Below are positions 1 through 37,794 of a stretch of DNA of 37,794 nucleotides, piece after piece. The notes beneath the pieces are model-generated. The model saw only the letters and a program-made list of their open reading frames with translations. It was not told the origin of the DNA and searched no databases. The position numbers and the translations under genes were made by a program. Location: contig NC_057719.1 in the NCBI RefSeq assembly GCF_004010195.1, forward strand, positions 41,301,129-41,338,922, given 5' to 3'. The stretch comes from Chiloscyllium plagiosum. Taxonomy: Eukaryota. Within the stretch, counting starts at the first letter, position 1. Each line of letters starts with the position of its first letter.

Positions 1-410
1 AAGAACTGGTGAGCCTAGTATCTCCGGTGGGTAAGTTGTTGGAGGGGATTCTAAGAACCAGGATCTACTTGTTTACATGCATTTGAAAAGGTAAGAGATG
101 AGTCTTTGTGCGTGGAAAATTATGTCTCGCAAACTTGATTGAGATTTTTGAACAGGAGACCAAGAAGATAAATGAAGGCAGAGCAGTTAATGGATTTTAG
201 CAAGGCCTTTGACAAGGTTCCACAAGGTTCACACGGTTAAACAAGCAAGCCAATTGGTTACAAAATTGATGGTAGGAGACAGAGGTAGTAGTAGAGGGTT
301 GTTGTTCAGGCTGGAGGCTGATGACAAGCGAGGTGTGGCAAGGATCAGTGCTGGGTCCACTGTTGTTCACCTTTTATATAAACAATTTGGATGGAAATGT
401 AGGATCTAGA

Positions 411-565
411 CCAACAGGTTTATTTGAAATCACAAGCTTTCAGGTCTGACAGAGGGGCAGCACTCTGAAAGCTTGTGATTTCAAATAAACCTGTTGGGCT
501 ATAACCCTGGTGGCGTGTGACTTTTGACCTTGTCCACCCCTGTCCAACACCTGCACCTCTACATC
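411..565 (+). mobile_element. Penelope-like element terminal fragment with 33-bp perfect inverted repeat and degraded hammerhead motif
   Basis: 411-443 is the exact reverse complement of 465-497; the spacer/arm reads ctgacagaggggcagcactctgaaagctt, resembling CUGANGA-helixII-GAAA; it interrupts CR1 RT coding sequence. Confidence 0.7.
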
Positions 566-890
566 GAGATTATAGGAGACATGGTGAGTTAGTTTGTGGA
601 TGACATCAAAATTGGTGCTCGTGCCGCTTGTAAGGAAAGTTATCTAAGAGTACAATGGGATCTTGATCAACTGGGCCTAGGAATAACAGATAGGATTTAA
701 TTCAGATATATGTGAGGTAATGCGTTTGGTAAGACAAATCAGGGCAGGACTTACACAGTTAATAGTAGGGCCCTGGGGAGTGTTGTTGAACAGAGAGACC
801 TGGGGTACAGGTACATAGTACCTTGAACATGGCATTGCAAGTGAACAAGGTGGTGAAAAAGGCATTTGGCATGCTTGCCTTCCTTGGTCG

Positions 891-1066
891 ACAGCTGAAA
901 AATGTGTTGCTGGAAAAGCACAGCAGGTCAGGCAGCATCAAAGGAGCAGGAGAATCGATGTTTCGAAACGTCGATTCTCCTGCTCCTTTGATGCTGCCTG
1001 ACCTGCTGCGCTTTTCCAGCAACACATTTTTCAGCTCTGATCTCCAGCATCTGCAGTCCTCACTTT
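891..1066 (+). mobile_element. Penelope-like element terminal fragment forming a 144-bp spacerless palindrome
   Basis: 893-964 and 965-1036 are inverted with 2 mismatches; TSD ttccttggtcg at 880-890 and 1067-1077; sequence related to the 28326-28526 insert. Confidence 0.85.
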
Positions 1067-1332
1067 TTCCTTGGTCGGCACACTGAGTACAGGAATTGGG
1101 ACATTGTGTTATAGCTGTAAACCAAATTTGTAAGGCCGCTTTTGAAGTACTGTGTACAGTTCTCATAGCCCTGCTGTAGGAAGGATGCTATTAAACTGGA
1201 AAGGGTGCAAAGAAGATTTACAAGAATGTTACCAAGATTGAAAGGTTTGAGGTATAAGGGGAGGCTGCAACTTTTCTCCTTGGAGCATTGGAGGCTGGAG
1301 GGTGGCTTTATAGACATTTATATAATTATGAG

Positions 1333-1477
1333 GGTCATGACATCATGACGTGTTTTTCTGCTGACATTTTGTCATCTCGCTAAGTAACATTGTCAGTGCA
1401 TCTCTGAGGAAGCTTTGGTGGTCTGTCCTGCCTGGTAGGAATTTACAACCTGAGCTACAAATCTTTTCAAAAAACTC
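1333..1477. mobile_element. Penelope-like element fragment (third family), partly inverted
   Basis: TSD ttatgag at 1326-1332 and 1478-1484; minus strand reads ctgacaatgttac..gacaaaatgtc (decayed hammerhead-like core); ends aacctgagctacaaatcttttcaaaaaactc. Confidence 0.6.
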
Positions 1478-3109
1478 TTATGAGAGGCACAGATAAGGTG
1501 AATAGCCATGGTCTTTTCCCCAGGGTAAGGATGTTCAAAACGAGAAGGCATAAGTTTAAGGTAGAGGAGAAATATTTAAAAGGGAACTGAGGGGCAACTG
1601 TTTTCACAAAGAGGGTGATGCATATAAGGAATGCGCTGCAGAGGAAGTGGTAAAGGCGTGTATAATTGCAGCATTTAGAAGTAATTTGAACAAGAATACG
1701 GATAGGAAAGGCTTAGAGGGATATGGGCCAAATGTAGAAAAATGGGCCTGGTTCAGTTTAGGAAACCTGGTTGTCATGGATGAGCTGGGCTGAAGAGCCT
1801 GTTTCCATGATGTATGATTCTATGATATCTCTTTCAATGATGGCACCTTCTTCTTGTTGATCTCAATGACTGCAGCTCCTCTCAGCACCCCTTCCTCTAC
1901 CCATGCTCAAAACACTCACTTTCTACCTTTTCCTTCTAGACCCTCTGCATAAGTATTGCATGAGGAGGCCCCATGATCACCTCTTGTTTTATCAGTAGCC
2001 ATTTGTAATTTACTCAATCCTCCTCTATTGCAGTAGAGAGCTCCCAATGGATTTAATCTTCCTTGTCATTGAAAAAGACAATTAGTGCTAAATCATTACA
2101 TTGGCATGCACGGACAATTTCAGCAACTTTGTCCAATAACAGCCACAGAAACTGTTTTTTATCGACAGTAACGTTTATAATGCCATTAGTGGTTTCACAG
2201 CCTCCAGAGAAGCTCACAGAAAGCATCTCCTCTGGCGGGCCTCATTTACTTCAACCTGATGCTGAGATGCAAGCAGTAATTTAAATGCCATATTAGCAGA
2301 CCACATTATAGAGTGACTTGATATATTTCTATGACCATCATTAAATCTCAGAACAACGATTCTTGCTTAAATGTAAATACTGGCTGCACTGGTCGTTTAA
2401 TTCCACTGAACTGTCCTGATGGTCTGAATACATTTACCTCAGAAGAGATTTTCTGTTTATGGCCACTATTTCATTCTGTTTTGTCCTTGAAAATTCTAAA
2501 ATCTGTTTTTGCTGTATTCTGCTTTTAGTCATCTTAATCTGACGTATTGATTCTCTGAGCTGAATTTTGATGTGGGGCATAGCGATTAGGAGTGGCGACT
2601 GTTTCTGGGTCCTGGGGACAATTTGACTGGGATACCCTGTCAATTGGCATTGAGATGGGTTCCCTACCCAATTAGAATGGCTGGTGGGCCCTTGAAGCTG
2701 AGAAGTATATTAGAGCCCTTTCAGCTTCAGAGGAATAATCAAGGAGAAGTAGCTCAGAGGGTAGTTCAACATGAATATTGCCTCAAATACATATAGAATA
2801 ATGAAGGCCACCATTTCTTCCCAGTGGCTGAGCTTTATCCAGAGTTGCAGTGTGGTTTTTGCTCATCATGAATTGCCACAGACAAGATCTTCACCCTCAC
2901 CCCCCTTTTTTTAACCCGAGATAAAAGCAAGGAGCAGCAGTAACTGTAGTTTATGACCTTCCTTGATCTCACTAAAGTTTTAGACTCTGAGAACCATATG
3001 AATGCTTTTGCGGTATGCCCCATAAATATATTGCCCTCAGAAACATTTCCCTAAACTCCAGCTACCACAAAAAGACACCCAAGCTGTGATCCTGACAAAC
3101 AAAATCACC

Positions 3110-3830
3110 ACTGACCCTATCTCAGTGACGATGTAGGTCAAACAAGGTTGTGTCATCGTAACAACCTTCCTCTCCATCTTTCTAAATTTGATCTGCTACT
3201 GAACTCCAGCAAACAATCATAAGCAGAGATCATTTAAAGAGCAGGTCAGAGCAGTTCAATCTTTGCTACTTCAGTTGGAAAGCATTCTCTCCAATCTCAG
3301 GCATAGATCTTCATTGTGCAGAAACTGAGCTCCAGGTCAGTGTAAACTCCTTCTCTGAAGCATACGAGAAAACGTGCCTTTTATTAATCACTGAGAAAAG
3401 CAAGGTCCTCTTCCAACCAGCTTCCACAGTACACCTACATCCATTGTTTAAGATCAGTGTCAAAATATGGGAACATGGCTTCCTCTTGAAAAACGCAGAC
3501 ATAGATGTTGAAATTTATCATCACAGATAATATGTCAGCTCAGCTATCAACCAACTGCAGAAAGGTTGGATATATAATGAGACCAATATCTGAATATTGA
3601 GAAGGTCATGGATTATTGGGAATTGACCGCATGCGCATATATGCTTTGGAGACTTGGAGAAATTGCAGTCAATATCGTAAAGCACTCGCAAAGTACCAAC
3701 AGTGGTGCTTTCATGAAATCCTCAAATGCTGTGGCAGGTAAGGCAGTACAACTGTAGCATCCTCTCCCATCCCCAATATGTCAAATATCTCCAGTCACTC
3801 ATGGAAGCCCCTGACTCGTGATCAACCAAA
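3110..3830 (+). mobile_element. Old RTE-clade LINE RT fragment
   Basis: gtcaaacaaggttgtgtcatc encodes VKQGCVI (RTE GVKQGC motif); downstream YALETW...KALAKYQQWCFHEIL-like remnants. Confidence 0.7.
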
Positions 3831-4169
3831 ATGAAGAAAATACTCATTTCTAAACTTTGCATCAGGAAACAAGAGACTGATTAGATATTCACAATTTCAT
3901 TTAATTGTTTTAACAAGGCTCTTAATGAGCCTAATTAGCTCACCTTGCAGGGTGTAGGCAACTGCTGCATTTAAAGGTTTAAATACAGGGAGGAATCGTT
4001 TACAATTGTTATTTTCAGGCATTATATCCAAACTTGTTGAAGGTTAATAGAATCAATCCAGGATTATTTCTTTATAAGAACGTAACTATGTGCAAACAGT
4101 CCTAGCATACTTGACATCTTACTTAGCTAACAACAAAGGCTAATTTGAAGCTACAGATTGTGATTTAGC

Positions 4170-4290
4170 AGCAGGTGGACTGTGATGGTTCAAGAAGGCA
4201 GTTCACCACCACCACCTCAAGGGCAACTAGAGATGGGTAATAAATGCTGGGCAGCAAGGGATACCCATACTCTGCAAAATGAATAGAACA
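4170..4290 (+). mobile_element. 3' tail of a common elasmobranch LINE/SINE
   Basis: ggttcaagaaggcagttcaccaccacctcaagggcaactagagatgggtaataaatgctgg matches a recurrent shark non-LTR 3' end (recalled). Confidence 0.55.
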
Positions 4291-5904
4291 AAATTGTTTG
4301 GGAAAATTTGAGTTTTGAATCACTGATATCGAAAATAAACCTTTGATCCACTTTGGGAGTTGATACCCTGTAGAAATAGTGTAACTGATAGAGACATTTC
4401 CTGGACAGCAACCTCTTCACTTAGCTTATTAACAACATACTTCCAACTGAGCTATTCAAAAGGGCATTGGACTACTAATTGCATAGAAATAATGTACAAG
4501 TATATGAGGAAAAAGACCCCATCTTGCACCCCTAGAGGATTGGCACTTGGTAATGATGCTCATTTGAAGGGCCAATGCAAACACAATGGGCCAAATAAAC
4601 TCCTTCTGTACCGTAACACTTCTGTGATTCTATGCAGATTAGCTATTCTAAATAAAACTCCAATGCCCTGGGGAATGTCCTTATTTTAATCATGAATAAT
4701 AAATCTAGTTCAGAAGGTACTCGCCCACGACACTTAGCTGCTACCTTTGTGACTGGCAGAAACTCAATGTTTATTCACATGCATCCCTCCTCATAAGAAC
4801 ACATTACGTCAATTTTGGTATTCCCAAAGCACTGGAATCACATTCCATCTGATATCCACAAGGAATAAAATGGGAAATTCATTAAAACATCCATGATAAT
4901 TCCGGACCACAAGTACTAAAAACAACCCAAATAAAGAAAAGAAAATAGCAAACTATTATTTTAAGCATTTATTTGAATCAATGCAATCGCATCTGTTATC
5001 TGATCAAGTGATGACAGTGGTGCAACTCTATTAGAAAACAGGACACAGCTGATAAAATAGACAGCTGTTGGTAAAGGAAAAATAGCTGGCTGCATGTTTG
5101 CATTATACACCTCTCCTCTCCGTTCTCCTGCATAGTATCAAACTGGACACAGTGATTGACGCACAGCCCTGGCAAAGGTCATCCTGTGAAACAGGGCGGC
5201 TTTTAGACGCATAATCTGTGTTCAGAATGGAATATTTTCCATACAAAATGTGATTATTATTGTTAGAGGGTGTTTCAATCATTTAGAACAAATGATTTGA
5301 GGTCTGGAACTGGGTTGTGCTTGGAGGTTTGAGATTTGAAGTGATGGGTTATAATCAGTGGATGGGAAGTTAGAAACAAGGATTGAAACTGGAAAATTGA
5401 AAAAGGAAATTTGAACCTATAAATACAATTTTGCTCAAAGAAAATATTTTCGCAAGTAATGTTTTCGACCTTCCTAAAACATCCTTTTTATCCACAAAAA
5501 TAGCATTGTGACCACCATTTTAACATGTTTAAATTATTCCATTTTATTTTTGTGGAGTTTTAAAAGTAATATTAAATGTAGAGGGCTTTTCTAATAATTC
5601 CATAAATAGACAGCAATCTTTCTACAATGCAATCTGAACAATTTACTAACATCTGTCTTTCATTCCTTTAGGCAGTTTCTATAATGAGATGACTTCCTAA
5701 CGCTAGTTTTATTTGTGCACAGTCATATATCCATTCATACACACACACAGACAGTCACAGAGTCTGTCACAGCACCTGTTGCACCAGCTTAAATCTGTCT
5801 CTCACATAGTCCTCAGAATGGGCTCAGGAGATTAACCCTGTCTTTAGCTACCACCACTGGGTCACCTACAAGTTATTTCTAAACAGCATGGCGTAAATTA
5901 TCTG

Positions 5905-6485
5905 ACACTGCAGTCATGTTATACTTAGCAATAGAAATCTCCGTGTTTCCATATGATTTGGACACTTGGACAACTTATGGCAGGTACCTTAAAGCACGAG
6001 CAAAGTACCTCCAGTGGTGCTTTCACAAGATGCTCCACATCCAATGCCAAGAAAGGCAGTCCAAAAGCAGATCTGCTGGACAGATCATCATCGGCCTGGC
6101 ACTTGTTCTACTAGGAAATCCATCAGGGTAGAAGACTCCCAAGGGGAGAGCAGAACTGTTTTTGAGCTATCCTCAAAGCTTTGTTGAAGACTTTAAACAT
6201 TCCCACCAACTCAGAGGAATCATTGGCTTTTGACAGTCTAAAGTGGAACAAGTTAATTTAAGAAGATGCCATGCACATTGAAAGAACTCATTGGGAGTAT
6301 GTAGGGACAAAGTTGAGGAAAATGCTCACAAACTTCCAAGCAACTCATCTACCAAACACTTCAAGCACCACCAGCCCTGTAAGTGGCAGAGTGGCAGATT
6401 GTACATGGATTTATCAGCCATCTCAGAGCACATCAAACTGGGGTGGGGCATGTTATCCTCAATTCTGAAAAATAGCCGAAGAGGA
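5905..6485 (+). mobile_element. RTE-clade LINE 3' fragment
   Basis: ORF 5916-6131 (YDLDTWTTYGRYLKARAKYLQWCFHKML) resembles RTE YGSETWTTY.RHLK.LE.YHQ.CLRKIL; C-terminal C2H2-like remnant (GFISHLRAH) at ~6375-6435. Confidence 0.8.
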
Positions 6486-6502
6486 GCCTGTGATGACATT
6501 AT

Positions 6503-8135
6503 GTAAGAAAGGTGGTAAGAAAAAGTCAGGGAACTGTAGACTGGTCGCCTGACGTTAGTGGTGGGAAAGTTGTTGGAAGAGATTCTGTGGGCTAGGATTT
6601 ACATGTATTTGGAAAGGCACGGGCTGATTAGAGATAGTCAACATGGCTTTGTGTGTGGGAAATTGTGTCTAATTAACTTGGTGGAGTTTTTTGAAGAAGT
6701 GAAGCAGGAGATTGAGGAAGGCAGATGTTGTTTATATAGACTTCAGCAAGGCATTCAACAAGGTTCTGCATAGTACACTGGTTGGCAAGGATCACATGGG
6801 ATACAGGGAGAGCTAGCCATTTGGATACAAAATTGGTTGAAGATAGGAGACAGAGGGTGATGGTGGAGGGTTGCTTTTCAGACTGGAGGCAGTGACAAGC
6901 AGTGTGCCACATGGATCAGTGTTGAATCCACTGCTTTTTGTTATTTATATATAGAACATAGAACAGTACAGCACAGAACAGGCCCTTCAGCCCACGATGT
7001 TGTGCTGACCACTGATCCTCATGTATGCACCCTCAAATTTGTGTGACCATATGCATGTCCAGTAGTCTCTTAAATGTCCCCAATGACCTTGCTTCCACAA
7101 CTGCTGCTGGCAATGCATTCCATGCTCTCACAACTGTCTGTGTAAAGAACCCACCTCTATAAATGATTTGAATATGAATATAGCAAGTATGGTTTATAAG
7201 TTTACAGATGACACCAAAATTAGAGGTACAATGGACAGTGAAGAAGGTTACCTCAGAGTACAATGGCACCCAAATCAGATGAGCAAATGTGCCGAGGAGT
7301 GGCAGAAGGTGTTTAATTTAGGTAAATGTGAGGTGCTGCATTTTGGTAAGGCAAATCAGGGCAAGACTTATATGCTTAATGAAAAAGACCAAGGCAGTGT
7401 TGCTGAACAAAGAGACCATGGGATACAGGTTCATAGTTCCTTGAAAGTGGAGTTGCAGGTCGATAGGGTAGTGAAGAAGACGTTTCGTACACTTGCATTT
7501 ATTAGTCAGTGCATTGAAAACAGGAATTGGGTTGTCATATTGTGGTTGTACAGGATATTGAATAGGCCATTTTTGGAATACTGCATGCAACTCTGGTGTC
7601 CTCGCTATAGGAAAGATATTGTGAAGCTTGAAAGGGTTCAGAAAAGATATACAAGGATGTTGCCAAGCTTGGAGGGTTTGAGCTATAGGGAGAGGCTGAA
7701 TAGGCTGGGACTATTTTCCTTGGAGCACCGAAGGATGAGGTATGACCTTATAGAGGTTTATAAAATCATGAGAGACATGGATAGGGTGAATAATCAAGAT
7801 CTTCTCCCCAGGGTGAGGGAGTCCAAAACTAGAGGATATTGGTTTAAAGTGGGAGGGGAAAGATTTAAACGGGTCCTAACGGGCAACGGTTTCATGCAGA
7901 AGGTGATGCACATATAGAATAAGCTGCCAGAAGAAGTGGTGGAGGCTGGTTCAGTAACAACATTTAAAAGGCATTTGGATGGTATATGAATAGGAAGGGT
8001 TTGGAGGGTTATGGGCCAAATGCTGGCAAGTGGGACTTAAATCATGTAGAATATCTGGTCGGCACGAACAAGTTGGACCGAAGGGATGTTCCTGTGCTGT
8101 ACACCTGTATGACTCTATGACTTTATGACTCTAAG
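6503..8135 (+). mobile_element. 5'-truncated CR1-clade LINE (ORF2 RT to 3' tail)
   Basis: ORFs 6558-6773 (DSQHGFV.GK.CL.NL.EFFEEV) and 7168-7917 (KFTDDTK, KCEVLHFG, LERVQKRYTRMLP); (tatgactc)n tail at 8108-8133. Confidence 0.95.
6951..7157 (-). mobile_element. CR1/HER1 3'-end fragment nested antisense within CR1
   Basis: Minus strand encodes GFFTQTVVRAWNALPAAVVEARSLGTFKRLLD and ends in a (ttctatg)n tail; host CR1 resumes at ~7158. Confidence 0.85.
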
Positions 8136-11059
8136 ATTTACTATGGTTACAGAAGTACTAACAAGTTAATAATTAACTTGAATTAAACAGAAAGACCCAC
8201 CAAATAATATCTTAAAACTCGACCTAGACTCACTATAAATATCTTTTTAAAAATGCATAAATTCTATAATTTACATCACAAAAGGGCACAGTCAAATTAA
8301 CCAAATCTCCAGTTTTCCAAATTGTTTTTGATTATTTTGGCATCTTGGTTTCCAGAGCACTTACGTTTAGAAAGCATATTGTATTGCTTGTTTTATTTTT
8401 GTTGTCCCTGAACCATTACTGACACCAATAAATTTCAATAGCTATCTTATTAAAGACCATTAACTAAGGTGTTGGAAAATATTGAAGACCTGTGGAGGGA
8501 TATTAGGTAGTGTCAGGCTGTACTACACTGAGAGGTGTTTTGTGTCCATCTGTTCAGACCATCTGCAATTCACAAGGCCAGACCTTTCTTTGGTAGATAA
8601 TTTTACCTTCCCTTCTAATGACTTATTTATGCAAAATACAACCGACTATTTATTTGGCAAACTGATAGAGAAATTCGTAATTTTTCAACTTGAATAACAC
8701 ATTGGTTACTTGCCTCCCTCATTGAGGTGGATCCCACTTCACTTACAGTGACCCACTTGCTCTCACTTGACATTCTTCTCTTATGTCAGGCCAAGCTCAG
8801 GAAATCTCCCATTTTGAGAGTTCCATCACCAGTTACATTTATCTACCATCCATGGAGAAGCTGGAAGCACCACTGCTAAGGACTATTCCCTCTCATAACA
8901 TTCTCCAACTCCAGCTCTCTTTTCTCCTTTAAGACCACCCCTGAAATCTAAATTTTAATATTTATTTCCTTGTCTTAGTTTGCAATTTTTAGCAATGCCA
9001 CTGTGGAACGTTTTATGAAGATCTTCAGCACTAAACAGTCTGAACACAAGTTGATCACACTAAGGGCAAGAAGAGGCCAAAAAAGTTTTTTGTTTAGCTG
9101 TCGATGTTCAATTCACACAGTAACTTTCCATTGAAAATAAGATTAGGAACATAATAACTAAGATTTATTCATTGTTAATAAATATATTTGAATATTTCCT
9201 GAATAAAACTTCAAGTTTCTAGTAAATATTTATTAAATAGAGGTTATGCTTTGTGAAATTAAAGCTAAATGCATTTGAAATTAACATTAATTATCACAAA
9301 CACAAATGTAAAATGTTCCACAAACCACTGCAATTGATCAGTAGTAAAATTACTAATTGATTATTTAAGAATGGTAATCTGATACAATTTTATTTAAGCA
9401 GCTGAAAATTCCTCAAAGGAAGTATTGTCAATTTCTTTTCAAGGATTATTTCCAGTCCTCTGGTGAGCAACTTGATTTGAAATCAGTGAACGATATTTAA
9501 AAATAGACAAGCAAAACTATTTACTAGTTTTATTATTGCAAACTAGTCAATTTATTAGTAACTTAGATAGATTTTCATATGAAAAGAAGATTAAAATGTG
9601 CCTTCAAGTACCTGTTTAGTGAAGAAATGAATAGAATGTGAAAACCCTCCTGGAACCAAATGCAATTTCTACTTGGTAGTGTGGCCAGTTTAGTGGGAGT
9701 GTGGCCTGTTATGACAAACTGAATTTTGAGCTAGTAAGAAAATACAGAAAACAGATGGTTTTGATGTAACTCAGTTCCATTTCAAATGCTCTAACCTTTT
9801 GCGTTGGTTCAGAGGTTTCTACCAGGTTTGCACCAATGTTGTTAAGATAAATATTTTTAAATGCAACCTTGTTTTATCTGTAAAATATCACCTACCATTA
9901 CTATTTCTTGCATTTAATGTTAACTGATCTTTCATATTTTGTTGTGGAGTGAAATTAAAGTGTTGTAAGCATAGCTAACATTAATATTTGATTAGAGCAC
10001 ATCACTGACTTCACAGATAATTTCAGCCATAATTTTCCCAGATGCTTGGAATTAACTTACATTCGTGTGAGAGACCCCAAATGTCAGTTGCCTATTCTAA
10101 ACCACTGCTACCTCAAAGGGAAGAGGATGGAGCTATCTCAATATTGATATGGGAGTTCTGGCCAAAGGGCCACGTTCAGAGGAGGCAAATAAGTAGCTTT
10201 AATATTGGCAATGAACAAAGTATGTCAGGTAATAATTACTCAGAGAACAATGCTGCTGTCCTGCTAGCACATTACATATGTACTTTACGACAAAAAGAAA
10301 ACATTAGCTGCACTAGGTCATCTGTCTTCCTTTGCACACAGTTCTGAAATTTTATATTGGCACAGTCCACCGGTGATTGATGCTTCTACCACCTGAATGA
10401 ATTCCGTGCACCTGCAGCCTAGCCTTTTGGGTAGATGGGTTGATTGAAAAATACCTAAGAAACAATCATTCAAGCACTTAAATAAAACATCCCTCTGTAC
10501 TTTGAATGTGGGTCATTATATGTATTTATTATCTACACAATGCATTTTAACAAGGGGACATTTACAAATTTTATTAACTATAAATAAAATGCTAATAACA
10601 TGATTATTGCAAGTAAGGTGAAAGGTTTTAAAGCCATTATGGGTGTTGTTGATAACAACTATAACAAGATTGAAAATTTAACTCCAATTTTCTGTCAAAG
10701 GTAGACATTAAGTGTTCCCCGTACCTTAATTTTAATTGCGTTCATTGAATAAATATGATAAATTTCCAACCTGAGACTTATCTGAGCAAATAGATAGAAT
10801 TGCCACAACATAAAATAATCTTCTGAACATTGCCAAGAAAATGTTACGACTTCAAGTCCCTGTTTCTGGTTTTAAGCACGGGTGCTGGGGAAGGCTGCAT
10901 TGTCTGAGAGAGTTTATCTGGTATTTGAATGAAATGTTAATCTGATGATCCACCTGTCTGCGAAAGTGAATATTGAAGATCCAATTATGCTGCACAAAAC
11001 ATGCAAATGTTTTCTATAGGTTTATTATCTATCATTCCTCTCTTAAACAACATAAAAAA

Positions 11060-11160
11060 ACAGAATCTACTAATTATTTCTTTCCAAAGATGTTGTGAAT
11101 CTGCTAAATACTGGCAGCATTTTTATCTCAGACTTCTGGCATCCACCGTATTTTGCATTT
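11060..11160 (+). mobile_element. Very old Penelope-like 3' terminal remnant
   Basis: agatgttgtgaatctgctaaatactggcagcattttt..cagacttctggcatccaccgtattttgc resembles the gatgctgcctgacctgctg..ccagcatctgcagt terminus at 990-1060 and 28444-28515. Confidence 0.45.
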
Positions 11161-11452
11161 GTACTAAGTGGTCATGCATTATATTTATGATGGTTGAGAC
11201 TTTGCTCTGTATAAAGCACTGCCCCATTTGCTGACCGAACAATAGATACTGCACTTTGGAGTGATAAATTATCTGTGAAGTGCCTTATGATGATTTTGAG
11301 AGCTGTGGTAATGTGTGATTTAAATGCAAATCCTTTTCCTTTTCTTATTCTGATAAGGTTCATTATTTATTTTTCTGCCCGCAACTTGAAATCTGTAGCT
11401 TCTTTCCTACTTTGCTGTGCAGGGTTCCAATTTCTTAACCAGGTGCTTCTAC

Positions 11453-11855
11453 AAAAGAACAAATTCTTTATATCTAATATCAGGACCTCAGGAGTTCCTT
11501 CGCAACCAACAATATACCTTAAAAACTGCTGCTACTGTATTACAAGAAAATAAAGAAGTCCACCAGCATGCATGTAGCAAGAATACATGAATGGTGATGA
11601 AATAAATAACGGGAAGTCTATTTTAGTGATGCTGTTTGAGCGATGTATGTTGACTAGACAACTGGGGGATATTCCCTGTTCTTCTTTGGGCTGTATCAAG
11701 GGACTTTTTACATCGACCAGAAGGAGCAGACTGGGTCTTGTGTAATGTTTCAATCACGCTGAAATGCTAGCATAGGTTACATACTCGCATCCCTGTAGTA
11801 AGGATTGTCAAACGGCTTTCTAACTCTAGGGTAAGAGGCCTAACACTGAGCCATA
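11453..11855 (-). mobile_element. SacSINE1/Deu-domain SINE, decayed
   Basis: Reverse complement begins tggctcagtgttagg (A-box-like head), followed by a Deu-like core gatgtaaaaagtccc..aagaagaacagggaatatcccccag. Confidence 0.65.
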
Positions 11856-12119
11856 GACTGAAACAGTTATAAAACTCTTAGGTCTGTGAACATGCTTCTC
11901 TGAAAAACCTATTTTATACATTTGGCAGCAAGAGCAGTTCTGCAGTTGCTGATTCCCACCTGAGGGATCCATTTGCCATACTCAGCCATTTTTCAAAAGA
12001 TGCTGGCCAAACTACCTTAAATGACAAAGGAAAAAATGTCAAACACTAATGACCCAACTTAACAACTGACATTTTTTAAAGATAAATGTTAGAGCTGAAT
12101 ACAGGCTTCTTCTTAAAAG

Positions 12120-12395
12120 CACTAACTTGGTGCTGACTCTTAGTTCTAGGTCAAATGGTTGGAAGTTGAAGTTTGACTTCAGGAATTGAATGAACAATCT
12201 ATGTTGTTGTTTCACTGTGTGAATGAGAGAGTGCTTCACTCTCTTTCAGATAAGACATCAAACTGAGGACCTGTTCAGCTGGATTAGAAAGTCTGCTGGC
12301 ACTGTTTGAAGAAAAGCAATAGAGTTCCTCAGATGGCCTGATCCATATCTATCTCTCAAAAGATGCAATCAAAACCAGATAAGTGGACATAGATA
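12120..12395 (+). mobile_element. SacSINE1/Deu-domain SINE, decayed
   Basis: ctttcagataagacatcaaactgaggacc..tggcactgtttgaagaaaagcaatagagttc matches the recalled Deu core. Confidence 0.6.
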
Positions 12396-12420
12396 TTACT
12401 TTCCTGCCTACCTAACTTTC

Positions 12421-12522
12421 AAGGAAAGAACTTGTATATATTATTGTTCACATCGTTGCATTTTAGCCAAGTAATTGAACTTAGATTGTAAGTGCAACTG
12501 CAAATTGTAATTACTTTCCAAC
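12421..12522 (-). mobile_element. 3' part of a SacSINE1-like SINE interrupted by the ERV
   Basis: aaggaaagaacttgtatatat..tttagccaag..ttgtaagtg..ttgtaat follows the reverse-complement SINE 3' end and continues after the provirus at 19697. Confidence 0.5.
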
Positions 12523-13222
12523 TGAAGTGGGAGATGGCATGGGGCAGGGTGACACTAGGCATACGGACACACACGTTGGCCACTGAACCATAAGGTGGCA
12601 CTTGACACACAAGATGACCACTGGACTACAATATGGAGTAAATACACATATTGCCTGGGGCCACCAGAATGCCAGCAAAATGCAATCACAACCTAGTTGA
12701 TTAGTTTAAGGTGGGTGGGGGAGAGAATACACATGAGTTACGTACACGGCCCGCCAAAGTGTCTGGATCCAGCCAACACCTTTGATAGAAATGCTAACAG
12801 TTTGATACAAACTCAATGCAAAGTGCTGTAGTAATCGTCCTTCTCAGGAAAAGTGATTAGCGCCCATTACAACAGCAGTGGACGTCCACGCAGACATTGA
12901 AACTGACAATGTCTGTGCTGAAACTGACAGCGACTGCACTGAAATTAACAAAGGCTGCGCTGGAACTGACAATGACTGCATTGAAACTATCAACGATTCT
13001 GCAATGTTTACAACAAACAAGCAATGTTCCAGAGACAATAACCTTATCACTGACTTATTATATCGCAAAGTGCCTTGACATGTGCGGGGGGTTGAGAGGA
13101 GACTTGCAGCTGGCCACTGTGCTGTTGGTGTCTTTCTCTCCCCAGAGCTCCAGTCCTTGTACAATAAACTTTGCTTTTGTACCCTGACTCTGACTCCGAG
13201 TCTGGTGATTTTCCCTACAACA
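12523..13222 (+). repeat. 5' LTR (700 bp)
   Basis: tgaagtgggag...ctacaaca; colinear with 18973-19692 (15 substitutions plus 1 gap in the first 100 aligned columns); AATAAA at 13163-13168; TATA box deleted relative to the 3' LTR. Confidence 0.95.
12899..13003 (+). repeat. Five degenerate 21-bp tandem repeats in U3 (consensus ~gaaactgacaatgactgcact)
   Basis: Units start at 12899, 12920, 12941, 12962 and 12983; the same array is at 19376-19480. Confidence 0.9.
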
Positions 13223-13224
13223 AT

Positions 13225-13242
13225 TGGCACTGCGAGCAGGGT
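13225..13242 (+). promoter_or_regulatory. Primer-binding site, tRNA-Ser-like
   Basis: TGGCACTGCGAGCAGGGT, 2 nt after the 5' LTR; 16/18 match to the complement of the vertebrate tRNA-Ser(TGA) 3' end as recalled (TGGCGCAGCGAGCAGGGT). Confidence 0.8.
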
Positions 13243-14204
13243 TCTTATTATTGGTGCCCTGTTCGAAGGCCACGATCAGGGGACCAGGGTAAGAACAAAT
13301 TTGTACCTGCAAACGGGAAGAGTCAGACCAGGCCAAGGACACAGTTTAAAAGGTATACCGATTGTAATGTCTGATTTGCTACAGTACTGAGTTAAAAAAA
13401 AGATTTTAAGTTCATGTCTGTGGAGAATAAGTGTTTAACTGTATTAACTGTTGTAAGAACCAGCTGTTTGTGCTGAAACAGCCAGAGGACAGGGTAGTGC
13501 CTGTCTCAAAAGCCCTGCCCTAAACCAGTTGTTAAGAGGGTAGCCCCCACCACGTGAAGGTTGGGATTTGAAGTGGGAATTGAGGTGCCAAGGGCACTGG
13601 GAGCTGTGAAGCACAAGTGGCAAAGTCGGATAACATTGGACTGTGTAGGAGCGAACAATGCAGAGTCCAGTTAGAGTTGAAGTTAAAGGTTGGGTGCTGT
13701 CTGTACTTGTAACTTCCAGTGTGGTGAGGAATTGGAGCTGATCACTCTGACCAAGAGCCAAACCTCAGTGGAGCGCACATAACCAAGGTGGGGAGCATGG
13801 ACACTGTGAGTAACCGTGATACCCTGTCAGTCCGTAGTAGAACGGTGGAACTTGAATAGTGGCGGTGGCCGGGAAGGTAAAGAGTCCCACCGGTAGAGAG
13901 CGCAGTGTGCTAGAGGTAGGTTTCTGGGCCTATTGGGGGGCATTGGGTCAGCAGAGGTGTAGAGGAGTCCTGGTAGAGAGCACACCCTATTGAGCCAGCA
14001 TCCCCAACCGACTGATAGGTAGCAACTAGTAGTGGTGGTCGGGAGGGTAGGGAGGTCCCACTAGTAGAGAGCACACCTTGCTAGGAAGCTGCCATGGCCA
14101 TACAGATTGTGCTGGGACAGTATTATTGGCCAGGGGGTAGAGAAGTCCCCACTGGTTAGGAACACGTTACTGTTGGTAGTATCCGTGGGTACACAATCTG
14201 CTAA

Positions 14205-15505
14205 ATGGCAGATCGAAGTTCTAAGGGGGATACTGCAGGTTCCCTTATTGAGAAATACAAGGCAGACAGACAAGGGCTGACAGAACAAATGAAGAAGAGT
14301 GGTTGGGACCCATCCCAGACATTAGCACAACAGAGACAGTGGATAGATAAGCAGAAATGGAATAAAATAAAAAGCTAGGGGTAATGTTAGTACACCAATT
14401 AGCAGGCCTAATTGAACAAGTAGCAGGTGGAGAGAAGACCAAGAACAAATTGAGGAGCTGGAGGATAGGATAAAGGAGCTAGAACACAGATTATGAAAAG
14501 TACAGAAGGAAAGGGAGATTGACTCTCTCCCCTCCTATGAAACCCTCCAGCAGGGATCAATTGCTCCCTCTGTTGGATGAACCGTGCAGGAGTATAACTT
14601 AGAGCCCATTACCAGACAAGGAACAGACTCACAGCCCAAAGCGAATTATAAATCCTTCACCCCAGGGGAGAGGCACCAAATTATGGCCTTCCTGGAGAAA
14701 TTGCAGCCCCGGAGTGCGAACACTCTGGGAAGAGTTGGATACTGTATGGGAAGGGCACCAACTGAGGGACATACATCAGTTGGTCCAGGCAGCTTGCCCA
14801 GTGAACAAGTAGAGACAGATAGATGGGGGACCTGATGTCACAGCAACCTGAGACTTTAGGGGAGGACGGTGGTCGCATGCCGTTGCCCTTACAGCAGTGA
14901 TAAAAGACCAGCAGGTCCCCTTCGCCAATTTTAAAGAGGAAATCCAGAGAGTGCTAGGAAATGCTCCCATGAACTGGAGCAAGATCACGAACACTGAGCA
15001 ACTTAAAGGGGAAAGAGCCTCTGAATATGGGAAATGATTATTTAGAGCCTATCAAGAATGCTCAGGGCAAGCAAACCCAGATAGGGTGGACCATTCGGGG
15101 GCATTCATCCAAGCTTTTAAAGATGGGCTCTCTTGCACCCACCAAGCCATCCTGAAAAGGGGAGTAATAATGTCCCAGTATTATGATGACCTAGTCGAGT
15201 GGGCTAGCAGGATGCAGGATGCAGAAGCTCCTGCGACAATGACAAGACCTGACAAAGCAGCCTACCCAAATGGAGAAAAGAATAGAATGAAACGATCCTG
15301 CCACAACTGTGGCCGATAGGGACACTTTGCTAGAGAGTGTAGGGTCCCACTAGCAGGAAATAGACCAGGGGACAATGTAAAATACTGCAGCCGCTGCAAA
15401 AGGACAGGACACACAGAAGCAGTGAGCTGGGAAAAGCATGGGGCACCCCCAAACACTACCCGGAACACCGCGGAACTGCGGGAGTCCCGAGATCAGCAGA
15501 GCTGA
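14205..15505 (+). pseudogene. gag: Retroviral gag, disrupted by frameshifts and stops
   Basis: ATG 14205 (MADRSSKG..); coiled-coil EQIEELEDRIKELEHRL; LPSY late-domain-like motif; capsid-like Q.KGE.ASEY...LF and AFIQAFKDGL; knuckles CHNCGR*GHFAREC and CSRCKRTGHTEAVS. Confidence 0.9.
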
Positions 15506-15860
15506 CAACCAGCTGCACCCATATGTGAGGATAAGGGAGAGGGGAGAATTTACAAGCTCACAGTAATAGGAGGGAGGAAATGTGAAATGCTAGTAGACAC
15601 AGGAGGGGCTGTATCCATCACAAATTTACCATTATCCCACACAAGTAAAATGATTCACTTAACTGGGGTAGGAGGGGACAAAACATCAGCTTGCCTAGGC
15701 GAAACTACCCTCGTAGAAATAAACTATATATATGTAATATCCCCATTAAATTCTATGTAAGCCAAAATAACGAGGGTACTATAATGGGCAATGGTCTCAT
15801 GAGAGAATATAATGTTCTAATCGATTGTGCAAAAGGGAAATTGATTTGGCCCAGACAGGA
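15506..15860 (+). pseudogene. pro: Retroviral aspartic protease
   Basis: MLVDTGGAVS (DTG at 15596-15604), flap LTGVGG, and TIMGNGLMREYNVLID after a frameshift; same frame as the end of gag. Confidence 0.92.
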
Positions 15861-15984
15861 TGGTCAGAAGACTGAGATTGGAAAACTTACAAGTCAACTT
15901 GAAACTATTAAAGTGGCTACTGTCACCAGTAGAGACTGGAACCTCGAAAAGGGGGGTTCGGAGCCATCTGTGCCTCCATTCCCA

Positions 15985-17191
15985 GAGCCTGGGCAGAAAC
16001 AAAGTTAGATACAGGTCTAGTTAACATAGGCCCAATAAGGGTTCCCAGGCCGGAGCATAAGCCCCACCAGCAATACCTAATAAAACCCGAAGCAGAACAA
16101 GCAGTTGTGAAGATAGTGCAAGGACTAGCGAAACAGGGAATCCTGAAAGAAACTGCAAGTACGTCTAATTCCCCAATGTGGCCAGTAATAAAGCTTGACA
16201 GGAGTCACAGGCTCACCATTGATTATACGGGACTAAATAAGGTCACCCCCAAATTGCATCCCATTGTAACAGACCCCTCCACCATTTTAAACAGCTTGGC
16301 CCCTGAGCACAAGAGGTTTACTGTTTTAGACATAGCCAACAGGTTCTTGTCTATCCCGTTACATCCTGAGTCCCAGAACAAATTCACTTTTACAGTAAGG
16401 AACAGGCAGTACACATGGACTCGCCTGCCACAAGGGTTCCACAACAGCCCCACTACTTTTCACAGGGAGATGAGAGACATCCTAAACAGAATAGATTTAC
16501 CAGAGGGCAGCACTGCCCTCCAAATGTAAGTAATATCCTAATTGCCTCAGAGTCAGGACACCAGGAAGCTTTATGCCTAGTATTATAGGAACTGGCAACT
16601 GCAGAGTTAAAAGTTTGCCCCACAAAGGCACAGATTGGCATAACCCCAAATTTATACCTTACCTTACAGGGACAGGGACTCAAAGAAATGCCCAATGCCT
16701 TCAAGAAGGCAATCCAACAGATGCCATGACCTGCCACTGTCAGGGGGTCAGAAAGGTCATGGGGCTATTCAACTACAGTTGGAGCTTTATACCTGAGTTC
16801 ACAAAATTGGCTGAACTGATCCAGAGATTAATTAAAGGAGGCAAGCCCACCTTGGAACCTGTAACCTGGGGGCCAGAACAGGAGGAGGCATTCAGTCAGC
16901 TTAAAACTCAGCTCATATTGACCCCCGGGTTAGGGTTTCCAGATCCAGGCAAGGATTTTCACATCCACTGTAATAATGAGGGATGATTTTAGTCTGCAGT
17001 GGTCACCCAAAGACCACGTTAACAGGAGAAGGCGTGTAGGGTACTACTCAACCACAGAAGGGCCAGTAGTCACCGGGTTGCCCAGGTGTATAGCAATCTT
17101 AGACTGTGCTGCTTGGGCCGTTAGGGTTAGTGAGCCCATAGTAATGACAGGGACTGTCATCCTCTGCCCTAAACACACCCTAGTCGAGATG
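15985..17191 (+). pseudogene. pol: Retroviral reverse transcriptase plus connection/tether domain
   Basis: WAETKLDTGLV..QQY.IKPEA, SNSPMWPVIK, RLTIDYTGLNKVTP, FTVLDIAN.F.SIPL, YTWTRLPQGFHNSP; YxDD decayed at ~16521-16537; VMGLFNY..FIPEF, W..EQEEAF..LK..L...P.LG.PD, VGYYS, LPRC. Confidence 0.95.
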
Positions 17192-17416
17192 CATATGATG
17201 TGGTAATAAGTGGGAACACCTGCGCCTGCCTATTTTAAAGGAAAAGGTGCATGGAAGCAGCAGACCCAACTCAAACTGTTTAAAGACTCCTGTGACCAAA
17301 CTAATGTCATTGACCATTCCCCAAGTGCAGACAGGAACAGCGGACAAGATGGTCATCCCGGGGGGAGTACCGAAAACACAACAGAACAAACCACACAAAA
17401 GCACGACTACATCTGA
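17192..17416 (+). pseudogene. pol: Integrase C-terminal remnant (GPY/F-like module)
   Basis: (P)YDVVISGNTCAC, then after a frameshift FKGKGAWKQQTQLKLF, fits GPYxV....A......W.H...LK; no HHCC or DDE core is present upstream. Confidence 0.75.
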
Positions 17417-18916
17417 CAAAAACAAAGACTCTGACTGATAACTTTATTTTAACTGCAAACTGTATATATCTGTATGTGTTTCACTGTGTTTAAATGTCAC
17501 GACTGTCGGGAGCATGTCAAGATTTGAAGATAGCTTCTTCAGTAAAACCCACCTAAGCTTACATGCGAACCGAACTGTCTGCTACCCACTGGTGTGATCA
17601 GTGGAATCACTATTTGTGGCTATCCCGGTGTGGCCCCTCGCGACCCGTATACAGTAGACACCTTGGGAGTGCCGTGTAAGGGGCAGATTGGGAAATACAA
17701 ACAGGGACTCCAGGGCAGATGTGTGCAGCTGGGCAGGACCACCGGCCAATGGGGCTGCGTCCCCCAGCCTAGGGAAGGGAAACCCATTTAAAACCCAGTA
17801 ATTACCCATTCTGTTTCACAGGGCAGGGATGGGCATGTGTTTATACCCTGGTTCCCAAAAACGACTCATGCATCCAGACACAGTACACTTATCAGCGCTG
17901 TACAGTCACTAGGGGATGGTTTACCTGCACCTGCAGCGAGCAGGCATGCTTGAATGTCACTGCGGGCAGACAGTTCATATGTGATCAGTGCAATGGCACC
18001 CATGTCAGCTGTGCCACATGGACATACCCGTTCAATACTTACCAGCTGGTGAGGGGATGGCACCTTGGGGATTGGGGCAACATGCGTACACAGACAAACA
18101 GAAGAACAGAACAATGTATGTTACTGAGCGGCGAAGGGATTTTTTCTATTTGATGAGACTTATGCGACAGACACCCCAGACCTCCCAAACCTGTTCGTGG
18201 TAGGGACAATTGCAACCCTTACTGTACCATACCCCGGGGGGGCATATTTGGAGAAGGATAGTGACCGGCGCCATCAGTCAGGAGTTCTGTGCTGACTGGC
18301 AGGTCCCCACCACTTTGGGGTCATCATTGGGATATGGATTCTTGGGATCGCTATCTTTGGGGGGGGGTGCACAGCAGAAGTCTTCAGCGCTCAAAACCGA
18401 AATTACCTTGTATGTGGCCTGACTATCTGAGGCAATAATACTTCAAAAGCTCTGGAAGAAATTAATACAGAGTTGGCTGAACTCAGACTCTACATACAGC
18501 AGACATGTTACGCGGTGGATTATCAATTAGCAAAGCAAGGAGGAGTTTGTACAATTATTGGTGACAATTATATTACCCATGTTATTGATGCCTCTTATAA
18601 CATTACAGAAGCCATCAAGAATATTCGAGACCAGCTCGACAATTTTCGAAAGGGAGCCATAATTACAGACAACTGGCTAAATTGGTTGCTAGGTAAATCT
18701 TGGGGACCCTATTTGGCACATGAGATAATTCTCCTCATTGCACTCCTGCTGGTACTCTGTGTGGGCCTCGGGTGTTTAAAGCTCTGCTGTAAGGTGCTAC
18801 TGATGAGAACTATACCAGCAGCGAGTGTCACCACAGAAGGGCCCCCAACAAAATTGGCACTCCATGATACCCCTCGGGAAGAGGAGCTCCGAGAGATGAT
18901 CTGCCTCTACATGTGA
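17349..18916 (+). pseudogene. env: Retroviral env with filovirus-GP2-like TM subunit, disrupted
   Basis: Hydrophobic signal-like LYISVCVSLCLNV; Cys- and sequon-rich SU; basic site WRRIV(TG)AIS; C..fusion loop..C; ISD-like ELRLYIQQTCYAVDYQLAKQGGVC; Trp-rich membrane-proximal region; TM helix IILLIALLLVLCVGLGCL; stop at 18914-18916. Confidence 0.92.
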
Positions 18917-18961
18917 ATTGGGTGGTCTGCGGGAGATTTCCGAAGTTGTCTCCTTGACCAC

Positions 18962-18972
18962 AAAGGGGGGAG
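18962..18972 (+). promoter_or_regulatory. Polypurine tract
   Basis: aaaggggggag directly before the TG of the 3' LTR. Confidence 0.92.
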
Positions 18973-19692
18973 TGAAGTGGGAGATGGCACAGGTCAGGGT
19001 GACACAAGGCACATGGACACACAAGATGGCTGCTGAGCCATAAGCTGGCCACTTGACACATAAGATGGCTACCGGATCATAATATGGAGAGAGACAGCAG
19101 AGCAAATGTAGATACTGCCTGGGGCCACCAGAATGCCAGCACAATGCACTCACAACCTGGCGGATTAGTTTAAGATGGGTGGGGGAGAGAATACTCATGA
19201 GTAGCATATACTGCCTGCCAAAGTGTCTGGGTCCAGCCAACACCTTTTATAGAAATGCTAACAGTTTGATATGGACTCAGTACAGAGTGCTAATAGCCAG
19301 GGTTGCAGTAATCATCCTTTTCAGGAAAAGCGCTTAGCGCCCATTACCACAGCAATGGACTTCCGCGCAGACATCGAAACTCACAATGTCTGCACTGAAA
19401 CTGACAATGACCGCACTGAAATTAATAAAGACTGCGCTGGAACTGATAATGATTGCATCAAAACTATCGACAATTCTGCAACGTTTACAACAAACAAACT
19501 ATGTTCCAGAGAATAACCTCATCACTGACCTATTATATCACAAAATGTATAAAAGTATCTTGACATGTGCTCTGAGTGGAGAGAAGAATCGCAACTGACA
19601 ACTTGGTATCTTTCTCTCCCCAGAGTTCCAGTATTCCCTTTTACAATAAACTCTATTGTTGAACCCCGAAGCTGGTGATTTTCCTTGCAACA
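18973..19692 (+). repeat. 3' LTR (720 bp)
   Basis: tgaagtgggag...ttgcaaca followed by TSD caac; TATAAAA at 19548-19554; AATAAA at 19645-19650; two YY1-like AAGATGGC motifs near 19023 and 19062. Confidence 0.95.
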
Positions 19693-19696
19693 CAAC

Positions 19697-19940
19697 ATTG
19701 GAAAAAGAACCAATTAGCATCCATTACACAAGAATGTGATAATAAGCAGCTAAACCTTTTTTTTTGGTGTTGCTAAGTGAAACATAAATATTAGCTGGAA
19801 AGCCAGGAGTGGTGACTTATTTGAAGTATTATGGAATCTTTTCATCAACCTGAGAGGGCACATTTGCCAGTGCAGTACTTCCTCAGTCTAGATTTCATGC
19901 TTAGGTATTGATATTGTCACATTCTAACTTAGGAGTGAGA
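19697..19940 (-). mobile_element. 5' part of the SacSINE1-like SINE interrupted by the ERV
   Basis: aatgtgataat..taaatattagc..atggaatcttttcatcaacctgagagggca..cagtgcagtacttcctcagt is the reverse complement of the Deu core. Confidence 0.65.
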
Positions 19941-20460
19941 CACAGGACTGGGGAAGTGCATTTTCTGAGTGTTATTGAAAAACAGCAGTCAGAAGTCCAG
20001 TCTTCCCTCAAAATCCTCCTCTCACTTCATTCAAGTACATGTATGGCTTGAGTATCTAATTTTTCTGGGTGATGTATTGAGGAATCAATGCAAGCACGGC
20101 CTATTTTAGATTTAATATTAAGCAATGAGAAAGAGCCAATTTATAGTCTTCTTGTAAGGAACCTTTCGGAAATAATTGCCACAGAGGAGAGAATTGTCCA
20201 TTACATTTGAAAAAAGTAGATGTGGTTCAATCTGAAACTAAACCCTAAATGTAAATCAGGGTAATTTCAAATATATGAAAACATAGGTGGCTGAATTAGA
20301 TTGAAAAATTACATTCAAAGGTTTGACTTGGTTAGCAATAGCAACTATTTAAGTAATTAATGTTTGGTTTTCATTATTTTAGGGCAAAAAAAAACATTGG
20401 TGAGAGAATTGTGGCGAACCAGAGATGTTAAAGATGGTCAGATGGTTAGATTAGAGGAAC

Positions 20461-20874
20461 TCGGCCTGGACAATCACACAGGCCAACCTCCCATCTACCA
20501 AGCCCTGTGTCAAGAAAAGGCTGCCAGCATTCTCAAAGATCCAACCCACCCTGACAATTTCTACCATCGGGGAGAAGGTACAGAAGCCTGAACACGCGCA
20601 CCAGCAGGTTTCGTAACTGCTTCTATCCTACTGTTGATAAAATATTGTTTGGACTCAAACTCTTAACATTCGCCTGTACCTGTGTTTTGGATTTTGCCAC
20701 TGTTTACTTATTATTTACTTATCTATGCTACTTAACTATGTGAGCTGCCTGTATTGCTCGCAAGACAAAGCTTTTCACTGTGCCTCGGTACACATGACAA
20801 TGAATTCAAATCAATTCAATTCAGTTCAATTCAATTCAATTCAGTTCAATTCAATTCAATTCAATTCAATTCAA
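20461..20874 (+). mobile_element. Rex1/Babar-like LINE 3' end with (CAATT)n tail
   Basis: KAASILKDPTHP..SGRRYRSL..RTSRF.N.FYP motif; pentanucleotide tail at 20803-20874. Confidence 0.75.
20803..20874. repeat. (AATTC)n microsatellite
   Basis: Directly visible tandem pentamers with occasional AGTTC units. Confidence 0.95.
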
Positions 20875-23044
20875 GTGTTCATAAAGTTGTCAAAAGTTTT
20901 AATACTAAGGGCTGGAAGAATTATAACATGCAGCAGAGGAAGACATTGATAAGGAAATAGAGAATAGAATATGGATGCAACCTAGCAAGAAACTTAAAAA
21001 TGAGTTCTTAAAACCTTGTCATGTATTAGAGAAAGAAATGATTAACAATTAAAATGTGAGTTATTTACAGAAAGAGACGTAAGTCCATAACAGAAAATAT
21101 AGAAATGCAGAGAACCAAAATAGTCATTTTGTGTCTACCTTCACAGAGGCAAACCCAAGAAGTCCCCCTGGTATAATTAAGATCCAGGGTTATTGGCAGC
21201 ATAAAACTGAAAGAAATTAGTCCTTGTAACAAAGTAATATTAGAGAATAAATGATACTGAAAGCTGATTCATCTAGCGTGTTGAAAGAGATGTTTATTGA
21301 GCCAACAGATCCACTGGTGATCATCTTTCAAAATTCTATTAACTCTGCAATGATGCCTGCAGTTTGGGGTTTACAAATGTAACCCTACTGTTTCAGAGAA
21401 GATAGAGAGAGAAAACAGAGAACTACAGATCTATTAGCCTGACGTCAGTAGTAGGGGAAGTTACAGAAGCAATTTTAAAGGATGTGATTACATTACATGT
21501 AGAAAAAAATTGCCTGACTGGGAGGAGTCAACATAGATTTATGAAAGATAATCATGTTGACAAACCAGCCAGAGTTTTTTGAGGGTGTCACTTGGAGAAT
21601 GACATGGAGTGTAGTATATTTAGATTTTCAGAAAATTTTTTAAAAATCCAGTGCAGGTTACTCAACAAAGTTAAAACTCATGGGATTGGGATAATATATT
21701 AGCATAGATTCTGGATTGGTTAATGGGCAGAAAATAGAGGGTAGGAACAAATCTGTCATTCTCAGGTTGGCAAGCTGTGACCAGTGGCATACCACAAGGA
21801 TCAGTGCCAGGGCCTCAACTTTTCACAATCTATCTTAATTATTTGAAGATGGAGGCCTTTGTAAAAGTTCCAAGTTTGCAAATGACACTAAACTTGGTGG
21901 GATCGCGAATTGCATAGAAGATGTGAAGAGGTTCAAGGGAACTTAAATAGCACAGTAATGGCAGGAGCATGGCAGATGGACCACAATGTTGATAAATGTG
22001 ACATTATCAGTTTTGTAGGAGGAATGAAGTTGCAAAGCATTTCTTAAATGGCAAGAAGGGTATTGATATCCAAAGGGACATAGGTGTCCTTGTGCATAAG
22101 TCACTGAAAACTGGAATACACATGTAACAGTAATTTGGAAGGAAAGTGGAGTGTTAGCTTTTATCACAAAATAACTTGAAAGCTGGAGCAAAGACGTCTT
22201 GGCACAATTGTATAGAACATTAGTGAGACTGTGCCTGGAGTATTTTGTGCACTTTCGATCCCTTGTCTAATGACAGATATACTTGCCATGGCAGGATTAC
22301 AGCAAAGGTTCAACAGACTGAATCCTGCAATGCTGGGATTGTCCTATGATGAGAGATTCAGGAGACCAGACCTGTATTCTCTGGAGTTGAGAAGATTGAG
22401 AGATGATCTCATATAAACTTATAGAATTCTTAAAGGGATAGACAAGATGGATGCAGAAAGAATACTTCTCCTGGCTGTCGGGTATAGAACTGTGGGACAT
22501 AGAATAAAGGACAACTCATATAGGGCTGAGATGAGGAGAAACCTCTTTATTCAGAGGGTGGTGAATCTTTGGATATTTCTATCCCAGAGTGCTGTGGAGG
22601 CTCAGTCATTAAGTAATATCAAGGGAGAAATTGATAGATTTCTCATCACTAATAACACCAACGTGTATGGGGATAGCATGATAATATGAGGGAGATGGTC
22701 AGCCATCATCACGAATGGCAGAACAGAGAAGATGAGCAAAACGGCCAATTCCTGCTCCGATCTTCTTATTTTTGGATACCTGAAATATTTTTGTTCTAGT
22801 TTTACTGTGATCTCCTTCTTCGTTTCTGCTTGTAGATTGATGGCTGTACTGGTTTTCCTGTTCTCAACATGAAGTCGAAAATTTTATCACCTCTGGTTTA
22901 ATTTCCAACCTTTCCACACCTTCAAATTATCCATCTCTAATTCTTACATTTCTCCAGCTTTTGGTCTCCATTCCTGCAGTTTGACAATCAATGAGTATTT
23001 ATCACTGACTTCCAATGCTACATCGATTATAATGTCTGATATCT

Positions 23045-24720
23045 TAGTTCGATAACATAATGGGATAAAAAATGAAGTAGAGCAAGGTAGTAGACAAAAA
23101 CACACCCTCCCTGATGCGCTCAATGCTTTCTATGCTTGGTTTGAGCAGAATGCCAGCAACGCGATGTCCCTTGCCCAGATAGCCCTGGACACACCTGTTC
23201 CCTCCATCACCACTACAGACATCAGGTCATCTTCCTGGGAGTCAACCAGAGAAAAGCAATGGGCCTAGATAAAGTCCCTGGCCATGCACTTAAATCCTGG
23301 CAGACCAGCTAGCAGAGGTATTTGCTGACATCTTCAACCTCTCCTTGCTACAATTCAAAGTCCCTACCTGCTTCAAGAAGACCACCATTATCCCAGTACC
23401 AAAACATAACACTTGCAGCGTGCCTTAATGACTATCGCCTAGTGGCTCTGACTTCCATCATCATGAAGTGCTTCGAGACACTGGTCATGGCTCACAGCAA
23501 CTTCAGTCTGCCAGTCTGCCTCGACCCCCTGCAATTTGCCTACCGATGTGACAGGTCCATAGCTGACACCATTTCCCTGGTCCTGCATTCCTCCCTGGAA
23601 CACCCAGACAACAAGGACACATATGTCAGGCTCCTACTCATCAACTACAGCTCCGCCTTTAACACCATAATCCCCTCCAGACCAATGTCAAAACTCCAAA
23701 ATCTAGGTCTCCGCTTTACCCTCTGCAAGTGGATCCTCAAATTCCTGATCCACAGACTGCAATCAGTGAAGATAGACACGATAATCCTTAACGCTGGCAC
23801 CCCACAATGATGAGTTCTCAGCCGCATACAATACTCCCTGTATATCCACAACTATGTAGCAAAATTCCCTCTGAATGTCATCTACAAGTTCGCTGGTAGG
23901 ATGGTTATTAAACATAGATGAGTCAGAAACAGAAATGAGATAAAGTGCTTGGTGTTGTGGTGTAATATTAACAATCTCTCTCTTAATGTTGGCAAAACAA
24001 AAGAACTGACCATTGACTACAGGAAGAAAGGATGAGGACATGCCCCTATCTACATCAATGGTGCTGAGGTGGAAGGGTCGAGAGCATCAGATTGATGTTA
24101 ACTGAAAATTTGTTCTGGACCTCCCACGTGAATGCATTGGTGAAGAAAGCACAATAAAGCCTCTTCTTCCTCAGACAGCTTAGGAATAGCAGCATATTCA
24201 TAAGGACCCTCACCAACTTGTACAGATGCATCATAGAAAGCATTCTATCCGGGTGCAGAACGGCCTAGTTCAGCAACTGCTCTGCCCAGGACTGTAAGAA
24301 ACTACAGAAAGTTGTGGGCACAGCCCAGACCATCATGGAAGCCAACGTCTCATCCATTGAGTCCATTTACACACCTCATTGTTGCAAAAAGATTGCCAAT
24401 ATCATCAAAGACTCATAACACCCTTGTAATGCTTTCCTATAACCTCTCTGTCAGGCAGAAGATACAGAAGCTTGAACACATGTATCAACTGGATTAAGAG
24501 CAGCTTCTTCTTCCCTGCTGGTATTAGGCTGCTGAATGGACCTCTCTAGCTTCAAATAGTGTTGATCTTGCTTTACGCACTTCTTGTGCAGCTGTAACCT
24601 TGTATGCCTTGCTCTGTCTAAGCACCCTTTAATCTGTACGTCCCGTTTGTTATGATCTGCCTGTACTGCCTTTCACTGTATTTAGATACATGTGGCTACA
24701 GTAAATCAAATCAAATCAAA
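23045..24720 (+). mobile_element. Rex1/Babar-clade LINE, 5'-truncated, decayed
   Basis: ORF 23322-23810 ([47 protein letters not shown]); NVGKTKELTIDYRK; (aaatc)n tail at 24703-24720. Confidence 0.9.
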
Positions 24721-25240
24721 ATTCTCTCAGCTTCTCTGTCTCAAACGTATCTATTCTGATGATGCAACTTTCCATACCAGTTCTTCCTGTGTTTCTCAAT
24801 TTCTGTTCAACAAGATATCCTTACTACCATGGTTGACAGGGCCCACTGCTGTGTCTGGCCCATTTGGTGCAACACGTGCCCTTTTTTTTGTCTCTCTTCT
24901 GAGCATCCAAAGTACTAAACATTCCTCCTAGATAAAACAGTGATTTTTACCATAATTGTTCAATTTGGCATACTGTATTCACTGTCCACAATGTGGCCTC
25001 CTTCACATTGGGGAGGTCAAATGCTGTCAGAGTGATCACTTGTGGAGTGTCACCCTTCCACCCATAAGTGTGACTGTGCTTTTGGTGATTGGCTATTTTA
25101 ATTCTCCACCTGCCTTCTATCCTTGCCTTCCTTCAGGGAAGCTCATCATAAACCTGAGAAACAGCACCTCAACTTTCAATAAGGCACTTTACAGCGTGTT
25201 GGACTTCATACTGAGCAAAACAGTTTCAGACCAACACTGA
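24721..25240 (+). mobile_element. Penelope-like element: RT C-terminus and GIY-YIG endonuclease fragment
   Basis: FSQLLCLKRIYSDDATFH (cf. SQFLRLRRICSD) and NLAYCIHCPQCGLLHIGE..DHLWSV..VIGYFNS (GIY-YIG with CxxC). Confidence 0.85.
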
Positions 25241-25862
25241 AACCTGAATTGTTTTTCCTTTGACTTTTTAACTCTCAGTTTTCTCAAAATTGTGGCTGTA
25301 AGAGCTGCTCCTTTTTTGAGTTATTTTAGGTGTTGGAGGTGATTTCCTCAAATTCCAGAATCAGCAATTACTGTTTTATATGCTGTTGCATTGTTTTGGA
25401 ACTAGAGGAAAAAAAGATTAAAACAACAACACTTTTAAAAGGAGGAAGACAGGCAAAAGACAGCGACGACATGGTCAGTGAGGGAGAGAGAGAAAGCACT
25501 GACAGCAATGAATCTGCACAGTTTACTGCCTTTGGTGCTTGAGTTCATGGATGTCTGGACATTGGAGTGCGTCTAGGAAAAATGAACAAACAGTGAATTT
25601 CACAGTTGACTTTGGAGGGACCTGTGTGGGAGAAGTCACAGCACAGGAACAGATAGGTGATAGTTTTCAAATGTAACCTTGCTGTAAGTCTACAGTAGTG
25701 AGTCAAATGGGTTCTTTCTTGATTATATGTTTTATTGAAATCTGTTTCTTGATTACATTTTAAAAATATAAAGCATCAATACTAAGTTAGCCTAGAGCAC
25801 TGCTTTTTTAGAGCAAAATGACAATGCTATTTCCTGGGTCTGTAGATTGTAAAGGAGCAAAG

Positions 25863-26775
25863 ATGGCCTTTAGTAGAGTGATATGCTCTTCCTGTGAGAT
25901 GTGGGAGTTTAGGAGAGATTCCATGTTAGTGATGATTATGTCTGCAGGAAGTGTCTTTGGTTAAGAATCCTATCAGATTGCATGGATCGGTTGGAGCGGC
26001 AGTTAGAGACAATAAGAAATTTACAAGAGCTAGGGATTTTGATGGATGGCAATTATAGGAAGGGAGACAAGCCACAGATACAGTCAGGAAGAAGGGTTAA
26101 CTCCAGGAAAGATAGGAGGAGTATGCAGGTTGTGCAGGAGTCTCCTGTGGCTATCCCTATTTCATACAAGTATGCTGTTTTGGAAAATGTCGGCAGTGGT
26201 GGATTCTCAGGGGAATGAAGCACAAACAGCCAAGTTTGTGTATCGAGACAGGTTCTAATGAGGGGTAGGTTGGGTTCCAAGTGATCAATTGTAATAGGGG
26301 ATTCTCTAGTCTGAGGCACAGTCAGACATTTCTGTGGCCAGCAGCGAAAAAACAGAATGGTGTGCTGCGTCCCTGGTGCCAGGATCAAAGGGGATATCTC
26401 AGAGAGGGTGCAGAATGTTCTCAAAGGGGAGTGGGACGAGCAGGATGTCATTGTACTCATTGGAACTAATGACATAGGAAGGAAAAAGAGATTCTGAAGG
26501 GAGAATATAGCTACGCAGCAATTTGAAAAGGTCCTCGAGGGTAGTAATATCTGGATTACTCCTGGTGTTATGAACTAGTGAGGATAGGAATGGGAGGATA
26601 GAGTGTGGCTGAGGAGCTGGAGCAGAGGAGAATGGTTCACACCTTTGGATCATTGGAATCTCTTCTGGGGTAGAAGTGACCTGTATAAGAAGGACAGATT
26701 GCACCTGAATTGGAAGGGGATTAATATACTGGCAGGGAGATTTGCTCGAGATGCTCAGGAGGAGTTAAAGTATTA
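25863..26775 (+). pseudogene. CR1 ORF1 (zinc finger, coiled-coil and SGNH esterase-like domain)
   Basis: MAFSRVICSSCEMW..YVCRKC; MDRLERQLETIR; IVIGDSLV; CVPGARI; IGTNDIG; LYKKDRLHLNWKG. Confidence 0.85.
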
Positions 26776-27160
26776 ATGTGGTGGGGGGGAGTGGGACCAA
26801 GGGACATAGTGAGGAAAGCGATCAATGTCTTGCGATAAGGAGTGAGTCAAACAGTCAAGGCAGGAAAGAACAAAGCAGAGAACAAGGTAGGGCTGATAAA
26901 TTACATTGCATTTACTTCAATGCAAGAGGCCTAAGAGGAGAAGCAAATGAACTCAGGAACATGGGACTGGGATATCATAGCAATTACAGAAATGTGGCTT
27001 AGCGATGGACAGGACTGGCAACTTAATGTTCCAGGATACAAATGCAACAGGAAGGATAGAAAGGGGGGCAAGAGTGGAGAGGGAGTGGCATTTTTGATGA
27101 GGGATAGCATTACAGCTGTACTTAGGGAGGATATTCCTGGGAATACATCCAGGAAAATTA

Positions 27161-27475
27161 TTTTTTTTTAGATAAGATTACTTACAGTGTGGAAACAGGC
27201 CCTTTGGCCTAACAAGTCCACACTGACCCTCCAAAGAGTACGCCACCCAGACCAATCCCCCTACATTTACCCCTTCACTTAACACTACGGGCAATTTAGC
27301 ATGGCCAATTCACCTAATCTGCACATTTTGGGCTGTGGGAGGAAACCGGAGCAAACCCACACAGACACAAGGAGAATGTGCAAACTCCACACAGATAGTT
27401 GCCTGTGGCAGGAATTAAACCCGGGTCTCTGGTGCCGTAGGCAGCAGTGCTAGCCACTGTGCCACCGTGCCGCCC
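27161..27475 (-). mobile_element. HE1-type tRNA-derived V-SINE
   Basis: Minus strand begins gggcggcacggtggcacagtggctagcactgctgcc (A box)..gacccgggtttaattcc (B box); V-domain tgtgtggagtttgcacattctcc; CR1-derived 3' tail; attt on both flanks. Confidence 0.92.
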
Positions 27476-28345
27476 ATTTGGGTGGAAATAAGAAAGCGAT
27501 GATCACCTTATTGGGAATATATTATGGACTCCATAATAGTCAGCGGAAAATTGTAAAACAAATTTGTAAGGAGATTTCAGTTATCAGTAAGAAAAATAGG
27601 ACAGTTATGGTAGGGAATTTTAACTTTCCAAACATAGACTGGGACTGCCATAGTGTTAAGGGCTTAGATGGAGAGGAATTTGTTAAATGTGTACAAGAAA
27701 ATTTTCTGATTAAGTATTTGGATTTTCCTACAAGAAAAGGTGCAAAACTTGACCTATTGTTGGGAAATAAGGCAGGGCAGGTGACTGAGGTGTCAGTGGG
27801 GGAGCACTTTGGGGCCAGCGACCATAATTCTATTAGTTTTAAAATAGTGATGGAAAAGGATAGACTAGATCTAAAAGTTGAAGTTCTAAATTGGAGAAAG
27901 GCTAATTTTGACGGTTAGGCAAGAACTTTCAAAAGCTGATTGGGGGTAGATGTTCTCAGTTAAAGGGATGGCTGGAAAATGGGAAGCCTTCAGAAATGAC
28001 ATAACAAGAATCCAGAGAAAGTATATTCCTGATAGGGTAAAAGGAAAGGCTGGTAGGTGTAGGGAAAGCTGGATGACTAAAGAAATTGAGGTTTTGGTCA
28101 AGAAAAAGAAGGAAGCATATGTCAGGTATAGACAGGATAGATCGAGTGAATCCTTAGCATAATGTAAAGGCAGTAGGAGTATACTTAAGAGGGAAATCAG
28201 GAAGGCAAAAAGGGGACATGAGATAGCTTTGGCAGATAGAGTTAAGGAGAATCCAAAGGGATTTTACAAATGCATTTAGGACAAAAGAGTAACTAGAGAG
28301 AGAGAATAGGGCCCCTCAAAGATCAGGCAGCATCTGAGGAGGAAG

Positions 28346-28384
28346 AAAATCGACGTTTCGGGCAAAAGCCCTTCATCAGGAATA
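28346..28384 (-). ncRNA. Minimal type I hammerhead ribozyme motif (intact core)
   Basis: Minus strand: auuc-CUGAUGA-aGGGC-uuuu-GCCC-GAAAC-GUC-gauu. Confidence 0.75.
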
Positions 28385-28393
28385 CTCTGCCTA

Positions 28394-28432
28394 TATTCCT
28401 GATGAAGGGCTTTTGCCCGAAATGTTGATTTT
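28394..28432 (+). ncRNA. Minimal hammerhead ribozyme motif (CpG-decayed copy)
   Basis: attc-CTGATGA-aGGGC-tttt-GCCC-GAAAT-GTT-gatt; two C>T changes relative to the minus-strand copy. Confidence 0.6.
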
Positions 28433-31400
28433 CTTGCTCCTCGAATGCTGCCTGAACTGCTGTGCTTTGCCAGCACCACTCCACTCCAGAATCTGGTTTC
28501 CAGCATCTGCAGTCATTATTTTTACCCCCCTCAAAGATCATCAAGGCAGCCTACATGTGGAGCCAGTGTTTACTGTGGAGAAGATATCTAATGTGGGAAA
28601 ATAGATGGTGACATCTTGAAAAATGTCCATATTACAGAGGAGAAGGGCTGGATGTCTTGAAATGCATAACAGTGGATAAATCCCCAGGACCTGATCAGGT
28701 GTACCCTAGAACTCTGTGGGAAGCTAGGGAAATGATTGCCCCTTGCTGAGATATTTGTATCATTGATAGTCACGGGTGAGGTGCAGGAAGACTGGAGGTT
28801 GGCTAACATGATGCCGGTATTTAAGAAAGGTGGTAAGGAGAAGCTAGGGAACTATAAACCGGTGAGCCTGACATTCATTGTGGACAAGTTGTTGGAGGGA
28901 ATCCTGAGGGAGAGGATTTACATGTATTTGGAAAGGCAAGAACTGATTAGAGATAGTCAGCATGGCTTTGTGCGTGGGAAATCATGTCTCACGAACTTGA
29001 TTGAGTTTTTTGAAGAAGTGACAAAGAGGATTGATGAGGACAGAGCAGTAGACATGATCTATGTGGACTCCAGTAAGGCCTTCAACAAGGTTCCTCATGG
29101 GAGACTGGTTAGCAAGGTTAGATCTCAAGGAATACAGAAAGAACTAGCAATTTGGATAGAGAACTGGCTCAAAGGTAGAAGACAGAGGATGGTAGTGGAG
29201 GGTTGTTTTTCAGACTGGAGGCCTGTGACCAGTGGAGTGCCACAAGGATCGGTGCTGGGTCCTCTACTTTTTATCATTTACATAAATGATTTGGATGCGA
29301 GCATAAGAGGTGCAGTTAATAAGTTTGCAGATGACACCAAAATTGTCTAGTGGACAGTGAAGAGGGTTACCTCAGATTACAACAAGATCTTGACCAGGTA
29401 GGCCAATGGGCTGAGAAGTGGCAGATGGAGTTTAATTCAGATAAATGCAAGGTGCTACATTTTGGGAAAGCAAATCTTTGCAGGACTTATACACTTAATG
29501 GTAAGGTCTGAGGGAGTGTTGCTGAACAAAGACACCTTGGAGTGCAGGTTCATAGCTCCTGTTGCCAGGGTTGGAAGACTTGAGCTATAGGGAGAGGCTG
29601 AACAGGCTGGGGCTGCTGTGCCTGGAGTGTCGGAGGCTGAAGGGTGACTTTATCGAGGATAACAAAATTATAAGGGGCATGGATAGGATAAATAGACAAA
29701 GTGTTTTCCCTGGGGTCAGGGAGTCCAGAACTAGAGGGCATAGATTTAGGGTGAGAGGGGAAAGTTCTAAAAGAGACCTAAGGGGCAACTTTTTCACACA
29801 GAGGATGGTATGTGTATGGAATGAGCTGCCAGAGGAAGTGGTGGAGGCTGGTACAATTGCAACATTTAAGAGCCATTTGGATGGGTATATGAATAGGAAG
29901 GGTTTGGAGGGATATATGCCGGGTGCTGGCAGGTGGGATTAGATTGGGTTGGGATATATGGTCGGCATGGATGGGTTAGACCGAAGGGTCTGTTTCCATG
30001 TTATACATCTCTATGACTCTATATTGTAAAAAATAGCAGCTGATCATGGTGAGCTGTGAGAAAGCAGAAAATGCATCCTTTCAGAACCAGAAGCATATAT
30101 AATTGCATAATCTGTTCTGAGCACCTACTATTCTACATAATTTTGCATCCTTTAATAACTGTGAATGTTTGTAATAAAAGAAAGATCATGTTTACACCAC
30201 TAATAAATGCCACTATTAGTCATTGACTCTGTGGAACAATAACAAAACTATTTAAATAGAGAGTTTTTTTATTTAAATAGTTTTGTATACTGTACTTTTT
30301 TTTACTGAGAGGAAATAGACAAATGTCTACTTAATAGAAAAGATGTTTACTGGGGATGCACATAAATTATGGTGAGTTGAATATTTGGCACACAACAAAA
30401 AAGATATGATGTTTATATTTCAGGTAGCAGATAGCATGATTTGATATAAATCACTTTTAGAAGAAAGCAGTTTATAAAAGTATTTTATAATTTCAATCTT
30501 GCAAAACATTGTGTTAGCAATAAAAATATTTGCATCCTTATTGAACTGATCATTCAATTCAATTCTTCAAAAACTAATTTCATAGCCAATTTCTAGATGA
30601 TCAGATAAGCTTTCAATTGTCTTAATTTGGCTTTACATAAATTTATATTTTTTGAACAAACGCCGTTCCTGAAAATCATACCACTGCAACCAATTGATTC
30701 TTTGACATAAAACTGTTCCTTTTCCCTTTTTAGTTGACTGACTCCTAAAATGGGGCAGTTTCAGTTGTCTGGAGTTTCAAAAGCTTTATAAAAGCATTTT
30801 GTACCCTAGCCATGCATGGATATTGCCATCTCTCGTAAAAGTGATTTCAGTTCCCTCAGGTAATAAACAATCTCTCGATCCATAATGTGTTTCTTGATTG
30901 ACAAGTGACATAAAGCTCGTTTCAGCTGCTAAAAGGAGGTGAAAGGAACAAAAGCATCAAAAAGCTTGCAGGATATTGAGTTTTCCTGTCTGCCTCATTT
31001 ACACTACACACTGTCTTGTCTGAACAAGACAGAATCTTAATTTCACAAGAAATGCATTGAGGGCCCAACTGTGAAAAAAAAGTACTATGGAAAGTTTATA
31101 GTACATAAATAGAGTTGTAATCCCTTTAGAAAAATTATATTTAAATACCGTCTTGATCTCATCCAAGGTAAGTGGCTTGCATTTCTTTGGTACAGATGGA
31201 TGTAAGAATAAATCTTGTGATTAAGCTTTTATATTCCCTGTGAAACATAAAGACCAATCACTGGAATGTGGGAGACAATGGGTTAGATGCTCTTCCAGTA
31301 GATCCATCATTTAATTTGGAGCATTTTACTTGGAAATAGTCATCACTATCAAATAACCTGATCTACCTCTTATATCAACAGATTTGTGACCATTAAGATA

Positions 31401-31457
31401 AACAGAATGAAGGAGGGAATTACTTGCCCATCTCCAAAGTATGATAAATAAATCTGT

Positions 31458-32870
31458 ATGAGGAGGCCATTCAGCCTCTTGAGGTTGCTCTGTCATTCAT
31501 GGATGATCTGAATGTAATCCAAAATCCATGTTCCTGTCTATCCCTGATAACTTTGATCCTTTTTTATTGTTCATGGCATCTGAGCATCATTACTGCCTGG
31601 CTCTAATTATCCAGAGGGCAGTTGAGTTAACTTTTCTTGCTGTGGATCTGGAGTTACTATGCCGGCCAGGCCATCTCAGCTTGACAGATTTCCTTCTCTG
31701 AAGGATATTAGTGTTCCAGATGGGTTTCCAGAACAAATGACACTTGTTACTTGGTCATCAGTAGAATAGTTTTTTGATTGCATTATTATAATAAATCATC
31801 ATCCCATGATGGGCTTGGAACATATCTCCTCGAAATATTAGCCTGGGGTTCTGGTTTACTAGTCCAGTGACATTACAACTATGCCACTGTCTCCATCTGC
31901 TTACCCTGAACCTATCCATCTCTGCTTGAAAAATATTCAAAGACTATATAACTTCATTGTATCATAAATGGGCAATCAATTATTTTGAAATAGTGACCTC
32001 TAGTACCAGATTATCCTTTAAGAGAAATCACTTTTTCCATATCCACCTTGTCAAGACTCATCAGATTCTTATTTGTTTAATCATGTTGCCTCTCACTGTT
32101 CTAAACTCTAGTGAAGCAAGATTATCTTGTCCAAAATGTATTAGTTTACAATCCACTCATTCCAGGAGTCAATCTTTTTTGTGAACTGTCTCCAATGCAT
32201 TTATATCCTTGCTTAAATATGGAGAACAATATTGCACACATTACTCCAATGTGATCTCACAAGTGCGCTGTTTAGCTGAAACATAACTTTCCTACTTTCG
32301 TATTCCATTCTCCTTGCAATAAATGTGAACATTCTAGTCACTTTCCTGATTATTCATCATACCTGCATACTAACCTTCCATGATTCATTCCGCGGAGGTC
32401 CGGATCTCTCTGCATCTCAGAGTTCCACAGCCTCACAGATAATATTCTTTTTTTAATGATACCTGTGGAATACCCATTTAATAATTTCCCAAATTATATT
32501 CCATTTGCAGATCTTTTCCCATTCACTTAACCTATCTATATAATATTATAACTTTTCCTATTGAAACTCCCTTTCATAACATTCTTTCCGTTCTATGTTG
32601 TCATCAGCAAATTGAGCAACTGTACTTTGTGGCCCCTTATCCAAGTCATTAATATAAGTTGTGAAAAGCCGAGGACCCAACATTGATCTCTGTGGCACAA
32701 CAGTCATTACATTTTACCAACCAGAAAATAATCTACCTTTGCTTGCTCTATGTTTCCTGTTAGCTAGACAATCTTCTATCTACATTATTATGTTACCAGT
32801 ACACTCTGAACCTTTACTTTCTGCAATAAGCTTTGATGTGCCACCTTATCAAATGCATTCTGGAAATTGA
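31458..32870 (-). mobile_element. Old CR1 LINE 3' portion, interrupted by a SINE
   Basis: Minus-strand CR1 3' end (ctgaatggcctcct), NIFQAEMDRF, and RT motifs (fadd at ~32597-32612, VPQRSMLGP at ~32672-32698). Confidence 0.75.
31560..31890 (-). mobile_element. tRNA-derived SINE, decayed
   Basis: Minus strand begins gtggcatagttgtaatgtcactggactagtaaaccaga (tRNA-like head) and ends in an A-rich tail. Confidence 0.65.
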
Positions 32871-32974
32871 CTGGACTAGCATCCACTCCTCTTCCTCCCT
32901 TAAGTTGAATGCAAAATTCAATCATTTTAGGACCACTGTGACTTAAGGCCAACTTTACCATGAGCTTATTAATT

Positions 32975-33110
32975 AAAGAACAAAGAATAATACAGCACAG
33001 AAACAGGCCCTTCAGCCCACTAAGCCTGAACTGACAAATGATGACTTTCTAAACTGAAAACATTGCTCCATGCAGTCCATATCCCTCTATTCCCTTCCTA
33101 TTCATGTCTC
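32975..33110 (-). mobile_element. CR1/HER1 3' end fragment
   Basis: aaagaacaaagaa..tacagcacagaaacaggcccttcagccc is the reverse complement of a CR1 3' UTR and tail. Confidence 0.75.
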
Positions 33111-33410
33111 CGTTTTTCAGACTAGAGGCCGGTGACCAATAATATTTCTTAGGGTGCTGGATCCACTGTTGGTTGTGATTTAAATAAATGATTTGGATGA
33201 GAATTTAGGTTGCATGGTTAGTAAGCTTGTGGGTGACACTAAAAATCATACATAACAGTGAAGAAGGTAATTTAAGATTACAAAGAAATCTTGATCAATT
33301 GGGCCAATGGGCTGAGGAGCGGCAGATAGAGACTAATTCTGATAAATGCAAGGTATTGCACTTTAATAAAACAAACAAGGGCATGACTTATGCATTTAAT
33401 GTTGGAATGT
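33111..33410 (+). mobile_element. CR1 RT fragment
   Basis: VLDPLL..INDLDE, LRLQRNLDQLGQWAEE, DKCKVLHF. Confidence 0.85.
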
Positions 33411-33989
33411 AAACTGGGCTGAATGTTGAGTGCTGCCAACCAGTAACGGGGCATATCACTGTGGAGATCATGGCTGCTGGAGTCTCAGCAATGTTCAGTT
33501 CTTAATCACATATAGATTTCCTTCGATTGAGGGACACTACTCTTCTGAGGAGACAAGTGGTCCACCCTATTTGACCTGCCACACATGCTACATGGCAACA
33601 GGCTTGTCTACTGCTGGGTTAATCCCAGTGAGAGGGGAAGTGGGTCTGAAATGGTCTTCACTGGCCAGTTAAGGTCCACTAGTGGAGGTGGGAAAGTGGC
33701 AGATTTTGGGTATGCAACCACTTTGCCCAATTAAATGCCCTTCCTACTTCCAAGCTTAACAGTAGCAAGAACGGACAATTCTGCTCTTACATAAAATGAT
33801 GCCACTATGTGTTCATGCTGGCTGGTAATACTCCAGCCTAACCCACCTTCTAATTACTCATCTCTAAATTGGTTGTTTCCGCACCTCAAGCACATGACTT
33901 CAAGTTTCTGATGCCTGTTATTGACCTCCTTGGATATGTGAGAAAAGATCCTTTGTTTCCTCTTTACCTAGCCTTCATCTAAGCCTACA

Positions 33990-34370
33990 TAGTCCTTTAC
34001 ATTTCAACTGAATCTCCCCTTAACATCTCCTCTGTTCCAAAGAAAGCAAACCTAGCCCATGCACTCTTTTCTTATTGCTAAAATTCTCATTCCTGGCAAT
34101 ATCTTCAAGAATCTCTTCCATACCCTTAATAATGCAATAATGCATATTCTGTTATGTAGTGACTATCCTATTTGAAGTAATTTAACTGCATTCTAGCTTG
34201 AGTCTTTCACATTGCCAGCATAATCTCCCTGCTGTTATATGTTATACTTAAGCTAAAACAGGAAAGTAATCTTTATGCCTTCTAGGCTACATTATCTACA
34301 GGTACCTACAGAAATCTGTAGCAAACATTTCAAGGTCAGTTTGTTCCTTGACATTTTTCAGCATCTTTGT
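33990..34370 (-). mobile_element. Highly decayed CR1 RT/3' fragment
   Basis: Minus strand gggctaggtttgctttctttggaacagaggagatgttaaggggaga encodes an LGL.SLE.RR.RG-type motif. Confidence 0.55.
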
Positions 34371-34914
34371 CCTCCCTGTATTCACACTTGGTTACTACAT
34401 AAACACCTCCTTAATTCATTGCCAAAACTGTAAACTATAGAATTCAACTCAGAGTTTACCCTTTATTCTACAATCAACAGGCTATGAAAAGCTTGTGTTT
34501 AGTGTCACCTTTTCATCACATACTCATTCATACCACCTTCTCTTCCTCTCCACACAATTGTTATAATGTCCTGCATTGACCTTGCAGGTTCAACTAAAAT
34601 AAAATTGTCATCCACCTGGATTGTAGGATAAGAAAGGAATTCATAAATCAGGAACCAGTTTCTCCGTGACTCAATAACTATTTTTTCCTCTTTGCTCCAT
34701 TCTAGCATAGTTTAATGTTGGTGTTGGATTTCAATTTCTCATTTGCCAGATTTTGATATAGTTGAAATATTAGATTCCCTCACTTAATGTACTTTTGTTC
34801 ATATTGGTAAAATGGCTAATTGATCTGATCTGCTGTTGAAATCCTCATCCATATTTGCTTCGTTTAGATTGGATTATTCCATTCCACCCTTCTGAAATAT
34901 GAACTTATCCAAGA

Positions 34915-35090
34915 CTCACCAATTCCCATTCACACATTATCCCTGTGGTGATTGATCTACATGAGGTCTTGGTCCAGGTCTTTCTCAAAGTTGATATTCA
35001 CATCCTTGCTCTCAAATCCCTCCTGAACATGTGCTTATCTCTAAAATCTCTTCCACAAATTCTGTGCTTCTCCAGTTCGGGCTCTTCTAT
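34915..35090 (+). mobile_element. L2-like LINE 3' fragment, decayed
   Basis: cccattcacac..ccctgtg..catccttgctctcaaatccctcc..tctgtgcttctccagttcgggctctt resembles the L2 ORF2 C-terminus. Confidence 0.4.
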
Positions 35091-36730
35091 TATTGCACAA
35101 ATCTGAAGAAGGCACAAAACCTTTCAGACAGCTAGATGACATCATGATATTTGATACTCTTGGCTGAAAGGTTTCTATGGAACTTTGTTCAGCTGAACCT
35201 GATATCTTCAATTAGTTGAACAGCCAGCCAGCCAGCCTATCAGTCAGTTAGTTAGTGAGTTAACCATGTGCATAATATATTCGTATTATATAACCTGAAC
35301 TATAAGCAAGTCTGAAATGTCATATTAGTGTACATAGTTAGTTGTTAATAAACTTCCAGATGTCTGTTTCAATAAGAACCCACATCTCAGTGGTATATGT
35401 TACATGGCTAACAAATAGAAAACTGCACCACATCACTAGACTCTAATACACCCCCAATTTTATGATTCCACCATTAAACATGGGGAAAAACCTTAAGAAC
35501 AGCCTCAACAACATTTTGTGGAAAGGACATCCAGACTTATATCAGAAAATCAGAAAATGCTTTCTAACATCATTGTTGAACAGCCTCGTTTTTAACCATT
35601 ACAAATAATATATAGCCTGCAAAACAGACTCTTTGGCCCGATCAGTCAATACAACCCTTTATAGACTTCATTGTTTAACTACCAGGATACCCATTTTCCT
35701 CCTTCCTTTAAAAACATTTCTGCTATCACTGCAATCACTCCCCAAATCCTCCCACCAACTTTAGGGAAAGAAAAGCTTCAGAATTCTGTATTAGATTTCT
35801 TGTGGCTATCTTACATTGATGGCTTCTTGTTTTGCTCTCCCTGATAAGTAGAAATATTGTGCTGGATTTTACCAGAAAACAGGTAAGTGTCAACTTTGCT
35901 GAGTTTTATTGAGGGGTTCTCTCTATGAATACCTACAAGATTTCTGACACTATTCTCTGAAACCTGCTTCCTTAACTTTGCACCACAACTCAATGACCTC
36001 CCTCTCATCCTATCTTCTCTCTCACTAGAGGCTGAAGTACTCACCACTGTTGGGACCACCTGGGATTCCTGGCACCAATGCCATATTTAAAGCCCAGGTC
36101 AAATGCTGCCAATCAGGAGTTGTCTTTTATTATTGTTCCTGGTAAGAAAGGTCCAAACAGAAATGCTTCTCAAGACACATTGATGGTACAACTGATACTT
36201 CATTGTGCAAGTTCTCATTAGTAAATGTATTGCTATTTAAGAAGCAAGTTACATAGCTTACTCATTCTTAGCTTTATCCCGTCTCAGAATCCTAGTTAAC
36301 AGAGTGCTAATCCCCCAGTACCAAGTGTACACCACATCTCAGTCATCTCAACCATTACACTGCATGACTTTGACAGGGGGATAGTTGGAGGTATTGGAGC
36401 AACATGCTGGGATACATTTGGGACAATAATTGGAAAGTATGGCAACTCAGCATTAGAAAACATGGGTTCCTGAAGTCTCTCTGCACTTTCCACTCAGGAT
36501 ACTGCAGAGGAAGCCAAGCCCTCCACCTCCACCCTGCTCACCCACCTCTGACCCTTGGAAGTTCAAGTTGATAAAGGTCAACTTGCCTCTAAAAAGGCAA
36601 CCCTCAGCATGTCTGCCCCATCGAGTTACAAGTGCCCCCAAGGTTACCTGACCAAACTTCCAAGGCCAACAGGCTCAACAGCAAAGCAGGCTCCCTCCAT
36701 TCCAGCAGCAGAATCAGGGAGTTCGCTAAG

Positions 36731-36769
<39 letters not shown>
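36731..36769. repeat. Compound (AT)n(AG)n microsatellite
   Basis: Directly visible. Confidence 0.97.
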
Positions 36770-36773
<4 letters not shown>

Positions 36774-37414
36774 AGAAAGCCCACTGAGGACACTTTGGTG
36801 GGCAGAGTTAAAAAAGGCTTGTACATAAATCTCAGGGTGTATACAAATGTTCCTTTCATGTTAACTTTCATGTCTTTGTGGATCTTTTTGTATAGGGGTT
36901 CAATGTGTTTTCACACCATTCAGCAGCACTTCATGGCCATAGTTGAGGTGACCATGCCTTGTGCATTTGTTTTCTCACCTTCCTTGACATATTGGCACTC
37001 TTCACAACGGATAACTTCCCCTCCTGAAATTCACCCTTCCCAGCTTTGTTTTCTTGTATCCTGGTGCAGACCACTCCACAACTGCACTGTATTCTGGTGC
37101 AAAACCTGCATCTCCCAGTCCCAAACAATAACCTGCTGCGGGTCAGTCCCACAGCAACAGCCAAACTTGTGCCCCTCCCCCTGTCTGACTAATTCTTGTG
37201 GATGGACCCAATGGACTGACTGTGACCCACCCCATTGACTGGCAGGATCAGACAGTCTGAGGCAAGATGTGTCCAAACTCCTGGTTGGTGCCAATACATC
37301 TCCCTGATCAGGTTAGCCTGATCTCCTGGACATATACTATGGAACCAAAGGACTGACTGTGACTTACTCTCCATACTGCAAAGACATAGGTCCCCTGATT
37401 GATAAAACCATGAC

Positions 37415-37670
37415 TTATCATGGTTATGGGGGATTTTAACATGCAGGTAGACTGGGAGAATCAGGATGGTATTGGGCCACAAGAAAAAGACTTTGTGGAG
37501 TGCCTCAGAGATGGATTCTTAGAGCAGCTGGTGCTGGAGCCGACCAGGGAGAAGGCAAATCTGGATCTGGTATTGTGTAATGAACCAGAATTGGTCAGAG
37601 ACCTCTAAGTGAAGGAGCCATTGGGAAGTAGTGACCATAATACAATAAGCTTCAATCTGCAATTTGAGAC
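37415..37670 (+). mobile_element. CR1 ORF2 endonuclease fragment
   Basis: VMGDFNMQVDW, FLEQLVLEPTR, LDLVLCNE, LGSSDHN. Confidence 0.9.
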
Positions 37671-37794
37671 CATCGCTGAAGGTCTTGTCCAGAAAGATCT
37701 CATTTTCTCGGATGAGCCTAAGGTCTTCGAGTTCTTTCGTCAGCGCTGCAATATGACAGTGGAGGAACAATGGCAGATATTTCTGGGTATAATG
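37671..37794 (-). mobile_element. CR1 ORF1 N-terminal fragment running off the window edge
   Basis: Minus strand IAALTKELEDLRLIRENEIFLDKTFS resembles the CR1 ORF1 coiled-coil (cf. 25982 LERQLETIR). Confidence 0.6.

What the first reader, a model, noticed from the sequence alone, without database searches (positions are those of the whole stretch)
12523..19692. Mosaic, possibly unclassified shark retrovirus lineage
Seen together in one provirus: tRNA-Ser-like PBS, 4-bp TSD, ~960-nt leader, Gag lacking a Gly2 myristoylation signal at the ATG I infer, a coiled-coil and two CCHC-type knuckles, gag and pro in one frame, RT with SNSPMWPV/LDIAN/YTWTRLPQGFHNSP, and a filovirus-like env. Knowledge: gammaretroviruses have one knuckle and spumaviruses none; snakehead retrovirus has a coiled-coil Gag but an Arg PBS. 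Inference: the RT looks closer to class III/snakehead-like fish retroviruses, so the combination does not match a named genus and may reflect env capture.
Basis: partly seen in the sequence, partly recalled or inferred. Interest (0 to 1): 0.7.

Follow-up and report, generated by a model that had tools for sequence, protein, structure and literature searches.

The report
Dead shark provirus, filovirus-like envelope
This is a dead, partly deleted retrovirus in a probable shark genome, from an unnamed deep lineage likely already sampled by earlier surveys, whose envelope fusion protein resembles filovirus GP2 more than any retrovirus I could compare and was likely gained by an envelope swap.

Summary
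The provirus is real: LTRs 12523-13222 and 18973-19692 (85% identical), CAAC duplication, tRNA-Ser primer site, 962-nt leader and in-frame gag-TGA-pro. All genes are broken, the RT catalytic motif is gone, and a deletion at 17192 removes RNase H and most of integrase. It belongs to a multi-copy family, and the 3' junction is shared by three species labels. RT forms its own clade (100/99) with shark proteins, outside gamma/epsilon, class II, foamy, ERV-L and the snakehead clade; its deep position is unresolved. The env TM scores 40-53 bits against filovirus GP2 and at most 29 against the retroviral TMs I held. In trees it joins the alpha/filovirus group firmly but is sister to filoviruses only weakly (80/69), and no fish or shark envs were in the tree. 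Look-alike Pols (whale shark, turtles) are in Xu et al. 2018. Class III pol with gamma-type env is published (XtERV-S, which also has a Ser primer site; ERV-SA.a-Ppe). Verdict: an unnamed variant of a known mosaic type; the filovirus link deserves a properly sampled test.

The parts
12519..12522 (+). left target-site duplication CAAC
12523..13222 (+). 5' LTR, 700 bp, TG...CA, AATAAA at 13163, 21-nt tandem repeats at 12895-12999
13225..13242 (+). primer-binding site, tRNA-Ser(UGA)-like, 16 of 18 to human Ser-TGA-1-1; 2 nt after the LTR
13243..14204 (+). 962-nt leader with imperfect 80-91-nt repeats
14205..15505 (+). gag, broken by stops and frameshifts; no Gly2; coiled-coil-like 14434-14517; knuckles 15299-15340 and 15386-15427 (both damaged); ends at in-frame TGA 15503
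   Evidence: tblastn to P0004 Gag, E 1e-21
15506..15950 (+). protease, DTG at 15596-15604, in frame with the end of gag, frameshifted further on
15951..17192 (+). reverse transcriptase and most of the tether; open 15933-16529, catalytic motif destroyed, several frameshifts
17192..17193 (+). deletion junction: end of tether, RNase H and integrase core absent (about 580 codons against P0161)
17193..17420 (+). remnant of the integrase C-terminus (weak match, E 0.3; assigned by position; end approximate)
17440..18277 (+). Cys-rich env surface part in broken frames; start approximate; no convincing homologue
18278..18916 (+). env TM: degenerate cleavage site, hydrophobic stretch between Cys residues 41 apart, HR1 with N-glycan sequon, ISD-like stretch, only the first Cys of CX6CC, membrane span; two internal stops
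18962..18972 (+). polypurine tract
18973..19692 (+). 3' LTR, 720 bp
19693..19696 (+). right target-site duplication CAAC

Best explanation
This is a dead, internally deleted provirus of a multi-copy family in a probable shark, likely from an unnamed deep retroviral lineage (clade Huo / class III grade) that likely gained a gamma-type envelope of the alpha/filovirus kind by recombination. Shown: LTRs, 4-bp duplication, Ser-type PBS, PPT, gene order, decay, the deletion, an RT clade of its own, and TM similarity to filovirus GP2. Inferred for the ancestral virus: priming by tRNA-Ser; Gag-Pol made by read-through of the in-frame UGA; Gag targeted to membranes without myristoylation; RNA packaging by two zinc knuckles; a spliced env whose TM uses an internal Cys-bounded fusion loop, as in alpharetroviruses and filoviruses. 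This copy cannot make working RT, integrase or Env.
For: Structure and decay. Family: contigs of three species labels lie over the whole element at tens to hundreds of times the depth of the unique flanks (not a copy number), most 90-95% alike, and one contig in each of X2, X10 and X11 bridges the 3' LTR-flank junction. All three runs show loose ends at 17192, so other copies carry sequence that this one lacks. RT tree (61 rows, 232 columns): window plus 7 proteins form a clade at 100/99, outside class I+II (99/96), foamy (100/100), the ERV-L-like group (97/89) and the SnRV group (94/95); intact relatives stay apart on RT+tether. TM: best PDB hits are filovirus glycoproteins (E 4e-11) ahead of syncytin-2 (3e-6). 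All 10 of 10 filovirus GP2 pieces score 40-53 bits, the best retroviral ORF 29, among 806 ORFs of 75 loci. TM falls in an alpha + filovirus + L012 group at 100/99 under two models, and grouping with mammalian gamma/D-type TMs is rejected (p-AU 0.0006). SnRV Env gives no hit at E up to 10. Precedent for class III pol with gamma-type env: PMC8278194 and bioRxiv 10.1101/2021.11.23.469661.
Against: The deep place of RT is unresolved: AU tests reject none of shark+SnRV (0.23), +class I (0.09), +SnRV+ERV-L (0.17) or +gar/eel group (0.41). The relatives' RNase H is sister to class I RNase H (93/95), so 'class III' fits only loosely. No env of a close Pol relative was obtained, so capture, rather than long co-descent of this pol and env, is not shown. 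Assignment of the Xu et al. sequences to this lineage is by eye, and their clade is read from tip order in the figure text. Host identity is inferred.
Confidence: 0.72

Rival explanations
1. It is simply another copy of an already catalogued cartilaginous-fish family (ERV-SA-type of Chen et al., or a Repbase/Dfam shark ERV), so nothing is new but the locus.
For: Chen et al. found gamma-type-env ERVs in 6 cartilaginous fish, class III SnRV-related Pols among all their elements, and 46 orthologous groups in Chiloscyllium. The family is abundant. PMC12813294 lists hundreds of chondrichthyan env ORFs.
Against: The texts I read do not describe this PBS/Gag/TM set for a shark element, nor a filovirus-nearest TM. 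Their sequence supplements were not visible, so this is weak.
Confidence: 0.4
2. The env is an old, vertically inherited part of a lineage that branches just outside class I/II, so pol and gamma-type env co-descend and no capture is needed.
For: RT sits next to foamy + class I/II + gar/eel (89/98); RNase H is sister to class I (93/95); gamma-type env is widespread in class I (PMC9967133).
Against: The RT support is below the 95 bootstrap mark and collapses to a polytomy on RT+tether; integrase of the relatives lies nearest the turtle/frog class III-like proteins (82/88, weak); Pol/Env incongruence is frequent in anamniote ERVs.
Confidence: 0.2
3. The env was taken from a filovirus-like RNA virus (an RNA-virus gene captured by a retrovirus).
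For: GP2 is the best match by score and the sister group in both TM trees (80/69, 81/64).
Against: Identity is only 25-32%; the TM lies outside all 10 filoviruses (100/97); alternatives are not rejected (p-AU 0.17-0.28); the surface part shows no GP1 match; long branches meet at this node.
Confidence: 0.05

Closest known systems
rh_ty_ERV4 (whale shark), ch_my_ERV12, ch_pi_ERV20, ma_te_ERV13 (turtles) of Xu et al. 2018, PMC6001957, apparently clade Huo
   Same: Pol segments printed in S2 Data share the RT and tether signatures of the window and its relatives, by eye; they stand in one block of tips between the SnRV group and the foamy-like tips.
   Different: In the parts read they are tree tips and consensus entries only; no PBS, Gag or env description was seen. 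Not aligned or placed in my trees.
XtERV-S of Xenopus tropicalis (PMC8278194)
   Same: tRNA-Ser PBS, about 700-bp LTRs, no myristoylation signal, gag and pol in frame with TGA, class III-type pol, gamma-type TM with stutter glycan and internal fusion peptide.
   Different: XtERV-S has no Cys-His box, YIDD, a dUTPase, a 158-nt leader, ERV-L-like RT, and no Cys pair around the fusion peptide. Here: two knuckles, YVDD in relatives, no room for a dUTPase, 962-nt leader, Cys-bounded hydrophobic stretch, separate RT clade.
ERV-SA.a-Ppe and class III SnRV-related ERVs with gamma-type Env (Chen et al., bioRxiv 10.1101/2021.11.23.469661)
   Same: Class III Pol with gamma-type Env in an anamniote; that Ppe is a sawfish is my recollection.
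   Different: Sequences not visible (bioRxiv supplements closed; journal version not held), so identity or difference is untested.
Snakehead retrovirus (L001, 10,688 nt, the length given in PMC12193657)
   Same: In-frame gag stop before pro; coiled-coil-like Gag; best Gag match of relative P0004 among reference ORFs (33 bits, nearly all from the knuckle region).
   Different: RT not in the SnRV clade in the best trees; SnRV has one knuckle, a TAG stop, about 150 extra residues between RNase H and integrase, and a 1134-codon env frame with no match to this TM.
Filovirus GP2 and alpharetrovirus TM (gamma-type fusogens with internal fusion loop)
   Same: Cys-bounded hydrophobic stretch, HR1 sequon, ISD-like region; 25-32% identity to GP2, 19-22% to alpha TM.
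   Different: No GP1 similarity found; CX6CC decayed in this copy; sits in an ordinary proviral env position.

Membership tests
Integrated retroviral provirus (ERV) | Paired TG...CA LTRs, target duplication, PBS, PPT, gag-pro-pol-env order | tested here: met
Clade Huo / class III grade (Xu et al. 2018) | RT outside class I, class II and foamy viruses | tested here: met
   (99/96 and 100/100 exclude it); grouping with class I not formally rejected, p-AU 0.09
Clade Huo / class III grade (Xu et al. 2018) | RT monophyletic with SnRV and ERV-L | tested here: inconclusive
   not in the best tree; p-AU 0.17; look-alike Pols stand in the Huo block of the published tree by tip order
Snakehead retrovirus lineage | RT inside the SnRV clade | tested here: inconclusive
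   outside; p-AU 0.23
Snakehead retrovirus lineage | SnRV-type env | tested here: not met
   no phmmer hit of the TM to any L001 ORF at E up to 10
   window PBS matches tRNA-Ser; SnRV's own PBS was not checked
XtERV-S / ERV-L | tRNA-Ser PBS and in-frame TGA (XtERV-S) | tested here: met
XtERV-S / ERV-L | ERV-L-type RT (YIDD), dUTPase after integrase, no Cys-His box | tested here: not met
   relatives have YVDD; P0161 ends about 25 residues after its last integrase motif; two knuckles; separate RT clade. XtERV-S itself was not in my tree
Gamma- and Epsilonretrovirus (class I) | RT inside class I | tested here: not met
   RNase H of relatives is sister to, not inside, class I
Lokiretroviruses | Env similar to paramyxo/pneumovirus F protein | tested here: not met
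   TM matches TLV_coat and GP2, no F-protein hit; definition from PMC7947760
Lokiretroviruses | RT sister to all other retroviruses | tested here: inconclusive
   no sequence labelled loki was available for the tree
Gamma-type Env | ISD and HR1 with stutter glycan site | tested here: met
Gamma-type Env | CX6CC motif | tested here: inconclusive
   only the first Cys remains in this decayed copy
Endogenous filovirus element | Nested within Filoviridae, GP1 homology | tested here: not met
   outside filoviruses 100/97; no GP1 hit
Dfam/Repbase shark ERV families | DNA match to a curated family | not testable with these tools
   no such library; no host genome

The most novel reading that the evidence does not exclude
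This shark lineage is a distinct, nameable deep branch of retroviruses (RT of its own, class I-like RNase H, class III-like integrase) whose env TM is the closest retroviral relative of filovirus GP2, pointing to a cartilaginous-fish or other aquatic retrovirus as the donor of the filovirus fusion protein.
Probability: 0.18. Interest if true: 0.72.

Novelty: new variant of a known kind. Interest (0 to 1): 0.38.

Why it matters
The reviews I read name alpharetrovirus TM as the homologue of filovirus GP2 and leave the donor open. A shark ERV family whose TM scores about twice as high against GP2 as against alpha TM gives a concrete candidate to test with dense sampling. The lineage also bears on how the loose 'class III / Huo' grade should be split, since RT, RNase H and integrase of its intact relatives point to different neighbours. 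The locus itself is an inert fossil with no sign of host use.

Tried and rejected
No host genome, so no copy census or host tRNA match. Protein searches for env relatives among longer proteins found none: 0 of 1739 candidates at 1e-5 and 0 of 1079 at 1e-3; this is weak evidence. No search of the protein atlas was obtained for env. DNA loci of intact relatives were not found (one search gave one 26%-identical unrelated RT, not used). Surface-part pieces against PDB gave only CD276 (two domains, each i-E about 1.5) and other weak hits, rejected as chance. LTR-borne open frames matched no reference ORF. No tRNA gene or Rfam match. Expression: no RNA holder listed; the one RNA run laid (2% read) gave sparse, mostly under-95% reads at the LTRs, not assignable to this locus. 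Dating: K2P 0.17 gives about 39 My at 2.2e-9 and about 390 My at 2.2e-10 per site per year, the two rates quoted in PMC4422223, so no date is claimed. Literature searches for 'endogenous retrovirus, shark, snakehead, filovirus' found 0 papers with all four terms; related searches listed no paper on this family, within an open-licence library only. Supplement searches for RT or TM motifs in PMC10435555 (13 of 14 files) and PMC12813294 (coordinates tables, cells cut) were blank and are not evidence of absence. Henzy 2017 and the journal version of Chen 2022 are not held. No structure was predicted: a single broken sequence would give a poor model.
Full report
Observation. The element spans 12523-19692. 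Its LTRs are 700 and 720 bp, begin TG, end CA, and are 85.1% identical over 679 columns (K2P 0.17). CAAC flanks both ends. [quoted passage not shown] An 11-base purine tract precedes the 3' LTR. The ATG at 14205 is 962 nt after the primer site and has no Gly2. The last Gag frame, with two knuckles, runs into the protease frame across one TGA at 15503. Pfam finds RT, the tether and TLV_coat, the last two just under their curated cut-offs (3 of 10 pieces hit).

Every gene is broken. Knuckle 1 holds a stop, knuckle 2 lacks its last Cys, the RT catalytic motif is destroyed, and the TM keeps only the first Cys of CX6CC. Against the intact relative P0161, residues 530-1110 have no counterpart: RNase H and the integrase core are deleted at 17192. 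Contigs from all three DNA runs laid show loose ends and a depth trough there, so other copies hold sequence that this one lacks.

Family and host. No host genome is held. Twenty runs under three species labels hold part of the stretch. In one DNA-type run of each label, contigs cover the whole element far deeper than the unique flanks, most at 90-95% identity, and one contig per run bridges the 3' LTR-flank junction. So this is a multi-copy family, and this insertion likely predates the split of those species. The nearest named proteins are from Mustelus asterias (74% RT identity) and Heterodontus francisci, hence a probable shark.

RT. I took 150 representatives and 6 further hits, made a first tree of 138 of them plus the window (16 short ones dropped), and named 30. 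References came from the viral collection: L001 is taken as snakehead retrovirus because its 10,688 nt equal the length in PMC12193657 (passages). Foamy, lenti, beta, alpha, delta and gamma labels of other loci are mine, from primer type, length and RT motifs. The main tree had 61 rows: 42 chosen proteins, 18 of 65 loci and the window's open RT frame. The window and 7 proteins form a clade at 100/99, outside class I+II (99/96), foamy, the ERV-L-like group (97/89) and the SnRV group (94/95), and next to foamy + class I/II + a gar/eel group at 89/98. AU tests reject none of four alternative homes (p 0.23, 0.09, 0.17, 0.41), and RT+tether leaves a polytomy. With intact relatives as stand-ins, RNase H is sister to class I (93/95) and integrase lies nearest turtle and frog class III-like proteins (82/88). 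The lineage is distinct; its deep place is open.

Env. The TM has a hydrophobic stretch between two Cys 41 residues apart, an HR1 sequon, an ISD-like stretch and a membrane span. Among 177,635 solved-structure sequences the best matches are filovirus glycoproteins (E 4e-11), ahead of syncytin-2 (3e-6). Among 806 ORFs of 75 loci, 10 of 10 GP2 pieces score 40-53 bits; the best retroviral env scores 29 (L012; its label as a frog ERV is recalled), alpha TMs 20-25, and SnRV Env does not hit. In 31-row trees the TM joins alpha + filovirus + L012 at 100/99 and is sister to filoviruses at 80/69 and 81/64. Grouping with mammalian gamma/D-type TMs is rejected (p 0.0006), but four rearrangements inside the group are not (p 0.17-0.28), and long branches meet there. 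No fish or shark env was available, which is the main gap. The surface part matched nothing convincing.

How it worked. Inferred from anatomy and general retrovirology: tRNA-Ser priming, UGA read-through to make Gag-Pol, non-myristoyl membrane targeting, two-knuckle packaging, 4-bp staggered integration, and a spliced env with an internal fusion loop as in alpharetroviruses and filoviruses (PMC9967133 and bioRxiv 10.1101/2023.10.07.561363, passages). Env acquisition by recombination is likely by analogy, not shown. An earlier scan note (e1-8152740) reports a probable shark ERV with an F-type env; if its Pol is of this clade the swap would be direct, but I could not test that.

Comparison with what is known. 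Xu et al. 2018 (PMC6001957; section 7, passages, S2 Fig text and parts of S2 Data read) include rh_ty_ERV4 and three turtle ERVs whose Pols look like this lineage by eye, standing in the clade Huo block by tip order. XtERV-S (PMC8278194; first two parts and passages read) already combines a Ser primer site, no myristoylation, in-frame TGA, class III pol and a stutter-type gamma TM, but lacks knuckles and has a dUTPase. Chen et al. (bioRxiv 10.1101/2021.11.23.469661; parts 1-4 of 6 read, supplements closed) report class III Pol with gamma-type Env and frequent Pol/Env incongruence; their unseen data may hold this family. Han 2015 (PMC4422223, part 1 of 2) found SnRV-related ERVs in elephant shark. 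Lokiretroviruses (PMC7947760, parts 1-2 of 4) have an F-type env, which this lacks. Two recent env surveys of chondrichthyans do not mention filoviruses in their main text (bioRxiv 10.64898/2026.05.06.723177, parts 1-2 and passages; PMC12813294, passages). bioRxiv 10.1101/2021.11.05.467493 and PMC10435555 were seen as passages only.

Verdict. A real but inert provirus of an unnamed lineage that earlier Pol surveys have probably sampled, with a pol/env combination of a published kind. What remains of interest is the unusually GP2-like TM and the domain-level mosaic in pol; both need better sampling. Interest 0.38; new variant of a known kind.

Noticed in passing
window 12895-12999 and the matching part of the 3' LTR: Tandem 21-nt repeats in U3; sense frames stay open across them in both LTRs. 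No match to reference ORFs; probably enhancer repeats, though a remnant accessory ORF is not excluded.
   Followed up: partly
window 13875-14170: Three to four imperfect repeats at 80-91-nt spacing account for part of the long leader.
   Followed up: no
window 17495-17510: A CxxC near the probable start of the env surface part, in a broken frame; XtERV-S has its CWIC near the SU N-terminus.
   Followed up: no
window 893-1036 and 28320-28458: Two near-perfect palindromes (72- and 65-nt arms) sharing sequence, inside repeat-rich DNA; possibly a MITE or head-to-head repeat.
   Followed up: no
window 1-1800, 6500-8100, 28850-30000, 33150-33400: Dispersed 70-80% identical repeats that look like LINE fragments (label recalled).
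   Followed up: no
window 20793-20877: (AATTC)n microsatellite beside a very high-copy repeat.
   Followed up: no
proteins P0158, P0161, P0002 (intact relatives): RNase H groups next to class I while integrase groups with class III-like turtle and frog proteins: a possible domain mosaic inside pol.
   Followed up: partly
L001 pol (P0111), between RNase H and integrase: Snakehead retrovirus Pol carries about 150 extra residues with two H-x-S/T-like motifs, recalling a 2H phosphoesterase (label recalled, untested).
   Followed up: no

Follow-up and report, generated by a model that had tools for sequence, protein, structure and literature searches.

Does the broken envelope gene at this locus come from an ordinary shark retrovirus, or does its transmembrane subunit (TM) stand close to GP2, the fusion subunit of the filovirus glycoproteins? 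A preliminary description of the window (the whole stretch of 37,794 nucleotides analysed here) had argued for a shark retroviral Env lineage near filovirus GP2 and implied that such a lineage was new. The proximity is supported by our profile and loop-cysteine results, but the novelty is not, since a sister placement and a capture from retroviruses are already reported (PMC11521997).

Anatomy of the provirus

The env TM stretch is held in a decayed retrovirus copy of 7.2 kb (12523-19692; Table 1), which is most likely the dead remnant of an old endogenous retrovirus (ERV) that exists in many copies in cartilaginous fishes. Its reverse transcriptase (RT) region is recognised by Pfam (RVT_1, E 1e-13, plus RT_RNaseH_2), and the tblastn match to a natural Pol stops at 17191; integrase-type frames are kept in the family copies L016, L021 and L030. 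The window copy itself is a non-functional fossil, unable to make Env or integrase. At the gag/pro boundary (15503-15508) the gag TGA is in frame with pro and is followed by CAA, which we take to resemble a stop read-through arrangement, and gag carries zinc-knuckle remnants at about 15300-15430.

Table 1. Features of the provirus in the window.
Feature	Position	Strand	Basis or remark
Target-site duplication, left copy, 4 bp	12519..12522	+	same 4-mer directly 3' of the 3' LTR
5' LTR, TG...CA	12523..13222	+	repeat alignment with the 3' LTR
Primer-binding site, tRNA-Ser(TGA)	13225..13242	+	complementary pattern in two genomic tRNA-Ser(tga) genes
gag, broken, taking an in-frame TGA before pro as its end	14205..15505	+	three-frame translation; limits approximate
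pro-pol, broken (protease, RT, tether), stopping at the deletion junction	15506..17192	+	Pfam; tblastn of natural Pol
Deletion junction, about 1.7 kb missing (RNase H and integrase)	17192..17193	+	blastn maps against other copies
Start of env (signal peptide, SU), interrupted by several frame changes and stops	17460..18269	+	tblastn of the natural relative P0158
TM N-terminus with an internal fusion loop, hydrophobic and glycine-rich	18270..18415	+	TM start inferred from relatives
In-frame stop in HR1	18428..18430	+	sequence
HR1, ISD-like stretch, CX6C chain-reversal loop, HR2	18431..18650	+	frame translation, alignments
Membrane anchor and cytoplasmic tail	18700..18916	+	hydropathy 3.5; stop 18914-18916
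Polypurine tract	18962..18972	+	sequence
3' LTR	18973..19692	+	right copy of the target site at 19693-19696

The two LTRs are 85.7% identical over 679 columns (K2P 0.162), and the corresponding K2P is 0.114-0.145 in eight other family copies; an exact 4-bp target duplication flanks four of the eight other two-LTR copies. With a shark mutation rate of 7e-10 per generation (PMC10587355), the LTR age would come to about 1e8 generations, a figure that we rejected as not credible, and the provirus is dated as old and no further. The U3 of both LTRs (12900-13000 and 19380-19480) contains a row of short imperfect repeats around GAAACTGACAA. Internal deletions differ among the family copies L013-L032, and one gag deletion, joining about 14486 to 15361, is common to several of them, which suggests a deleted sub-lineage that went on spreading.

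As to class, the RT scores 94.9 against foamy, 88 against MLV and 51 or less against lentiviral RTs. The foamy score is slightly above that of MLV, yet Gag has zinc-knuckle remnants, and class I is at least as likely as class III. By these scores the RT is not class II-like, in contrast to that of the alpharetrovirus ASLV. Elements of the XtERV-S type, a class III ERV with a class I env, share the serine primer-binding site with our provirus but have a 5-bp target duplication, compared with 4 bp here (PMC8278194).

Elsewhere the window holds decayed LINE copies (1-1800, 6500-8100, 21760-21850, 23313-23810, 27454-30000 and 33150-33400), with Pfam matches to LINE endonuclease and RT at 27454 and 28736. 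Near-perfect inverted repeats with arms of 42-72 nt lie at 402-506, 893-1036 and 28320-28458; the latter two are related and resemble head-to-head SINE or LINE ends. Open frames at 36552-37238 (228 aa) and 7087-7917 (276 aa) have no Pfam match, and the second overlaps LINE repeats.

The transmembrane subunit and its family

The env gene runs from about 17460 to 18916 and contains several stops and no fewer than four frame changes. The preliminary description had correctly located the G run that holds the TM frameshift (18359-18367), the stop at 18428-18430 and the loop-cysteine codons at 18288 and 18413. The hydropathy peak falls between these two cysteines, and the fusion peptide is not N-terminal on TM, unlike in the definition of the gamma-type Env (PMC3758190). 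An internal loop between the cysteines is upheld, although the distance of about 42 codons given for it was measured across the frameshift; in unbroken relatives 40-44 residues separate the cysteines and enclose a hydrophobic stretch. Downstream of the breaks, an unbroken TM frame of 161 aa (18431-18913) carries sequons in HR1 (18434) and HR2 (18599). The chain-reversal loop (18548-18574) lacks the third cysteine of the CX6CC motif, and in the window copy the second as well. Its preceding ISD stretch matches TLV_coat positions 441-548 in divergent form (E 8.8e-5, just under the cut-off); on the window TM as a whole, TLV_coat and Ebola-like_HR1-HR2 are both weak and under their Pfam cut-offs.

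A search of the genome (3.56 Gb) finds at least 150 relatives of this TM; of 2079 candidates, 150 were scored and gave 152 matches. Cysteines and sequons were tallied in 40 matches from the head of the list of 152. The cysteine counts are from the DNA level, in place of a tblastn tally that gave no reading of the first cysteine in 18 of the 40. The loop cysteines, on whose conservation the preliminary description had made its case depend, are kept in 31 of 36 readable copies (first) and 32 of 39 (second), and both are present in 24 of 35. The chain-reversal cysteines occur in 39/40 and 30/40 copies, while the third CX6CC position is never a cysteine, neither in the 40 copies nor in the 22 natural family proteins listed. 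The likeness to GP2 architecture that had been claimed holds for the loop layout, but the family's CX6C without a third cysteine had been missed. By the tblastn tally, the sequon asparagine is kept in 34 of 40 copies for HR1 and 37 of 40 for HR2.

Natural relatives in protein libraries are 45-71% identical, and those named are all chondrichthyan (Pristiophorus, Heterodontus, Rhincodon and Mobula). Their SU has about 270 residues. The shark members have no standard R-X-X-R cleavage motif, and the deeper relatives P0021 and P0066 do have one. Together with P0014 and P0016 these branch off deeper within the family (100/99) and have a longer loop of 42-44 residues, and P0014 has an additional N-terminal region of about 150 aa.

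Similarity to filovirus GP2

When the window TM was read with X at both breaks (P0001) and searched by phmmer against PDB, its residues 49-126 aligned without gaps to filovirus GP2 (E 1e-10 to 1e-8), and the leading matches were all filoviral. The best was 9x3j (E 1.2e-10, 44.6 bits); Ebola GP2 scored about 31-38 bits, syncytin-2 28.7 and reptarenavirus GP2 (4n21) 27.7. The gapless 77-residue alignment with about 26 identities that the preliminary description gave for a variant of ebolavirus GP2 is borne out by chain 9vt4 (E 1.3e-8), where a hand count on the printed alignment gives 27/77. The unbroken 161-aa frame finds the same kind of proteins, so the likeness to GP2 holds with the broken part left aside. 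The GP2 alignments begin just before the second loop cysteine, and thus the loop architecture is common while the loop sequence mostly is not.

A family profile built from 14 natural proteins gave against PDB 81.7 bits for Ebola GP, 48.7 for syncytin-2, 46.3 for reptarenavirus GP2, 23.5 for ASLV and 20.2 for MLV, with 56.6 bits for the core-only Ebola chain 2ebo. The best match among solved structures is therefore a filovirus/reptarenavirus glycoprotein, and in the comparison of GP2 with ASLV and gamma-type TMs that had been proposed, as far as it could be run, the profile prefers GP2. Some family members pass the Pfam cut-off for Ebola-like_HR1-HR2.

As a control we used P0008, an ordinary Env of Scyliorhinus torazame with CX6CC and no cysteine loop. 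Its scores and those of the family member P0154 are, respectively, 40.1 and 33.4 bits on 2ebo, 52.7 and 44.2 on 9bsu, and 49.9 and 54.5 on 5uqy; P0008 prefers syncytins (86.6 bits), for which P0154 reaches only 27. Because the control scores equally on the GP2 core, the 26/77 identities do not set the lineage apart. The LxCGL, ELR, AxD and GGxCxIxG motifs and both sequons are all present as described, but several of these shared features are not diagnostic, given the equal score of P0008 and a HR1 glycan that is common in non-mammalian gamma-type Envs (PMC9967133). As judged from sequence, the distinguishing marks of the lineage are the loop motif and the profile contrast.

The search with the C-terminal 161 aa placed about 75 non-family Envs above the glycoprotein (GP) of Tapajos virus, a snake filovirus (P0091, YP_010798909.1), which ranked 90 among the best 150 of 281 matches and was the sole hit identified as filoviral. 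Full-length relatives gave no GP1 or Filo_glycop match. An apparent extension of the Tapajos homology into SU (hhalign, 188 columns, probability 99.5) was refuted by an SU-only profile, in which Tapajos fell outside the top 12 of 77 non-family proteins at less than 0.7 bits, where shuffles reach 8.6. With a loop-only profile Tapajos came second of 100, but at only 6 bits; a snake (Pseudonaja) Env, P0113, with an upstream cysteine and a CX5C loop, topped that profile, and its tree position is unstable. In the ESM Atlas, SU leans to retroviral Env clusters (0.93), and TM falls with TLV_coat clusters and with no filovirus cluster among the clusters of 50 or more members searched. AlphaFold2 on P0154 with a 14-row alignment gave no usable fold (pLDDT 33).

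Phylogenetic placement

A quick tree was built from 134 of 167 proteins, the other 33 being too short or unanchored; the window TM nests in a family of 23 rows, which Tapajos joins with SH-aLRT 92. For a careful tree, 41 rows were picked to represent the clades of the quick tree, and support is 99/91 for the family and 99/91 for the family with Tapajos GP. After removal of the loop columns and of two long-branch rows, the values are 97/85 and 81/81, Tapajos being a long branch in this tree. Ordinary shark CX6CC Envs form clades separate from the family, and their forced union with it is marginally rejected (p-AU 0.040). Since Tapajos is the only filovirus among the rows, none of which is an ebola, marburg, reptarenavirus, ASLV or lizard (Mabuya, Varanus) sequence, the trees support a placement inside the filovirus-like ingroup and no more.

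Relation to a published lineage

Nino Barreat and Katzourakis (2024; PMC11521997) reported that ectodomains from cartilaginous-fish ERVs are sister to the GP2 of ebola-, cueva-, marburg- and dianloviruses. The posterior for that grouping of cartilaginous-fish ERVs with ebola/marburg-type GP2 was moderate (0.83; 0.89 for the ingroup), Tapajos grouped with lizard ERVs (posterior 1), and three captures from retroviruses were concluded. Their retroviral elements come from Chiloscyllium, Scyliorhinus, Amblyraja and Leucoraja, and their table adds Rhincodon loci that lie within LTR elements and have a filovirus as best hit. Our family has in common with that lineage the host group, including Rhincodon members, the location at env within LTR elements 6-10 kb long, and a filovirus GP as best viral hit. 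We likened it to the published rows by host, position and best hits rather than by sequence identity, and the env of the window copy probably falls within the ERV lineage that they place as sister to the ebola/marburg-type GP2 ectodomains. The available passages of that paper say nothing of the cysteine-clamped loop, the absence of a third cysteine, SU or copy number.

Other work touches the family from several sides. A literature search joining cartilaginous fish, endogenous retrovirus, ebola and fusion loop returned no paper. A survey of anamniote Envs with CXnC subtypes and novel fusion peptides (10.1101/2021.11.23.469661) may include it under another name. The chondrichthyan "syncytin-like" Env candidates of 2026 all have CX6CC and R-X-X-R, and filoviruses are unmentioned in the parts of that text available (10.64898/2026.05.06.723177); such ordinary gamma-type Envs share hosts, the ISD and heptad repeats with our family. 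ASLV shares the loop cysteine pair, whose disulfide is predicted in the family; the family differs by lacking CX6CC, by its low profile score and by its RT. The avian gamma-type Env was defined in PMC3758190, with 27% TM identity between ALV and filoviruses and the same loop and glycan. Further context came from PMC8278194, PMC11089739 and PMC10587355.

Ebola/Marburg GP2 shares with the family the gapless 77-residue match from HR1 to HR2, the motif at the second loop cysteine and both sequons, but it keeps the third cysteine of CX6CC; the family's loop, by comparison, is glycine-rich and mostly unalignable, and its SU has no detectable GP1 match. Tapajos GP is of similar length (461 aa) and, like the family, has the cysteine pair (spacing 38) and no third cysteine, which the reptarenavirus chain 4n21 also lacks; it differs by a CX7C loop, a TM core identity of at most 37-43% and no significant SU match.

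Alternative origins

These likenesses to Tapajos GP, its grouping with the family in our trees and its rank as best hit for 4 of the 14 chondrichthyan loci tabled in PMC11521997 would fit a separate chondrichthyan Env lineage in the same broad ingroup, nearer to Tapajos GP and the lizard elements than to ebola/marburg GP2, in which case the published cartilaginous-fish set may mix two lineages. We regard this as quite unlikely: Tapajos had no other filovirus in the trees to compete with, single members score higher on Marburg-type GP2 (54.5 bits), and SU-only similarity to Tapajos GP1 is nil. It is also very unlikely, in our estimate, that family and GP2 merely both retain an old non-mammalian gamma-type TM state, shared ancestry rather than sisterhood being all that 70-90 columns resolve. 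The equal performance of P0008 on the GP2 core, the 27% identity of the ASLV TM to Ebola/Marburg GP2 (PMC3758190), the fall in support without loop columns and the TLV_coat company of TM among Atlas clusters of 50 or more members would all agree with such retention. The profile gap (GP2 82 vs ASLV 24) speaks against it, as do a match running through the second loop cysteine that the control lacks, the recovery of family plus Tapajos on core columns (81/81) and the same grouping reached independently in PMC11521997.

That the gene moved from a filovirus, as a lone insertion or by capture into a retrovirus, is extremely improbable, even though the best solved matches are all filoviral and Hoetzel (10.1101/2021.11.05.467493), describing a domain common to both SU and GP1, does not decide between the two directions for the deep origin. 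The gene stands in the place of env within a complete LTR element that has many copies, there is no GP1 match and SU leans to retroviral clusters, and fish filoviruses have no such ectodomain according to PMC11521997. An endogenized filovirus glycoprotein would stand outside a retroviral element and show GP1 homology, and the window env does neither; a lone insertion of a filovirus gene is thus unlikely.

A putative fusogen and its bearing on filovirus entry

Class I fusion proceeds by cleavage, insertion of a fusion segment and collapse into a six-helix bundle. Proviral anatomy, homology, conserved motifs and breaks are direct observations in our family, whose Env, when intact, most likely acted as a class I fusogen of the published ERV lineage. 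Its precursor would be cut into SU (about 270 residues) and TM, the putative disulfide-clamped internal loop would enter the target membrane, and HR1 and HR2 would then fold into the six-helix bundle. The third cysteine of CX6CC makes the SU-TM bond in gamma-type Envs (PMC9967133), and with none in the family the association of SU and TM was probably non-covalent. An endosomal or low-pH trigger would be a guess by analogy with ASLV and filoviruses.

A bolder reading, which we hold to be unlikely, makes the family a living-fossil sister of all filovirus glycoproteins including that of Tapajos. No retroviral protein would then be closer to GP1 than its short SU, and its Env, non-covalent and with the cysteine loop, would be a fourth type of TM. 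If true, there would have been one ancient capture and not the two published, and the Ebola/Marburg GP1-GP2 disulfide would have been gained or kept separately.

The cysteine-clamped loop was known only from avian retroviruses in 2013 (PMC3758190). Beyond what the available passages of PMC11521997 describe, our analysis adds that the family is large within a single genome, that a loop of this kind is conserved outside birds, that the cysteine linking SU to TM has been lost and that several sharks have natural relatives of full length. These details merit a note and not a claim of discovery. Where the filovirus entry protein came from is a real question, for which this already published lineage is the current best candidate for the nearest retroviral kin, and its full-length relatives would permit SU to be compared with GP1, beyond the 80-residue core.
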